From a virus, in the IMG/VR virus record IMGVR_UViG_3300009103_000003, positions 117,200 to 181,199 of that record: DNA of 64,000 nucleotides; one strand, written 5' to 3'. Below, piece by piece: positions 1 through 64,000 of the stretch; positions within the stretch are counted from its first letter, which is position 1, and the number at the start of each line of letters is the position of its first letter. Under the pieces are notes generated by a model that was not told where the DNA came from, did no database searches, and worked only from the letters and a program-made list of their open reading frames with translations. The translations under genes were made by a program, and so were the position numbers.

Positions 1-927
1 TTGACCAACTAGCGAGCCAAATAGCGAGCCTACATCCATCCTTAAGACGGGCATACCCCAATCATGTCCGATGCACTTTGAGACAAGGCTTTTACCTGTT
101 CCTGGGATTCCTACAATAAGAACTCCGCGTGGGTTAGGTAGTCCGTACTCTCGTGCTTCTTCACTGAACGAGCCGCCCCGTTGGTGCAGCCACTTCTTCA
201 GATTCTCAAGCCCCCCAACAGAGTTCATGTCTCTGTCAACATCGTAGAACTGGAGCACCCCACTCTTTCGGATGATGTGCTTTTTCTCCTCAATGATTAT
301 TTGGGGGTCGAGCATGCTCGCATGGGCTAGAGACTTCGCAAAGACGTTTTCGGCTTCAGCCAATGTTAGTCCGAGTGCTGCGTTTGACCCAATGTCCACC
401 ATGTTGTTTCTAGCGTCCTCTTGCAAGGTTGCCGTGGCTGCACAGTCGGCCATCAAAAGATGTGCTGTCCCGTTTAGCTCTTGAATACTTGGTAGATCAA
501 AATCAACTACTGCAATAAGCTTCTCTAACCGAGGCGGGATCTCAAGCTCAGAGTCAACAATAACGATGTTGATTCCTGGGCCTAGATTAGAAAGGGTATC
601 TCTCAGCTTACGCTGAACCAAATACTCTGGTCCGGTGTTAAGAAAATTAGCAAAGTCTCGTAATAGGAATACGCCGGATTCTCTATACCCCTGGATATAA
701 TCCAGAACATCTAGAGGTCCGTCGAGTTCTGAAAGAACATTTTCACCGCAACGGCAACCTTCAGTGATTGACCAAACATGTAATTTGGAATTCAACCCCT
801 GCTTGTTGTTCCGTCTCTCGATTATTCCTGATAAGCACTGCTCTACCCGACCTTCTTCGTAGGAAACTACAAAGATGGCCGGGTAGGCAGCACGAATCAG
901 AAGGTCGAGTTCTTCGACCGACCTCAT
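1..927 (-). CDS. AAA+ ATPase, Ycf46-like (partial, runs off the window start)
   Basis: Not in the ORF track; translated by hand: MRSVEELDLLIRAAYPAIFVVSYEEGRV...FLLRDFANFL...EIPPRLEKLIAVVDFDLP...ARE YGLPNPRGVLIVGIPGTGKSLVSKCIGHDWGMPVLRMDVGSLFGSLVGQ (Walker A GIPGTGKS). ATG at 927 abuts the parB TAA stop. Confidence 0.85.
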   Translation of the reverse strand, partial: MRSVEELDLLIRAAYPAIFVVSYEEGRVEQCLSGIIERRNNKQGLNSKLHVWSITEGCRCGENVLSELDGPLDVLDYIQGYRESGVFLLRDFANFLNTGPEYLVQRKLRDTLSNLGPGINIVIVDSELEIPPRLEKLIAVVDFDLPSIQELNGTAHLLMADCAATATLQEDARNNMVDIGSNAALGLTLAEAENVFAKSLAHASMLDPQIIIEEKKHIIRKSGVLQFYDVDRDMNSVGGLENLKKWLHQRGGSFSEEAREYGLPNPRGVLIVGIPGTGKSLVSKCIGHDWGMPVLRMDVGSLFGSLVGQ

Positions 928-1848
928 TTATTCGCCTACTCGAATCTTCTTTCGACGCTTTTTCTTCACGGGTGCTGGGGCTTCTTCCTCAACGACCACA
1001 CCATCGGCCTCGTCAACTCGATACAACATATCTTCCGTATCTAGCTCACAAAAGTACCAACGGATTACTTGGGCCAAGGAACGACGATGTTCTTCATCAA
1101 CACCGTCAGCATCAGCGGTCGCCAAGAGAGTACGAAGTTCTTCAACTTCTCGCTTAGACCTGTAGGTCTTTGCTCGCTTCCGCTGCTCGGTTGCAGGGAT
1201 TCCCTTGTCTTCCGTAGTCAAGATCTGCTCAAGAATCTCTGTCTGCTTAGCAACATCAGGAGTTCCATCTTCCTTCAATACCCGTGACAGCTTCTTAGCC
1301 TGGGTAAGTCGGATGTTCCCGTGTCGCAGAGCTTCAAAAGCCTCCTTGCACAAACCTCGGTAGGTCGAGGTCATGACACTTACCTGAGGCTGTGAAACAG
1401 ATAGCATAGCTGCCACCTCTTCCTGATGCCCAACTCGATCAACGAGCTTGGCAATCGCCTCACACTGGTCTGCGTGATTCAGCGAACTTCGCTGCATATT
1501 TTCACTCAGGTTTAGCGCGAGAGCCTCTTCCAAGGACCCGGTAAATACCGAGCACTGGATTTGGTCATAGAATTTACTTGTATCCTCGTTCGCCTCCTTT
1601 AGAGCAGCACGCTCCTCAGAAATAGCTTGATAACGACGATAACCTGCGAGCAGAACCAGCCTCTCAGCCCCATCCTCGTCCTTATATACTCGGACGATGG
1701 GCGGGTTCAGAAGGCCGTCCCGCTTAATAGAGTCGCGTAGCTCTGCGACCTCGAATGCATTAGCCTTCCGACAATTCTGGAAGCCGTCTGCGTTTCTCTC
1801 AATGTCGTCAAAATTAAACTTCTTCAGACGTAGTTGACGCTGCGTCAT
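928..1848 (-). CDS. ParB/Srx N-terminal domain protein with HTH-like region
   Basis: LRDSIKRDGLLNPPIVR...LLAGYRRYQA ParB-box motifs; NLSENMQRSSLNHADQ; HTH-like EEVAAMLSVSQPQVS. Confidence 0.8.
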   Translation of the reverse strand: MTQRQLRLKKFNFDDIERNADGFQNCRKANAFEVAELRDSIKRDGLLNPPIVRVYKDEDGAERLVLLAGYRRYQAISEERAALKEANEDTSKFYDQIQCSVFTGSLEEALALNLSENMQRSSLNHADQCEAIAKLVDRVGHQEEVAAMLSVSQPQVSVMTSTYRGLCKEAFEALRHGNIRLTQAKKLSRVLKEDGTPDVAKQTEILEQILTTEDKGIPATEQRKRAKTYRSKREVEELRTLLATADADGVDEEHRRSLAQVIRWYFCELDTEDMLYRVDEADGVVVEEEAPAPVKKKRRKKIRVGE

Positions 1849-1995
1849 TAGTTTCTCCTTACTTCGATCTCAGTGATTGTATTATTAAGTTGATATTACT
1901 ACGGGATAATACCGCAATAGCCGAGCAATAGTAATAATCCTCTAGTTTTACCTTTTGTAGCAATATCCACCCAAAGGTCTCAGCAAACATGCTTT

Positions 1996-2112
1996 TTGAC
2001 AACATACTTATTGTCAATGACAAGTCCTGCCTGTCAACTGAAAACATAGTGTTTACCTATATTTAGAGGATGTTTTCCGCTCGGCGGTAGGTGACAACAG
2101 AGTTATTGTCAC
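1996..2112. promoter_or_regulatory. Three TGACA-N9/10-TGTCA inverted-repeat sites upstream of parB
   Basis: TTGACAA-catactta-TTGTCAA (1996-2017), TGACA-N9-TGTCA (2018-2036), GTGACAA-N8-TTGTCAC (2091-2112). Confidence 0.6.
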
Positions 2113-2118
2113 CCATCC

Positions 2119-3189
2119 TTACTCATCTCCTTTTGTATAGATTGCTCTTCTCCTCCTACCCTGCGCCTTTACTGATGTAGATCCATCAATGAAAGGTTTT
2201 AATGCCGCAGGGTCCCCAACAACCGTTACAGAACCATCTGGTAGCAGTTGTATCTTAATCCCTGGTAGCTCTAACCAGATTTGGTCAGAGACTGCCGTCA
2301 ACTTTTGTAGACTGGGATAGTACTGCTTCAGGTTCTGAAGCTCTGTTCCCAGAGCCATTAAGGTTGAGGGTCTGGCAGTAGTAGCAATCTCTCCAGAGTC
2401 TCTTCTATGCTTGTGAATAGCTTCTCTCTCTAACCTGTCAAAGTCTGTCCTTCTTAGGGTGTCCATTTCAGTTGTTAGAGTCGTAAACCACTCATTCGCT
2501 TCTATATAGGCTGTCTTTCTACCAGCCTCTAACTTTAATCTTCCAAGCATCTTCCCTAGGATTACTCTTTCTTCTCCTATGGATACCAGCCTCTCCCTTG
2601 AATTGGAGAATGCTGTTAGGGCTTCCTGTAGTTTTTCATTTGAGTCAACAGGGTCCCCTGATGCTGAACAATACTTTTCTCTTAGCAGTGCAATACCGTT
2701 GGATGTTTCCTGAACGGTTGCTCTAGCTTCTTGGATACCACCTATGAGTGAAGTTACATCTACTTCATCTTTCTCAAGTAACCCACCAAGACTGGCTATA
2801 CGACTTCTAAAGGTAGTCAGAAACTCTCTAGTAAACTTAAATGTATGTAAGCAGCTTTTAGGGTTTCTGGCTAACTTGTCTAGCGCATATTGTTTACCTG
2901 TTACGAAGGGTGGTGTACTTCGGTATGTTTTACATCCCTTCAGAAGGGTAGCTGTTTCAGCATCCATTATTCTAAAAGGCATATAGATATGTACCCAGGC
3001 TTCGTTGTCCTCTTTCCAAAGGTATACGTGCCCACGTTCAATTGGTGTTAAATCTTGCTCATCCCAGGGAGCACCATCTACAGGGTCTATGAAATCATTT
3101 CTAGACCAGCGACTGGTATTTGAGGTAGGATGGCAAACCACTTGGATGTGAGGTTCAGCCCGGATGTTCAAAAGCTCATGTGCTGCCAT
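2119..3189 (-). CDS. Hypothetical protein with coiled-coil C-terminal half
   Basis: Long ORF; start moved to MAAHELL after a GGAGG SD. Confidence 0.7.
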   Translation of the reverse strand: MAAHELLNIRAEPHIQVVCHPTSNTSRWSRNDFIDPVDGAPWDEQDLTPIERGHVYLWKEDNEAWVHIYMPFRIMDAETATLLKGCKTYRSTPPFVTGKQYALDKLARNPKSCLHTFKFTREFLTTFRSRIASLGGLLEKDEVDVTSLIGGIQEARATVQETSNGIALLREKYCSASGDPVDSNEKLQEALTAFSNSRERLVSIGEERVILGKMLGRLKLEAGRKTAYIEANEWFTTLTTEMDTLRRTDFDRLEREAIHKHRRDSGEIATTARPSTLMALGTELQNLKQYYPSLQKLTAVSDQIWLELPGIKIQLLPDGSVTVVGDPAALKPFIDGSTSVKAQGRRRRAIYTKGDE

Positions 3190-3220
3190 TAAACCTCCTT
3201 CGGGGAATAAGTGTGTTAGG

Positions 3221-3334
3221 GTGACAGACATTTGGTTGTCAACACACTTATACCAGATATCTGCTGTAAGTAGCCGTTAAACCTGGATTTCTGTGACAGC
3301 TTTGGGGTTGTCACTGACAACCACCCACTTGTCA
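3221..3334. promoter_or_regulatory. Three TGACA-N10-TGTCA inverted-repeat sites plus a GGTATAAG motif
   Basis: Sites at 3222-3241, 3294-3313 and 3315-3334; CTTATACC at 3247-3254. Confidence 0.6.
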
Positions 3335-3342
3335 TTAATGAT

Positions 3343-3388
3343 AAAAAACAGAGTAGGGTGGGGACGCGACAAAAGTCACGCCCCCACC
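3343..3388 (-). terminator. Probable intrinsic terminator closing the Ubl operon
   Basis: GC-rich stem ggtgggg-a-cgcgac/gtcacg-cccccacc; a T-run follows on the minus strand. Confidence 0.5.
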
Positions 3389-3402
3389 ACTAACATAGAA
3401 TA

Positions 3403-4224
3403 TTACTGACCTTCAACCACATTGTTGCTTGGGGTCTTGGAATGCTTCGGTGCAGCGGCCTTCACGGCATACTGACGAACCTTCTTAAACCTGAACCCAT
3501 GCTCCCTCATCAAAGAGGTCTGTGCAGTTGACAGAGCAGATGTAATGGCTACCTGACTACTCTCGCTGTCCCAGGCACCCTCAACGCACTTGGCGTAGGT
3601 GGGCTGAACAAACTGAGCGATGTATTCAGGAACATCAACAACCAATTTCAGGCCCCGCTTTTCCGCGAGGTCGGAAAGATAGAATGGAACACCCATCAGG
3701 CCCAACGCCTTTGTGGTGGTCTCATCCATCACCCCCTCCTCCACAGAGAGGCCGGTGCCGCTTGCAACCAAGTCCTTCAGGGCTTCGAAGTTGTGAGGCT
3801 TCTCTTTGGCGTCTCGGTACTTGATAGCACACGAAAGAAACGCACAGATGAACTCCTCACGGGCTCGGGCCTTTTCAGCCTTGGTAGGCTTCTTGGAACC
3901 ACGCTTCCACCCACCCCTGGTGATGAAGTTCAACGCGGCAGAGCCGTCGAAGTAACCATCGCAGGACAGAGTGAACCCGAACTTGCATTGCCAAGTCCGC
4001 TTCCCATCGCTGTACTCTGGAACACCTGAGTAGTAAACCGCCTTGGTATCGGGGTCCACCACACGGAGCATCCGCGTGACAACGTTATTATAAGTAATAG
4101 TAATAACATCTGGTGCCCGCTCCGGGTCAATCAGATTCAGCATAGCTTGCCCCATACCGGGAAGCTTCCATTTGGACTTGTTTGGGCCAGTCTTCTGACC
4201 TTGGTTGTTATCGTTGGTAGCCAT
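3403..4224 (-). CDS. Hypothetical protein, last gene of the Ubl operon
   Basis: 273-aa ORF with SD, 32 bp after the E1 gene. Confidence 0.75.
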   Translation of the reverse strand: MATNDNNQGQKTGPNKSKWKLPGMGQAMLNLIDPERAPDVITITYNNVVTRMLRVVDPDTKAVYYSGVPEYSDGKRTWQCKFGFTLSCDGYFDGSAALNFITRGGWKRGSKKPTKAEKARAREEFICAFLSCAIKYRDAKEKPHNFEALKDLVASGTGLSVEEGVMDETTTKALGLMGVPFYLSDLAEKRGLKLVVDVPEYIAQFVQPTYAKCVEGAWDSESSQVAITSALSTAQTSLMREHGFRFKKVRQYAVKAAAPKHSKTPSNNVVEGQ

Positions 4225-4255
4225 AACACATCTCCTCTTATAAAATTTTTATAAG

Positions 4256-4921
4256 CTAGCTCGCAGAATTGCGATTTAAGTGGAAGTTGAGGAAGTCTAC
4301 ATCCACTGAATAATTTATCTCATCACCGATAATACTTTTGGCAACGAGAGCACAAATAATACTTGAAATGCCATATGCGCAGAAAATTGTGCTTTTTTCT
4401 GTGCACGGTAGCTGCACCGCTTCTTCGTCAGGAAACAGACTTTGGTCGTAGTAGGAAACGCTGTTTGCATTTGATTTGTCTACATAGAAGACAGATCCTT
4501 CACGCGCTCCCATACGACCGTCCAGGAAATACTTTGCTCCGCTGCTTACAAGAAAGCTTGACCAGATATCTGAGCGAGCAGACATATTGTCCACTGCTGA
4601 GATTACATAGTCTTCTTGGAAGGTTTCACCCCCCTCGAACTTCCTGTCTTCAGCGATGATTTCCGCACCGGTTCCTTCCGATAGCCGTTGCTGCAAGGCT
4701 TCACATTTCTTATACCCAATTTCGGTCACGAAATAGCCTTGATTGGCTACGTTGTGAGACTCGACATCGTCAAAGTCATAGATGCGTATCTTTCGAATAC
4801 CCATCTTGCACAAGGCTTCAGCAACATGGGACCCAATAGCCCCTGCGCCAACAATAGCTACAGAGCGGTTCTGTACGATTTCGTCTGGGATAATTCCGGA
4901 CTGGCGTGTGGTATCAATCAT
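4256..4921 (-). CDS. E1-like ThiF/MoeB-family adenylyltransferase
   Basis: VAIVGAGAIG nucleotide-binding loop; DFDDVESHNVANQ; SAVDN; LDGRMG; candidate catalytic Cys in LPCTEK. Confidence 0.9.
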   Translation of the reverse strand: MIDTTRQSGIIPDEIVQNRSVAIVGAGAIGSHVAEALCKMGIRKIRIYDFDDVESHNVANQGYFVTEIGYKKCEALQQRLSEGTGAEIIAEDRKFEGGETFQEDYVISAVDNMSARSDIWSSFLVSSGAKYFLDGRMGAREGSVFYVDKSNANSVSYYDQSLFPDEEAVQLPCTEKSTIFCAYGISSIICALVAKSIIGDEINYSVDVDFLNFHLNRNSAS

Positions 4922-5937
4922 ACTGCCACCCCAACCGGCTCATCTTCATCCTCGTCGTCTTCTCCAAACTCTGCTGCTAGGATTTTCTGGACTTCATCGT
5001 CCTGTTCTTCGTCGTCCTTTTTGCTTCCGACGTCGTAGTACAGTCCAGACAACTCATCCAAAATTTCCTCTGTGCTCATTTCTTTTGCGTACCACTTAGA
5101 GTGATATTCAATGACCTCTGTAAGATCTACGATGTTTTCTTCGTAGAGTTCTGCCAGAAGCTCTAGTTCATCGGGCAACCGCAGAGACTCTTTTACGTAC
5201 TCAACATTCGCGATCAAGTCATCTTCGTCCGAAGCGCTTTCGCTTTTGTCGTCTCCAGCTTCTTTGCTTTGATGACCGCCGTCCCAGCCGATGTAGTCGT
5301 CGTCCCAGTGGCCGAAGAAGCTCTGGTGGCCGTTTACTTTTCCCGTGTATGAACCGGTAGTGTACTTTCTTGTGTGTTTGACAACATTTAGTTGCGTAGG
5401 CGCGGGTCGAGAGACGTGGTCTTCAACCATCTCCTTTGCCCAGCCGTCCTCCAAGATGCTTACCTGATCAACAGACCATCCACACTTTTCAAAGGAAAAC
5501 CTGAACGGGTTGTACATATCTACCCGGACATTGAGGTCTCTCTTTTTGTTGGAGATTACGCTAATACAGACCTTATCAAAATTGAATTCTTCAATTTGTT
5601 TCTCGTCTGTTCCGGAATGACCGGTATCCATATTTACATGGGAGTGCCACCATACACAGATTTGGTCTGAACTTATCCCCTGGTCCCTAAGCTCCAAAGA
5701 CACATCTGCATAAGAGTCCATATCGAAGACAGTACTGCCCCCAGTGCACTCTTGGTCTGGAACATAGAATTCTAGAACATAGAAAGGCTCTTTAATGCCC
5801 CACTCATTTCGTTGAGCATCTGTGGCAATAATACCAATTGCTGATATCTCAATTGGGCACTCATCAGTCAATGCTGTCATTTGTTGATATGCTTTTTGTG
5901 TAAATCGGACGGTTGGCTTTGTTAGAACTTTAGTCAT
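4918..5937 (-). CDS. JAB/MPN+ metallopeptidase (DUB-like) with acidic C-terminal extension
   Basis: PIEISAIG (catalytic Glu) and WWHSHVNMDTGHSGTD = HxH-x7-S-x2-D; stop overlaps the E1 start (ATGA). Confidence 0.85.
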   Translation of the reverse strand: MTKVLTKPTVRFTQKAYQQMTALTDECPIEISAIGIIATDAQRNEWGIKEPFYVLEFYVPDQECTGGSTVFDMDSYADVSLELRDQGISSDQICVWWHSHVNMDTGHSGTDEKQIEEFNFDKVCISVISNKKRDLNVRVDMYNPFRFSFEKCGWSVDQVSILEDGWAKEMVEDHVSRPAPTQLNVVKHTRKYTTGSYTGKVNGHQSFFGHWDDDYIGWDGGHQSKEAGDDKSESASDEDDLIANVEYVKESLRLPDELELLAELYEENIVDLTEVIEYHSKWYAKEMSTEEILDELSGLYYDVGSKKDDEEQDDEVQKILAAEFGEDDEDEDEPVGVAV

Positions 5938-7039
5938 TAGTTCCTCCTGGATTGGTTTGTTGTTGAGCGAAACGGGCTGCATACTCGTTTCTTGAGATGC
6001 AGGGTGTTCCGTTTATTCCTCTATATGATGCTGGCGGGTTTATCGGATGAACGTGATGAACCATGCAGCAGCTATGGCAGTGACCACAGCCGCTAAGGTC
6101 TTCTTGTTCTTGGATAGTTCCGCATTCGTTGCATCTAGGACACTCACAATCCGCCATGATGTGGTTCCCTGACTCACATACAGCGTTGTCCCATCTGTTT
6201 GGGCACCACGCAGATAAGTGTACGTACGGGTTCTCTCTATTATAATGTTGTAGAAAGTCCGTGAGCGTTTCGATTACTTTAGCGATATCCTTAACACCCA
6301 TATCTTGTATTAGGGTGGGTTGGATATTGCCTAGGCATGCTGCACCATGCTCGTTTAGATGTGGGTGCGGATAGTTTCTCCTGTTACCCTCATCCGGGTT
6401 AACGCTTTTGCAGTATACAGTGACTCGGTTTCCTCGAACGGGGTCACCGTTGTAAGTTACAGAGCAATCAAATTTACCAAAGTTGTGTGGGAGAACAGAT
6501 CCGAAACCATCTTTTATGAAGATATCGTTAGTTCTCCAAGTTAGTTTTTGCTCATCTGCACTGATTGTGGAGAACTTGATTGGGACACGCGTATCGATGA
6601 GACCCTCAATGAAACGAATCATCAACGCTCTTTTTTCGAAACCATCCTCTGTGTAGATTTCTCCGTTCAACTCCAAGCGCCTTTTTATCTGCGCAATAGC
6701 TCGCTCACACCTTTCCGCTCGGTCTCTTGCCTGAGAAGACTTTGAACTTCGGTCCATAAGCTTTTGTCTGGCAGCACGCGTTCTCGCTCTGGCACGGTCG
6801 TACTCTGCCTCCTTGGCAGCAAGGCGTTGCTGGGCTCGGGTATAGATAGCCGACCTAGCAGAGACCTTATTGTTGTGCATTCGTTCTGCGGCACGCTCTC
6901 TTTCTAGCGCGGCAGACAATTTTATAAGCTCTTTTGAAGCAAGACTTTCTGAGTCGGTGATGATGGTCTGAAGTTGTTTGGCAATCAGAGCGTCGTCACC
7001 ATTAAAAGTTAGTTCGTAGTTTTTTGCTGTTGATGCCAT
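5930..7039 (-). CDS. Prokaryotic E2-like protein: N-terminal coiled coil, E2-like core, Cys/His-rich C-terminus
   Basis: NYPHPHLNEHGAACLGN matches the E2 HPH...G..CL motif; C-terminal CPRCNEC...CGHCHSCC..HH; GGAGA SD at the 7039 start. Confidence 0.75.
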   Translation of the reverse strand: MASTAKNYELTFNGDDALIAKQLQTIITDSESLASKELIKLSAALERERAAERMHNNKVSARSAIYTRAQQRLAAKEAEYDRARARTRAARQKLMDRSSKSSQARDRAERCERAIAQIKRRLELNGEIYTEDGFEKRALMIRFIEGLIDTRVPIKFSTISADEQKLTWRTNDIFIKDGFGSVLPHNFGKFDCSVTYNGDPVRGNRVTVYCKSVNPDEGNRRNYPHPHLNEHGAACLGNIQPTLIQDMGVKDIAKVIETLTDFLQHYNRENPYVHLSAWCPNRWDNAVCESGNHIMADCECPRCNECGTIQEQEDLSGCGHCHSCCMVHHVHPINPPASYRGINGTPCISRNEYAARFAQQQTNPGGTND

Positions 7040-7049
7040 AGTTTCTCCA

Positions 7050-7087
7050 CAAAAAAATAGCGGATGCCCCCCGAAGGGGACACCCGC
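7050..7087 (-). terminator. Intrinsic terminator between the Ubl and E2 genes
   Basis: 12-bp stem gcgggtgtcccc-TTCG-gggggcatccgc (cUUCGg loop) followed by TATTTTTTT. Confidence 0.8.
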
Positions 7088-7152
7088 CACTTTTATTACT
7101 CGTTATATTATTGGTCAGGTATAACGAGTTTGGGTCAGGAGACTAGTAACGA

Positions 7153-7662
7153 CTACTGTCGTCCACCAGCAACCTTGTTACCAACCCAAATCTCATGCGG
7201 CCCTTCACCGAGAACGGTGCTGTTCGGGTCCGTAATGTCTGCGGTTTGGCCAGGGCCAACTCGTCGCTTGAAGGTGAGGCTGCGAATATCCCAGCCGCCC
7301 TCTTGCGTATTTAGCGTACTCACGATGTCTCCAAGAGTGGAGTCAGTGCGAACTTCAAGGCAACGGTCAGACTTACCATTTCGGATAAGCGTAACAACAC
7401 ACATGTCAGCGGCGCTGACTGTGCTTGTGGACGGGGCGGCGAAGGAGATGTTTCCTCCTCCGTTAACACCACCAGAACCATTAGTTCCGTTGCTGTTCGT
7501 TGCTGATTCAAGTCGGCTTTGCGCCTCGTTTACAGCAGACTGGAGCGCCTGCAAGCGGTCGAGGTTGCTTCGACTGTAGTCTGTTCCCATGTTGGCAACG
7601 AAAGAATCTCGTGCTGAGGTTGCTGACCCCAACGTTTCGTTCAAGTAATCAATGTTTTGCAT
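7153..7662 (-). CDS. Ubiquitin-like (beta-grasp) protein with N-terminal helical domain, ending KVAGG-RQ
   Basis: C-terminal ~80 aa (CVVTLIRNG..LEVRTDSTLGDIV..LTFKRR..EIWVGNKVAGGRQ) fits a beta-grasp pattern; di-Gly 2 residues from the C-terminus; first gene of the E2-JAB-E1 cluster. Confidence 0.75.
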   Translation of the reverse strand: MQNIDYLNETLGSATSARDSFVANMGTDYSRSNLDRLQALQSAVNEAQSRLESATNSNGTNGSGGVNGGGNISFAAPSTSTVSAADMCVVTLIRNGKSDRCLEVRTDSTLGDIVSTLNTQEGGWDIRSLTFKRRVGPGQTADITDPNSTVLGEGPHEIWVGNKVAGGRQ

Positions 7663-7677
7663 AACTAGTTAGTCTCC

Positions 7678-8037
7678 TTAGACTAGATCCCAACGGAAAC
7701 CGTTGAAAATCTTTTGTAGCTTACCCGTTATTTCTTCCATGCTTTCTGCATTGAGGGTAACTACTGATGAATCATCAAAATCTACACGAATTGCTCGTGG
7801 TACATTAGACATGTCTGGCGTTTGGCTTTTGCCGATATCGCCTGCTGTAGCGTAAACGCTATACTCTATAAATGTCACATTATCGTTCTCGAAGGATGGT
7901 CTCCGTCCCACATAGCAGGTCAAATCCCAGCCCTTGTGTGACGCTGTTTTAACCTTCTTTCGGTTCTCCAAAACTTTAGATATTAGCGCATAATAATCTT
8001 CACGCCCAGTTTCCGGAGTGTCAGTTCTCTCAACCAT
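7678..8037 (-). CDS. Hypothetical protein
   Basis: ORF with SD, tight packing. Confidence 0.65.
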   Translation of the reverse strand: MVERTDTPETGREDYYALISKVLENRKKVKTASHKGWDLTCYVGRRPSFENDNVTFIEYSVYATAGDIGKSQTPDMSNVPRAIRVDFDDSSVVTLNAESMEEITGKLQKIFNGFRWDLV

Positions 8038-8058
8038 TGATCCTCTTTTTCTGCTCGG

Positions 8059-8679
8059 CTATCGCTTCTGAGAGGGGTGGTCCTTAAATAAAACCGAATA
8101 TTTTCTTTTTAGGAATCGAATATGTTTTTTGACGCTATTTGAATACCTCGCCGGTCGAGTACATTTCCTACACTGGGAATCGGTACCACACTTGTCGAGG
8201 CATTTATTTTGGACATACTTCCAGCCTTGCCCGCCGTTGTAGCAGGCAAACACTTTGGTACCACGACACTGCCTATAATTTTTCCGAAATAATGAGATTA
8301 AGAGAAGAGACGCTTTCATATTATTCTCTACGACAAGCATGTCCTTCTCACAGTCATTAAATCCGAAAACCTTTTTTAGTCGTTTTCTGTGGATGCGGCA
8401 GTTAACCTGCATCAGCCCATAATCACCGGTGTGGCTAATAGCCCGATCAGTGAGACCGGACTCAACCATCCCAATACCGATAATTTCGTATGCGTCATAC
8501 TCGCCAGGAATAAGCGGGAGAACCCTCTTGATCTGAGAGATATGTCTTTCGCTCAGAGACTTTGGGGGATTCCTTCCGGAACCACTGTACTTGGCCTTTT
8601 TTACTTGGGCCATAGAAATACTTAAACAAGCAGCGCTCATAAAACCGAACGCAAAAAGTGTTAGTAAAGTTCTCCTCAT
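8059..8679 (-). CDS. Lytic transglycosylase (SLT-like) with N-terminal signal or anchor
   Basis: IGMVESG catalytic Glu, DYGLMQVN and YNGG motifs; hydrophobic N-terminus. Confidence 0.8.
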   Translation of the reverse strand: MRRTLLTLFAFGFMSAACLSISMAQVKKAKYSGSGRNPPKSLSERHISQIKRVLPLIPGEYDAYEIIGIGMVESGLTDRAISHTGDYGLMQVNCRIHRKRLKKVFGFNDCEKDMLVVENNMKASLLLISLFRKNYRQCRGTKVFACYNGGQGWKYVQNKCLDKCGTDSQCRKCTRPARYSNSVKKHIRFLKRKYSVLFKDHPSQKR

Positions 8680-8689
8680 TATACTCTCC

Positions 8690-9120
8690 TGGTTACGTTT
8701 CCGTTGCCCCCAGCAGTCCGCACAGACAAGCTATTGCTTCTTGCTGTATCCCAACAAGAAACTTTCCATTCGGTGCGAAGCTACAGGATTCAAGGCCCTG
8801 TTTTGGCGGGCCAGCCTAGTCAAGCATTTCTCAGAAACAATGGTGAAACCAACTTTGGATTTACACTGAAACCTACTTACTCTTAGAGCGGTCTTTTCCC
8901 GACTGTCAGCGTATCTTTCCCACGAATGGGACTGGCTACGCGCAGACAATGAAGCTTCTTTAACATCCGATCATAAGATGAACCTAGGGCCTGACAGGTG
9001 TGCCCCTGTTGTTTGAATTGCCACCTACCTAGGATGGCAGCGTAAAAACAACTTTGGTGACAGTGACCTCGGTTTCCGTGTCATCATGAAAGGAACTAAC
9101 GTAAATTAGCCTTCATCAGT
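8690..9120 (-). ncRNA. Candidate ~430-nt structured noncoding RNA
   Basis: No convincing ORF; GGTATAAT directly upstream (9124-9131); several nested and long-range helices found by eye. Confidence 0.35.
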
Positions 9121-9181
9121 GTTATTATACCTTAGTAATTCTGTAATTTGCACTACATCCGGCGAACGCACACTCCTTGTG

Positions 9182-9619
9182 TTAGGGCCTCGTAAACCTG
9201 AGTCCGCCGATAAGTATGGACTTTTTTATAGACATAGAGGCTTTCTTAGACATAGCAGCCAACGCCTTTCGGTCCCACTCAGGAGTCACCTCGTCTTTTA
9301 CAGGTGAGAGCGGCTCCCTATAGTCAGCTACCATTTCCTCGCCCGGAGCGATATCTTTAGTGGCATAGGCAATAAGTTTTTTGCCGGATTTCCGTAAACC
9401 CACATTGGCCACAGGTGAGTGGTTGAAGTAATCCCCCAGAAGGGTTTGGTGATAGTCCTTATAAACATCACCCGTGGGCTTACCGCTCTTTCTTATTAAG
9501 GCAACGCCGAGGACTTCCCCAGCCTTGTGGCCGCGCACACTGAAGCTCCCGGTCCCATCGATGGGGGACCGCTTGTGCTTTATCCGACCGTTTTCAACAT
9601 GAGATAACATACTGTCCAC
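9182..9619 (-). CDS. SET-domain protein (putative lysine methyltransferase)
   Basis: SPIDGTGSF, YFNHSPVAN and ATKDIAPGEEMVADY SET signature motifs. Confidence 0.85.
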   Translation of the reverse strand: MDSMLSHVENGRIKHKRSPIDGTGSFSVRGHKAGEVLGVALIRKSGKPTGDVYKDYHQTLLGDYFNHSPVANVGLRKSGKKLIAYATKDIAPGEEMVADYREPLSPVKDEVTPEWDRKALAAMSKKASMSIKKSILIGGLRFTRP

Positions 9620-9659
9620 CAGTATAACTGATAATACAAAAAATGGTCCAGCTAAAGAG

Positions 9660-9974
9660 CTAACCTTTCTTGTCAGTCTTCTTACTACGTTTTTCTGTAA
9701 ATATCGAGTTTATCGTTTGGTGGAGCAATAAACCAAAAACTTGGATGGACTTATGTTCCATCTCGGCTTCTGAGAAGAAGTTAATAGCTTCAACTACTTC
9801 GTGCCATAAGGTTTCCCACGCCATGGTGTTGCTTAGGGATGCATCGATGGTGATCGTTAGATCAACCCCATCGAAGATCCCATAAGCATCAAAATCGTCC
9901 AGCAGTCCCTTTTTCCGTAGTACTTTAAGAGTGTGTCCACCAATTGAGATTGCTTTCGGAAGTTGCCTTTTCAC
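9660..9974 (-). CDS. Small phage protein with zincin-like HExxE motif
   Basis: ETLWHEVVEAI motif. Confidence 0.55.
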   Translation of the reverse strand: MKRQLPKAISIGGHTLKVLRKKGLLDDFDAYGIFDGVDLTITIDASLSNTMAWETLWHEVVEAINFFSEAEMEHKSIQVFGLLLHQTINSIFTEKRSKKTDKKG

Positions 9975-9983
9975 GGTGGGCTC

Positions 9984-10211
9984 CTATTCGTCAGAGGCAG
10001 CGTCGCCTTCAGTTGCGTCAGACTTACCTACGTCCCCAGCGGTGCTTCCGGCGTCTGGTTGACTCGCAGCGGAGTCATCATCATCTCCGGAAAGCTTAGC
10101 AATGCTTTCTGGTGTATCGATAACACCGAAGAACATTCCTGCTCCCGCACCGGCCCCGGCAATCAGGCCGAGAAGGGCGGCTACACTCAAAATTTTCAAG
10201 AGCTTTTTCAT
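9984..10211 (-). CDS. Small membrane or secreted protein
   Basis: Hydrophobic Gly/Ala-rich N-terminus, acidic tail, SD. Confidence 0.55.
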   Translation of the reverse strand: MKKLLKILSVAALLGLIAGAGAGAGMFFGVIDTPESIAKLSGDDDDSAASQPDAGSTAGDVGKSDATEGDAASDE

Positions 10212-10231
10212 TTTGTTTCCTCCAGATTAAG

Positions 10232-10501
10232 CTACTCAAGCTGGCGCAAGCCGTTATGGCATTCCGCATATGCGTTGGCCAGAGAGATGAGCTTAACCCC
10301 CCTAGCTTCTTTGTAGTAGCCCGTGTCCAGAGTACACAAATGCTTGTGTACCTGTTCCGCTGCGTAGTACAGCTTTTCTAGGTTGGGAATATCATAAGCT
10401 CTCGGGAATAGTCCAGCTTTATCAAGCACTTGCGCGAACTCTGAAAATTTTTTTAATTCTTCTTTAGATTCTTGTGTATCTTTATTTACTTCATTACTCA
10501 T
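10232..10501 (-). CDS. Hypothetical protein
   Basis: ORF coupled to the upstream gene. Confidence 0.55.
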   Translation of the reverse strand: MSNEVNKDTQESKEELKKFSEFAQVLDKAGLFPRAYDIPNLEKLYYAAEQVHKHLCTLDTGYYKEARGVKLISLANAYAECHNGLRQLE

Positions 10502-11042
10502 TATCGTCCTCCATTTGCTCTAGGTAATCTACTCGCTCTGCACAGAAGTCAAATTCATCCGGCTTACCCTCTTTGCAGTCGTGCATTCCCCCATCTTTCC
10601 AAGTCATCGCCCCAGCGAACCAGCACCCGTATTCAACAAATTCGAGGCAGAACTCTAGGTCTGGGTTGTCCTCCGAAACTTTGTGGAGCCACGCCACTGG
10701 CGGACTCCACGCGCTCATGAAGCTCACGGTCCACGTTTTATCTTCTGGGGTTAGGTCGCAATAACTGAGGTCTTCGTTCGGGATATCCCACTTGGTTCCC
10801 CAGTTATGGACCTTCCAATAGTACCAAGCCTTATCCAGGGTAGGCTCTTTATCAGTCCCAATACTTCTTCGAATTTCGTGCAGAAAGCAGTCTTCGCTTT
10901 CGTTTAATTGCTGAACCTTTGATTCGGGCATTGGGTAGTGCGCTGACAACAGCCCATCACCCTCTTTTATCTTAGAAACAAAAAGGGCCAGCTTGTCGGC
11001 TGGCCCAGATATCTCGATATTATTTTCACACCAGTTTGGCAT
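10494..11042 (-). CDS. YubB/DUF1281-like ferredoxin-like domain protein
   Basis: MPNWCENNIEISG...WKVHNWGTKWD...FMSAWSPP motifs. Confidence 0.75.
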   Translation of the reverse strand: MPNWCENNIEISGPADKLALFVSKIKEGDGLLSAHYPMPESKVQQLNESEDCFLHEIRRSIGTDKEPTLDKAWYYWKVHNWGTKWDIPNEDLSYCDLTPEDKTWTVSFMSAWSPPVAWLHKVSEDNPDLEFCLEFVEYGCWFAGAMTWKDGGMHDCKEGKPDEFDFCAERVDYLEQMEDDNE

Positions 11043-11051
11043 GGATTCTCC

Positions 11052-11285
11052 TTAATCAGTATCTTCGTATCCCCCCCAGACACCCATGGTGCCCGAAGAC
11101 AAATCGAAGACATCAATATGTCTGTTCCTAGCGTTCTCTGGGGCCTGGTTTCTTTCCCTATAGACCTCTTCTATTAGGGACCGGGCCTGCTGCAAGGACA
11201 TGGTGAATGTAGAAATACTTGGGCTTGTATTCCGCACTTCGCGGAGCATACAACCAAGCTCGTCGTTACTTATTTGGTAGGTCAT
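11052..11285 (-). CDS. Hypothetical protein
   Basis: Small ORF in co-oriented array. Confidence 0.45.
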   Translation of the reverse strand: MTYQISNDELGCMLREVRNTSPSISTFTMSLQQARSLIEEVYRERNQAPENARNRHIDVFDLSSGTMGVWGGYEDTD

Positions 11286-11490
11286 TGAAGTCCACGCTCA
11301 TTAGGGTTATTTGATTTTCGATGTCTGTAATAGTGATACCACGATTACTAACAGAAACAGAAATTCTTCTGTTATTAACGACTTTTTCGTTTGGTAACAC
11401 ATCAATACGATTTGTATCGTGCGCCTCCCCACTTTCTCCGAGGTACACTGTTAGTGGCTTGTCCTCGTAAACAGAATTATTGTCTCTCAT
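11266..11490 (-). CDS. Hypothetical protein
   Basis: Small ORF in co-oriented array. Confidence 0.5.
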   Translation of the reverse strand: MRDNNSVYEDKPLTVYLGESGEAHDTNRIDVLPNEKVVNNRRISVSVSNRGITITDIENQITLMSVDFNDLPNK

Positions 11491-11505
11491 CGTCTAACCC
11501 CTAAG

Positions 11506-12120
11506 TTAGTTATGTAAATCTACAGCAACCAGATACTGGTGTTCTGGGCTTTCCTCACAACGGTGCATTGTATCCTGCACTCGCGTTCCGTAAATAACGG
11601 CATCGAAAAAATAGGACTCGAAGCAGTACCTTCCACTCAGAGACTGACCTATCTTTATAAGATAGAAGCCCAACATACCAAACCCCATAGGGCCATCGTC
11701 TTCGGGCAATTTATCCAAGTCTTTGAGTGCGGAGAACTTCTCCCCAAACTCCTTGTTACTTTCGCTGATTCGTTCAGCAGCACCTTTTTTGTCGTGGACT
11801 TCCAGGCCCCACAGATTCCTGACATCCGCCTCGGTGATCGTTCGGCCAAAGACCTTATCAACGTTTTCTGTGAATTCCCTGTTCTGCGATTCGGCCACAC
11901 GAGCAAGGGATTTCCTGAATTGCTCAGGGTCTTCTGAGAACTGTAATACGTTTTTATCGGTTCCGTCTTCATTCAAACCGAACAGCCCCTTCCAGCGCCC
12001 TCCGACTGAGTACCAGTCCCAGACTTGTCCGTCTCCGTAGGGCTCTATGGCTGCTTCCGCCATCTCTACTGCTTCTTCTTTGCTGTCCGCTTCAACAGCT
12101 ATTAAGTGTAATACATGCAT
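11506..12120 (-). CDS. Conserved phage hypothetical protein
   Basis: WDWYSVGGRW motif and VAVDLHN end, typical of a common phage family. Confidence 0.65.
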   Translation of the reverse strand: MHVLHLIAVEADSKEEAVEMAEAAIEPYGDGQVWDWYSVGGRWKGLFGLNEDGTDKNVLQFSEDPEQFRKSLARVAESQNREFTENVDKVFGRTITEADVRNLWGLEVHDKKGAAERISESNKEFGEKFSALKDLDKLPEDDGPMGFGMLGFYLIKIGQSLSGRYCFESYFFDAVIYGTRVQDTMHRCEESPEHQYLVAVDLHN

Positions 12121-12377
12121 TAGTCTTCCTCCTCGTCTTCGAGTATAATAACGTCTACTGGGTTGTGTGTTTCAATCCAGACTTTGGCCCCACAACCCAG
12201 GGGTTTGTCCGGTCGATATATTACTTTGGCCACCTCTCGACCATCTTGGTCAAATAGGATAGCTTCATGTCCGTAAACGTTTTGTTTATAAGTTTTTACG
12301 GTAAGAACAGGATCTCGGAGATCCTTCTTGGCATTCTTTTTAATCACGTGCTGGTTAACGTGTATTATAGTCTTCAT
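12120..12377 (-). CDS. Conserved phage hypothetical protein
   Basis: MKTIIHVNQHVIK...PVLTVKT...KPLGCGAKVWIET. Confidence 0.7.
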   Translation of the reverse strand: MKTIIHVNQHVIKKNAKKDLRDPVLTVKTYKQNVYGHEAILFDQDGREVAKVIYRPDKPLGCGAKVWIETHNPVDVIILEDEEED

Positions 12378-12424
12378 TCCACGCCCCGGCCTTCTGCTGT
12401 AGCATACGCGTGAGAGGTATCACG

Positions 12425-13294
12425 ATGTTTGAGTTACTCAATAAATATCTAATTAGAAAATCGCACGTCAAGCTGGCCGCGTTTGGTGATGACCAATTTA
12501 AGAAGGGTCCAAAGGATTCTGCTGCACACGCTTTAGAGAGATTAATGCAGAGGGGAAACTCCTCTAATCCTTCTGATGTGGCCAAGCAGGTAAAGGATCT
12601 CATCCAAAGATTGGGTGCCCGACCCGAATCCATCCGACTTACGGGTGCAGACGGTAAGATCTATTCCTCAAGCGCAAAAAATGTGAGCAAGCTCCCCAAC
12701 CAGATTGGCCTCAGGTTCCCTGGTCAGGATGGGTATGTCGTCCTGGAGAACAGGCGTGCTGCCGGGTTACCACCAAACTACACATTCAATACCGTTAGGA
12801 CGAAGGAGATGGGCCTTCGGCAAGGCACTGTTGCGATGGGGTGGAACAAGTTTAGAAATATGCTTGTCCCAGAAACCAAGGACACGACCCCAAAACCGAG
12901 GTCAGAGGCCTGGAGGACCGCACAACCCGAAAGAATCCAACGAGACTTTGGGTACAGGGCTCAAGGAAAGAAGGCTAAGCTTACCAAGGCAATGCAGCCC
13001 AAGTTTGAAGAAGCCCTTAAAGCTGTAGCTGAGACCAAGAAAAATTTACCTGCTGAACGGGCAGCGCTGGGGCTTCCAGAACTAGCTGGAGAGCCCCTAA
13101 CGCACAAACCCGGCCCAGTCCCCACAATTGCGGGCATGTCTAAGAATCGGGCACGTAAGTTTACCCGAGCAGCTTTAGCACTCGCCTCCAAAGGGAAGCT
13201 TAAGCTTGGATTTATTAATGCGCTTCGCCAATCACATCTTCAAGACGCTCTGGCTTTCCATTTGGGCCGAACGATATTCTCCACCCGTCAGTGA
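12425..13294 (+). CDS. Basic hypothetical protein with KLA motif
   Basis: Long ORF opposite to its neighbours; K/R/A/G rich; GAGAGG SD. Confidence 0.65.
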   Translation: MFELLNKYLIRKSHVKLAAFGDDQFKKGPKDSAAHALERLMQRGNSSNPSDVAKQVKDLIQRLGARPESIRLTGADGKIYSSSAKNVSKLPNQIGLRFPGQDGYVVLENRRAAGLPPNYTFNTVRTKEMGLRQGTVAMGWNKFRNMLVPETKDTTPKPRSEAWRTAQPERIQRDFGYRAQGKKAKLTKAMQPKFEEALKAVAETKKNLPAERAALGLPELAGEPLTHKPGPVPTIAGMSKNRARKFTRAALALASKGKLKLGFINALRQSHLQDALAFHLGRTIFSTRQ

Positions 13295-13562
13295 GACACG
13301 TGAAGTAGATACCGTCCCAACACATCTCTAAGCGCTCTCCCTTCTTAGGCCCTTCTAGCATTGCGAAGGTCCAAGTTCCTGGGGGAAAGTGTGTAGCAGT
13401 GTCGGTTGACCATGTACCTAGACCGAGCTTTTCGCCATCATTTCCGGCTAGCGGCTCGAATAAAAACGTTTCAAAGCAATACTCTGCTTGCTCCAATACT
13501 AACCAATTATCCTCATCAATTGTTGCTGAGAAGTTGGCTACTAATTTGCCATTTTTTTCCAT
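13215..13562 (-). CDS. Hypothetical protein
   Basis: AAGGAGG SD before MEKNGK; 3' end overlaps the convergent gene. Confidence 0.6.
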   Translation of the reverse strand: MEKNGKLVANFSATIDEDNWLVLEQAEYCFETFLFEPLAGNDGEKLGLGTWSTDTATHFPPGTWTFAMLEGPKKGERLEMCWDGIYFTCLTDGWRISFGPNGKPERLEDVIGEAH

Positions 13563-13583
13563 AAGTAACCTCCTTGTTATGTA

Positions 13584-14093
<510 letters not shown>

Positions 14094-14101
14094 AACAACT
14101 C

Positions 14102-14569
14102 CTATTTGTTCGTGATGTCCTTTCGGATATCCGGATTCGATAAGTCTATAAATTTAATGTCCCCACAAAGAACTTTCGGGGTCCATTGCTTCTCCAGCTT
14201 TTCACTAAAAAAGCAGAGAGTCATACTTCTTCCCCGTTCTTCTAACAGGCGGAAGACGCCCAAAAGGGCTTGGTCGTTTGAGAGGATGGTAATCTCTTTA
14301 TCCTCAGAGAGAGCGGCCATAGCCGAGATCTCTGCTGTAAAGGCGTCTGCCTGGGTTGTTACGTCATACACATGTAGGTTGTAACCCAGGTCCTCTAAAC
14401 GCTTTAAAAATTTACTTTGGTTTACATTCTTTGGATCAGCCTTCGTAAAGGCCTCCACGGTCTCACTGTTTGTCTTTTCTTTTAAGACGGTAAGCAGCTT
14501 TTCGTAATTTATCGTGACGTTTAGATCACGAATTGCGAAGTATAATCTGCTTAAATCAATACAAATCAT
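14102..14569 (-). CDS. NYN/LabA-like (PIN-fold) protein, degenerate active site
   Basis: CIDLSRLY, INYEKLL and ILSNDQALLGVFRLLEERG resemble NYN motifs. Confidence 0.55.
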   Translation of the reverse strand: MICIDLSRLYFAIRDLNVTINYEKLLTVLKEKTNSETVEAFTKADPKNVNQSKFLKRLEDLGYNLHVYDVTTQADAFTAEISAMAALSEDKEITILSNDQALLGVFRLLEERGRSMTLCFFSEKLEKQWTPKVLCGDIKFIDLSNPDIRKDITNK

Positions 14570-14699
14570 TTCTTATCCCCTGGAGTCAGTTAAGTCCCAT
14601 TGTTCTATAATACACACGTAATAAATTTACCCTGAGACCCCAGCCCAACCAGAGGCTGGGCCGGGGACAGGGTTATTTATTAGGGATGATAATACAGGA

Positions 14700-15014
14700 T
14701 CATTTGCTCGGCACCATAGTTGTTGTGGAAAAACCATTTCCTTCCATAGTCACCGAATAACCCACACTGCTTTTTTCAAGCGCCATCACCCTTGAGAAGA
14801 CTTCTTTAACTGATTGAGTTACAAGAATTTCTCTTCCGTTGGACAACAACACCTTGGCCAAATCAGCTTTTTCTTCCCAGCAGCAAACAGGACCTCCCAT
14901 AGAGAAGTCTTCTGCAACCGCCTGATTTGGTTCGGAAATTAGAACAATGTCATCTGCTCGAACCAGGGTGAGGACCCATTCCTCGTCATCGTAGGCCGTG
15001 AGTTCAATGAACAT
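14700..15014 (-). CDS. Hypothetical protein
   Basis: ORF with GGAG SD. Confidence 0.55.
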   Translation of the reverse strand: MFIELTAYDDEEWVLTLVRADDIVLISEPNQAVAEDFSMGGPVCCWEEKADLAKVLLSNGREILVTQSVKEVFSRVMALEKSSVGYSVTMEGNGFSTTTMVPSK

Positions 15015-15213
15015 GTGATGTCTCCTCCATTAATGTAGGTGAGACTATGCTCACTACAATCCTGCTCAGAGCAATACATAACCCTGTGCCTTCCCATATT
15101 ACCAACCATTAGCGGCTTTTCGCAAAGAATACAACGCATCCGATCCTCCTTAGTTTGTGGGGTGTTTCCCATCAAAGTTCTTATACCCAGGAGGCGGGTG
15201 CATATTGCGCTTG

Positions 15214-15624
15214 TTATATGAGCGGCTCCCAACGAGAAATCATTTTGTCGATTGCCTCTTTAGGGACTCCATGAATGGAGCCAAAGTCGTTTTGGCACTC
15301 AATGACGTATAGAGCATATCCATACTTTTTGGCGAGCACAAAATAAGGCTCTGCTTCCCATCTCATAGAGAAGGTGTTGTGCACCGCGAGTGGTGTCCTC
15401 TTGTTTGCCATCGCGCTTTCCAGGTTGTTTCTACACTCCTCGTGTGCCTCCGGAAGAAGCGCTGGGTTGAATATGTAAGCCCCTGACTTCTCAAAGAAAT
15501 CATCTGCTGCAAACATATCCATCTTGCTCTCAACCAGCCTCTTGGCCACAGTGGTCTTTCCACTCCCAGGCAAGCCCCGGATCAGAAAAAGACATCCTTT
15601 ATGTTGTTGGCTGCTTTCTGCCAT
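15214..15624 (-). CDS. P-loop kinase (AAA_33 / polynucleotide kinase-like)
   Basis: RGLPGSGKTT, AADDFF, HNTFSMRWE and SIHGVP motifs. Confidence 0.85.
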   Translation of the reverse strand: MAESSQQHKGCLFLIRGLPGSGKTTVAKRLVESKMDMFAADDFFEKSGAYIFNPALLPEAHEECRNNLESAMANKRTPLAVHNTFSMRWEAEPYFVLAKKYGYALYVIECQNDFGSIHGVPKEAIDKMISRWEPLI

Positions 15625-16004
15625 GTGTTCTCCTCTCTAATATCCAATAATTCCCAGTTGCCATGCCAGTTAGTGAATCTAACCTCGGATATTCTTTTGT
15701 TGGCTATCTTCTTTGCGCATAGGCAACAGGGTTTTGCCATAGTGAATGTTCCATCTTTCAGGAACCTTATTATCTCTAAAGTGTCACCCGGCTCAGAAAA
15801 CCGGAGAACGTTCATTTCGGCGTGCATGGCGTAGGAGGCATGCCCATCCATATATAGCCGCCCACAGTTGGGGTGGGTCTTGCTTGAGTTAACACCAATA
15901 CGTACGACTTTGCCACGCCGCTTAAGGATTGCGGCTATGTGGTATCGTTGCTTATTGGATAGGGCTCGCTTAGCAGCGAGATAGTACACCTTTTGACACA
16001 GCAA
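15582..16004 (-). CDS. Zn-dependent cytidine/dCMP deaminase-fold protein
   Basis: HAEMNVL and KPCCLC motifs. Confidence 0.8.
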   Translation of the reverse strand: MLCQKVYYLAAKRALSNKQRYHIAAILKRRGKVVRIGVNSSKTHPNCGRLYMDGHASYAMHAEMNVLRFSEPGDTLEIIRFLKDGTFTMAKPCCLCAKKIANKRISEVRFTNWHGNWELLDIREENTWQKAANNIKDVFF

Positions 16005-16021
16005 CCTCCTAAGAAAATAGT

Positions 16022-16097
16022 TGGTGGGCCCCCTGGGATTCGAACCCAGGACCTACCGGTTATGAGCCGGGGGCTCTAACCACTGAGCTAGAGGCCC
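16022..16097 (-). tRNA. tRNA with CAT anticodon, Ile2-like (lysidine type) rather than Met
   Basis: 76-nt cloverleaf GGGCCTCTAGCTCAGTGGTTAGAGC...CTCATAA...ACCA; G1-C72 pair; body resembles bacterial tRNA-Ile2. Confidence 0.9.
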
Positions 16098-16107
16098 ATA
16101 CAAGAAT

Positions 16108-16193
16108 TGGTGGGGCTGGAGGGACTCGAACCCTCAATCCCATAGGGCGTCAGATTTTAAGTCTGATGCGTATACCAGTTCCGCCACAACCCC
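16108..16193 (-). tRNA. tRNA-Leu(TAA)
   Basis: 86 nt, long variable arm, tcaga-cttaaaa-tctga anticodon arm, CCA end. Confidence 0.95.
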
Positions 16194-16202
16194 AAAATCG
16201 TA

Positions 16203-16517
16203 CTAGTTAATGTACCGTTTATCTAAGGGAGTTGGAGCCTCTTCTATGATGACCCCCGTATCTTTCAGCACGTCCTTCAAAAAGTTGATGCGCTGCTCAT
16301 GACACCTAAGGCATTCTAGTGCGTCCATAAGAAGGTGTGAGATTAGGGGGTACTCGCTCTGGAATGTCGTGGCTTCCTTAAACAGGTTCAAGACAAACTC
16401 GGAAGTACCGTCTTCCTCATTCTCGTTTTCTATTGTTCTTACAAAGTCCATAAATCCGGGCAAGACTTCTTCTATCAGCTTTCTGATATCCTCTGGTGTT
16501 TTACTATCCTGAGTCAT
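16203..16517 (-). CDS. Hypothetical protein
   Basis: ORF with SD between tRNA genes. Confidence 0.6.
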   Translation of the reverse strand: MTQDSKTPEDIRKLIEEVLPGFMDFVRTIENENEEDGTSEFVLNLFKEATTFQSEYPLISHLLMDALECLRCHEQRINFLKDVLKDTGVIIEEAPTPLDKRYIN

Positions 16518-16536
16518 AAGTGACCCCTCTCCTTGT

Positions 16537-16631
16537 TGGTAGGCCCGGTGGGATTTGAACCCACGACCTTGTGCTTATCAGACACTACACCGGGTATAAG
16601 CCGGTTGCTCTAACCACTGAGCTACGAGCCT
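16537..16631 (-). tRNA. Atypical 95-nt tRNA-Ile with two anticodon-like arms (TAT and GAT)
   Basis: aggctcg/cgggcct acceptor, D arm, accgg-cttatac-ccggt, gt, agtgt-ctgataa-gcaca, aggtc, T arm, ACCA. Confidence 0.85.
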
Positions 16632-16795
16632 AGGTTGGCTACAATAAGGTTATTAGTTTTAAAATTACTGCTAATACAGCAGCAAATAAGAATATTGGCA
16701 CCCGCGATTTCAGGTGCTCTCGCATATCAAATTTTTGTGTCATGGCTAACTGTTCAGACCTCTTATACCCGCACAAGTGTTTATTTTGCGGTGGG

Positions 16796-17008
16796 TTACC
16801 ATGGCACGATTGCGACCGTTCCACCAGCGTACGGGGAGCGTAGCTCAACTGGATCTGAGTTACTAGCGAAAGCATCTTCGAGGTAATCACCCTCAAGACC
16901 AAAAATTCGAGATGTTCCGGGGTCCCTATATATTTCTACCCGCACGGTCTCCCCGGTATCGGGATCGTCTACGTAAACATCTTTCACATATTCTGCTTGT
17001 CTACTCAT
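16796..17008 (-). CDS. Hypothetical protein
   Basis: Small ORF coupled to the upstream gene. Confidence 0.55.
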   Translation of the reverse strand: MSRQAEYVKDVYVDDPDTGETVRVEIYRDPGTSRIFGLEGDYLEDAFASNSDPVELRSPYAGGTVAIVPW

Positions 17009-17363
17009 CGTCCTTCTCTTTAGGCCCTTCTCTTTTTAGCGTTTCATGTTCGTGACGCAGTGCGTCTCTAGCCTCATCTTTCCTTGGTCCATCAAAAATA
17101 ACCTCTAATGCCATAGAGGAGAGCATGTGGAGATAGCAACCACAATTTTCTGTGCAGGGGAAGTTTTCGGTCTCCAGGCTTTTCTTGCAGTTGCTATCAA
17201 ACTCTCCCCGGTATTTGGTGGCCATGTTTATGGAGGACATCGCAATGATAAGGTCATACGCGTCTCCCTCTGAAAGACTGATCTTATCAGGCATGCTCTC
17301 TGTTTCAACCTTCCTTGTTGGGAAGGGTATTATTGTTGCCGTTTTATCTCCGTCATCATCCAT
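17001..17363 (-). CDS. Hypothetical protein
   Basis: 120-aa ORF. Confidence 0.55.
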   Translation of the reverse strand: MDDDGDKTATIIPFPTRKVETESMPDKISLSEGDAYDLIIAMSSINMATKYRGEFDSNCKKSLETENFPCTENCGCYLHMLSSMALEVIFDGPRKDEARDALRHEHETLKREGPKEKDDE

Positions 17364-17657
17364 ATTTTACCCCATATCGTTGGAGACACCTACTGCATCA
17401 TATCCCTCAACGAGGGTAGGGTCGTAGTACCCAGAGCGCAACGTATTATCCGTAATATTGGTATACAAAGAAGTACACAGTGATACTTGGTAAGTGTTGT
17501 TACATATTGGGTTTTATGGAGCCTGTATATCTAACGCGGCCAATCCAGCCCTCTCGTAGATATCGGGCCTTTCCTGGTATAAGCTATTTAGAACCCCCCT
17601 ACTGTCCATTCCTACATACCTTGTTAATTCTTTTAGTAGCCAAACAGGAGGCTCATA

Positions 17658-18134
17658 ATGAACTACAATCTAACGACAGTGTCCGAGACTCTTTTCGGAA
17701 AATTCTTGAGTTGTGCATTGATGGCAGATCCGGAACGGATTTCCGATCATGACATGACCAAACTAAATTTTACTCTTTCTTTGGACGGGAAAAGCTTGGA
17801 CTTCCAAGCAGTATTCTCTGCCTTTGAGAATCAGATTAACAATGGCAAACCACTTGCCGCCCCATCCCCGGATTACTCCCTGGGAGACATTATCTCTACG
17901 CTGGAACAGGCAAGAGATGAGGCTAGACGAGTAGACTCGATGGTTGAGAGCAGCGTGGGCGATGTGATTTCAGCAGCGTCTTCCGTGGCTGCGGATTGCG
18001 CATCAGACTACGCGAGCGAGCGAGTTTCGGAGGACGCATGGGAGCACTCTCCTGGAGACAACGTTAATTACGAGGTCTCTAATAACCTAGAGTCTGCTTT
18101 AGATATGCTCAACACGCTTAACGGACGCGGGTAA
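17658..18134 (+). CDS. Hypothetical protein
   Basis: AGGAGG SD; GGTATAAG motif at 17576; followed by a terminator. Confidence 0.7.
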   Translation: MNYNLTTVSETLFGKFLSCALMADPERISDHDMTKLNFTLSLDGKSLDFQAVFSAFENQINNGKPLAAPSPDYSLGDIISTLEQARDEARRVDSMVESSVGDVISAASSVAADCASDYASERVSEDAWEHSPGDNVNYEVSNNLESALDMLNTLNGRG

Positions 18135-18152
18135 AAACATGTGGCTAAGTGA

Positions 18153-18177
18153 GACCCCCTGGAAAATCCAGGGGGTC
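18153..18177. terminator. Hairpin between convergent genes
   Basis: gaccccctgg-aaaat-ccagggggtc perfect stem. Confidence 0.6.
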
Positions 18178-18184
18178 CACTTGG

Positions 18185-20206
18185 TTACTCACCAATTTTT
18201 ATCTCGCACTTGTCGCCATCACAGAATTTATCAGTCACCTCATGAATCGAGGCGGTGAAATCGATTGGCGTAATCCCTTTGGAGAGCTTCTCGTATTCCT
18301 TCTCTGTGATTTCTATATATGGGGCTTGAACATATCCGTGGTCTGAGTCATTCAGAGGAAGGAGAGATACAGACTTCAGCCTTGTCTCATACACCTCTAG
18401 ACAAGTCTTGATATCTTTATGCTCCCCGTTCTGGAATGAAACAGTTATGCTGACTTGGTTGTCTGCCCAATGCTTTTGCAGGTCTCCCGCGTTAGCGAAC
18501 TGTTCCCAGATTGAGACATCCCTTTTCCCTTTTGAGAAGTGCTTCTCTTTCACAGGGAAACTAACCACCGATGTGTCTTGAGCATACGTATCGTCTTCAA
18601 CCACATAGCCAGCCTCTCTGGCAGCGGACACAAGAGGAGACGTATTGGCAACACGGATGTTTCGGATATAAAACTCGGAATGGGGGTAGTGAATGCCAGG
18701 GGTAGAACCACACAACAAGCTGACAGTCCCGCTGGGCTTGACGCTAGTCATTTTGACTGATCGTGGGATACACAACCAGTCACTATAGGTCCTGTCCAGT
18801 TCACGAATGTACTCGTATCCCTCGTCACACCATCGAAGGTATTCTCTTCGGCCCAGCTTGTTGATTGCTTGGACAATCCCAGACTGAGAACAACCTATGC
18901 GACGATTCCTCATCATCACGGCGTTTGTCCTTTGGTCATGGGTGGTGATTAGCGTAACACTCTTGGCATATAGGTAAGCGAACTTAAGAGTCCTGATGTA
19001 GTCTTCTAGGTCCTCGTGGTGCGCAGGAAACGTTTCTACGAGACAGCATAACTCAAAACTTTCGAGTGACTGTTCAGAGCATGGGTTGGACCCCATTACC
19101 CGCATGTCGTAACGACCGCGTTCCCCGTTCATTCGACGGTAGTGTTGCATATTGTCTAGCCAGATCACACCGGGCTCGCCATTAACAGCAATGCTTTCGG
19201 CAACTCCCGAGTAGTCCATACCGACAGTACCAAAGACACTGTTGTTGGAGGCCCACCTGTGACTCCTAAGCTTTTCCTCATCCTGCTTCAGGGTGATGAA
19301 ATCTAGGTCGTCTGGGTCACCAAACATAATTTCAGCAGTCCTCCGGATACCGCCAGAGACAACGCACTTGCCAACTAAGTTGAAGATATCAACGATAATA
19401 GCTGACGTGATCTTATAAGACTCCCCATCCTTGGGCATCAGAAGCTCAGTTAGCTCATCAACTAAATCTATTAGTGGCTGGGGACCAGAGGCAACCCCAC
19501 CAAACCCATTTATCTTAGCGCCCCGCTTTCTTACCTGGGAGTAGTCAGGGTTAGCTGGGTATGCAGTTGAAGGAGGGTTACCGGCTCTCCCCACGAAACT
19601 GTTGAGAACATCTCGGACAAGCTCTACCCACCCCTCACGGCTGTCCTTAACCACGTAAGGCTCAGTGCTCATTTTAGGAACTTCGATTTTCACTTTTCCA
19701 GCGCCACGGGTGTCCCCACCAACGCCTACCCCCAACATGCTCATATCCATCAGGAATGTGAAGGGTGCCGCGAAGTCTACGTCGATTTCCTCGGTAGACA
19801 CGAATGCGCAGTTATTCAGGGCAGCGCCACCTTTATCGAAAATCATTTCTGTGCCCATGGCCCATAAGCCGCGTCCCGGAGGGAGCCACTTAAAGTCCCA
19901 CATGCGAGTGAACATTTCTTGAGCACTCTTTTGGGCCTTCTTTTCTTTCCAAGGAAGGCGCAGTTGGCGACAATGAATTTTTTGTATGTTGAAGGCTCCC
20001 TCAACAACTCTTTTACAAGTTTCCCACCATTCCTCTGTTGTTCCATCCTCTTTTGGTCGGGCGTAGGTTCTTTTATACGTGAAGTACCCCAAGGGCCCCC
20101 ACAAGGGCTGCTCCCCCTCGAACTTTTGTGTGAAAGCCGCACTCAATGAAAAGGTGCGTACTTTTCGTCCTTCTGATGAAGAAACTTGGTCTAATATCAT
20201 CAGCAA
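18185..20206 (-). CDS. nrdJ: Class II (adenosylcobalamin-dependent, monomeric type) ribonucleotide reductase
   Basis: WLPPGRGLW, LNNCAF, GSNPCSEQSL, ELCCLVET, RRIGCSQSG, VKPSGTVS and C-terminal CDGDKC. Confidence 0.92.
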   Translation of the reverse strand: MLMILDQVSSSEGRKVRTFSLSAAFTQKFEGEQPLWGPLGYFTYKRTYARPKEDGTTEEWWETCKRVVEGAFNIQKIHCRQLRLPWKEKKAQKSAQEMFTRMWDFKWLPPGRGLWAMGTEMIFDKGGAALNNCAFVSTEEIDVDFAAPFTFLMDMSMLGVGVGGDTRGAGKVKIEVPKMSTEPYVVKDSREGWVELVRDVLNSFVGRAGNPPSTAYPANPDYSQVRKRGAKINGFGGVASGPQPLIDLVDELTELLMPKDGESYKITSAIIVDIFNLVGKCVVSGGIRRTAEIMFGDPDDLDFITLKQDEEKLRSHRWASNNSVFGTVGMDYSGVAESIAVNGEPGVIWLDNMQHYRRMNGERGRYDMRVMGSNPCSEQSLESFELCCLVETFPAHHEDLEDYIRTLKFAYLYAKSVTLITTHDQRTNAVMMRNRRIGCSQSGIVQAINKLGRREYLRWCDEGYEYIRELDRTYSDWLCIPRSVKMTSVKPSGTVSLLCGSTPGIHYPHSEFYIRNIRVANTSPLVSAAREAGYVVEDDTYAQDTSVVSFPVKEKHFSKGKRDVSIWEQFANAGDLQKHWADNQVSITVSFQNGEHKDIKTCLEVYETRLKSVSLLPLNDSDHGYVQAPYIEITEKEYEKLSKGITPIDFTASIHEVTDKFCDGDKCEIKIGE

Positions 20207-20332
20207 ACCTCCTTAGTTAACTGTCGCTAATTACTCTTTATAAGATAAAAATTTGAATTCCTTTACCGCCTCAACCCGAACACTTTTCTGTGTCTTACTA
20301 GGGAGATATGCTCATAAATCTCATTCAACATC

Positions 20333-20378
20333 CTTATACCCGACATGGCCGCAGTTTTGTGGGCGAGATTGGTATAAG
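20333..20378. promoter_or_regulatory. Back-to-back pair of GGTATAAG putative promoter elements; motif recurs across the window
   Basis: CTTATACC at 20333-20340 faces nrdJ and GGTATAAG at 20371-20378 faces the plus gene; other intergenic copies at 3247, 15180, 16762, 17576, 42660, 54853, 56566. Confidence 0.55.
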
Positions 20379-20443
20379 CAAGTTGAGTCCCCATTACATC
20401 CTAAATAAATCATCCGCGCAAACATACACTGAGGAGAGCTATT

Positions 20444-21046
20444 ATGGGAGCATCATTCCCATCACTGAGAAAATTTTTGTCAACTCCTGGAGGCTTCCTC
20501 TCCAGAAATTTTGTTAATACACTCTGTGTATTCCATACACCATTTATGGCAAGAAGACTTTATGCAAGTTCTTTGTCGTTAATGTCTCAGCAAGGTTTTA
20601 AGCTTAACCTGCCAGAACAGATGATACGGTCATACATCACGCCAGCCCCGTTCTATGGTAATTCGCTAACCCCGCTAGGCTATGCCCCATCTCCCCAAGC
20701 ACCTTCTGGGATTGCTATTACCGATGACATTGGGGGGAGCTTCCATGCGGGGTACGCCTTGCCCTACGGCTCTACAGAGACAAATCGCTGGAACAACGAT
20801 TCAGCTTATCGGATGGGGCGTAGCGTTATTGCAAATGCGAGAATCAGATGCGAACGTGAATACGACGTTTTAGAACAGACATTTGGAAGGGTCTTCGACC
20901 TCCTTGCCTCTAGCGAGTATGATATGACTGATGTGAACGCTGTTTTGCCCCTGTTGGACACAAGTCCAAATGATCCGGGGCCATACAGCCAAATTGAAGA
21001 ATTATGGAGTACCCGTGCGCTGAGGCCTACAGACATTAAACGGTAA
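20444..21046 (+). CDS. Hypothetical protein
   Basis: GAGGAG SD; followed by a hairpin at ~21055-21080. Confidence 0.7.
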   Translation: MGASFPSLRKFLSTPGGFLSRNFVNTLCVFHTPFMARRLYASSLSLMSQQGFKLNLPEQMIRSYITPAPFYGNSLTPLGYAPSPQAPSGIAITDDIGGSFHAGYALPYGSTETNRWNNDSAYRMGRSVIANARIRCEREYDVLEQTFGRVFDLLASSEYDMTDVNAVLPLLDTSPNDPGPYSQIEELWSTRALRPTDIKR

Positions 21047-21198
21047 GCAGAGAAGGCTCCCCAGGGTATCCTGGGGGGCTACTCTCCGTAAATTATTACC
21101 TATAATGTGTATTCGTAGACGACTACCACCTCCCGAAGGCCAGCACAGATCTAAATTTAGAACCATTATACGGAGGTAGTATTTTTACGGAGGCGAAT

Positions 21199-22683
21199 TT
21201 GAGCGAGGTTACGATACCAGAAGATTGGGAGCGGCTTGAGAAGGAGCACGGGGACCGCCTTCTAGCGCAGCTTCAGAAACGCGACTGGAAAAGGCTCCAC
21301 TCTCGGTACGGGGAGCGGTTTGGGTTTTCTTACGAGGAGTTTGTTAAGTGGGGTAAATGGGTTGTGTCTTCTCGGAAAGGCACGGAGGAGGCGAAGCCAG
21401 AGGAAGAAAAACCAGAGAAGGTAGAGCTAAAGCAGTTTATAACCGATAAGCGGGTCTGGTACGACGAAGAGGCAGACGTGTACACCACCTACCTCCCAGG
21501 GGAACCACATGCTTTAGCCATCCCAGGGTCTATCCACAGAGAGATATGCCGCGCCTATAGCAACTACGACTCTAACCCTGCCTCGGTAAACGAGCTTTCT
21601 AGAACATTCAAATTACCCAGGAACACCCTAACAAAGTACCTCCGGGTGCATGGCATTACTCATGATAGAGAGCCATTTACCCCTGAGGAGATCATGTCTA
21701 GGTCGGAAGACGACTTAGCGGAGGAAGCACTACAGATTAGGCGAGCCGCTATTTATAGGCGTATCGAGGGTGATCGATGGAAGGAAGTAAGAAAGGACGC
21801 AGCCCAATGGCGTAACTTCGATGACACCCTGTTTAGGGAATTCCTCTCTCTTATGTCGGATAGGCCCGACACACCCCCAACCAGACTAGACCTAAAGCCA
21901 ACAAAAAGACCTTACGCAGCCGTGATAGGGCTTAGCGACTTCCACTGGGGCAAGTACTCAGACGCAGGTGAAAACTGGGAGCAGTTTGATCGGGAAATCG
22001 CTGCTAAGAGGCTCTTTGATTGCACAGAAGAGGTTCTGTCCAGAATGGCCCAGTTTGGTGCACCAGAGAAGTTATATGTCCCCGTTGGGAGCGACTTCTT
22101 CCAAATAGACAATCAGCAAGGGACGACCACCAGAGGAACTGTCCAAGACATGGACGGGACTCCAGCAGAAATCTTAGTTTCTGGTTGTGAGTTCATGGTT
22201 AGCTGGGTGAATCGTCTTAGGCAGGTTTGCCCGGTTGAGTTGGTGCTTATGAGCGGCAACCACGACCGCCATTCCGGCTTAGCGCTGCTTCTTTACTTGG
22301 ATGCGTATTACCGAACCTCAATTGATGTGACAGTAAACAGGACCAGGACACCCCGTGTATACACAAGGTATGGGGAGAACTTGATTGGTTTTGTTCACGG
22401 GGATAAGGTCGGGAAAACGAAGGACCTTGCCGGGTTAATGGCAAGAGAAGCTAAAGAAGACTGGTCGGCTAATCATAGAACTATCTATACAGGCCACTTA
22501 CATTATGAGAAAACGGAGACAGATGTTTCTTATGGAGTTACAAGAAGACAGCTACCCAGCCTGTCCGGACCAGACAGGTGGCACGCTGCTTCCGGGTATG
22601 TTGGGGCTCCCAAGTCTCTCCCGGTTTATTTACATGATAAAGACAAAGGCCTTGTTGCGGTTATCCACGGGCCAGCAGACTAA
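21199..22683 (+). CDS. Calcineurin-like metallophosphoesterase with N-terminal helical/HTH-like region
   Basis: LSDFHWG, GSDFFQID, SGNHD, FVHGD and TGHLH motifs. Confidence 0.8.
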   Translation: MSEVTIPEDWERLEKEHGDRLLAQLQKRDWKRLHSRYGERFGFSYEEFVKWGKWVVSSRKGTEEAKPEEEKPEKVELKQFITDKRVWYDEEADVYTTYLPGEPHALAIPGSIHREICRAYSNYDSNPASVNELSRTFKLPRNTLTKYLRVHGITHDREPFTPEEIMSRSEDDLAEEALQIRRAAIYRRIEGDRWKEVRKDAAQWRNFDDTLFREFLSLMSDRPDTPPTRLDLKPTKRPYAAVIGLSDFHWGKYSDAGENWEQFDREIAAKRLFDCTEEVLSRMAQFGAPEKLYVPVGSDFFQIDNQQGTTTRGTVQDMDGTPAEILVSGCEFMVSWVNRLRQVCPVELVLMSGNHDRHSGLALLLYLDAYYRTSIDVTVNRTRTPRVYTRYGENLIGFVHGDKVGKTKDLAGLMAREAKEDWSANHRTIYTGHLHYEKTETDVSYGVTRRQLPSLSGPDRWHAASGYVGAPKSLPVYLHDKDKGLVAVIHGPAD

Positions 22684-22692
22684 GAGGGATGC

Positions 22693-23214
22693 ATGGAAGA
22701 TTTCGAAAAGGTATTACCTGTAATAGCCAAGTCAGGGCCCGCAGACGACAAGCATGAAAGTAAGTGTGAAAGATGTGGCGTTGGGTGCCACGCTACTGTC
22801 AACATTAACGGTCACGATGTGGTTGTTGAGGGCTTACACTGCAAGTTCCTCGAAGACACCGGAGAAGGCCCACTGGAGGACCTTGGACGAGGGCGATTTC
22901 AGTGCTCAGTATATGAGGACCGGATGGAAGTAGCCCCTTGGTGCGGGCACACAGACTACGCTAAAGACAGAGGCTGGCTTAGGAAGGGGTGCCCATATGT
23001 CTCCGAGGACTTTAGTGGGGGCAAGGAGAGGTTACCTCCTAATAGGTACGATAACTTGTGGCCCCATATCCTTAAAGAGGTATTAGCAACCGAGTGGCAT
23101 GAGCACACATCCCATACCAGTTTCGTAGCCACACAGCTTTCAAAGAGGGAGCCGGGTGATTGGCAGGTCTCTCCTGGGAGCACAGAAGGAACCGTTGTTT
23201 TTGATAAGCTGTAG
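22693..23214 (+). CDS. Cys-rich (YkgJ-like Zn/Fe-chelating) protein
   Basis: CERCGVGCH...CKFL...CSVYEDR...C. Confidence 0.55.
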   Translation: MEDFEKVLPVIAKSGPADDKHESKCERCGVGCHATVNINGHDVVVEGLHCKFLEDTGEGPLEDLGRGRFQCSVYEDRMEVAPWCGHTDYAKDRGWLRKGCPYVSEDFSGGKERLPPNRYDNLWPHILKEVLATEWHEHTSHTSFVATQLSKREPGDWQVSPGSTEGTVVFDKL

Positions 23215-23249
23215 GTAAAAAAGTGTGCCCCGTAGGACACACTTTAATC

Positions 23250-24062
23250 TCAAGCGCTTTGCTTGAGGATTTCTAGACCTGCACGATTCGGTATGACCAC
23301 TTCCTGCCAGTATTGTCTGGCGTCGAACAGTTGGTTTTTCATATCGATGTGTGCCCGGATCTCTTCCGGAATGTTGTCATTATCCGGAATTGTAATCTTT
23401 GCGTCTGGCGCGAAGAGCGATGTCATATCTTTAGCGTCTATGTCCTCGTACCCCGCCAACCAACGAGTGATAGCTTTGTACTTAGGCGAACAGATTCGGT
23501 AGTTCATCAACGTAATACACGGGTCCACAGACCAGTAGATATCTGAATTTGACTCCGGATCGAATACAGCAACACGGGTGATTGCTTCTGGTGGGATGTC
23601 ACCAAGGTGGCAGCAGTTACCCAGGTGCTCTACTGAGTGTTCCCATAGATGTGCGAAAAGCAGCGGCGCGTTATCTCTATAGAAAGTTGTTCGCGCTTTC
23701 ATACGTTCGGCACCATCGGGTAGCTCATTCGCATCCCTAAGGTCATCGAAGAAGTGCCCCATGTCATCATCGTCCGGAGGCACTTCATTTCTGCTGGCTT
23801 GCTCTAAGAAGTCTTCATCCGGGAGGAGGTAGTCTTCGTCAAGCAGGTCAGTATCAATTTCAACGATACCCCATTTCTCACCGTTTTCTGCCGCGCAGTT
23901 GGCAAAGTATCCAGCGTATGCAACCGATAGGTAGACGCGGTCACCCGCAGAATCGACTGAGTGCTCCCAGTTACCTTTAGAGCCAGTGCTGTCCTTGGTT
24001 TTTAATCCTTCCGCCATCGATAGGCGGGCAACTTTTTCTGAAGTTCCGTGGTAGAGCTTCAT
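23250..24062 (-). CDS. ADP-ribosyltransferase-superfamily-like protein
   Basis: KLYHGTS, RVYLS, A..FA and HLGDIPPEAI motifs; ATGA coupling to the upstream gene. Confidence 0.55.
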   Translation of the reverse strand: MKLYHGTSEKVARLSMAEGLKTKDSTGSKGNWEHSVDSAGDRVYLSVAYAGYFANCAAENGEKWGIVEIDTDLLDEDYLLPDEDFLEQASRNEVPPDDDDMGHFFDDLRDANELPDGAERMKARTTFYRDNAPLLFAHLWEHSVEHLGNCCHLGDIPPEAITRVAVFDPESNSDIYWSVDPCITLMNYRICSPKYKAITRWLAGYEDIDAKDMTSLFAPDAKITIPDNDNIPEEIRAHIDMKNQLFDARQYWQEVVIPNRAGLEILKQSA

Positions 24063-24478
24063 GTGGCTGACCCGCCCGCAATCCTTCGCCAACCGAATTG
24101 CGTCTTTTCGAGCCTCGACAAGTCGTGCCAATCACCCTCACCGTCAACAATGGCCTCGATGACCTTGTCAGAGATGTCTTTGTAGGCGTGTTCGGCGTAG
24201 GCGTACAGGTTTTCCTTGGTACTGGGGCACCACTTGTTTGCGTCCGCGTAGTCACCAGCAATCACGATTCTGTCGCCAGCCCATGTTCCGATGATCGGGT
24301 GCTCACTTCTTAGGTCCCCTCCACCACGTCCGTTGCCATCTGCTAGTAGAACGGCTAGACCAGTCATCGCTGACTGCCCGTCATTACCAAACTCCATTAG
24401 CTTTAAACCTGATCCAAACTTGTGGGGACACAGGTATTCCTCTTTATCAATATTAGTGATTTTATAGTATTGTCCCAT
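24059..24478 (-). CDS. Conserved phage hypothetical protein
   Basis: MGQYYKITNIDKEEYL...GLKLME...WAGDRIVIAGDY. Confidence 0.7.
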   Translation of the reverse strand: MGQYYKITNIDKEEYLCPHKFGSGLKLMEFGNDGQSAMTGLAVLLADGNGRGGGDLRSEHPIIGTWAGDRIVIAGDYADANKWCPSTKENLYAYAEHAYKDISDKVIEAIVDGEGDWHDLSRLEKTQFGWRRIAGGSAT

Positions 24479-24684
24479 CACGTCTCCTTTGTCTGGCACA
24501 GCCCTTCTTCAATAAGCCGTACCGCCATTCTTCCGTAGTGGCCTTGTAGATTCCAAGCCATTCCGGAGTTAATCAATTCTTGAAAGAAACTAATTTCCTC
24601 CTCTTGAGACATCTCGTCAGCCTCATAGGACATGATCTTGTTGACCAAACTAGCTTCTTTGTTTTTATTACAGACTTCGTCCAT
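24478..24684 (-). CDS. Conserved small phage protein
   Basis: FQELINSGMAWNLQGHYGR motif. Confidence 0.7.
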   Translation of the reverse strand: MDEVCNKNKEASLVNKIMSYEADEMSQEEEISFFQELINSGMAWNLQGHYGRMAVRLIEEGLCQTKET

Positions 24685-24725
24685 TACCTACTCCTTAGGT
24701 AAACTTGTATACGAGGTGTCGCCCA

Positions 24726-25013
24726 ATGACTAAGAACTCTTTGATATTCTTTGTGGATTTCCCCGTAGGGGGTGCCACATGGAAAATTCAGTGCAGTGTC
24801 ACTAACTTTGGTGACGAAGGAATTCTCTTGCCTGAGGAGGACATAGATGTAGTCAGGATTATGAACGCCCAGCATAACGGAGTTAGGCTAGATGAAAGTT
24901 CCTGGAAGGCCCTATTAGAGGATAACAACCTATTGGGCAGCTTTTGCGAGAAAATGCTTTCTACGCTGTCTTTTGTGCAGTGGACTCTTTCTGGTCCAAT
25001 GGCAGAGGCGTAG
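24726..25013 (+). CDS. Hypothetical protein
   Basis: GAGG SD; lone plus-strand ORF. Confidence 0.5.
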   Translation: MTKNSLIFFVDFPVGGATWKIQCSVTNFGDEGILLPEEDIDVVRIMNAQHNGVRLDESSWKALLEDNNLLGSFCEKMLSTLSFVQWTLSGPMAEA

Positions 25014-25066
25014 TGTCAAATATGAAGGACTGCTCATAGTCCGGATATTGTTGGCACATCTCTTTT

Positions 25067-28000
25067 TTATCTAGAGGGTTCACCGACGCCTCTGAAATTG
25101 TAGTCCCCGGATTTGATTGCGGCAACATCCGCATCACGGGCTTTTCTATAATCATCACGCTTCTCTTCTTTGCTTTTACAGTCCATGCAGATAAGTAATT
25201 CAGAATACATGGACATAATATGACAATTGGTCTTTGTGTAGCAGCGTTGACAGCTACCGTTCCATTCTCTCATTGTTTCTCCTAAAGGGGCGAGAAACCC
25301 AGCGCCAGAAAGCGTTTAGTTTATCGCATAGCCAGAGTATGGCATCTCGTCGTTCTTCATAAGTTTTTCTATCTAAGTACATTCTATTCCCAGCTTGCCT
25401 TAAAGGTTTCTGTTTGCTGCAAGGCCGTACGGACAGCAGACATCTCCGCAGAGAAGTTTAGGGGGTGGCCATGGTCATCGGTAATACCTGAGCTATTTCG
25501 GACCATATATTCATTAACTATGTACAGTAATGTTTTCACTGCCATCTCCAACTTTTTGATTTCTGCTTGGTAGTCATCCTCATTCATTTGACGCCCCCTT
25601 ACGAGTTTTGTGTCTATACCTAGCATTTTTATTAGAGCAATCTCTAGAGCAATATTTACTATTCTCCCTGGAGAATGCCCCCTTGCCATCAAAACCCTTA
25701 TCACACATATGCCATGCACAAATATCGGTGTTGGGGACAGGTCGTTCGACCATAGGGGGGCGTTGCTCACAGTTTAGGTACCAACATTTTTCAAGTTTTA
25801 TTGGATACCTAGGTGATGGTATGTGGTTGGGGCAGACCCACTCATCCAAGTTTAGCCAGCGGGATTTTTCGCGTCCCATTCTATCTCCAAGTTATTAGCG
25901 TTTATCTAACCGGGGGTTGTTACTCCTCGGCTTGCTCTCGTAGTTTAGTGAATATTTTGCAGACCTTACTGTAGGCCCGCATCATTTCTCTAAGTTTAGG
26001 TTTATCTCTCGCGTAAAGCAGCCCGTTCATGTCTATACGCGCAATAGGAGTCCCATCACTGTCGGTTGCCATTTCGTAGTAATAGTACCCTCCAGATGGG
26101 TGGCTAGGGTTAAGCACCCCAGTACCAAAAGTACAGCCATGTCCGTATTCACCACCAGCACCGTTGTAGGCGATGAATCTGCAACCGGCTACGCCCATCT
26201 CTCCAAGCTCGTCGTACCAACCATAGTTGGCCTCGTATTCCTCTATAATAAGAGCACCGTGTTCGAAGGATACCTCGTCAGCCCAGAAATCTCCGGAGGA
26301 GGTGTCTCCCAGAGCGTCTGGCCAGCTTTGGTATGTTTTAGGCTCTAGGTGCTCTTTAGCGATTAGATAATCGTCAGGATGAATCTGAATCCTCAAGTAG
26401 CAGCGGTCACCCACGGGCCACCATCATCATAGGTGATGCCCATGGACATGCAGGACACCCAAAGTAGGTACCTTTTCCTGCGCCACCCTTCAAGAGTTCT
26501 TGCTCAACATCTACGGTGATTTCCATCACCTCTTTACATCCGCAATGAGGACATCCCTCCTTACGAAGCTCTTCCGGTGCCTCTTTAGCAGTAGGCACTC
26601 CTACAGGGTTGCTGTCTACAAACCCGTAGTCTCTAATGTTATCGGTCATTTTTTCCTCCGAATTGTTTGTCTACTTTTCTAAGCCAGTCCCAGTCAATGG
26701 CGTCACAGATCTCGCTACAACGACTTCTACCAAACAAGGTAAGCTCGTGACCTTCTTCTGTAGCGGCATCTAGGACCATGCGAACAGCGCCGACAGCTTC
26801 ACGCTCAACGTGAGCGAGGTGCTCACCCATATCCGACTTGGCATCATCTACTCCCACGGCGTAAGCCTCGTGGATGACGTACTCAAGCATTCTATGGATG
26901 CCCTCAATGGGCTCACCCGAAGCGGTTACTTCGTTGTGTAGTATCTCCTCGAAGTCCTCTAGGTAGGGGTACTTCTCGTAGATTTTGTCGTACAGTGCGG
27001 CCAGGGGAGTATCCCCTGTTACATAGTCAGGCGGGTCTTGGTCGTTTGGTGATCTAGTCATCATCAAACCCGACTATTTTGTAGCCCTTGCCTTCTATAA
27101 ACTCGATGGCTTCTTGCTCTATAGCGTCACCAATCATGTTTGCATCATAATCTTTATCTGTGCTGTCCGGGTGGTTGTCTACCCACCCAAGAGACTCCGC
27201 GAACTCCAGGGTCTCCCCGAAGCATTCATAGTTATATATTTTCTCTGTCATACACTCATCCTTTCGTTCGTTACTTCTGACTGATACCAGCGGAGTTCCG
27301 CCCGGTTTATCCACTGGCTCTTGCATTCCACACAAGAGCATCGCTCATACGCCTCCGTCATAGGAGGCTCTTCATCGTTGCCTAGCCCCTCGCTCTCGAT
27401 ATTATCGCTAGCGCAGACCGGGCATCTCTTAGGGATTACGGTGTCCTCAAACATCATCCATCTCCTCCAGGAACTCGTCATCAAAATCAGAAGCAAATTC
27501 TTCTTCTTCCTCGGCTCTTCGTTCCATGTAGTTAACAAGCTCCTCTACCCGCTCGTGCGCTTCGTGGCTCGGGGAAAGGAGTGTTTCGATAAAATCGCTG
27601 AGCACGCTGACCGTTGTCCGGTCAGTCCACCCCATCCTCATTTGATATTTTAAGACTGTCTCATACATCATCCACCTCATAGGTATCGCAAAGACCAAAG
27701 GCTTCTGTGCAACCCTCACGTTCTATGTCATCAAGCCTCGCCCTAGCTCTTGCAAGTAGTGCGGGCATATTTTCTTTATTGAAGATGGCTTCTTCGTCAG
27801 CCTCGGTTTCGATACTGAACGCCATGTCCATCATGTGGTTATATTTAATCGCCATCTTCGTCCCCCGACTTCAGGCTTAAGCCATCCATAGCCCCAAGGG
27901 TTTCGATGACCTCCCAACCGCTTTTACACATGTGGGATTCAATATGTTTTCTATTGTTAGTTAGGAACTCTTCTGCTTCTGATTCGGTCACATCAAACAT

Positions 28001-29945
28001 GTCGAGCACGTCCTGTGCCACGAATGCACATGTCGCCTTAACCATTTTCGGCCTCCGTTTTCCAGTGACTAAACGCGTCTTCTATCTCTTCTTTGGTGGG
28101 GACTCCGCGACCATCATCATGCCAGGGCTCTCCCTCATTTAGGCAGAACCCCTTTTCATCATAGAGGTCATAAAAGCGATCCCCGTCACTTTCGGGGTCA
28201 TCCCCCTGCCAGCACAGGTCTACCTCTACCTTCCGTCCATGTATCACGTACTTCGCAACACATTGATTATGTAGACCCCCCATCAGTATTCACACGAGGT
28301 GCTCATCGGATCACCAAGGCCGTTCAGGGTTTCACATACCCACCTGTTTAGGTCGTAATGTTCGATTGCTTCGGGCGTGACCACCGCTGCTGTGCCCACT
28401 ACATATCTATACTTCTCAGCACCAACTTCCATAAACGTTATGGACCATCCATCAGCGATGTGGGGCTGCATTTCTTTGAAGATGTCTAGGTCGTGATGTT
28501 CACCCGTATCTTCGTCCTCTACCCAGCAGGGGATGCTCCCGCAATCGCTGTTAGGACCAAAAAGAAACCCGTATAGTCTACCGTGTTCCTCTGTTTCATG
28601 AGTGATGACCTCCGCTTCAGGAATTGTCTCAGCCCACCGGAGGAACACCGCCTCGTCTTTAACTTTCACGTAGCTCGTTCGAGCCGTTGCATAATAATTG
28701 GCCATGTGGCATCTCCTCAAAAGAAGGTGTCCGGTCTTACACCCCGGACACCTATTAGTAGTTATTCTTCTTTTAGTTTCTTGAGACCGAAACAGTATTG
28801 GCACCCACCCGGATGACCGGGCGGCTGAATCTCGCGATCACACATACATAACCATAGATATTCGTTAACTAGGGTTTCTAGCCAACAGAATTCTATGGCG
28901 TCTTTGTAGGCTTCCTCAGCAGTTCTGTAGGGCCCAACTTTTTCCTTAACAATATATGAGTCTTGATAATCACAGCCATCCTTGAAAACCGCGTAGAACC
29001 ATTCCGCAGAAACTTGTGTTACACGGAACTTGAATGACGCAACACAAGCCCCAACCCCATCGCCTACAATGACCTCCCCTCCCCGAAGTGGGTCAGGGTA
29101 TGAGTCTATCCAATTAAACCACAGGGGAAGTTGGCTACTCATCGTCGTCTCATTACTTTTGCCCCACAACCTTTACTGGTTGACCGTGTCGGTCCATCAC
29201 AGTGAAAAATGAGTGGGCGGCAGCAACGCTATCGAGCAGGTAAGTCCGCAGGTCCCAATCCCAACATTCTGGTCTGTCCCTAGCGGGTACCCACACCACA
29301 ACGGGCGTGTAGTCCACAAACCTAGGACTCTCAATATCCCCACCAGAGTACGTCTCAATCTCACAGTCAGGAAAGGAGTCCTGGCAAGCCTCCTTACTGT
29401 GATAGACATCGAAAGACGTTAGTTGACCCTCGGGAAGATTCCCATCCACTAACGCTGGTTGGTAGTACTCTCCGTATACCTCATATAGTTTTGGTGTATT
29501 GTCTGTGTATGACATTTATTTTCTTTCCTTCGGTGCGCTGGGACCGCACCCTTTAGATCCCCGGTGCGCCTCCGCACCGTGTCCAGCATCACAAAAAAGA
29601 AAGGCCGGATGGGTTCCCCCACCCGGCCCTCCGGTTAATGTACTTATGTATTCTTGGTAGAGGCTACCGCTTCTTAATTCCCCAAGCTTCAGGGCAAGAC
29701 CAGAGCCAATCACTATCTGCCCACTCGGCCCATTGACTAGTTACCGGTGGCCTGGGCTCAGACTCTACATATTCTAGTAGGTATTCCGCATATGATTTGA
29801 GGACAGGCTTCCCTTCAAAGTTAAAGTAGTCCTCACCAACATGCTCACATTCAGCGTAAGCCTCTTTGAATGCCTTTACTTTTTCGGGAGCTAACCACGT
29901 AGAACTCCTGTTTGTTTGCTTAGCTATTAATCTTTCTATAGGCAT
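25067..29945 (-). other. Array of about 15 small co-oriented hypothetical genes (for example 25067-25273, 25580-25879, 25920-26414, 26407-26649, 26639-27067, 27054-27251, 27447-27719, 27661-27855, 27845-28045, 28038-28283, 28283-28705, 28762-29142, 29153-29515, 29664-29945)
   Basis: Overlapping start and stop codons, GGAG SDs, acidic or CxxC-containing small proteins typical of phage accessory regions. Confidence 0.7.
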
Positions 29946-29955
29946 TAGAACCTCC

Positions 29956-31302
29956 TTATTTACCCGCTTTAGCGGTAAGCTCCAAATGGAGCCCGTCTTC
30001 TATACGGGCATCTTCTTCACTATTAATCAACCTGAGTTCCCACTCAGGAGTATACACAATATTGCCCCACCCAGAGTACATTGGCTGTATGTCTAATGGC
30101 GCACCGAACTGTCTACCAGCCGAGCTAATCCAAAGTGGATTACGTTCGGTGCCCTCCTTGAAAGCTTCGTCATACTCAATACGCCTAGACTCGTTACCAG
30201 ACTCTGAGGCTACTCGAAGTCCTGAACGGTTATGCCGTATATCTTTGTATGTACCACGAGTTTCATGAGCACGCCAAGCTATAACTGTTTCCGGGGGGAT
30301 ATCGAACAGATTTCCAACGGTTTTCGATGGGAGGCCGTGGGCAGCACTTAGTGCAAAATTGCGTAGAGCGCTCTGGCTTTCCCTGCCTGGGATGGCTTCA
30401 AAACACATGAGGCTGGGCGAGTAAGTAAAGAGGTACTGCTCATAGACTTGAAGCTCGTGCAGCTTCGCAACTATGAAGTTCCCGCAGACAAATGGTGTAC
30501 CGTTACTATGATTGGATTTGCTGTGGTAGCAAAGCGCCATAACAGGTACGACCCCAAGCCCATGCTCCAGTAAGAGGACATTCAGACAACTTCGGAAAGC
30601 ATCCATTCTAATCAGCCCGGTACCGAGCGGTGTAAGCTTCCCATTCTTTACAGCGCTACGTAACCAATTGTCTGATTCATCATACCAGCCTGGGCCGTTT
30701 GCGTGGCTTAGCAAGCGCTTTCGTGCTCGCCCAATACACACTTTCGGGTCAAACATCTTTCCACGCATAAGGAGTTGATCTCCTGCTGAGTGACCAAACT
30801 TCTTACCCGCCTTCATAAGGTCCTTACGAATCTTTCTGGGGATGTTTGGGTGTAGGTGTTTATTCAGCTTAGCCGGGGCTTCTCGACCCTTCATCATGGT
30901 GATCCCCAAACACATAGGATATGTGCCAGCACCTAAAATTACTTTTCTGGCTGTATCTATGTTTTCGAGGGTTATTCCATTACAAAAATCTAGATGGGCT
31001 CCGTTATAGTCAACACAGCCTGCCCACTCCCCAGCTTCACCAGCCAGGGTGGTAATTCCTGGGTACAGTTCGCCACAGAAGTTTGCATATTCTGGATCTA
31101 GGTCTACTGCGGTGATTGTCTCAGGCTTAAACCCAAGCGCTTTTAGGGTGGAAACATCCCCACCCTCACCTGCCAAGACATAGGCACCTCGGTATTGGAC
31201 ATCCAGCGCTGTCATAACCATGCCAGCGTTGAGCCAAAGTCTCGCCCGAGCAACCTTCTTACCTGGGCTGTCGCCCTTGTAAGTGCTGTGTGTTCCGCTC
31301 AT
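29956..31302 (-). CDS. Hypothetical protein with SAM-methyltransferase-like N-terminal region
   Basis: YVLAGEGGD, TAVDLDPE and AHLDFC in Rossmann motif I/II/IV-like order. Confidence 0.4.
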   Translation of the reverse strand: MSGTHSTYKGDSPGKKVARARLWLNAGMVMTALDVQYRGAYVLAGEGGDVSTLKALGFKPETITAVDLDPEYANFCGELYPGITTLAGEAGEWAGCVDYNGAHLDFCNGITLENIDTARKVILGAGTYPMCLGITMMKGREAPAKLNKHLHPNIPRKIRKDLMKAGKKFGHSAGDQLLMRGKMFDPKVCIGRARKRLLSHANGPGWYDESDNWLRSAVKNGKLTPLGTGLIRMDAFRSCLNVLLLEHGLGVVPVMALCYHSKSNHSNGTPFVCGNFIVAKLHELQVYEQYLFTYSPSLMCFEAIPGRESQSALRNFALSAAHGLPSKTVGNLFDIPPETVIAWRAHETRGTYKDIRHNRSGLRVASESGNESRRIEYDEAFKEGTERNPLWISSAGRQFGAPLDIQPMYSGWGNIVYTPEWELRLINSEEDARIEDGLHLELTAKAGK

Positions 31303-31311
31303 TGCGCCCCC

Positions 31312-31656
31312 CTAGTAATCTTCTGGCAGAAGAATCGTGGTTGCACTGCGGTCCCATTCAGTGATTACCCAGAATTTTAGAGGCTCTTCCCCACTTTCCC
31401 AGTTGTACACAGAAAGCAACCTATTGCCGTTTTCTAGAGCGTGGTCATTTGTTTTAGAGTCTTCCGGGCAGCAATCTCCCCAGTCACCGCTTTGGTGTCG
31501 AATGAGTGCCAATTGAATAACCTCATCTGCGTTAATATCTTCGATTTCTTTTATTCGACTTATAAAGTTGCTCGTTGCAACCACTTGTCCCAAACAAAAT
31601 TTGGGCTCACCTAAATCCGCTATTAGCGGGTAATAACCGTTAATAATTGTTTCCAT
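31312..31656 (-). CDS. Conserved plasmid/phage protein
   Basis: RHQSGDWGD...NDHAL..G.RLLSVY...WVITEWDRSATTILLPEDY family signature. Confidence 0.75.
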   Translation of the reverse strand: METIINGYYPLIADLGEPKFCLGQVVATSNFISRIKEIEDINADEVIQLALIRHQSGDWGDCCPEDSKTNDHALENGNRLLSVYNWESGEEPLKFWVITEWDRSATTILLPEDY

Positions 31657-31668
31657 ACTATCCTCTTA

Positions 31669-32400
31669 TCAATACCACGTGTACATCCCGTGCCCACGCT
31701 CACCCCAGAAGCGACACCAGTTGGCCGCATCCCTTATGATTTTAAGCTCCTCTTTAATTTCCGCAGTTACCTGCTCACAATTTGCTTCGTAGTGGTCCGC
31801 TGCTTTATCTAGCGAAACCCCTAGTTCATACAATTCATCTGCATTCCTATCCGCATAACAATCTTCATCAAAACCCATCTCATGGAGACAAGCCATGTTG
31901 GCAATCTCCTTGCCCCGGAAACTTTCTGCGCCGGTAAAAATCCCGGTCACGGTGGCAATCCCATCAGAGGACACCAATTGAGGCACATAGAATCCTTTTC
32001 TGTCCTCCAAGAACTGCTCTATTGTTGGGAATAGCTCCCTAAGCTTCTCTGACTCCCCGTACTGCTTTTTGGCGTACTCCGTAGCAATATCGTCATAACC
32101 AACTCTAGGAGCCCCAAGGGTCTCCATAGGGCTTGTCACATTAGGTTCTCGCACACTTTCCCAATGACTTCGTTTCTTATCTAGTTCTTTGAAAATATCC
32201 GTTTTTCTAAACGCATCATCCACCGGGTTGGGGAAAATATGCGTTGAGACCTCAGGGTTTTCTTGCAATGCTTTATCAGCGTATTTTGCCCACTCCTCTG
32301 TGATCTCACTGTTTACCTTTTTCAGATGAGCTTCCGCGAATTTCACAGAAGCATCCATACCGGCGTTCACTTTGTCTCTCACACACCAATCCAGACCCAT
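31669..32400 (-). CDS. Hypothetical protein
   Basis: 243-aa ORF with GGAGG SD, MGLD start. Confidence 0.7.
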   Translation of the reverse strand: MGLDWCVRDKVNAGMDASVKFAEAHLKKVNSEITEEWAKYADKALQENPEVSTHIFPNPVDDAFRKTDIFKELDKKRSHWESVREPNVTSPMETLGAPRVGYDDIATEYAKKQYGESEKLRELFPTIEQFLEDRKGFYVPQLVSSDGIATVTGIFTGAESFRGKEIANMACLHEMGFDEDCYADRNADELYELGVSLDKAADHYEANCEQVTAEIKEELKIIRDAANWCRFWGERGHGMYTWY

Positions 32401-32523
32401 AGTTATCCTCCTTTAAGAGATAGGGTTATCACTTTACTTATACTGAAATATGGTTAATGTTTGCTGTAATGTTTGATATGTTATATACACATCACAGTAA
32501 AGTGCTTGTTAATAGGTAAATAT

Positions 32524-33051
32524 ATGCTTGAAAAAGAACGCGGGCCTTTTGTACACACCTGGACCGGGAGACGGTTCTACCTCACAGACCCAAAACCAGA
32601 AGAAGTTTTTATTGAAGATATCGCCCATGCACTGTCTTTACAGTGTAGGTTTAACGGGCACATTGACGAGCACTACTCGGTGGCCGAGCATAGCGTTATG
32701 GTTTCTAATATAGTTGAACAAGAAACAAATGACGCGCAGCTAGCTTTGGCTGGGCTTCTTCATGACGCCGCTGAGGCATACCTGGGGGACGTAGTCAGTC
32801 CTCTTAAGAAATTATTACCCACTTATAAAGATTTTGAGAAGTCTGTAGAGAGTTGTATTGCCTCTAGATTTTCCCTTATCTACCCGTTTCCTGAGGCCAT
32901 CCATGATGCGGATCGAACTGCCTTGGAGCAGGAATTTAAGTTTCTTTCCCCGTTTGTGCAGGAGCCTGACTATCCGTTTTGTCCCCTTTTGCCCAAAACC
33001 GCAGAGAAAGAGTTTCTGGCGCGGTACAACTTATTGATGGGGAGGGGATAA
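32524..33051 (+). CDS. HD-domain 5'-deoxynucleotidase-like (YfbR-like) hydrolase
   Basis: IEDIAHALS..CRFNGH..YSVAEHS and LLHDAAEAYLGD. Confidence 0.85.
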   Translation: MLEKERGPFVHTWTGRRFYLTDPKPEEVFIEDIAHALSLQCRFNGHIDEHYSVAEHSVMVSNIVEQETNDAQLALAGLLHDAAEAYLGDVVSPLKKLLPTYKDFEKSVESCIASRFSLIYPFPEAIHDADRTALEQEFKFLSPFVQEPDYPFCPLLPKTAEKEFLARYNLLMGRG

Positions 33052-33311
33052 TGGTACGGGCCGGTGAGCAGTGGAATCTGTGGGATTTCGTGGGGAGGGC
33101 GACTTCCAAGGAGACGGAAGCCCGGAATAAGATGGGGCCTTTTCGACTATCGGTTGACGATAACGTGATACCGAGACATATGGATTGCGGTAATTATGAC
33201 GCCTGTTTATCATACGCGTCTAAACATCGTTGGCCATCCTTTGGTTGTGATGGCTGTAGAAGAACACAGCATGGACGCTTTGTGGATGAAGTCCGTAGGA
33301 GAGATAAATGA
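33051..33311 (+). CDS. Small Cys-containing hypothetical protein
   Basis: TAATG coupling; C..Y..C...C..C. Confidence 0.55.
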   Translation: MVRAGEQWNLWDFVGRATSKETEARNKMGPFRLSVDDNVIPRHMDCGNYDACLSYASKHRWPSFGCDGCRRTQHGRFVDEVRRRDK

Positions 33312-34156
33312 CAGCCGATGAATATAACGCTAGGAGCATGTCTAAACTGGGGTGGACCAGGGAACACCTTGGGCTAGAAGACACTGCAACTCTTACAGAG
33401 ATCTCGGACGCGGTTAGAGATTTTCAGAAAGAGCAGGAGTTAGTTGTTGATGGCAAGTGTGGCCCGAATACGTGGAGAAGACTCCAAACCCAGGCAGAGT
33501 TTATTGCACATGAGCGCTATCCGGACGCTGAAGGGTTTATCACTGTCGGGGGTATTCTTAAGCCTGTCCCATTTAAGAGTATCCCGTGCACACCCGACTC
33601 AGCATACTCGCTAATTGGCGGGGGCCACTCTACCCGAAGAAAGGCACCAACCTCTGTTGTGTGGCATTGGGACGCAGCCCTTAGCGCAGAGTCTTGTTAT
33701 AAGATTCTCAAAAAGCGCGGTATATCTTGTCATGGTAGTATTGATAATGACGGGACACTCCTCCAACATCTTGATTTCCATGACCATGTAGGGTGGCACG
33801 CTGGGCATCGTAAGGTGAACAAGGTGTCCCTTGGTTTCGAGATTTCCGACGCGGTTTATATGAAGTACCAGAAGTATTACGAAAAACGTTGGGGACCACG
33901 CCCTGTATGGACAGCTAAGGTGCATGACAGCACTCCTACCTTCCTAGGATTGTACGAATCTCAAATTCAGACTTGTATAGCTTTAAGTAATTTCATATAT
34001 AACGAATTCGGTATTCCATTGGTGCACCCAAACTCAAACACTGTTATTGATGAGCCTGAAAATTTTGAGGGGCACCTAGCACACTTCCATATCACCAAAA
34101 GAAAGTGGGATGTGGCTGGATTTCCCTTTGACCGAGTTATGGAGGAGGCACGCTAA
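33308..34156 (+). CDS. N-acetylmuramoyl-L-alanine amidase with peptidoglycan-binding domain (endolysin-like)
   Basis: VRDFQ...LVVDGKCGPNTW PG-binding motif; VVWHWD, SCHG, WHAG, GFEI and AHFH amidase_2-like motifs. Confidence 0.8.
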   Translation: MTADEYNARSMSKLGWTREHLGLEDTATLTEISDAVRDFQKEQELVVDGKCGPNTWRRLQTQAEFIAHERYPDAEGFITVGGILKPVPFKSIPCTPDSAYSLIGGGHSTRRKAPTSVVWHWDAALSAESCYKILKKRGISCHGSIDNDGTLLQHLDFHDHVGWHAGHRKVNKVSLGFEISDAVYMKYQKYYEKRWGPRPVWTAKVHDSTPTFLGLYESQIQTCIALSNFIYNEFGIPLVHPNSNTVIDEPENFEGHLAHFHITKRKWDVAGFPFDRVMEEAR

Positions 34157-34882
34157 ATGTCATCAAGTAAGAAGCCGGATTTAAGTAAAATAAAGAAGAA
34201 GATCTCGGGAGAAGAACCCGAGCCACCCCCTCCCGTAGAGGAGCCAGAGGCCCCAAGGATTCGTCCGGAAACAATGCAGCAGATGCACGCGTACGCCAAG
34301 GACGTGGAAGCCATGCGCAAGGAGGACGAGGAGATTGCTGCGGAGCAGCACCGCGTAGAGCTTGAGGAATTACCAGAAGCGGTAAAAGAGGAAGCCGCCA
34401 AGTATCAAGCCGAGTCCATCTATTATAGAGGCACCCCAACAGACAACCCCGAAATTAGGGCGGCTATTGAGGAGCACTGTACTGGGATGGATTTCTCTGA
34501 TCTCGTCCTAACGGGGCGTGTATCACAGCATGTACCCATATTAGAGGACAAGCTTGTTGTCAGATATCGGTCCCTTCTCGCTTCGGAGAACTTTTGGATT
34601 GAGCGTCGCGCAGAAGGTGAGGCGGCGACTGACTGGGGGCTGCGAAGCTGGATGGGCTATGCGCGTCTTGTGTTGTCCGTCGATTCTATTAACGGTAATG
34701 CCTTCCCCCCATACGAGGTGAAGGAGGGAGAGATTGACAGCGATGCTTTTAATGATCGCTTCAAGAAGGTCATGAATATGGGGGAGAAGCTTGTTGAGCT
34801 TCTCCTTATCCACCTTCATTGGTTCAATGATCGCGTTGATCGTTTGTATACCGATGATTTTGAGAAACTAAAAAATGGGTAG
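34157..34882 (+). CDS. Probable tail assembly chaperone (G-like)
   Basis: Acidic helical protein ending LKNG with slippery A_AAA_AAT before the stop. Confidence 0.5.
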   Translation: MSSSKKPDLSKIKKKISGEEPEPPPPVEEPEAPRIRPETMQQMHAYAKDVEAMRKEDEEIAAEQHRVELEELPEAVKEEAAKYQAESIYYRGTPTDNPEIRAAIEEHCTGMDFSDLVLTGRVSQHVPILEDKLVVRYRSLLASENFWIERRAEGEAATDWGLRSWMGYARLVLSVDSINGNAFPPYEVKEGEIDSDAFNDRFKKVMNMGEKLVELLLIHLHWFNDRVDRLYTDDFEKLKNG

Positions 34883-35226
34883 AGTCTCCTATAGGCTGGG
34901 CACGTGCCAATTTGTTTTACGACAAAGTGGTTGCTCCACCCCGTCCTGGCAGCTTGCAGGAGGCTCTTTGCATATTGGTCCAACGATACCGGCAGGAGCA
35001 AGGTTTTTACCTTTCGTTGGCGCAACTGCATACGCAGGGCTCAAAAGAACAACAGGAAATGTTTGATGCGTATAAACGGGCAGCATATCCGTATATCGAG
35101 GCAACCGGAAGAAGCCATCGAGATCGTACAGCAGAGATTTTGGAGAGGGCGTTTGTGCAGGGGCCCTTTGTTATTAAGAATCTGTCTGACAAAGAAAAGT
35201 ATGAGGTAAAAGAAGATGACCAATGA
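34870..35226 (+). CDS. -1 frameshift extension (GT-like) of the preceding gene
   Basis: The -1 frame opens just before the slippery site and reads KWVESPIGWARANLFYDKVVAPP...; the only in-frame start is a TTG without SD. Confidence 0.55.
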   Translation, partial: KKWVESPIGWARANLFYDKVVAPPRPGSLQEALCILVQRYRQEQGFYLSLAQLHTQGSKEQQEMFDAYKRAAYPYIEATGRSHRDRTAEILERAFVQGPFVIKNLSDKEKYEVKEDDQ

Positions 35227-35578
35227 GATAAACAGCGGAATACTTATTATTGGGGTTAGCTCCACGGTTCTGTTTGACGGAGAAACATCCACAACAGAAC
35301 TTATACTGCTCAATTTAGCTACCGGAGTTGATTTTTCTTTGCCGGTTTCTGATGAGCAAGCTGGCCATGTGATGGCCCACTTAGAACCCATGATCCCGGA
35401 AGACGAGTCGGCTGGTCCCGCCCCAGAGGAGGCGCAGCCGTCTAACATTTCAGCGTTGGCGGGCCTTGTGGACCAACAAAGTGCGGAAGCATTTGCCAGG
35501 AAGATTGGTGTTGGCATGGGAGGTGCGGATGGCTCGGGCAATCCACCACAAGAAGCTGACGAGACACCGCAATTTTAA
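35216..35578 (+). CDS. Hypothetical acidic protein
   Basis: ORF overlapping the upstream stop. Confidence 0.6.
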   Translation: MTNEINSGILIIGVSSTVLFDGETSTTELILLNLATGVDFSLPVSDEQAGHVMAHLEPMIPEDESAGPAPEEAQPSNISALAGLVDQQSAEAFARKIGVGMGGADGSGNPPQEADETPQF

Positions 35579-36134
35579 TAAATACTGGGTATGCGCATCA
35601 TGTGGTCAACCAAGACGAAAAAAATCCCCCCAAACAAAGGCTTGCAAGCAATGCAGGTCCACGCTTCCCCCGCGAGTCCGGTTAACGACTCGGAGAGGGG
35701 AGGGGGACATAGCTCACCAGGACTCGAAGCGTTCAAAAGAGCTAATGAAGGCAGCGAACATTGTCCGCGAGGGTCTTCGGTTCGGGCACGGGAAATTCCC
35801 GCCAGCATTTCCGTCCAGAGAGATACTGGACTCCATAAAAGATTATTCACCAAACCCAAGAAGCAGGTTGTGGCTTTGTCAGGTATTCCTCGATGGGATC
35901 ACCTACAAGGGCACTTTAGAACAGGAGATCTGTTTGTTGAGTGTCGTAGAGGAGGTAGCAGAAGCTATGCTGTCTGAAAAAAAGATGATGCAAATTCGTA
36001 TATCGTCCGATTTACATAAATGGTTAAAACTCCATGCCGCAAAGCATGACACAACCATGACGGATATTATTATTCAATACTTAGAGTACCTCAGACGGAA
36101 GTCTAGCAAGACCGTAAAGGTGGAGCAGATATGA
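35529..36134 (+). CDS. Zn-finger plus ribbon-helix-helix DNA-binding protein
   Basis: GGAGGT SD at ATG 35529; CASC...CKQC; C-terminal MQIRISSDLHKWLKLHAAKHDTTMTDII RHH pattern. Confidence 0.6.
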   Translation: MARAIHHKKLTRHRNFNKYWVCASCGQPRRKKSPQTKACKQCRSTLPPRVRLTTRRGEGDIAHQDSKRSKELMKAANIVREGLRFGHGKFPPAFPSREILDSIKDYSPNPRSRLWLCQVFLDGITYKGTLEQEICLLSVVEEVAEAMLSEKKMMQIRISSDLHKWLKLHAAKHDTTMTDIIIQYLEYLRRKSSKTVKVEQI

Positions 36135-36691
36135 AGGACGGCTCAGCAGAGGACAGGTCAGCATCGTTGATGCTCTCAGTGGAGGAGATAGACACACCGC
36201 CTACTGTTGAGGGGATACTCTCTGTAATGAAGCGGGTCCTATCCAAGCCCTATGTCCAATCAATTATCCTAAGGACTGGGAGACCTATAGAGATCTCCTG
36301 GTACAAGGCCATTTCGGATTCCTTGCGTATCGGTGAGCCCGAGGACTCCGCAGATGTTGTTTTGGCCCGGATTGACCTCGAAGAGTTTTCCACATCCAAA
36401 TCACCCAAAGAAACTCTCTTGGAAGCACTTATGGCTTTGTCACATAGACAACTATTTTCGAGTCATTTGTTTGTGGGCTCCGTGCCTTTCTTCCGAGACT
36501 GGGTGGGCATCCCGTCTGTGCTCCCCCTGAATCAGGTAGACACTTTGGACGACCAGAAGGCCTATAATTTTATTGGGCTCAATCTTATTGAAGTTGAATC
36601 TCTAGCCGAAGACGTAGTTGTCCTTCTTGGGGCTGGGGCAAAAAACGCAACAATGACAGAGGTCAGCTTTGGCCTAAAAATCGTCACATAG
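36131..36691 (+). CDS. Hypothetical protein
   Basis: ATGA-coupled ORF. Confidence 0.7.
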   Translation: MKDGSAEDRSASLMLSVEEIDTPPTVEGILSVMKRVLSKPYVQSIILRTGRPIEISWYKAISDSLRIGEPEDSADVVLARIDLEEFSTSKSPKETLLEALMALSHRQLFSSHLFVGSVPFFRDWVGIPSVLPLNQVDTLDDQKAYNFIGLNLIEVESLAEDVVVLLGAGAKNATMTEVSFGLKIVT

Positions 36692-36701
36692 GAGATATGA
36701 C

Positions 36702-37175
36702 ATGGCTAGAAAAAAACAAGCACAGAAAAGTAAACCAGCAGTTTCGCTAGAGAAGCTTCAACTCGAAATGAAGGAGACCTTATCCGCCTTAGGTGGGTGC
36801 ATTGAGGTTGTTACCGCATCCAGCAGAAACGGGGATGTCCGTTTTCTTTGTCGTGTTCACGATGACGATTACTGGCTAAAGGTTCTGGCAGACTTTCTTG
36901 AGAACGAGGGGAGTTGGTACTCCTTTGTTGGTAAGAAATACTTTATGAGTAAAGGGAAGCTTGTTTTTGGCTGGGTCTTGATTTTTGAGTCGGAAGAAAT
37001 TGACCGGTCTATCCAAGAAATTCGCAAGCTCCTCCTCTCTATTCACACGAACCTTCGACCTAGCGCAGAACTGGCTCCCGGCGATGAGCCTGGGATGATC
37101 GAAGTGCCCCTTCCTTTTGTAGAGGGCTCTGGGTATGAGGACGAAATGCAGCAGCGGGTCCGCCCCACTAGATAA
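36702..37175 (+). CDS. Hypothetical protein
   Basis: AGGAG SD. Confidence 0.7.
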   Translation: MARKKQAQKSKPAVSLEKLQLEMKETLSALGGCIEVVTASSRNGDVRFLCRVHDDDYWLKVLADFLENEGSWYSFVGKKYFMSKGKLVFGWVLIFESEEIDRSIQEIRKLLLSIHTNLRPSAELAPGDEPGMIEVPLPFVEGSGYEDEMQQRVRPTR

Positions 37176-37187
37176 CGGTGTAATACG

Positions 37188-37829
37188 ATGCCTATTGTTG
37201 ATCCTAAATCAGTTCTTGCAGACTATGTTTTACAAGTAAGTGTTCACCATAGACCAAAGTCTATGAACCTACTTGGCTCTTTTCATATTTGGAAGAAGAG
37301 CGCTTGGTTTGGAAATGCTGATGAACTCCTAAAGTTTTGCTCGGAAGGGGGCTGCAAAGGGACCTTCAGTGATACGTTCACTCTTCCCGAGAGCGCCTTG
37401 GAAGCAATAGGCGAGGACAACATTGACGACCCCAGCAAGTGGCCTGCTCAGTACCAACGAGCGTATGATAATTGGTTCGTTTCCCCCGTCCTTTGCCCGA
37501 TCTGTGGCAATGTCGCTATCCGAGAGGAGTTGCCCGATACGTATGGGTTCAATATGCCAACGGCCCGAATCGCTACTAGGATGGCCGAGTTCTTTACGGT
37601 GTTACAGGGCTCTGCCGATGTGTATCTTGTTCGCACAAAAGAAGACCATGTCTTTCAGAAAGCGCGTTCAATGATAGGCGAAGCGGGGTTTAATTTTGAC
37701 AAGTACAAGAAAACGCTAGAGCTAGGGAGAGACAGGGACTGTGTCTTCTACTCACTGAAGAGTATTATCGGTGATACTGCAAGCGGTGGTGATTTAGCCC
37801 TGCGCTTTAAGGCTCTCTTGGAGGCATAG
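37188..37829 (+). CDS. Hypothetical protein with Cys motifs
   Basis: 213-aa ORF; CPIC. Confidence 0.7.
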   Translation: MPIVDPKSVLADYVLQVSVHHRPKSMNLLGSFHIWKKSAWFGNADELLKFCSEGGCKGTFSDTFTLPESALEAIGEDNIDDPSKWPAQYQRAYDNWFVSPVLCPICGNVAIREELPDTYGFNMPTARIATRMAEFFTVLQGSADVYLVRTKEDHVFQKARSMIGEAGFNFDKYKKTLELGRDRDCVFYSLKSIIGDTASGGDLALRFKALLEA

Positions 37830-37830
37830 C

Positions 37831-38169
37831 ATGAAGATTGAGGAAGTACTGGCCAAAATTACGGTTTTACAACACAGAATTGAGGTATATCGAGAGTTAG
37901 GGGCTTGCTTAGAGGAGTTTCTGCCTAATGATACGGGTGAGGACCCGGAACCATTAGAAGTTACTGACACTAGTTGTATAACCCCAAGAGTTACTTATGA
38001 GGCCATAGAGTTTGTCCTCAACGAGGTTAATAAGTTAAAGGTTTCTGAAGAGGAAGCACTAAAGGCGTTGAACGCCATGGAGACTAAAGATGGAAAATCC
38101 AAACCCGCAGCAAAACGCACAAGAAAACCCCCAGCAAAGTCAAAGCGCACAACAAAACCAAAGCGGTAA
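37831..38169 (+). CDS. Hypothetical protein with basic tail
   Basis: GGAGG SD. Confidence 0.65.
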   Translation: MKIEEVLAKITVLQHRIEVYRELGACLEEFLPNDTGEDPEPLEVTDTSCITPRVTYEAIEFVLNEVNKLKVSEEEALKALNAMETKDGKSKPAAKRTRKPPAKSKRTTKPKR

Positions 38170-38527
38170 TGGCGCAGCGCCAGCACCTCCGCTCCCTCCG
38201 GAGTTCGTTGGACTACCTCCCGCAACCGAGGTTGAGGGCGGCGCTCTGAATCCCGAGCAGAGACTGCAAGTGGCTGAGCGGTATATTGCGGAGCTTTTAA
38301 AGGGTTACCAGATGGCTGGTAACGCAATTAACCGTCTGGAGACAAATTGCTTTGCTCTTGTGAAGATCATTTTAGACAATGATGTGTCCACTTGGGATGG
38401 TTTTGTTCGAGCACAGAAGGATCTTCAGGGATATGAAGACCTGCTTGTTTACTGGGGAATCAAAGAAGTTCCGGTGCCTGACGGTGCTGAAGACGCCGAA
38501 AAAGATAATTCGGACACTTCGTCATAG
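38090..38527 (+). CDS. Hypothetical protein
   Basis: GGAG SD; Q/N-rich N-terminus overlapping the previous gene. Confidence 0.55.
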   Translation: MENPNPQQNAQENPQQSQSAQQNQSGNGAAPAPPLPPEFVGLPPATEVEGGALNPEQRLQVAERYIAELLKGYQMAGNAINRLETNCFALVKIILDNDVSTWDGFVRAQKDLQGYEDLLVYWGIKEVPVPDGAEDAEKDNSDTSS

Positions 38528-38602
38528 GTCTGAGTTTATATATAATCAATTCAGACCCGAGGCTATTATGCCTCCTTTAGCGATATGTTATAAGAGGTAC
38601 GT

Positions 38603-38887
38603 ATGGCCGCTGATGCCGACAACTGGGTGCAGATAATCACAATATTTATTACCGTAGTTGGTACGATAGTACCGGCTATCTGGTTTTTATCCACACGGAT
38701 TCAGGCATTAGCCGGTGAAGTCAGTATCAATACTACGCGTATAGAAGAGAAGCTGAACAGCATGCAGGAGATGCACTCCCTACATAGGGAGATGCTGAAA
38801 GAAGCCATTGCTGAGCAAGAGAACTTCCGTGAACGATTAGCTATCGCTGAGGTCCAAGTCAAAGACTTGAGGGCAAAGATCTCCTAA
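38603..38887 (+). CDS. Small membrane protein with coiled coil (holin-like architecture)
   Basis: One N-terminal TM segment followed by a heptad-like tail. Confidence 0.5.
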   Translation: MAADADNWVQIITIFITVVGTIVPAIWFLSTRIQALAGEVSINTTRIEEKLNSMQEMHSLHREMLKEAIAEQENFRERLAIAEVQVKDLRAKIS

Positions 38888-38900
38888 CAACTTTTTTGCG

Positions 38901-38943
38901 TCTTCCTCGCTCCTACCAGTAGTTGCTAAAACTATAGGTAGGA
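38901..38943 (+). promoter_or_regulatory. Conserved upstream element with hairpin, copy 1
   Basis: tcttcctcg..tac..gtag.tg.taaaactata.gtagga shared with 40196-40237. Confidence 0.55.
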
Positions 38944-38950
38944 GTTTTTC

Positions 38951-39190
38951 ATGACGGAGTACCGCAAACTTAGGAAATATTCAGGACGGTTTTCCGGAGT
39001 GGATGTTTGCCACCCAAAAATAGGTCAACTAGTAGAAGTTGTAGAGGGTGACTTTGTCGGAGATACTTTTGAGGTGACTGACTTACGCGGTCACCTGTAT
39101 AATTTGGCGTACCGTGTCTATGTGAAAACCCCTGACGGTATTCCCACGTGGTATTGGCCGTGGAATCTAAAGTTTGCAGAAAATGACTAG
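38951..39190 (+). CDS. Small SH3/KOW-like hypothetical protein
   Basis: KIGQLVEVVEGDFVGDTFEV beta-rich pattern; AGGAG SD. Confidence 0.5.
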   Translation: MTEYRKLRKYSGRFSGVDVCHPKIGQLVEVVEGDFVGDTFEVTDLRGHLYNLAYRVYVKTPDGIPTWYWPWNLKFAEND

Positions 39191-40154
39191 ACCTTGTTGC
39201 TTAGTTCTAAGTGGTGCTGGAGGGAGGCTTCCTTATCTATACGCGATAGCGAATGAGATAAAGAAGGCACTACAAGAAAGAGACATTGAGGTTGCTGCTT
39301 ATGCGGGTGACTCGGCAGGAGCCCTTGTTGGCGCTTGGCTTGCTTCTGATGTTGAGTTTGACGAGCTAACCATTTTTAGTGAGGCGGATAACCTTTCTCG
39401 TCACGCTCGGATTGGTGGGAGCATATGTCGAGTAATAAGCCACGTGTATTACATGCTCAAGGATGGTGGGATAATTAGCTCCCCCAAGCTATACAAGCAT
39501 GCCATAAGCAAACCCAATTTTTTCCCAAAACCAATCAAAGCTCCCTGCTACATTAACGCTTACTCGTTAACGCAAGGGAAAGAGGTTGTTTGCAATCTCC
39601 AAGATCTTTCACCCGAAGCGTGGCGAAAGTTTGCTTTAGGAAGCTGTTGTATCCCAGGCGTGTTTACACCATTTCCTTTTGATGAGGCCGATTACCCAGA
39701 CTACGTTAAGGATGGCATGCCGTTGGAGCATCGTTTCGACGTAGACCTTCTCGTTGATGGTGGTGTTTCGTCGTACTTCCCCGCAGATTTTGTTTTAGCT
39801 GTCCCTGAACTGGAGAAGCGAAACCCATTGGTGATTGGTGTTATTTTGGATAATCCAACACCTGGGCATAACCATTCTGTTAAGAAAGAGCCTTTCCATA
39901 AAATAGTTGTTCGTGGGTGTATGGCCGCTATAAAGGCAAACATTCACGAAGACATTGAGGACGTGCGCTCAGCCGGGTTAGACTTAGAAATCGTATATGC
40001 CCCGACTCCAGATAAATGGTCTGACTACGCGACACAATTTTACTACACGGAATCTGAGGCGTTTGATTTTTACAAAGCTGGCGTTAAATCTGCTGTAAAT
40101 TTATTGCCTGATCTTATGAAGCGTGTAGAGGCAAAAATTATTTTGGGCGATTGA
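39174..40154 (+). CDS. Patatin-like phospholipase
   Basis: LVLSGAGG, GDSAG nucleophile elbow, LGSCCIPGVF and VDGG. Confidence 0.85.
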   Translation: MQKMTRPCCLVLSGAGGRLPYLYAIANEIKKALQERDIEVAAYAGDSAGALVGAWLASDVEFDELTIFSEADNLSRHARIGGSICRVISHVYYMLKDGGIISSPKLYKHAISKPNFFPKPIKAPCYINAYSLTQGKEVVCNLQDLSPEAWRKFALGSCCIPGVFTPFPFDEADYPDYVKDGMPLEHRFDVDLLVDGGVSSYFPADFVLAVPELEKRNPLVIGVILDNPTPGHNHSVKKEPFHKIVVRGCMAAIKANIHEDIEDVRSAGLDLEIVYAPTPDKWSDYATQFYYTESEAFDFYKAGVKSAVNLLPDLMKRVEAKIILGD

Positions 40155-40195
40155 GCGCCCTAACCTTAAAAGCGCGGTAATAAATTTATAGGACT

Positions 40196-40237
40196 TCTTC
40201 CTCGTCGTTACTTGTAGCTGTAAAACTATAAGTAGGA
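40196..40237 (+). promoter_or_regulatory. Conserved upstream element with hairpin, copy 2
   Basis: See 38901-38943. Confidence 0.55.
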
Positions 40238-40366
40238 ATTCTCGTAGTGGGAACGTCAAGGTTCTAATTAATTAGAGCCTAGTTAGAACACTGATGCCCT
40301 CATGGTGAGGGGCCCTCTACGTGAATACTGTTAGTGACGCTAACAATACCGATGAGGAGGTAAATT

Positions 40367-41755
40367 ATGTCACATAAATTGAGAGTATTAAGGGAACAAA
40401 TCGAGCAGGCGGCTCGGAACAAGGAGCACGAAGGTGGGCTAGATCTAGTCAACCAGACTGAACTTGGTTCCGTAAAGTCTACGCTGGAAGCGGCTGTCGC
40501 TGAAGAGGCTAAAAAGCGCGGAGCGATGGACACTAAGATCCGAAAGGATTTTAAGGCTGCTGACGCTAAGATTACAGAGGCTTTTGGAGCCGCTGATGCA
40601 TCGCTTACTGAAAAGCTCGAAGAGCTTAGCGCGTCAATGGTGGAGCGGTTCGCGGGACTACAAGTTTCGTGGGTCGAATCTGTAGACGGTGCTTACAAGT
40701 ACGCTAGTGAGGCACCTGCCCCGCAGACCGGTGATCGTTTCATCGTCAAGCCACTTGGAGACTCACCAGCACAGCCTGAAGACCCCTTCAATGGTTACGC
40801 TGGGTACATCGCTCAGAAAACTGAGGGTGGTTGGGACTTGCAAGAGCAGCCAGAAGGGAACTGTGTCTACAATGACGCTTCCAATCTGGTCCAGTTAAGT
40901 ACTGGTGATCCGGCTACTGGCTTCGTTGACGTTGCCAAGTTTGTTGGTGAAGAGCTTGCTACTGATGCTGAGCTTAAAGCTGCGGTTGACTCCGCGAGAA
41001 AGGATGCTGCAACAGCTACTGCTGCTGTCGCTTCTGATCTTGAGGATGCGGAAGAGACGTTGCGTGCTGAGGCGGTGGCTGAGTTTGCTGCGGTGCGTAC
41101 TGAATCCAAAGAGGCCGATGCGGAACTTGGAAGGCAGATTGCGACAAATGCGAATCAGATCAATAAGAAGGTCGATGCCCATATCAAGAACTCCGGTAAG
41201 CTGAATGCGCAGCAGGATGCAAATATCCAGTTGAACAGTGACCGCACTCTTTCCAATAAGGGCAAGATTGAGAGTAATTACCAACAGGTGACCTCGCAGG
41301 CCGATAAGGACAGAGCGTTCAGTATGAGCATGGACAAAACGATCTTGAAGATCATGGATCGCAGGATTCATGAACTTGAGGACGCTTTGTACAGTTGGGA
41401 AACCATCTCTGGTGACGAGAAGTATGAATGTGACTTTGGCAGAAGTGAGCGACATAACTTTGTTATGCAGCCGCTATCCGCTGACGTTGTGTTCCGACTT
41501 CCCGATGAAGGTCGCTTCCATCGTGATAGAGACTACACCAAGGACCCTACAGTGGAGCGTTGCGAGCCTACGGGAAGATGTGATCTTGAGGGCAGTCAGA
41601 TTATTCTGAAGCTCACCAAGACTAATGGCTACTCTGTTACTGTTTCTGGTGGCAATATTGCCATTGACGGTAACACTGATGGGTACACGTTAGACCTTGA
41701 TGATGCCTGCGTTACCTTCATCCATGCTGGTGCAATGGGTTGGATCATGAAGTAA
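40367..41755 (+). CDS. Probable virion or fibre-associated protein with coiled coils and DUF2793-like segment
   Basis: APQTGDRFIV...PFNGYAGYIAQ...GWDL segment; long heptad region; beta-rich C-terminus; GAGGAGG SD. Confidence 0.5.
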   Translation: MSHKLRVLREQIEQAARNKEHEGGLDLVNQTELGSVKSTLEAAVAEEAKKRGAMDTKIRKDFKAADAKITEAFGAADASLTEKLEELSASMVERFAGLQVSWVESVDGAYKYASEAPAPQTGDRFIVKPLGDSPAQPEDPFNGYAGYIAQKTEGGWDLQEQPEGNCVYNDASNLVQLSTGDPATGFVDVAKFVGEELATDAELKAAVDSARKDAATATAAVASDLEDAEETLRAEAVAEFAAVRTESKEADAELGRQIATNANQINKKVDAHIKNSGKLNAQQDANIQLNSDRTLSNKGKIESNYQQVTSQADKDRAFSMSMDKTILKIMDRRIHELEDALYSWETISGDEKYECDFGRSERHNFVMQPLSADVVFRLPDEGRFHRDRDYTKDPTVERCEPTGRCDLEGSQIILKLTKTNGYSVTVSGGNIAIDGNTDGYTLDLDDACVTFIHAGAMGWIMK

Positions 41756-41782
41756 TATAACCAAGTAATAGTTCTACTATTC

Positions 41783-41857
41783 GGGGCGGGGTGGCTTATG
41801 CTGCCCCGTCCTTTTTTGTGCTAGGTAAAAAAAGCCGGGGGATTGCTCCCCCGACTT
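41783..41857. terminator. Pair of convergent intrinsic terminators
   Basis: ggggcgg..ctgcccc followed by TTTTTT (plus); AAAAAAA followed by the cggggga/tcccccg hairpin (minus). Confidence 0.7.
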
Positions 41858-41905
41858 CCGACAAACGGCGTTCTTTATAAGCAGCATGACCTGCTCACCG
41901 CTCGT

Positions 41906-42025
41906 CTACATGCAGAACATCAACACGGTGAACACATACAGACCCACCATGATAAAGCATGCCCCGCCAAGCTCCTGCCAGAATGTTTTAGGGTCCTCTC
42001 GGTAAAGCTCCAGTAGCTCTTTCAT
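41906..42025 (-). CDS. 39-aa membrane peptide
   Basis: Hand-translated MKELLELYREDPKTFWQELGGACFIMVGLYVFTVLMFCM; directly follows the DUF3228 gene. Confidence 0.45.
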   Translation of the reverse strand: MKELLELYREDPKTFWQELGGACFIMVGLYVFTVLMFCM

Positions 42026-42027
42026 AG

Positions 42028-42618
42028 CTACACCTCGTGGTGGTCAGCAACCACTCGCCATTCAGACCAGTAGCTGTTGATTACCTCAGCGCGACTCCGA
42101 ATCTCATTAGCATCCCACTCCAAGGCTTCCTTGTTCCCACCAGCGAGGTTGGAAACGAAGCGGTGAGTCGTCAGCGGAGACTGGGGACCGGCGAAGGCGA
42201 GAACGGCGACGATGACATGGGTAACCCCGTCACACTGCATTGCAGCATTCTCAGGGGCTAACACATCCACCTCCGGGTCAGCCGCGTAGGCATCCCAGGT
42301 GTAGACGATAGCTGCAACACCATCCGCATCAGCCGCATGGGCGCGGTGAAGATAGCAGTTAACCTCACCGCGATGTTCACGGACAACGAAGTGCTCGACC
42401 GGTTGACCTTCCACCCGACCAACACCGGCGGACACCATGCTGACAGCGGCCTCGGGGAGTTGCACAAAGTGTTGCCCCTCAACACGGTCACCAGAAGTGT
42501 CGTGTGACTGAAGGGCCTCATCAACCACAGCGAGAAAGTCGCCTTGGTTCATGACACGAGTGCCGATTACGTTATTACCAAAAGCAGAACAAATAGAACT
42601 GATTCCAAACTTAGTCAT
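42028..42618 (-). CDS. DUF3228-family protein
   Basis: VSAGV, VVREHRGEV, YT.DAY..DPE and HRFVSNLAGGNKEA motifs. Confidence 0.7.
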   Translation of the reverse strand: MTKFGISSICSAFGNNVIGTRVMNQGDFLAVVDEALQSHDTSGDRVEGQHFVQLPEAAVSMVSAGVGRVEGQPVEHFVVREHRGEVNCYLHRAHAADADGVAAIVYTWDAYAADPEVDVLAPENAAMQCDGVTHVIVAVLAFAGPQSPLTTHRFVSNLAGGNKEALEWDANEIRSRAEVINSYWSEWRVVADHHEV

Positions 42619-42677
42619 AGTTTCCCTCCTAGGAAAGTAAGTGTGCTTCTTGCACAACTCTTATACCCAGGGTGTTA

Positions 42678-42884
42678 CTACTTTTTGCAGGGCTTGTCAG
42701 GGCGGTCTTTGTCCCAACCAAGTTCTTTCCAGGCTCTCAGTAAAGCCCGACAGAGAAGGACAATGAAGGCATTCTTATCCGTGAAGATGTTTAGTTCTCT
42801 GAGACTTGCTTTGCGCATCCATGCCTTGACTTCTTTTTCGGTAATAATTTCTTCTGGCACTGGGCCTGTGTCTGGACGGCGCAT
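42678..42884 (-). CDS. Hypothetical protein
   Basis: Small ORF. Confidence 0.45.
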   Translation of the reverse strand: MRRPDTGPVPEEIITEKEVKAWMRKASLRELNIFTDKNAFIVLLCRALLRAWKELGWDKDRPDKPCKK

Positions 42885-42911
42885 TTTTGGTCCTTATGGT
42901 TTACTATCCTT

Positions 42912-44090
42912 CTACCAGCACTCATCGTTAAAGATTGTGGCTAAGTCATCTTCCATGTCTGCTGAAGATCCAAGGTAGTAGATATCTCCACCCGTGTCAT
43001 CAGCGATATTATCAAATTGACTGGTGTATGTCGGTGTAATAAATCCAAAGAATGTTATATCTTCAGATACCAGTTCATTCGCTACATCTGTTTCGGTTAG
43101 CTCTGGGGACACGTAGCTTTGCGCTGCCTCGTCTGTAAATAGGACTACGTATTTCCTGGTGTCACCCCCGCGCCACGAGAGCCCAAGGTCACCATTAGAT
43201 GCTGTATACAGCGCGTCGTAGCTTGCCTCAGCGCCCCCGCCAGTCGTGGTCATTGTCGCTAGTGTGGTCACGAATGTGGCGGCGTCAGTGAAGTCTAGCA
43301 GGACTTCCACTGCGTCTGTTCCGGGTGTATGAGGTATACCAACTACAGCGAATTGGAATTCGGGCACCCCGGTGAAGGATGCAGCGAATAGTTGCGCCGC
43401 ATTTGCTACGCTTGCGAAGTGCGTACCCATCGAACCGGACCTGTCTATTACGAAAACTATATCTACTTCCTCGCCCTCATTTAGGTCCTCGTCAATAAAC
43501 CCATCACAGTCGTTGTCTTTCTCGTCACATATTTCCTCTGTAGGAAGCTGCTCATTCGCACATACCTCCTCACCTTGCGAGCAAACCCAAACACCCGCAT
43601 GACACTCAGTGTTTGGTGCGAGAAGATCGTCTAGGTCTCCTGTGTAACATGTTTCGGTAATAGCTATCCCGTCGTCAACGAGACCGTTGCAGTCGTCATC
43701 TAACCCGTTGCAGGTCTCCTCAAATCCCCCGATGGCCCCCACGCAGGCAATACCACCATTGGTACACATGTATACACCACTAGAGCATTCCCCAATGTCC
43801 ACACCACAGCTTTGCCCATCGTCCTCGTCTAGAACGTAGTCGTCTACTGTCCCATTGCAGTCATTATCGAGGCCGTCACAATATTCATCATCGGGCAGAA
43901 CCTCATTATTACAGCTAATAATTTGTTCATTTTCGCATATGGGGTACCCGGACTTACATTCGCCTACGTTTTCTGTCTCTGGTGGGCCGGTATAACAGGG
44001 TTGGTGGCAGCGCAGACTATGGAGGGTATACTCCTCCTGACAGCCTGCCGAGACCAGTAATATTCCAACTATTACTAAAACTCTCCCCAT
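42912..44090 (-). CDS. Lipoprotein with three Cys-rich metal-binding (MopE-related) repeats and a vWA domain
   Basis: Lipobox-like LLVSAGC; repeats EYCDGLDNDCNGTVDD, ETCNGLDDDCNGLVDD, EICDEKDNDCDGFIDE; MIDAS DRSGS and VVLFTDE. Confidence 0.85.
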   Translation of the reverse strand: MGRVLVIVGILLVSAGCQEEYTLHSLRCHQPCYTGPPETENVGECKSGYPICENEQIISCNNEVLPDDEYCDGLDNDCNGTVDDYVLDEDDGQSCGVDIGECSSGVYMCTNGGIACVGAIGGFEETCNGLDDDCNGLVDDGIAITETCYTGDLDDLLAPNTECHAGVWVCSQGEEVCANEQLPTEEICDEKDNDCDGFIDEDLNEGEEVDIVFVIDRSGSMGTHFASVANAAQLFAASFTGVPEFQFAVVGIPHTPGTDAVEVLLDFTDAATFVTTLATMTTTGGGAEASYDALYTASNGDLGLSWRGGDTRKYVVLFTDEAAQSYVSPELTETDVANELVSEDITFFGFITPTYTSQFDNIADDTGGDIYYLGSSADMEDDLATIFNDECW

Positions 44091-44222
44091 ACTCTAAATG
44101 ATATAGCAAGTAATAAGTCATGAAGAAGATCAGTAATAAATAAAAAAATAGAAAGGGAGGCCAGCACAAAAGTGCTGACCCCCCTTGGGGTGCCCGGACG
44201 GGCGTTAGGCGGGGAGGGGAGG

Positions 44223-44996
44223 TTAGTCCGCTAGGATGGGAGGGCAGTACTCCTTGCCCGCTGGGACTGTGACGAATTCCCTCTGAGAAAGTAGCGAGCC
44301 TCGAATAATGGCCGCGCACAGGTTACCCCCGTGAACACAGCCAAGATCAATTCCCGTTGCGTGCTCAAAGTACTCAGGACCATCCTTCAACCAGGGCTGG
44401 TGGCCGAAGTACACATGGCCAAATCGACCATCATACTTTTCACACCAGAACTTGTCTCCAGATTGCTCCTGTCCGAAAGGAATCATCACACCCTCGTCAT
44501 TAATATAACGGATATACATGCTTCGTAGTACCCGCTTCTTATTCTTCCCGACGAGGTCACTTGGGTCTTCAGGAAGCTCCGCGACGGTAGGGGTTATCCC
44601 ACCATGCACCACAACAATCCCAAGTTCAGGCCGAACCGCATAGGGTACAACCTTATCCCGAAGCCAGTCACGGAGTTCGAGGTCAGCGTGCTCCATGATC
44701 TTGGCAAGCTCATCCGACCCCTTCATCTCCATAGCCTTCACCGCGTCACCGGCTTCAGCCTTCTTCCAGAACCTGAAGTTCTTGTTCTCGTGGTTGCCCT
44801 CCACGATTGTGACCTTTAGGTCTTCCGATAGCTGTCTGACGTATCGAAGAGTTTGAACACTGTGAGGGCCTTTATCAACGAGGTCTCCCACGAAGATGAT
44901 CTCCTCCACTGTGTCTGTCTTCCTGCGGACTTCCGGCAAAAGAGCAGCAAGCTCCTCCAGACATCCATGAACATCACCAATAATAACTGTTGCCAT
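44223..44996 (-). CDS. Metallophosphoesterase (PrpA/ApaH/Pnkp-phosphatase-like)
   Basis: GDVHG, GDLVDKGP, GNHE, VHGG, FGHQP and IDLGCVHGG. Confidence 0.88.
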   Translation of the reverse strand: MATVIIGDVHGCLEELAALLPEVRRKTDTVEEIIFVGDLVDKGPHSVQTLRYVRQLSEDLKVTIVEGNHENKNFRFWKKAEAGDAVKAMEMKGSDELAKIMEHADLELRDWLRDKVVPYAVRPELGIVVVHGGITPTVAELPEDPSDLVGKNKKRVLRSMYIRYINDEGVMIPFGQEQSGDKFWCEKYDGRFGHVYFGHQPWLKDGPEYFEHATGIDLGCVHGGNLCAAIIRGSLLSQREFVTVPAGKEYCPPILAD

Positions 44997-44998
44997 AA

Positions 44999-45493
44999 CT
45001 AACTCCTTCTACCCATGTAATACATGAATATAGATTGACTCGACTGTGTCGAGGCGGTTTTGATTTGTGTGGTCAGATGTCCACGGTTTGTGAAAAGGGT
45101 GAATAGCCAAGTACTGATAGTGAACTCGGCCTTTCGCTCCCTGAGAGCCCTTACGGGCAGAATAGATAGTTCTTTATGCTCCCCAGGCCACGCAACTATG
45201 GGGAGGTCGTAGTCACAGAGTCTTTCGTTTTTGTCGTACCACCCAACTTTTGTTTGCTTGTGAGAGCCATGCCCAAAGGCAATAGGTCTAGAACCAATGA
45301 GATCCCCAAGGTCAGACGATGGTTGGGCTGGGGAACCCAGAAAAAGTTTCTGGGACCGTGGAGAATAACTAGGGACTAACCAGAGATGCTGACACTTATT
45401 GGTTCTCATTGAGAACGTAATGTCATTATTTTCCTGTTCGGACACATAGAAGTACTTCAACACTTCGTCAGACTCAAAGCAGTAGGTTGGCAT
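44999..45493 (-). CDS. Hypothetical protein
   Basis: Start moved to MPTYC; the track N-terminus crosses an intergenic hairpin. Confidence 0.5.
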   Translation of the reverse strand: MPTYCFESDEVLKYFYVSEQENNDITFSMRTNKCQHLWLVPSYSPRSQKLFLGSPAQPSSDLGDLIGSRPIAFGHGSHKQTKVGWYDKNERLCDYDLPIVAWPGEHKELSILPVRALRERKAEFTISTWLFTLFTNRGHLTTQIKTASTQSSQSIFMYYMGRRS

Positions 45494-45522
45494 GTGTCTT
45501 TTCCCGGTAATAGAATAAACAA

Positions 45523-45577
45523 GTGGGGGGAGGTACTCGGGGGGACTCGCGTCCCCGATTCCGAATACCTCCCCCAC
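45523..45577 (-). terminator. Long bulged hairpin with GCGA tetraloop, U-rich tail
   Basis: gtggggggaggta...ggggac-tcgc-gtcccc...tacctcccccac. Confidence 0.5.
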
Positions 45578-45599
45578 GTGGCCCCCCATAGGGCCGGTA

Positions 45600-46055
45600 C
45601 TACCGCCTTGCGAAAGTGCGGTTTGTGCGGCTTCCGCACGCAACGCTCAGCAGGTCGTTGTCCTCTCGCCTAATCCAATCGAACGAAGAGCGGATGTCCG
45701 CAGCTTCGATTGGATCAAGACGACGACCGCTGTGAACCCAGTCACGGAGAAGACGACGCTTGTCGTAGTCGTCGTCCATCGCTTCAATGCGGTCCACGAG
45801 AAGACGGGAAGACGAACGTCCCGCCAGAGCATCCATAAGACCCTCAAAAGAGGGCTTCAGGTTGGCAGCTTCTGCTTGCCGCTCCCGGATTTCCTGGAGG
45901 AGCGCCTCACGACGAGCCGCATCGCGCTTGGCCTGGAGACGACGAGCCTCGGGACCACCCGCTTTTTCATCCAGGACAGAGATACCAACAGCAGCGGCCA
46001 AGAAGGCCAGGAATCCACCAGCGATTGCAAGATTTTCTTTAGTCTCGGTTTTCAT
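45600..46055 (-). CDS. Hypothetical membrane-anchored protein
   Basis: TM segment near the N-terminus; MKTETK start. Confidence 0.6.
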   Translation of the reverse strand: MKTETKENLAIAGGFLAFLAAAVGISVLDEKAGGPEARRLQAKRDAARREALLQEIRERQAEAANLKPSFEGLMDALAGRSSSRLLVDRIEAMDDDYDKRRLLRDWVHSGRRLDPIEAADIRSSFDWIRREDNDLLSVACGSRTNRTFARR

Positions 46056-46184
46056 AACAGTCCCCTTAAAGGAAATAGGTTTTTCGGAAGGAGGTAATCC
46101 TCCCTTCACTATTCTTATCCCTAAAAAGAGTCCCTGTTTTGCACGTAAAAAAGAGGGCAATCCTTGCCCTTCTTTCTTGTGGGA

Positions 46185-46487
46185 TTAGAGACTCCCCGTT
46201 TTGGCAATCTCTTTTCTTTCCTCTTTCGTTAGCCAAGAACCCTTCTCCCTTCGGCGGCGCTCAGACTTTATGAAGGTTTGTAAATAGTCCACCATCTCAA
46301 ATAGGGCTCTTGGATTTAGCTCCAGCCCTTCCTCAAAAGGAGCATCACTCATTCTCCCATCTGGCTTTGCATCCGCTAGCAATTGGGACCAGACAAAGTA
46401 GAGGACTTCTTCTAACGCGAAGATTTCTCCGTCCTTGAGATTCATGAATTTGTGATACTTATGTTTGTGTATTTCGGGGTTGTACAT
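46185..46487 (-). CDS. Hypothetical protein
   Basis: GGAGG SD before MYNPE. Confidence 0.55.
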   Translation of the reverse strand: MYNPEIHKHKYHKFMNLKDGEIFALEEVLYFVWSQLLADAKPDGRMSDAPFEEGLELNPRALFEMVDYLQTFIKSERRRREKGSWLTKEERKEIAKTGSL

Positions 46488-46636
46488 TGTTCCTCCTTGT
46501 GGGTGCCAAAGGCTCCCCAGCACAGTTCTTATCTCAAAAAAGATTAGGACTATTGCGGGTAAAAAAAGGGAGCACTTGGCCCCCTTTTCCGCCCCACTTA
46601 TGCGAGGGACTCGCGTCTCGTAATCCACATCGACGC

Positions 46637-46873
46637 TTAGCCGTTCTCGTAGTCTTCGTATCCTTCATGGAGTCCTTCGATGTACCCCTCTCGAAAATTC
46701 GCATCGCTTAGCAATAGGAGGAATATTGAGATTCCCCCCACCGCCGATACAGAAAGCCTCAGCCCCAATTCCGGAGTGGGGAAGAAAGCAAAAACAATTA
46801 ACGAGATAAAGGCCACAACGTGCAGACTCACTAGGAATCCAAAAGTATTAATGTTCATGATAAACACCTCCAT
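46637..46873 (-). CDS. Small two-TM membrane protein
   Basis: Two hydrophobic segments. Confidence 0.55.
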   Translation of the reverse strand: MEVFIMNINTFGFLVSLHVVAFISLIVFAFFPTPELGLRLSVSAVGGISIFLLLLSDANFREGYIEGLHEGYEDYENG

Positions 46874-46962
46874 AATACTTATTCCAAAAAGTAAGGGCGA
46901 CTCTGCGTTAACAGAGCCGCCCCATTAGGAAGCTTCTAATCCGACAATATTTGGGAAGGGGG

Positions 46963-47409
46963 TTAATGCACCATCGGGTTTAGAAGCCACATTGCATTAC
47001 GGAGGAAGAAGTCTTTATCCGATTCCTCATCTGAGGGGGTAACGGCTTCTAGCTCCTCTATATTCTGATCGGAATCAGAATAAACAATATCTTGAAGCTC
47101 TGCGTCTGTAAGCGTCCCCTTCCGCGCAAACAAGCAAGGCTCAAATAAAGTAAGAAGCGACTCTTCTTCGGTATCACCCATTATAGGCACGAGGAATTTC
47201 TTTTTTGGGCTATCAACTCCGTAAAAGAGAACTCTGTCCTCATGGGCGAACATAAGGTACGTCGTGTAACTATCGGGGCTCTCGTACTCCTTGTAGCCGT
47301 ATTTTACTGCTGAGGAGAAGGTATACCTCATAAAAGGCGCAACTGAAGCCAGTGTGTAGTCTTCGATGTCGTTTAGCGTGTTTTTTACATCAGGGTCCCG
47401 CATAAGCAC
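46963..47409 (-). CDS. Hypothetical protein
   Basis: GGAGG SD. Confidence 0.6.
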   Translation of the reverse strand: MLMRDPDVKNTLNDIEDYTLASVAPFMRYTFSSAVKYGYKEYESPDSYTTYLMFAHEDRVLFYGVDSPKKKFLVPIMGDTEEESLLTLFEPCLFARKGTLTDAELQDIVYSDSDQNIEELEAVTPSDEESDKDFFLRNAMWLLNPMVH

Positions 47410-47631
47410 TGCCTCCTATTACTAGTTTATTAGACAGTTCGATGGGGACGAAGACCTGCCAAATGTTATTTTTGCCCAATAGTACTTTTGAGGAAGGGGG
47501 TGCCCTTTTTCATGCAAGTCTTCTCCCTCTCCTTTTCTTTTTTCCATACCTCACCGGTAGTGGCGTCTTCCCCATAGAGAGCTATGAGGTAATCGAGGTA
47601 CTCAAATTTTCCACCAAAGTTTTTTAGCTTC

Positions 47632-48147
47632 TCAGTCATCATTAGTTGTCTCCGCTGGTTTCATTATTTTTAATAGTTCTAGTTGTCTAGGTGACTTAAC
47701 CTGAAAGTCTGTCCCAAGCCGCACCCCGTGCCTGTGCTTCAGCATCATCCTGGCAGTATTCCAGTGAACGGGGCCATCCTCATCGGTTGGGTATTCATGC
47801 CCCAGGTGCTCGTATAGGTTTTTCCACCCGCTATTTGACTTGTCTACGTTCTCGTCTTCGTAGCGCCATGCTTCACCGAATTCACCTTCGTATTTCGCAT
47901 CAGCTAGAAAGATATTGTCTTTGTTCACCAGGGTGGTCCACCAATCATCGTGTGTATCCAAAGAGCTTCTAGTGCTGACGACATAGACCGCGTATCCATC
48001 CTCCAGCGCTTTCTCTATGGAGCCTGTTGAGGAGAACTTAGCCTTCCTTCCGTCCCCGGTTTCGATCTCTGCCATCACTGGTAGCCCTATCTTTGGGTAC
48101 CAAGATCGGAATATCTCTGATGTGGTCAGTACTGCGATTTTTTCCAT
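47632..48147 (-). CDS. Hypothetical protein
   Basis: GGAGG SD before MEKIAV. Confidence 0.6.
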   Translation of the reverse strand: MEKIAVLTTSEIFRSWYPKIGLPVMAEIETGDGRKAKFSSTGSIEKALEDGYAVYVVSTRSSLDTHDDWWTTLVNKDNIFLADAKYEGEFGEAWRYEDENVDKSNSGWKNLYEHLGHEYPTDEDGPVHWNTARMMLKHRHGVRLGTDFQVKSPRQLELLKIMKPAETTNDD

Positions 48148-48330
48148 TGTCGTTCCTCCGTTGTCATTAAGTATATCTTGCCCACCCGTTATGTCACAAA
48201 AATAGGGTTCAAGCACCTATTGGGCGAAAAAATAAAGAAGCCCAAAAAATTAATTATTACCGTATTCCTCTTACATTTATTACCGATGTAATGTGTGTAT
48301 TAGGAAGGGCTCCAAAGAGAGTTCATAGGG

Positions 48331-48639
48331 ATGACAGGAATATGGAAACGAGGAGAAGAGCCTCCAAATTTGTTTGAACGAGGAACCAGAGTTCGCTTTC
48401 TGAAAGAGATCCAAGTCGGCCAACCATTTGGCGACTTTGGCGACCTTGTCAGCTTGCGGATATTAGCAGGCGCTACCGGAACCATCTTGAGCGTATTCCC
48501 AAAGGTGTATGTATCAATCGATCCTAGTGACGCCAACCCATATGACATTGAGAAGATTGAGGTCCATAGAAGCGCTCTGAGCGACGGAATGGCACCTCTT
48601 AGAGACGACGGAAAGGCAGACCTGAAGTTGGTGACTTAA
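48331..48639 (+). CDS. Hypothetical protein
   Basis: ORF in a short plus-strand pair. Confidence 0.55.
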   Translation: MTGIWKRGEEPPNLFERGTRVRFLKEIQVGQPFGDFGDLVSLRILAGATGTILSVFPKVYVSIDPSDANPYDIEKIEVHRSALSDGMAPLRDDGKADLKLVT

Positions 48640-48640
48640 T

Positions 48641-48985
48641 ATGTTTAGTAATAGTGGTAAGACTCATTGTGAGAAGCGTGGAATTGACTTACGCATACCA
48701 CTCCTTCATGTGCTTAATTTATTTGACGGGGTATTAACTCTTTACTTTCTTCGTTGGGGCGTCGAGGAGTTGAACCCTTTGATGGCCCATGCGTACGCCG
48801 TAAGCCCACACCTATTTTTAATAGTCAAGGTTGTTGTTGTATCTGCCTGTTTAGGCTTTCTGGACAAGAACCTCAGCAAATCAAAGAGGTGGGTCATTAC
48901 CGCCATATTGGGTGTGTACACCGCAGTAATCTGTTGGCATATTTGCGGTATGCTTATGTTGTGGGATGGGTGGCACCCAGGGTAA
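48641..48985 (+). CDS. DUF5658-like membrane protein
   Basis: LNLFDGVLT...GVEELNPLM motif with TM segments. Confidence 0.7.
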   Translation: MFSNSGKTHCEKRGIDLRIPLLHVLNLFDGVLTLYFLRWGVEELNPLMAHAYAVSPHLFLIVKVVVVSACLGFLDKNLSKSKRWVITAILGVYTAVICWHICGMLMLWDGWHPG

Positions 48986-49036
48986 AATGAGAAATAAAAC
49001 CCCTAGGCACAGCCCACCCCACAACAGGCAAAGTGA

Positions 49037-49456
49037 CTAAGTTATCTTTCGGACAACTCGGGTCACATTTTTATGTTTAACGCGGTAAGACTTATCGGTT
49101 TCCCAAAGAGGCTCCGTAACAAAGATGCCGCGCTTAATGTCTGTAATTATTCTTGTATGCTCCCCGCCATTTTCTTTCCAGAATGACACTATGTCGCCCA
49201 CTTCAGCATCCTTGAGGTCGCCCACAGGTTTCCCTGTGTACTTATCGTAGATCGTGTCGTAACCACCTTTCTCTAGAGTCATAAGAGTTCTCCAGAGAAT
49301 TTTCTTGAGCCAGTCCTTGAACTTGGGGGTATTCCACTTTTTTAGTTTATTGACCGCCATGAAGCCTTCTTCAAAGTCCTCATCTAGTTCTATTTCTATT
49401 ACACACTTATTTTCATTGTCGATGACATCAGTAATAGTCATCGTCCACTTATCCAT
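49037..49456 (-). CDS. Hypothetical protein
   Basis: GGAGG SD before MDKW. Confidence 0.55.
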   Translation of the reverse strand: MDKWTMTITDVIDNENKCVIEIELDEDFEEGFMAVNKLKKWNTPKFKDWLKKILWRTLMTLEKGGYDTIYDKYTGKPVGDLKDAEVGDIVSFWKENGGEHTRIITDIKRGIFVTEPLWETDKSYRVKHKNVTRVVRKIT

Positions 49457-49547
49457 CGATAGGTCCTCCTTTAGATAAGAAGAAACAGACGACATAGAAG
49501 ACCTCCCCGTCAGGGTGTGTTCAGACGTGTGTTTCTTCAAGATTAGC

Positions 49548-49888
49548 GGGGCTCCCCATAGTCGAAACTATATTGTTTCTTATTTACTATGGGGAGCCCC
49601 TCCCAGTTGAGGAAAGGCCGTAACCTGTCCGCCTAAGGAAAGCAGGCGTTTCGGGTAATCAGCCCAACAGGGCGGAAAGCTAACCCCCTCTGGGTATATA
49701 CGCAGCAATTTCGAGGTTGGCGTTTCAGCCTGTATCCCCGGCCCTGCAAATCACTACAAGGGCCACTACATCGTCCGTAGACGAGAGCTATTGCTGCGTA
49801 TTCTTTGTCAGTATGTATGCTGTGAATAGGGACCGCATGGGGGGAGAGGGCTAGGCCCGATGCCTAATCTACCCCTCTCCCCCCTGCG
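49548..49888. ncRNA. Four consecutive stem-closed structured modules downstream of the TROVE gene (Y-RNA-like candidates)
   Basis: 14-bp perfect IR 49548-49600; branched module 49602-49694; 12-bp perfect terminal stem with three internal hairpins 49698-49801; long G/C stem ~49834-49888. Confidence 0.5.
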
Positions 49889-49917
49889 GGAGCGCAACCC
49901 TGGAAAGGCCAATAACC

Positions 49918-51546
49918 TCAATTGGCCTGAGAGTGGTCCTCAATCATGTGGACCCAGTGGTCCTGATGAGCACTCTCCCCCGCGAATGTCGCAATGACAT
50001 CAAACACGGAGTCTGAGAAGCCACCTACGTTGAGGACATCTTCACCCGTGGGCACTTGCGTGCTTCCGTACGGGGCGATGTCCACGCAAACGAGGCGTGC
50101 TTCAGGGTTGCGGCTCTTATACCGCTCCCACTCCTGCGCAGTGGTCGTACCGCTATTGTAATAGCTGTACCTCTCATTGTTGAACCAACTCTCGTTGTCC
50201 GAAACAATGACCACCAGACGACCCTCATGTCCCTCATCATTGAGGTGTCTGAGGGCGCAGGAGATATCAGTACCACCGCCACCAAAGTTCGCGAGGGTCT
50301 GTGCATTTGACATCACAGAGTCGCGAGGATTGAGGCGTGCTTGGTGGACCTGCGTATCGAACGGGACGACCGTGCAGCCGTCTTGGTTCTTGCGCAGGAA
50401 CGCCGAAGCAACGAGCGCCGCAACATCGACGCAGCGCGTCGTAGTTGTGGAGCCCTCGCGGTACCCAGTCACTGGACTGCCCATGGAGCCGGAAGTATCC
50501 ACGAGAACGGCCATATTACCAGTAATGGTAGGCACGTTTTCGATAGCCACTTCCATGGCATCCTGGAGAGCGCTCTTGATGACAGTAGGAACATCATCAT
50601 TCACGTTCTGAAAGGCAGTCAACAACTGGTACGGGAAGCAGCGGGACCTGCGCACACTCTCCGGGTCTCGAAGCATCGTCGCCAATTCCTTGGCAGCGAA
50701 CTCTCCGATGGGCCCGGAAAATACACCGTGCTTTGCGAACGAGTTGAGGTTCATTCGCAAAGCGGTCCAACCGCTATTCATGGCAATCACGCGCCACTCA
50801 TCCTCGGACAGGTCGTGCTTCGTGAGCAGCCTGTGCGGAAGACTCTGGAGCATGCCATCAGTCACAGGACCGTTGCCATCGCAGGAGCGGATGTACTCCT
50901 GACTAACACCAACTGGCAGTGCTTCAATGTCGAAGGGCTTACCAATGAGGTGGGCAAACATTGCCTCCTGAGCCTCCTTTGGGAACCCCCCGACCGCCAC
51001 CGGCTTGGGGCGGACCATCTTGATGATGTCACCGAGACTCGGATTGTTTCCGATACTCGCGATGAGAAGCTGCCTGGGTGTCTTGGACTGGAGCCACTTC
51101 TGCATCTCCCGCTTGGGGCGATGGCCGAAGCTCTTGCGACCAACAGCACCAGAGCGGATCACCTGCGCGAAGTTGCGGAGCATCTTCCCGTTCGTGATGA
51201 CACGGGGGAAGGTAGCCGCGAACAGGGCCGTGTCCTTGATGGACAGGATGGCCAGCAGCAACGCTGGCATATCCTTCATGTGACCCTTCTCACGAGCGTA
51301 GACCGCGCACTGTGCGATGAACACAGGGTCTACGCCTTCGCAAAGCTCAACGACCTTCTCCAACTGCGTCTTGGCAGTAGCGTAGAAGGTCTTGTTGAGA
51401 GTTCCAGTACAAACGTACTGGGCCAGCGCCCCAGTATTACTGAGGGCATATGCAGCACCGCCCGCTTCGTTAACCGTGTCGGTTGCAGGGGCAGCGGTGC
51501 CACGAGAAGTGGCAGAGGTCTGAGTGTTAAAGAGTTCGGGGTTCAT
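49918..51546 (-). CDS. TROVE-domain Ro60/Rsr-like RNA-binding protein with C-terminal vWA
   Basis: VNEAGGAAY, GTLNKTFYA, AVYARE.GHMKD.P, FPYQLLTAF, VDTSGSM MIDAS, GGGTD and VSDNESW. Confidence 0.92.
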   Translation of the reverse strand: MNPELFNTQTSATSRGTAAPATDTVNEAGGAAYALSNTGALAQYVCTGTLNKTFYATAKTQLEKVVELCEGVDPVFIAQCAVYAREKGHMKDMPALLLAILSIKDTALFAATFPRVITNGKMLRNFAQVIRSGAVGRKSFGHRPKREMQKWLQSKTPRQLLIASIGNNPSLGDIIKMVRPKPVAVGGFPKEAQEAMFAHLIGKPFDIEALPVGVSQEYIRSCDGNGPVTDGMLQSLPHRLLTKHDLSEDEWRVIAMNSGWTALRMNLNSFAKHGVFSGPIGEFAAKELATMLRDPESVRRSRCFPYQLLTAFQNVNDDVPTVIKSALQDAMEVAIENVPTITGNMAVLVDTSGSMGSPVTGYREGSTTTTRCVDVAALVASAFLRKNQDGCTVVPFDTQVHQARLNPRDSVMSNAQTLANFGGGGTDISCALRHLNDEGHEGRLVVIVSDNESWFNNERYSYYNSGTTTAQEWERYKSRNPEARLVCVDIAPYGSTQVPTGEDVLNVGGFSDSVFDVIATFAGESAHQDHWVHMIEDHSQAN

Positions 51547-52148
51547 GGCGAGTCCTCCTTCAAGGTTTGACAAAAGATTCAAAAGTGTAAGAGGGAAAAA
51601 TGGAAACACTGACAAGTTGTTACTAGAGAGATAATGAGCAACCATTTCTATATGGTTGCTCTGTTGTGCTTTATGTACTCCCTAGCGGCATTCAGTATCA
51701 CCAAAAAAGTTCCGACAAGTTAAACGAAGTAGTCAAACTCATAAATTAATATGAGCTACATGATTATGGAATGTAGACCACTTCAGCATTCGGAACCGGA
51801 AAGAACATCCTTTGTCACCAAAGGACATTAAAAGAAACTCTTAATTAGCAAGGTGTTAACCAAGATACTAATGTTCGATGTAATCCTAGTCGGCATCTAA
51901 CTAAGAGCTTCCAATAATCTTATAGCAGAAAACGTTGTATATTTTGCACTACTATAATTATGGATGCAATACCCACGCAGTAATAAATCCTATAACTATT
52001 CCGGTCAATAAGATCCCACTGGCAGATAACCCAACTATAAACCCGGACCTCCAGGCTTTATGTACTTCGCATTGGGAGTCTTCGCCATCCTGCCCCTGCT
52101 GGCAGGTATTGGCGCGAGAGCACCCACCGGGCCAACAGAGACGGTGAC

Positions 52149-52445
52149 TCATAGTTCTGGGTAGAACCCTTTCGGCCAGGGTGTTGGCCCTGCGCTGATA
52201 TCCCGGACAGCCTGAGTGAGCATTTTAATCTCATCTTTTGAGGCATTTGTTTTATCAGCAGCAGCCATAATGGAGAGGTACAGGATGTCTCCATTAGGGT
52301 TATTTTTAATAATAGCTCTTACGAACTCGATTAGGAATTCCGGTCGGGGTAACGGTATTTCGTTCGATCCACCAGCGGCTCTCTTCGCCAACTGTTCATT
52401 GCGCTGCAACATCCCGCCCCGATAGACAGTGACTTCTTCTTCCAT
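52149..52445 (-). CDS. Hypothetical protein
   Basis: GAGGAG SD; overlaps the upstream Cys-rich ORF. Confidence 0.45.
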   Translation of the reverse strand: MEEEVTVYRGGMLQRNEQLAKRAAGGSNEIPLPRPEFLIEFVRAIIKNNPNGDILYLSIMAAADKTNASKDEIKMLTQAVRDISAGPTPWPKGFYPEL

Positions 52446-52630
52446 TGTTTCTCCTCTTCGGTTTCTGCATTCAGAACCAGTCCGCACCAGTGGCGGCTTT
52501 CCTTAAAGATAAGAGAAGGACACGGACCCTTTTGAGGTCCGTGCCTCTCCACGCCCATAGGACATAAGACCTTCCAGCAGCAGTATCCACTGCCAATGCA
52601 AGGGCTAGCCACTATTGGTAGGCGTTCCAT
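52331..52630 (-). CDS. Cys-rich small protein
   Basis: CIGSGYCC...C...CPSL...C...IGAGCCS. Confidence 0.6.
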   Translation of the reverse strand: MERLPIVASPCIGSGYCCWKVLCPMGVERHGPQKGPCPSLIFKESRHWCGLVLNAETEEEKQWKKKSLSIGAGCCSAMNSWRREPLVDRTKYRYPDRNS

Positions 52631-52729
52631 TATAGTATCTCGTTGGTATCTAATGAGAACCAAACAAACACTACAATCATCCCGATAATAAATATCAAGG
52701 ATTCACAGGTTTTTGTATTAGCTAACATA

Positions 52730-52939
52730 TTAGCCTCCTTCATCAAAAAAAGAGGAGCAGCCATCATCACTGACTGCTCCCCCTTTATGTTTGGCCTTTC
52801 GGCTCTTCCCTTTCTTCACATCGTAGTCTCGATTGTGATGAGAGCCAGCATGACCCCCCGTTCGGAGGACCATTTGGCGGGCGATAAGACTACGCTTCTT
52901 CCGGACCACCTTGTTCAGTTTTCTTTTGTACCTGGACAT
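52730..52939 (-). CDS. Small basic protein
   Basis: GGAGG SD; K/R-rich. Confidence 0.55.
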   Translation of the reverse strand: MSRYKRKLNKVVRKKRSLIARQMVLRTGGHAGSHHNRDYDVKKGKSRKAKHKGGAVSDDGCSSFFDEGG

Positions 52940-53047
52940 GATCCTCCCTTCCTTTCTTGTTTAGAAATTTACCAAGTGGGACACCAAACACAATGATTAG
53001 TGCGAGTGTCCAGAGCATGTACTTACTAATGACATAGATTTCCATGT

Positions 53048-53842
53048 TCACCTCTTCTCCATTGTGGGTTTAAGCCAGATGTCTCCACCAAAAATTTCGA
53101 ACAGAAGCCTTTGATGCACCATGCCACCGAACAGGGTGCCTGCGGCATGTTGCGTACTGTACTTGAACATCTTATGGAGTTCTTCGCGCTTCCGCTCAAT
53201 ACTGACGGTGTGCAACAGGTTGGACACATAGTTTGGTGCTCTGGTACCAACACCTGTCCCATCCCGCTCAGGGTTATCGATATCCTCAGGAAACAGGTTG
53301 AATCTGAGCATCGCTAGAAGCTCATCATCCATCTGAAGACCCTTCGTAATGTAGAATCTAAGGGCTCGGATAATACGAAGTGGATCCTCCCTGATCCTCT
53401 TAGAAGAGTTCCCGACACACTTGATCAGGCCCTTCTCCAAGTCCTTGCGCCCACCGAATGGATCAATGACCTCAGCGTCATACCCAACCAAACTCGCCCA
53501 CCCATCTAGATTCACTGAACGAGCAATAGCATTCATTGTGAAGTCACGACGAGCCAAGTCATCTTCCAGTGTCCCTGGCTCAACACTGTCAGGATGCCGT
53601 CCATCGCTATATGCCCCATCCTTTCGGGCCAGGACAACATCCATGACCTCGTTGTTAACAATGCCTCGAATGGTGAAGAATTCAGGTGTCACAAGGAACA
53701 CCTTGTCCATTACATCGTTGCTCCACCGAAGAAGCTCTTCCCACCCACCGTCGCATACAGCAACAAAGTCCCGGTCCTTGTTTTCAAGGCCGAGAACCTC
53801 ATCGCGGATGCTTCCGCCCACTTCAAATAGTTGTACAGTCAT
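53048..53842 (-). CDS. CCA-adding / poly(A) polymerase-family tRNA nucleotidyltransferase (head and neck only)
   Basis: VGGSIRD...DRDF, DLARRDFTMNA, DPFGG..DL and EDPLRIIRALRF. Confidence 0.9.
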   Translation of the reverse strand: MTVQLFEVGGSIRDEVLGLENKDRDFVAVCDGGWEELLRWSNDVMDKVFLVTPEFFTIRGIVNNEVMDVVLARKDGAYSDGRHPDSVEPGTLEDDLARRDFTMNAIARSVNLDGWASLVGYDAEVIDPFGGRKDLEKGLIKCVGNSSKRIREDPLRIIRALRFYITKGLQMDDELLAMLRFNLFPEDIDNPERDGTGVGTRAPNYVSNLLHTVSIERKREELHKMFKYSTQHAAGTLFGGMVHQRLLFEIFGGDIWLKPTMEKR

Positions 53843-54158
53843 ACTTTCCTCCTTCGATATCGAGTACAAACTTCTCAACCGCCTGAACCTCGTCCTGGTC
53901 GATCAATCCGCAGTGCATGTTTACGTGCGAGTGCCACCAAAGCGACACGGCCTTCTTGGAGTTGATGTCTGCAACAGTCTGGTCCATATCAGCCCCAGCG
54001 TAGTGGTACCCACTGACTGCCCACCAACCACCACCACGGTAGTAGATCTTTGCACCACTGCTGTGCATGTTTTCACTTCCGTCGAGGATCAGAGGACGAT
54101 GCCCGAGAACATCGCGCATAACCTTGAAACTCGCTTGGACCTTTACTTGAGCCTTCAT
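53823..54158 (-). CDS. Small protein carrying a JAB-like WWHSHVNM motif
   Basis: AAGGAGGAG SD; WWHSHVNMHCGLIDQD. Confidence 0.6.
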   Translation of the reverse strand: MKAQVKVQASFKVMRDVLGHRPLILDGSENMHSSGAKIYYRGGGWWAVSGYHYAGADMDQTVADINSKKAVSLWWHSHVNMHCGLIDQDEVQAVEKFVLDIEGGKYDCTTI

Positions 54159-54182
54159 AGTCTCCTCCTTTTTCCATCTTTT

Positions 54183-54818
54183 TTAGATAGTATGAAGCTT
54201 CGTCTCCGTAGCTCCGTTGATAAATCGAATACCCATCTCATCCACTGTCTGACCGCCAAACTCATGGATGTGCCCAAAGAAATGGGCCTTGATCTTATGA
54301 GTCTGATAGGTCAGCGCAGTGGTCAGTTCACTAACACCGCCCGTCTTCTTGTCTGGACATTCATCCAGTATTCCACCGGGCGGTGCATGGGTCACAAGGA
54401 TATCGGGGTCGCTCGCCATTGTTTCGGCTACGACTTTATCGAACCCATATTGCTCGCCGTTCCACTCCCCAGACAACCAGGGAACCTCACGGAAGCCAGC
54501 AAACTTGAGACCACCAACAGTCACACCTTTCGGGGTGATGGTGTAAGTGATTGCTCCGAAGATGTTAAGTATTAGCGCCAAATCGGCATAGTCGTGGTTT
54601 CCAGGCACAGAGATGAGCGGACGCCCATCAAGCCAATCAACCAAATACTTTGCCACGTCTGTGTCCAACAAAAGGTTGCGCTGGTAAGATCGCTCACCAG
54701 CTTTTCCTCTCGTCATGTTGGGAAAGAAGTCTCCCGTGTCCAACCACACGTCGAAATCTTTTTGCGAAAATAGATTGCTCCACACTCCGTGGAGGTCACT
54801 GCTGTGAAGAACCCTCAT
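54183..54818 (-). CDS. Metallophosphoesterase (Icc-like)
   Basis: SDLHG, TGDFF, PGNHD, THAPP and FGHIHE. Confidence 0.88.
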   Translation of the reverse strand: MRVLHSSDLHGVWSNLFSQKDFDVWLDTGDFFPNMTRGKAGERSYQRNLLLDTDVAKYLVDWLDGRPLISVPGNHDYADLALILNIFGAITYTITPKGVTVGGLKFAGFREVPWLSGEWNGEQYGFDKVVAETMASDPDILVTHAPPGGILDECPDKKTGGVSELTTALTYQTHKIKAHFFGHIHEFGGQTVDEMGIRFINGATETKLHTI

Positions 54819-54953
54819 TTAACACCTCCATGGTTATGTTTCCTTCATAAGTCTTATACCAATATTGACAATGCATTTCGCGTAATAAGCGTAGGCACTA
54901 AAAATAAATAGAAGGTTCTTCTACCTGACTTATTAGCGTGCGTATTATTAGTT

Positions 54954-55322
54954 ATGAGATGTTTAGCGCCACAAGTATTAGTCGTTTTATTAGTGGTTGG
55001 CTCAGCTTGCTGTACGCCGCCTAAACCCTTACCTAATGCTGTAAATGCAACCGCTTATGTTTGCCAATGGTCAAATATTGAAGTAACACAAGGGTTGTCA
55101 GTGGTCACCGATGGCGACCCCTCAAATAAGAGTGTGGAAGAATTATATAAAAAGGGAGCAGGGTTCCGGGTTAAGAGTGAGCGTACTATGGAGTGTCAGG
55201 CCATAGAACCGCCTGAGGAACTGAAGAAACTGAAGCCTGAAGTAATTAGTGCCCCACCGAAAAAGCGAAAGCCGAGGAGCCCTCCTGTGCAATATATCAA
55301 TCATAATATCGATGAGACATAA
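54954..55322 (+). CDS. Putative lipoprotein
   Basis: Hydrophobic signal ending GSAC. Confidence 0.5.
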   Translation: MRCLAPQVLVVLLVVGSACCTPPKPLPNAVNATAYVCQWSNIEVTQGLSVVTDGDPSNKSVEELYKKGAGFRVKSERTMECQAIEPPEELKKLKPEVISAPPKKRKPRSPPVQYINHNIDET

Positions 55323-55513
55323 TGAGTAATTTTTGGCGAGCCACGGTTAACGACCTGGAAACACAGAAAGAACACACGTTCATAGTGCAATCCCCTTATG
55401 ATGAGGACCGCACCTTGGAAATCCTTGCCGAAGTTCATCCCGAATACGAGACAATCTCCCTTGAGGAGATCGAGAAGCCTGACTGGGTAAACAACTCTTG
55501 GTGTACTAAGTAA
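55322..55513 (+). CDS. Small acidic hypothetical protein
   Basis: TAATG coupling. Confidence 0.55.
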   Translation: MSNFWRATVNDLETQKEHTFIVQSPYDEDRTLEILAEVHPEYETISLEEIEKPDWVNNSWCTK

Positions 55514-55570
55514 AAAAGCGACGGATAGTATTTACTACCCGCCGCGCTTTTCCCCTCTCGGATGAGAGTT

Positions 55571-55942
55571 CTATCGGAAGGGGATTTCCTCCTTGACCTC
55601 AAAGTATGCGGGCGCATTCTCGGTCTTGGAGTTCCAACACAACCACCGGCCATCTGCCATTGCAGCACAGTGCACCGAAGCACCCCACTCATCACTGAGT
55701 TGGTTCTTCCGGCCTCGGCGGATTTCCCGCCAAGCGTCTGCTGCAATCACATAATGGTCAGGCAACTCGGGGTGAACGTCAACCTTCTTACAGTTGTCGA
55801 TCACATCCTCGATTGTGTCGTCATCACACATTCCGCCCCGAATAAAGCCTCTCGACTCTCCCAGGGACTTCTCAATCAAACTAGTCGTACTACTCATTTG
55901 GTTCACACTCCTTCGGTGAGATTTAGATGTTCTTTCCATCAT
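55571..55942 (-). CDS. Hypothetical protein
   Basis: 123-aa ORF. Confidence 0.5.
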   Translation of the reverse strand: MMERTSKSHRRSVNQMSSTTSLIEKSLGESRGFIRGGMCDDDTIEDVIDNCKKVDVHPELPDHYVIAADAWREIRRGRKNQLSDEWGASVHCAAMADGRWLCWNSKTENAPAYFEVKEEIPFR

Positions 55943-56611
55943 TCTTATCCCAATAAGTAGTCGCTGATTTGCAGTATTACCGAGTTATATATTTTGCTAA
56001 TAATGTCTTTAAATTGGTTACGAGAACTTAAAGATTGTTACTTGTGGCGTGATGAGAGCTAGTCCATGGGTGAACCCCAGCTTCTCAGCTAAGTTCTCGG
56101 CCAGTCGGTCAAGAAGCAGGTGGTGGACATTTTTTTCCACGCTTATAAAGAATGAGCGATTAGAGATCGTCACACACAATTTCCCCATTGGGTCAATTGT
56201 GGTGTTTTCCGACCTACTACGTACACTCGCTGCCACATAGTATGATACTCGGTAAAGTATAATAAATCCCAGGGGGCCACCTGGGTACATAAGAGCCCAT
56301 GCCAAGAGGAGAGTTAGGGTTAGACAAAGTAATGCGTAAAACATTACATTGAAATACGGATAGGGTTCCTTGATTTCCGAGTTGCCTCTTCTGCCCACGC
56401 AGCCGCCAGTTGCGATGCAACCTGAACAGCTACAGGAACAACGATGCCAAAGAAAACTACCTTACCTACTTCTTTCCAGTCCATGAGGGACTCCTTACTT
56501 TAATGGTGGAGAACAATATCTCCACAGTTGAACAAAACGAGTTCCATGTATTAGAACTCATGGTGCTTATACCGGAATATTGACATATACTGCGATGGCG
56601 GGGAGTGCTGG

Positions 56612-57049
56612 ATGACTAATAAGAAAGACATACATAGGCTGGCTACCAAGGCTGGAATTCCTTGGGACGATGACCCCAAGTTCAAGCGCTGGTCTAAGCA
56701 GTTAACCGGCGAGACACACCTAGATAAAATGTCCCCCGCACAACTAACAGAGATGAAGAGTGCGATCATAAAGAGATCTAAGAAGAAAATAGCTAAGGCC
56801 CTAGGCCATGTAGAACATCGAGCAAAAGAGCGTTCCACGGTCTCAAATAAAGAGATCAACCAACTACGTAAATCTTTATTGAAGCTGCGACTACGCAGAG
56901 GAATGACCTATCATTACACATGGCCCGGACGTGGCCACGCCATTATCGGTGATGTAGGAGCTAAGGTGCCCAAGCACGTAGTCAAGACTATATACAAGCC
57001 GACAGACAATCCTCCAGGGAGAAGGTTGTCTGTGAAGCTTGCCGGGTAG
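56612..57049 (+). CDS. Basic two-domain protein with possible RelE/DUF4258-like C-terminal domain
   Basis: HVEHRAKER...VVKTIY pattern; GGGGAG SD. Confidence 0.55.
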   Translation: MTNKKDIHRLATKAGIPWDDDPKFKRWSKQLTGETHLDKMSPAQLTEMKSAIIKRSKKKIAKALGHVEHRAKERSTVSNKEINQLRKSLLKLRLRRGMTYHYTWPGRGHAIIGDVGAKVPKHVVKTIYKPTDNPPGRRLSVKLAG

Positions 57050-57059
57050 GAGATAACGA

Positions 57060-60000
57060 ATGCCAATTACCAGTACTGAGGTCAGTAACATTATCCAATC
57101 CCAAGTTGGGATGTTCAGTGCCTCCGCAGCTTATGCTCACGCAGTTTCTGCCCAATACGGTTATCAAAGCCACGGCGGTATGGGAGTAAACGACCCACGC
57201 TCCGGGATGTACCAAGCCCAACAAGGATTACAGGCTGGAGCCATGGGCGGCATGTTAGCCAAAGCTCCCGGTATGGCTATGGGTGGTTTGGGCATGATGT
57301 CCATGTTTGGGATGGGGCCTCGCGCTTTGGACCCCTTCACCATGACCATGCACATGGGAGCACAAGGTTTCGCCCGACAAGGGCTGGCAGGTGCCATTGG
57401 TATGGGCGCAGCTACTTTCGGAACATACGCTGGCTTAGGTGCTATGGGTAATTGGGCCACAGGCCATATGGTTGGTGGTGCCCAAAATCGCGGAATGCTC
57501 AATTCCCAAATGGGACAAATGTTTCCCGGCATGAATGCACAAGGATTGGGGATGATGTCCCAACAGGTGGAATCCCAAGCCCGCATGGGTATGGGCAACC
57601 TCCGAGAAATCACATCAGTCATGCAACAAGGAGTTAGTAGCGGAGCAATCGACTCAAGCACGCTCTCAAGATTTTCCCAGTCCTTCAATAAACTAATGAG
57701 CAATGTTCGTCAGGTAGCAACCGTGATGAACACATCCCTACAACAAGCACAGTCAGCTATGCAGGCCGTTAGTGGTATGGGCATCTCATCAGACCAAGCA
57801 GCAGGGTTCCTAGGGACCATGAAAGGTATTGGGCAGGCTACCCATATCTCCCCACAACAAATGATGGGGGTAGCACAAGCAGGTGCCAACTTCGGACAAG
57901 CCGCTGGCATTGATATGGGCCAAGCAGCTACCGGAGCTATGGTTAGTGCAGGTGTCTATGGGTATACGGAACGTAATAAACTCATTAAAGGTATCACTGG
58001 TGCAGCGCAGGGTAGATATACACAAGCAGCCACGAGATTCCTAGGGTCTAGACGCGGTCAAACAGTTTTAGGGGCGATGATGACCTCTGGCGGCGAGTTT
58101 GACATGGATGCGGCGCGGCAAATTGCTAGTGGGACCATGAATTGGAAGGATATTAAGTCTGCATATGCGGCTAATATCACTGGTGCGTCTCAAAGGGACA
58201 TGCTTCGTGCTCGTGGGGGAGAGCTTGCGGGCCAATTCATTTCTGAGTTTGGGCCACAATCAATCTCCGGTGCGTTGGGATCGCTGCGGGACCAAAGTTC
58301 GAACCCGGAGTCATTGGCTCGGTCTCTTACGGGGCTCAATCGAAATGACCTCCGAGCCATGGACATGCTCGCGTCTAATACGGGACAGCTTCGATCCAAG
58401 ATGTTGGCCGAAGCACGAGCCGGTTTCCAAGAAGGCCAAGGCCGGATGGGAATTGGTGATGTCATGTCCAAAGCGATGGACACACTCACCAAACCAATCC
58501 GTGAGAAATTCCAAAAGCTTGGGGCCAACCTAACTCAATACACTCAAGAAGCACTCGAAGATGTAACGAACCAATTTGTTCGTGGTGGCAATATAGGCGG
58601 TAGCCCGCAAGGGATGCACCAAGCCGCGATGGACATTACTCGGTTTCACGCAACCGGTAACACCGAAGCGCTTCGAGATATGCAGATGCGCGGAGACTAC
58701 ATCGGAGGCTTTTCCGGTGCGTCAACCCAATGGGGCGGACAAGGCGCGGCTCGTGGTTGGGCCGGACAATTTGCAAGAGACTTCACCCCTATGGGGATGC
58801 AAATAGGTAACTTGTCAGCAGGCACTCAATTTGGCGAACTTCCAATGGGTGGGCTAGGACTATCCCAATTTCAACCAGGACAATCCGCATTTGCCTTCGG
58901 CTCTGCTGCTCGAATCTTCCCTGGTGGGAGAAATGCACTTGGTGCTGGCGGCGCGTTGATGAGCAACATTGGTCAACGCATAACTGGTGGCGGACCTCAT
59001 GGGTACACCGGTCTTTTTGGCGGACGAGGATCTGGCCCATTAGGCATGGGTGGTTTTGGTCCGATATCTGGAACGGGCCGATTAGCGGGTGGGTCCCTTC
59101 GTGTTGGCGGGTTTATGTCTCGCGGCCTGGGAGCAGTACTTGGTGGTTTGGGAACACCATTAATGGCTTACGATATGATTACCAACTCTGGCCCAGAGGC
59201 AATGCGTCAGTTTGGGATGGCAGGAATATCTGATGGAGCCATTACTGGTAATAATGCAAGACTGCTTGAGTCATTGACACAGTCTGGGATTTTGCCCGAA
59301 GACTCAATTCAAAGAATGAATGTTGGTGCCCAACAGAGTGGCGGGCTTGACGCTGCGGGAGCGGCGACGCTTGGGCTTACCCCAATTGGTGGAACCTTCC
59401 AACATGGGGAAGGCGGCATGGGCGGGTCACAAGGGTTTCTCACCAAGGGAGGGAGATCTGCGACCGAGAAGCTTTTGTCAAAAATGGGGGGAGACCACAG
59501 CACAATGATTTCCCGCCTAGGTGGTGACGCCAAAGTAAAGGCCGTCATAAGCAGACTTGCTGCTGAGCATAAAGATAATAAGAGTGACTACGAATTGATG
59601 AATGCCTTCATCAAAGAGACTGGAGCCACAAAAGAAGAGGCGTATATTCTTCTTGGGACACACAATAATGGTGCTGATGGTGGTGCGTTCAAAAACGAAC
59701 TTAAGCAGAAGTTTGACCTAACGCAGAAATATTCAGGAGACCCACAAGGCGCACGTCAACATTCTGTTGATGTAATCAAGAGGCGTGTAGGCCGATCCCT
59801 TGCTTGGCAGCTAGGGAATAAAGACATGTCCAAAAAGGAAAGAAAGGAACTCGCAAAGCAGCTTCTTGGTGAAAAGTCTGAAGCGTCCGGGCTGCTAGAA
59901 GACTTCGCTGGGGCTAACAACATGACTATGTATGAGGCGAGGAAAAAGCTTACAAGAGTTCAAGATGATGGTGTTCTGCTTGCGGGAGCGGATAAAGGTG

Positions 60001-61178
60001 GCAGTGGCCTGACAGACAGCGACAGTCATCGCTTTACTGATATGAAGCAAACCAAAATTGCCGCTCTTACCCAGACAGCTATGGAGAGTATGGGCCCGCA
60101 GTTTGGGTCAATTATTAGTGACGCACGAAAGAGGCTCCACACAGGAGAAAACAGGAATGAGGTCATCTCATCAGTGATGGCGCAAATGCCTGGACTTCAC
60201 CAACAATCCAGGGACATCGGAAAGCTGGGCAAGGGTGGTGTATCTCCCAAGGATGTAGTTGGTGCTTGGCTTGACGACACTGCTGGCTCATTTGGCGGCA
60301 AGACAGCGATTTCACAAGGTATCTCTATTACTGCTGAGCATGATGTAACTCGTTATGAAAATGTAAAGAACGAGATTCAACGTATTCGAAGGGGCCACAG
60401 AGATGAGTCTCCGACAGCACAACAAGGTCTCCGGATCTCTGCTATGCGAGGTGGCTACGCAAACCTAAATCAGTTCAGAGATATACATGAGAAATTCAAG
60501 AAAGGGCTCGGGACTGTCTCTGAAGATGGGAAGACCGTAACTACGGAAGACTTTGAAACTGGCGCGATGCAGGACTTTGCCAGAAGTCTTATGGGGGATA
60601 ACCGTGAATTAGCCACTAATATGCAGGGCGGGAGACTAGGAAAGCTCACTACTTCTTTAGCAAAGGGCGATTCTGCGGTTGAGCGAAGAATGACGCATGT
60701 AGCCGCCTCTGTGGATTATTACACCAAGCAATGGGAGAACAGTGATAAGTCCCCGCACAAGTTTTTAGCTAAAATCACTCACGATCCAAGCTTTAATAAG
60801 CTGACTAAGCGGGAGCAGGCTTATTTAGCAGGCACAGACAAGACAGGGCTCACTACTAGGCTTGAAGGGATGCTCCAAGACAGCGCTAGAGATATGTTAG
60901 TGGCCTCTGGACGCAAACCCACTAATTCTGAGGTCGAACAACTCGCTGATAAGCTTGTTAAGGGCTCTGAAACTTCGGGTGGGGACGGTTATGACTTCAA
61001 AGACTTGGTTACAGACCTGTCTTCGACCACTACGCCGATTCGACCGGGAACAAACAGGGGTGGCAGCGGTGCTGGGGCCCATGAATCAGTCCAAAATGTT
61101 GTTAGCGCTCTTGATGGGTTAGCCTCAAAACTCAACAGCTTCTCGGTTCCGGGCCAAAACATGTCGTATTCCCGATGA
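57060..61178 (+). CDS. Large Gly/Met/Gln-rich tape-measure-like virion protein
   Basis: 1372 aa; low-complexity helical N-terminal half; located in the structural-type plus-strand block. Confidence 0.5.
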   Translation: MPITSTEVSNIIQSQVGMFSASAAYAHAVSAQYGYQSHGGMGVNDPRSGMYQAQQGLQAGAMGGMLAKAPGMAMGGLGMMSMFGMGPRALDPFTMTMHMGAQGFARQGLAGAIGMGAATFGTYAGLGAMGNWATGHMVGGAQNRGMLNSQMGQMFPGMNAQGLGMMSQQVESQARMGMGNLREITSVMQQGVSSGAIDSSTLSRFSQSFNKLMSNVRQVATVMNTSLQQAQSAMQAVSGMGISSDQAAGFLGTMKGIGQATHISPQQMMGVAQAGANFGQAAGIDMGQAATGAMVSAGVYGYTERNKLIKGITGAAQGRYTQAATRFLGSRRGQTVLGAMMTSGGEFDMDAARQIASGTMNWKDIKSAYAANITGASQRDMLRARGGELAGQFISEFGPQSISGALGSLRDQSSNPESLARSLTGLNRNDLRAMDMLASNTGQLRSKMLAEARAGFQEGQGRMGIGDVMSKAMDTLTKPIREKFQKLGANLTQYTQEALEDVTNQFVRGGNIGGSPQGMHQAAMDITRFHATGNTEALRDMQMRGDYIGGFSGASTQWGGQGAARGWAGQFARDFTPMGMQIGNLSAGTQFGELPMGGLGLSQFQPGQSAFAFGSAARIFPGGRNALGAGGALMSNIGQRITGGGPHGYTGLFGGRGSGPLGMGGFGPISGTGRLAGGSLRVGGFMSRGLGAVLGGLGTPLMAYDMITNSGPEAMRQFGMAGISDGAITGNNARLLESLTQSGILPEDSIQRMNVGAQQSGGLDAAGAATLGLTPIGGTFQHGEGGMGGSQGFLTKGGRSATEKLLSKMGGDHSTMISRLGGDAKVKAVISRLAAEHKDNKSDYELMNAFIKETGATKEEAYILLGTHNNGADGGAFKNELKQKFDLTQKYSGDPQGARQHSVDVIKRRVGRSLAWQLGNKDMSKKERKELAKQLLGEKSEASGLLEDFAGANNMTMYEARKKLTRVQDDGVLLAGADKGGSGLTDSDSHRFTDMKQTKIAALTQTAMESMGPQFGSIISDARKRLHTGENRNEVISSVMAQMPGLHQQSRDIGKLGKGGVSPKDVVGAWLDDTAGSFGGKTAISQGISITAEHDVTRYENVKNEIQRIRRGHRDESPTAQQGLRISAMRGGYANLNQFRDIHEKFKKGLGTVSEDGKTVTTEDFETGAMQDFARSLMGDNRELATNMQGGRLGKLTTSLAKGDSAVERRMTHVAASVDYYTKQWENSDKSPHKFLAKITHDPSFNKLTKREQAYLAGTDKTGLTTRLEGMLQDSARDMLVASGRKPTNSEVEQLADKLVKGSETSGGDGYDFKDLVTDLSSTTTPIRPGTNRGGSGAGAHESVQNVVSALDGLASKLNSFSVPGQNMSYSR

Positions 61179-61232
61179 GTACTCGAAATTATACATATTA
61201 CTTGATAATATCCCTGCGTAAGGAAGCAAACT

Positions 61233-61649
61233 ATGCCGATACCCTTTAATCCCATAACCGTATTTGGTCAGTACACCGGGGGTTCACCCAATCTGCCTCT
61301 CATGAAGGATAGCACCTTCATGCAGACACATGATTCTGGCCAAACCACTGAGTATTCGTCCATCGGGCCCCATATTAATGAGGTCTTTACAACCTACTCA
61401 TATAACCAAGCAACGCACCATATCCGCTTCCTCGCGTTTGTTTCTCCTGATATCCTCGTTGTGCACCAGTCCAAAGTGGCTGGTTTTTATCGTGTGGTGA
61501 GTGCCAACAGGAAGTTAGACCCCATTGCCAGGGATGTAAAAGATCAGATATTGAAAGATACAAACATGCGTATTACAAGCTCAACCACAAGTAAGGCTTT
61601 GCCAAGTGGGACCGCTTTGTTAACGTCCTCTGTATCAGGCGGGTATTAA
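61233..61649 (+). CDS. Hypothetical protein
   Basis: 138-aa ORF. Confidence 0.65.
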   Translation: MPIPFNPITVFGQYTGGSPNLPLMKDSTFMQTHDSGQTTEYSSIGPHINEVFTTYSYNQATHHIRFLAFVSPDILVVHQSKVAGFYRVVSANRKLDPIARDVKDQILKDTNMRITSSTTSKALPSGTALLTSSVSGGY

Positions 61650-61650
61650 T

Positions 61651-61857
61651 ATGGACTTATTGGTCGCTACTAAAAAGAAGTATGAAGCTAAAATTGCTGA
61701 GGCAGAAGCTATTACTAGGTTATACATAACGAAGCCTGTAGCCGTGGCGGACCATAGTGAGATTCTATGTGAGATAGACAGATGGCTAGGGGTTCTTGCG
61801 GAGAGCAAAGATAGGCTGTCGGCCTTGAATGCGCTTTCTCTGCCAGAGGATGAGTAA
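61651..61857 (+). CDS. Conserved small phage protein
   Basis: VAVADHSEILCEIDRWL...DRL pattern. Confidence 0.6.
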   Translation: MDLLVATKKKYEAKIAEAEAITRLYITKPVAVADHSEILCEIDRWLGVLAESKDRLSALNALSLPEDE

Positions 61858-61919
61858 TGCATGCACTAGAAAAACACGCATCAAAAAAGAAGGCACTCGA
61901 AGCCGCACCCCCTAACTAA
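61857..61919 (+). pseudogene. 20-codon relic paralog of the next gene's N-terminus
   Basis: MHALEKHASKKKALEAAPPN versus MNSLEKYAAKQLLIEKLAA; TAATG coupled. Confidence 0.45.
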
Positions 61920-61936
61920 ATAGGAAGAACATTATT

Positions 61937-62341
61937 ATGAACTCATTAGAGAAATACGCTGCTAAGCAGTTACTGATTGAAAAACTTGCCGCTGTTGGTG
62001 CGGGACTAGCTCTCATGAAAGGGATGGGCCGAGCCATTGGCGTAGGAGGCGGTCGCGGCGTTAAAGCGCTTGGCGCGGGCCTGAAAAACACTGCTGGGGG
62101 TGCAAAAGCAGGTTGGCGAGGTGTTGACTGGAAGAACCTGGCGAATAGGAGCGCCCCATTATTCCGTGCTGGAAATCGTGGTGGTCAATTCGCTCGTAGA
62201 GTCACAAAGGTTATGGCGTCTAAGCCCGTGTTGGCTGCTGGAAGTGCCGCTGCTGGCTGGGAAGGCAAGAAGGCTTGGGATAAGCACAAGGTAGGTCCTA
62301 GACTGAATGCCGCTGTTAAGGCGTTCAAAGGGGTTAAGTAG
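61937..62341 (+). CDS. Basic Gly/Ala/Lys-rich protein, EKxA motif family
   Basis: MNSLEKYAAKQLLIEKLAA N-terminus. Confidence 0.7.
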   Translation: MNSLEKYAAKQLLIEKLAAVGAGLALMKGMGRAIGVGGGRGVKALGAGLKNTAGGAKAGWRGVDWKNLANRSAPLFRAGNRGGQFARRVTKVMASKPVLAAGSAAAGWEGKKAWDKHKVGPRLNAAVKAFKGVK

Positions 62342-62342
62342 A

Positions 62343-63329
62343 ATGGGATTATTATCACTAATAGGTGAGCCCATTACGAAGCTGGCGTCGTCTCCAAAGA
62401 GTTCCTCACGACCCGGTGCGCCCACTAACTTACCTGTTGGTGCTCGTGTGCCGAAGCACTTACTTACCAAGCTCAAGCCTGGGCAAAAGCAACCCGTGTT
62501 TGTCCCCATCACAGATCCAAATGATGGCCGCATCTTTTCGCACAAGGAAAGAGAGCTTCAACAATCCATACCTAAGCACCTGCGTGGCCCAAGCTGGAAA
62601 GATACTGAGCATCCCAAAGAGATGCCCGGAATGCCAGATGGCCCAATGTTAAAGCAGCCTAGTGACAAAAAGTACTGGAAGGGCGCTCCCCTTACACATC
62701 CTATGCCACCGGCTTGGCTTCGGAAACTGCATAAACAGGGCTCCGTAACATCCTCTAGTTTTCTTACTCCTGGGGCGAAGAAGCTTTTATTGAAAGAGGC
62801 TATGTATGGCGACCCAAGTGTGGGAGCAGCCCTAGAGAAAATGGCTCGCCAGATTACGGGAATGTCTTATGACCCGAACAATGCGAACATCCGAATGCTG
62901 AAGAAAACATACGGAGCGGACTGGAAGAAGGTTCTTGCACAGCGCAAGGGTGTTGATGTTGGGTCTATTGTCGAGAAAGGAATGCCAATACCTTCTGGTA
63001 TGCGGATAGCTAATACGCTTCCTGGACCCGGAGAGAAGATCGCGTCAACCCCAGCAAACCCTCTTGTTTTTGCGATGAGTCATGGCTCTGCAAAACCAAA
63101 CCCAAAGACAGGTAAGACGGAGTTGGTAAAGGGCCATTATTTGAACAAGAAGCCAGTAACGCCCTATGTTCCGCCTGCTGGTCACGCAGGGGGCTCAGCA
63201 TCTTATACGGGTCTGCTCGGGCAAGCCTCTAAGGGGGCCGCAAACAGAGCAACCCCGTTTGGGCCAAAGAACCCAGCACACGTGAGACCCAAAAGTATCC
63301 CAGCGCCCTCAGTTTTAGGGCCAAAATAG
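62343..63329 (+). CDS. Basic Pro/Lys-rich protein with EKxA motifs
   Basis: ALEKMAR, GEKIAS, LLKEAM. Confidence 0.65.
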   Translation: MGLLSLIGEPITKLASSPKSSSRPGAPTNLPVGARVPKHLLTKLKPGQKQPVFVPITDPNDGRIFSHKERELQQSIPKHLRGPSWKDTEHPKEMPGMPDGPMLKQPSDKKYWKGAPLTHPMPPAWLRKLHKQGSVTSSSFLTPGAKKLLLKEAMYGDPSVGAALEKMARQITGMSYDPNNANIRMLKKTYGADWKKVLAQRKGVDVGSIVEKGMPIPSGMRIANTLPGPGEKIASTPANPLVFAMSHGSAKPNPKTGKTELVKGHYLNKKPVTPYVPPAGHAGGSASYTGLLGQASKGAANRATPFGPKNPAHVRPKSIPAPSVLGPK

Positions 63330-63344
63330 GGGTGAAGGTTAGTC

Positions 63345-64000
63345 ATGCCTATTGACCAACAAATATTAGCAGCTATGCGGGACGAGCTTGAGAAGATAGC
63401 TGTCGCGAAGATTGTGGATAGGTATGTCCAAGAAGTTGTAGAGAACTCCGACCTAGAGAAGGTAGCTTACTCTGCGGGAGGAATCGAAATCGGCAGGGGC
63501 AAAAGAAAGACTTTGCACGATATGGCTGCATCAGGGGACACACGCTTTAAGGTAAAAAGCCTGAGCAGCCCAAAGGCCCGCTTCGACGCGATTGCGAAAA
63601 AACATCGCACTCAACCTGCGCGGATGGCTGCGCGTGAAGCAGAATGGGCTAAGGCCAGGGCTGACTTGGCCAAGACCAAACCCCCTGGCGGAAAAGGTAT
63701 AACCTCCGCTCCTGGCGCGAAAGTAAAGCCCGTGACTAACGCGGCTGGAACTGGTGCAGCCGCAGTAAAACCGGTCGCCAAGCCTATGGGGACTGCGGTT
63801 AAGACTCCCCCAGCAGCACCACTCAAAGTAACTCCGAAGAAACCTGCGTTGGTCCCACCATTATCTAGTAGGACTGGAGCTAAACCTGCGTTGGTCCCAC
63901 CATTATCTAGTAGAACTGGAGCTAAACCTGCGTTGATACCACCAACAACTAGTAGAACTGGTGTTAAGCCCTCATTGGTCCCACCCAAAGGAACCACTAC
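63345..64000 (+). CDS. Basic low-complexity protein, EKxA family (partial, runs off the window end)
   Basis: Hand-translated MPIDQQILAAMRDELEKIAVAK...DLEKVAYS...; open to position 64000. Confidence 0.75.
   Translation, partial: MPIDQQILAAMRDELEKIAVAKIVDRYVQEVVENSDLEKVAYSAGGIEIGRGKRKTLHDMAASGDTRFKVKSLSSPKARFDAIAKKHRTQPARMAAREAEWAKARADLAKTKPPGGKGITSAPGAKVKPVTNAAGTGAAAVKPVAKPMGTAVKTPPAAPLKVTPKKPALVPPLSSRTGAKPALVPPLSSRTGAKPALIPPTTSRTGVKPSLVPPKGTT
63840..64000 (+). repeat. 42-bp coding tandem repeat (KPALVPPLSSRTGA), about 3.8 copies
   Basis: Units start at 63840, 63882, 63924 and 63966; the first two differ at 1 nt. Confidence 0.9.

Follow-up and report, generated by a model that had tools for sequence, protein, structure and literature searches.

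A phage tRNA-Ile(UAU) gene with a second, GAU-displaying arm, and its counterparts in Actinomyces genomes without TilS

The window, a stretch of 64,000 nucleotides, forms the end of a phage genome that is complete at 181,199 bp and carries direct terminal repeats. ARAGORN annotates positions 16537–16631 on the minus strand as a tRNA-Ile(tat) of 95 nt, and the Rfam model RF00005 gives this sequence a score of 64.4 bits (the gathering score is 29 bits). A sequence-only reading of this DNA had described a 95-nt tRNA with two tandem hairpins here; ARAGORN, Rfam and a direct reading of the sequence confirm it and place the gene on the minus strand. It had also predicted that automated tools would miss the second anticodon. 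This is borne out, as gene finders report the UAU anticodon only and Rfam places a 20-nt insertion in the variable region.

Read 5′ to 3′, the gene consists of a 7-bp acceptor stem, UA, a D arm (loop AGUGGUUA), A26 and a first anticodon-type arm, ACCGG-CUUAUAC-CCGGU (arm 1). On the 3′ side of arm 1 there is a GU linker, followed by a second arm, A-GUGU-CUGAUAA-GCAC-A (arm 2), AGGUC, the T arm, the acceptor 3′ strand, A73 and CCA. The features and the observations that bear on each are listed below.

16537–16631, minus strand: two-armed tRNA-Ile(UAU) gene, 95 nt including the encoded CCA (ARAGORN; Rfam RF00005, 64.4 bits; sequence read).
16625–16631, minus strand: acceptor stem 5′ strand, nt 1–7, pairing with 16541–16547; compensatory changes in 7/7 pairs (22 homologues).
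16607–16622, minus strand: D arm, nt 10–25, with G15 at 16617; stem 100% paired, G15 covaries with C48.
16589–16605, minus strand: arm 1 (decoding), nt 27–43, 5-bp stem, loop CUUAUAC, UAU at 16596–16598; 3/5 pairs compensatory.
16587–16588, minus strand: GU linker, nt 44–45; length (1–3 nt plus the unpaired flanking base) and sequence variable in homologues.
16570–16586, minus strand: arm 2 (GAU display), nt 46–62, A.A flank, 4-bp GUGU/GCAC stem, loop CUGAUAA; 100% paired, 2/4 pairs compensatory.
16577–16579, minus strand: GAU triplet of arm 2, loop positions 3–5.
16565–16569, minus strand: AGGUC, nt 63–67, the 5-nt variable loop 44–48, with C48 at 16565; Levitt-pair covariation with position 15.
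16548–16564, minus strand: T arm, nt 68–84; 100% paired, 3/5 pairs compensatory.
16537–16547, minus strand: acceptor 3′ strand (16541–16547), A73 (16540) and CCA (16537–16539); discriminator A in 22/22 homologues.
16108–16193, minus strand: tRNA-Leu(UAA), downstream neighbour; the order Ile(tat) then Leu(taa) is found in the window, in related phages and in Actinomyces chromosomes.

When either 19-nt unit is removed from the gene, 76 nt remain, and the earlier statement that either deletion yields a tRNA of normal length holds for both units. The gene displays a cloverleaf with 7/5 geometry, in which the 5-bp T arm has a TTC loop, and is recognized by RF00005 as a tRNA. The decoding loop CUUAUAC has U34 and C38 and does not display the bacterial tRNA-Ile set of GAU or LAU together with A37 and A38; in this gene GAU-A37-A38 is found in arm 2 only. 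The hairpin of arm 2 stands as first described, except that its stem is not 5 bp but 4 bp (GUGU/GCAC), flanked by an A.A mismatch. The minimum free energy fold pairs two bases of the arm-2 loop, which we treat as the usual in-silico closing of what would be an anticodon-type loop. A promoter and terminator scan around the gene shows nothing above background.

The phage has four tRNA genes: Arg(UCU), Met(CAU), Leu(UAA) and the two-armed Ile(UAU). AUA makes up 20.6% of the phage Ile codons (about 10.5 per thousand codons), and UUA and AGA, which match its other tRNAs, are similarly frequent. No TilS-like protein and no class-I synthetase protein is encoded in the phage genome. The neighbouring “Met”(CAU) tRNA (window positions 16022–16097, minus strand) is 89% identical to nt 8–43 of the two-armed tRNA, a segment that comprises the D and anticodon arms; its pairs 4–69 and 5–68 are C4-G69 and C5-G68. 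This neighbour may belong to the Ile2 (lysidine) type and not to Met, in which case the phage would have two strategies for AUA.

The phage ribonucleotide reductase was used to determine the meaning of AUA. In an alignment with 111 homologues, the columns of its eight AUA codons hold Ile (65%, with one column invariant), and its AUU and AUC codons have the same Ile profile. The alignment thus shows, at the level of sequence comparison, that AUA means isoleucine in the phage. The nearest relatives of the reductase are found in one Actinomycetia phage and in mycobacteriophages (43%–45% identity), and an actinobacterial host is plausible.

In related phages the two-armed gene is at the same place, downstream of the reductase. 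A relative with 72% reductase identity (L336) has an ordinary 76-nt tRNA-Ile(UAU) with the loop CUUAUAA in the same tRNA cluster (L336:9961–10036). An alignment of this tRNA with the two-armed sequence shows that the two differ by a clean ~20-nt insertion after position 43 and ahead of the variable loop. The single-arm tRNA at the same locus implies that the GAU arm is not universally needed. Single-arm tRNA-Ile(UAU) genes are common in phages, where at least 105 distinct sequences were found.

Homologues of the two-armed gene were collected by scanning for its pattern in viral contigs, in metagenome contigs and in prokaryotic genomes, the latter with one per species; all scans imposed some motifs. 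Removal of duplicates left 22 distinct homologues, 12 from large-phage contigs (37–420 kb, with a locus GC of 42%–58%) and 10 from Actinomyces chromosomes. In the alignment of these 22 sequences, which are kin and therefore overstate independence in covariation and loop counts, standard pairs occupy 99.3% of the pair cells and both sides have changed in 17 of 26 pairs. Shuffled alignments reached the observed pairing and covariation values in 0 of 500 trials, and controls in which the strands were slid drop to 29%–48% paired. The helices are 97%–100% paired with compensatory changes in every one of them, arm 2 included. The sequence-only reading had judged the two arms unlikely to arise by chance, which these values bear out, and had proposed a search of homologues for stem covariation; both arms display compensatory changes.

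The tertiary core shows the same constraint. The Levitt pair 15–48 is G15-C48 in 17 homologues and A15-U48 in five, with no mismatches. This covariation indicates that the five bases after arm 2 are the true 44–48 variable loop, which closes a canonical tRNA core. A non-pair (A.A, A.G or C.A) flanks arm 2 in 22/22 homologues, and the discriminator A is also present in 162/162 phage UAU tRNAs among the matches listed. Arms 1 and 2 and the tertiary core are under selection.

A blastn search of 50,697 isolated phage genomes gave no full-length match to the two-armed gene; in the same genomes the 3′ half alone matches ordinary tRNA-Ile(GAU) genes. A search for RNA from the A. oris locus found contigs that start inside or downstream of the two-armed gene, none of which spans it.

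Other tRNA-Ile loci were noted as well. Several giant-virus contigs (GVMAG) are among a group of loci (L010, L015, L016, L021, L032–L034) with tRNA-Ile(UAU) genes that have eukaryote-like, intron-like inserts of 25–30 nt beside the anticodon. Copies of a tRNA-Ile(GAU) 3′ half occur at least six times within ~150 kb of one Acidobacteriota MAG contig (L202, L231, L232, L252, L253) and at many soil metagenome loci as well, e.g. L086–L094. Each of these repeated 3′ halves is preceded by a conserved tactatgcaTATAGCACCATAAAAGCCC segment and is not two-armed; they resemble a repeated element, or scars left by serial integration at tRNA-Ile. Two viral contigs (L039, L055) have a tRNA-Ile(GAU)-like 3′ half after an unusual 29-nt segment, with a “cgcctgatagg” motif upstream, and may represent another non-canonical tRNA.

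The part of the extra arm that is conserved was assessed with a less restrictive scan of viral contigs, which looked for UAU tRNAs with 13–26 unconstrained bases ahead of the variable loop. Among the matches listed there are 51 distinct long-armed genes with an intact arm 1, and the motif CUGAUA is present in 16 of them and absent from 35. Perfect hairpins of 4–5 bp with a 7-nt loop are formed by 48 of the inserts, and GAU is at loop positions 3–5 in 47 of these 48 among the matches listed, a count of related sequences from motif-based scans that gives direction rather than an exact frequency. The one exception looks like a mis-registered hairpin. The other loop positions vary. Among the same listed matches, position 33 of the extra loop is A in 29 and U in 17 of the 48 hairpins, position 37 is U in 25 and A in 18, and A38 is found in 37 (the last with the same reservation as to exact frequency). 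Common extra loops in the long-armed phage genes are CAGAUUA, CUGAUAA and UAGAUUG.

A larger sister class of phage tRNA-Ile(UAU) genes (L037, L063, L448, L458, L476, L496 and others) has a 4-nt linker GUAU, the loop CAGAUUA or UAGAUUG and a GGUU variable end; in this class GAU is retained and U33 and A37 are lost. The second loop had been described as a U33-type anticodon loop of 7 nt with an isoleucine anticodon. The GAU part of this description stands (47/48 among the matches listed), and the U33 and A37 part does not, since the larger sister group has A33 and U37. Judged from the alignments, what is invariant is the GAU triplet at the anticodon position and not a decoding-competent loop. 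The variation at positions 33 and 37 suggests that the extra arm is a display of GAU rather than a second decoding anticodon, and the presence of A33 and U37 in much of the wider family means that the extra loop is no faithful mimic of an anticodon loop. An invariant GAU in a loop that is not itself invariant favours base-specific recognition of G, A and U.

The extra arm also correlates with a change in the decoding loop. Among the matches listed, 53 of the 57 long-armed phage genes (93%) have C38 in the decoding loop, versus 19 of 105 single-arm tRNA-Ile(UAU) genes (18%), figures that again show direction and not exact frequencies because the sequences are related and were found by motif. 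A38 has thus largely gone from the decoding loop of the long-armed genes, while their extra loop mostly retains it. A separate possibility was considered in which the two loops kiss: in this gene CUUAU of loop 1 is complementary to AUAAG of arm 2, and loop 2 displays the codon AUA. It was rejected: most of the wider family has GAUU, without AUA.

Bacteria normally depend on the essential enzyme TilS for the decoding of AUA. The two-armed hits in cultured and binned genomes are all in the genus Actinomyces. The carriers include Actinomyces naeslundii, viscosus, oris, johnsonii, stomatis, denticolens, timonensis, bowdenii, oricola, gaoshouyii, acetigenes and vulturis, together with several further strains. 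A search for TilS gave no match in 5/5 Actinomyces carrier genomes, and the same search matched 14/14 control genomes. In three carriers whose genomes were examined in detail, the CAU tRNAs are initiator and elongator Met only, and there is a single ordinary tRNA-Ile(GAU) beside tRNA-Ala plus the two-armed gene; no tRNA-Ile2(CAU) and no single-arm UAU tRNA is present in these three.

The association was followed in 121 sampled Actinomycetaceae genomes. The two-armed gene is found in none of the ~115 TilS-positive genomes. The five carriers in the sample, one of which was found by similarity only (its loop reads UGGUC), are all without TilS. A further genome, G099, has neither a TilS match nor a two-armed gene. 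It is probably an incomplete genome, and its state may reflect either an incomplete assembly or an intermediate state. A CAU tRNA in G099 (L324:1501–1575) shares 83% identity with the two-armed tRNA over the 5′ half of the latter, a likeness that points to an Ile2-like ancestor for the backbone of the two-armed tRNA.

AUA is in use in these bacteria. A. timonensis has 23 AUA codons in 53,600, spread over 20 of 135 long open reading frames. The presence of AUA, together with the absence of TilS and of any other UAU or Ile2 tRNA, argues that the UAU arm is the working AUA anticodon in Actinomyces. It had been suggested at the outset that UAU decodes AUA without TilS, and this has gained support: in Actinomyces the gene is confined to TilS-less genomes and is the only UAU or Ile2-type tRNA in the three examined. 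In the Actinomyces carriers the two-armed tRNA is thus the sole AUA decoder found (no TilS in five of five, no Ile2(CAU) in the three examined). That the UAU arm is a working AUA decoder without TilS is very probable, and the distribution shows that the two-armed design substitutes for TilS in Actinomyces.

In several Actinomyces genomes the two-armed gene adjoins tRNA-Leu(UAA), as it does in phages. Copies in huge phages (L012, L031, L107, L424; contigs of 201–420 kb) have the Actinomyces-type acceptor stem GCCCCCA/UGGGGGU and a C-GUGC arm 2, with a locus GC of 47%–55%. These are candidates for a transfer of the Ile(UAU)-Leu(UAA) pair between phage and Actinomyces, in either direction.

A UAU tRNA is ordinarily a poor substrate. 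E. coli IleRS prefers the LAU tRNA over the UAU tRNA ~360-fold by kcat/Km, and Mycoplasma mobile solves the charging of its UAU tRNA with one Arg in its IleRS (PMC3575796). The IleRS of Actinomyces is of type 2 (eukaryote-like): its C-terminal domain is DUF5915 and it lacks a zinc-finger domain. The TilS-positive relatives of Actinomyces have the same type. Bifidobacterium reportedly uses an ordinary UAU tRNA with this IleRS type as well (PMC3575796), which counts against a handle for IleRS as the role of the extra arm. Three IleRS domains of a carrier genome were compared with those of TilS-positive relatives, and no excess divergence was seen over that of the relatives among themselves. This suggests that it is the tRNA that has adapted and not the enzyme.

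A mechanism that would account for these observations is as follows. The elongator tRNA-Ile would read AUA through the UAU of arm 1, without the TilS/lysidine system. Arm 2 would be a selected module, inserted between the anticodon arm and the complete AGGUC loop, with the display of GAU as its task. GAU, A73 and the Ile-type core would be what IleRS reads, and would permit Ile charging of an otherwise very poor substrate. Arm 1 comes directly after A26 and arm 2 runs straight into A44, so that each is continuous with the core on one strand; because of this continuity either hairpin could stack under the D stem. Two states may thus be formed. Arm 2 would be presented to the synthetase in one; in the other, arm 1 would face the ribosome and arm 2 would stand out in the manner of a class-II variable arm. 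In class I synthetases, IleRS among them, the variable-arm side of a bound tRNA is turned to solvent, so the GAU loop could contact the anticodon-binding domain only after a rearrangement of the junction.

IleRS as the partner of the GAU loop, and the two-state geometry, are what we infer. The sequence-only reading had proposed the GAU arm as a handle for IleRS, and the invariant GAU and the retention of A38 in the extra loop are consistent with this. Taken by itself, the assignment is tentative, with a chance somewhat under even. The best explanation as a whole, that the UAU arm decodes AUA and the GAU arm is most likely read by IleRS, we regard as evenly balanced between right and wrong. It may be extended to a portable identity module: IleRS would read a decoy anticodon on arm 2 and the ribosome the UAU arm, a two-state junction would keep the two readings apart, the module would have spread in large phages, and an Actinomyces ancestor would have acquired it with tRNA-Leu(UAA), making TilS dispensable. 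This extended version is possible, and we hold it with still more reserve.

Recognition of the GAU hairpin by a factor other than IleRS is rather unlikely, yet it has some points in its favour. The hairpin might serve an enzyme that modifies U34 or A37 of the decoding loop or a factor that limits the misreading of AUG by U34, or it might merely tune folding or stability of a UAU tRNA. GAU is conserved in the extra loop and U33 and A37 are not, and the tight association of C38 in the decoding loop with the extra arm hints at an altered chemistry of that loop. Misreading of AUG is a known problem of UAU tRNAs (PMC3575796). However, no candidate enzyme gene was seen beside the tRNA in the phage, and a role in stability fails to explain why the conserved triplet is the exact cognate anticodon of IleRS.

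Removal of the hairpin as an intron, leaving a mature ordinary 76-nt tRNA-Ile (UAU or GAU), is improbable. It would agree with the length of exactly 76 nt that is left without either 19-nt unit, and true intron-like inserts do occur in other viral tRNA-Ile(UAU) genes. The insert of the two-armed gene, however, is outside the anticodon loop, no bulge-helix-bulge motif is seen when the sequence is read, and we know of no bacterial machinery for the excision of such a hairpin. Excision as an intron would also leave unexplained why GAU stays invariant at set positions of the loop, and the linker length varies freely among homologues.

Two further readings have very small probabilities, about equal to each other. 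In one, the tRNA would switch conformers and arm 2 would also read AUU and AUC on the ribosome. The loop CUGAUAA is a perfect anticodon loop in the subfamily of the window gene, and on one strand each arm joins the core directly, but the A33 and U37 of the larger sister group are unfit for a normal decoding loop, arm 2 has only 4 bp and a mismatch, and Actinomyces retains a normal tRNA-Ile(GAU). In the other, also raised by the sequence-only reading, the second loop would be a decoy or backup against anticodon nucleases or other defences that target tRNA. Phages carry tRNAs that counter tRNA-cleaving defences, and the two-armed gene is frequent in large phages. We know, however, of no anticodon nuclease specific for Ile(GAU), and a decoy leaves unexplained a chromosomal gene that tracks the loss of TilS in Actinomyces and replaces it there.

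A class-II-like UAU tRNA charged with Leu or Ser, which a long extra arm, A73 and precedents (PMC3333845, PMC7609411) might suggest, is extremely improbable, because the AUA columns hold Ile, which rules out such recoding, and the 7/5 geometry, the class-I core with G15-C48, the full AGGUC after the arm and the 7-nt GAU loop also argue against it. A neutral relic left when two tRNA-Ile genes recombined, or a chimera made in assembly as considered earlier, has just as slight a chance, even though the 5′ part resembles a CAU (Ile2-like) tRNA and the 3′ part a phage tRNA-Ile(GAU), for the arm-2 changes are compensatory, GAU is invariant, and the gene occurs in dozens of independent contigs and in cultured genomes, which dispose of a chimera.

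The decoding of AUA is a classic weak spot in the genetic code, and the known exceptions to TilS altered IleRS or the ribosome. If the proposed reading by IleRS is true, a GAU-displaying tRNA would be a third route to AUA decoding, one that the tRNA itself encodes. To our knowledge, such a tRNA would also be the first found in nature with synthetase recognition and codon reading on separate arms. It would bear on the rules of tRNA identity, on the use of phage tRNAs in hosts with different enzymes and on the design of orthogonal tRNAs, and would explain how a genus of common oral bacteria lives without TilS.

Full-text literature searches gave no description of a tRNA-Ile with two anticodon arms or with a long arm. 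The closest known system is the TilS-independent tRNA-Ile2(UAU) of Mycoplasma mobile, a type that Taniguchi et al. (2013, PMC3575796) report also for Bifidobacterium, Neorickettsia and a B. subtilis suppressor. The two-armed tRNA shares with the M. mobile type an unmodified-type UAU that reads AUA, the lack of TilS and Ile2(CAU), A73 and an Ile-type body. The M. mobile-type tRNAs, however, are ordinary 76-nt molecules without the extra hairpin of 19–20 nt, and differ in architecture from the two-armed gene. Their solution is in the enzyme (Arg865 in the M. mobile IleRS, or a eukaryote-type IleRS), whereas the Actinomyces IleRS has no special divergence.

Class II tRNAs (Leu, Ser, bacterial Tyr, Sec) show, as the two-armed tRNA does, that the ribosome tolerates a stem-loop between the anticodon and T arms. 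In these the long variable arm is an identity element for the synthetase, used as such in tRNA-Ser. Class II arms are inserted between positions 45 and 46 with a short 3′ flank, their loops are small, and it is their shape and not their sequence that is recognized; in the two-armed tRNA, by contrast, the arm precedes a complete 44–48 loop and has a 7-nt loop with an invariant GAU. Nematode nev-tRNAs and allo-tRNAs also combine a UAU anticodon with a long extra arm. Their identity is Leu or Ser, with 8/4 or 9/3 geometry in allo-tRNAs, whereas the two-armed tRNA has an Ile body, 7/5 geometry and AUA as Ile. The intron-containing tRNA-Ile(UAU) genes of eukaryotes and giant viruses resemble the two-armed gene in that a UAU gene exceeds 76 nt. 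Their introns are within or beside the anticodon loop and disrupt it; in the two-armed gene both hairpins are intact and the insert is outside the loop. In function, the two-armed gene is thus a TilS-independent tRNA-Ile(UAU), and it is distinct from class II, allo- and nev-tRNAs and probably also from intron-bearing tRNAs.
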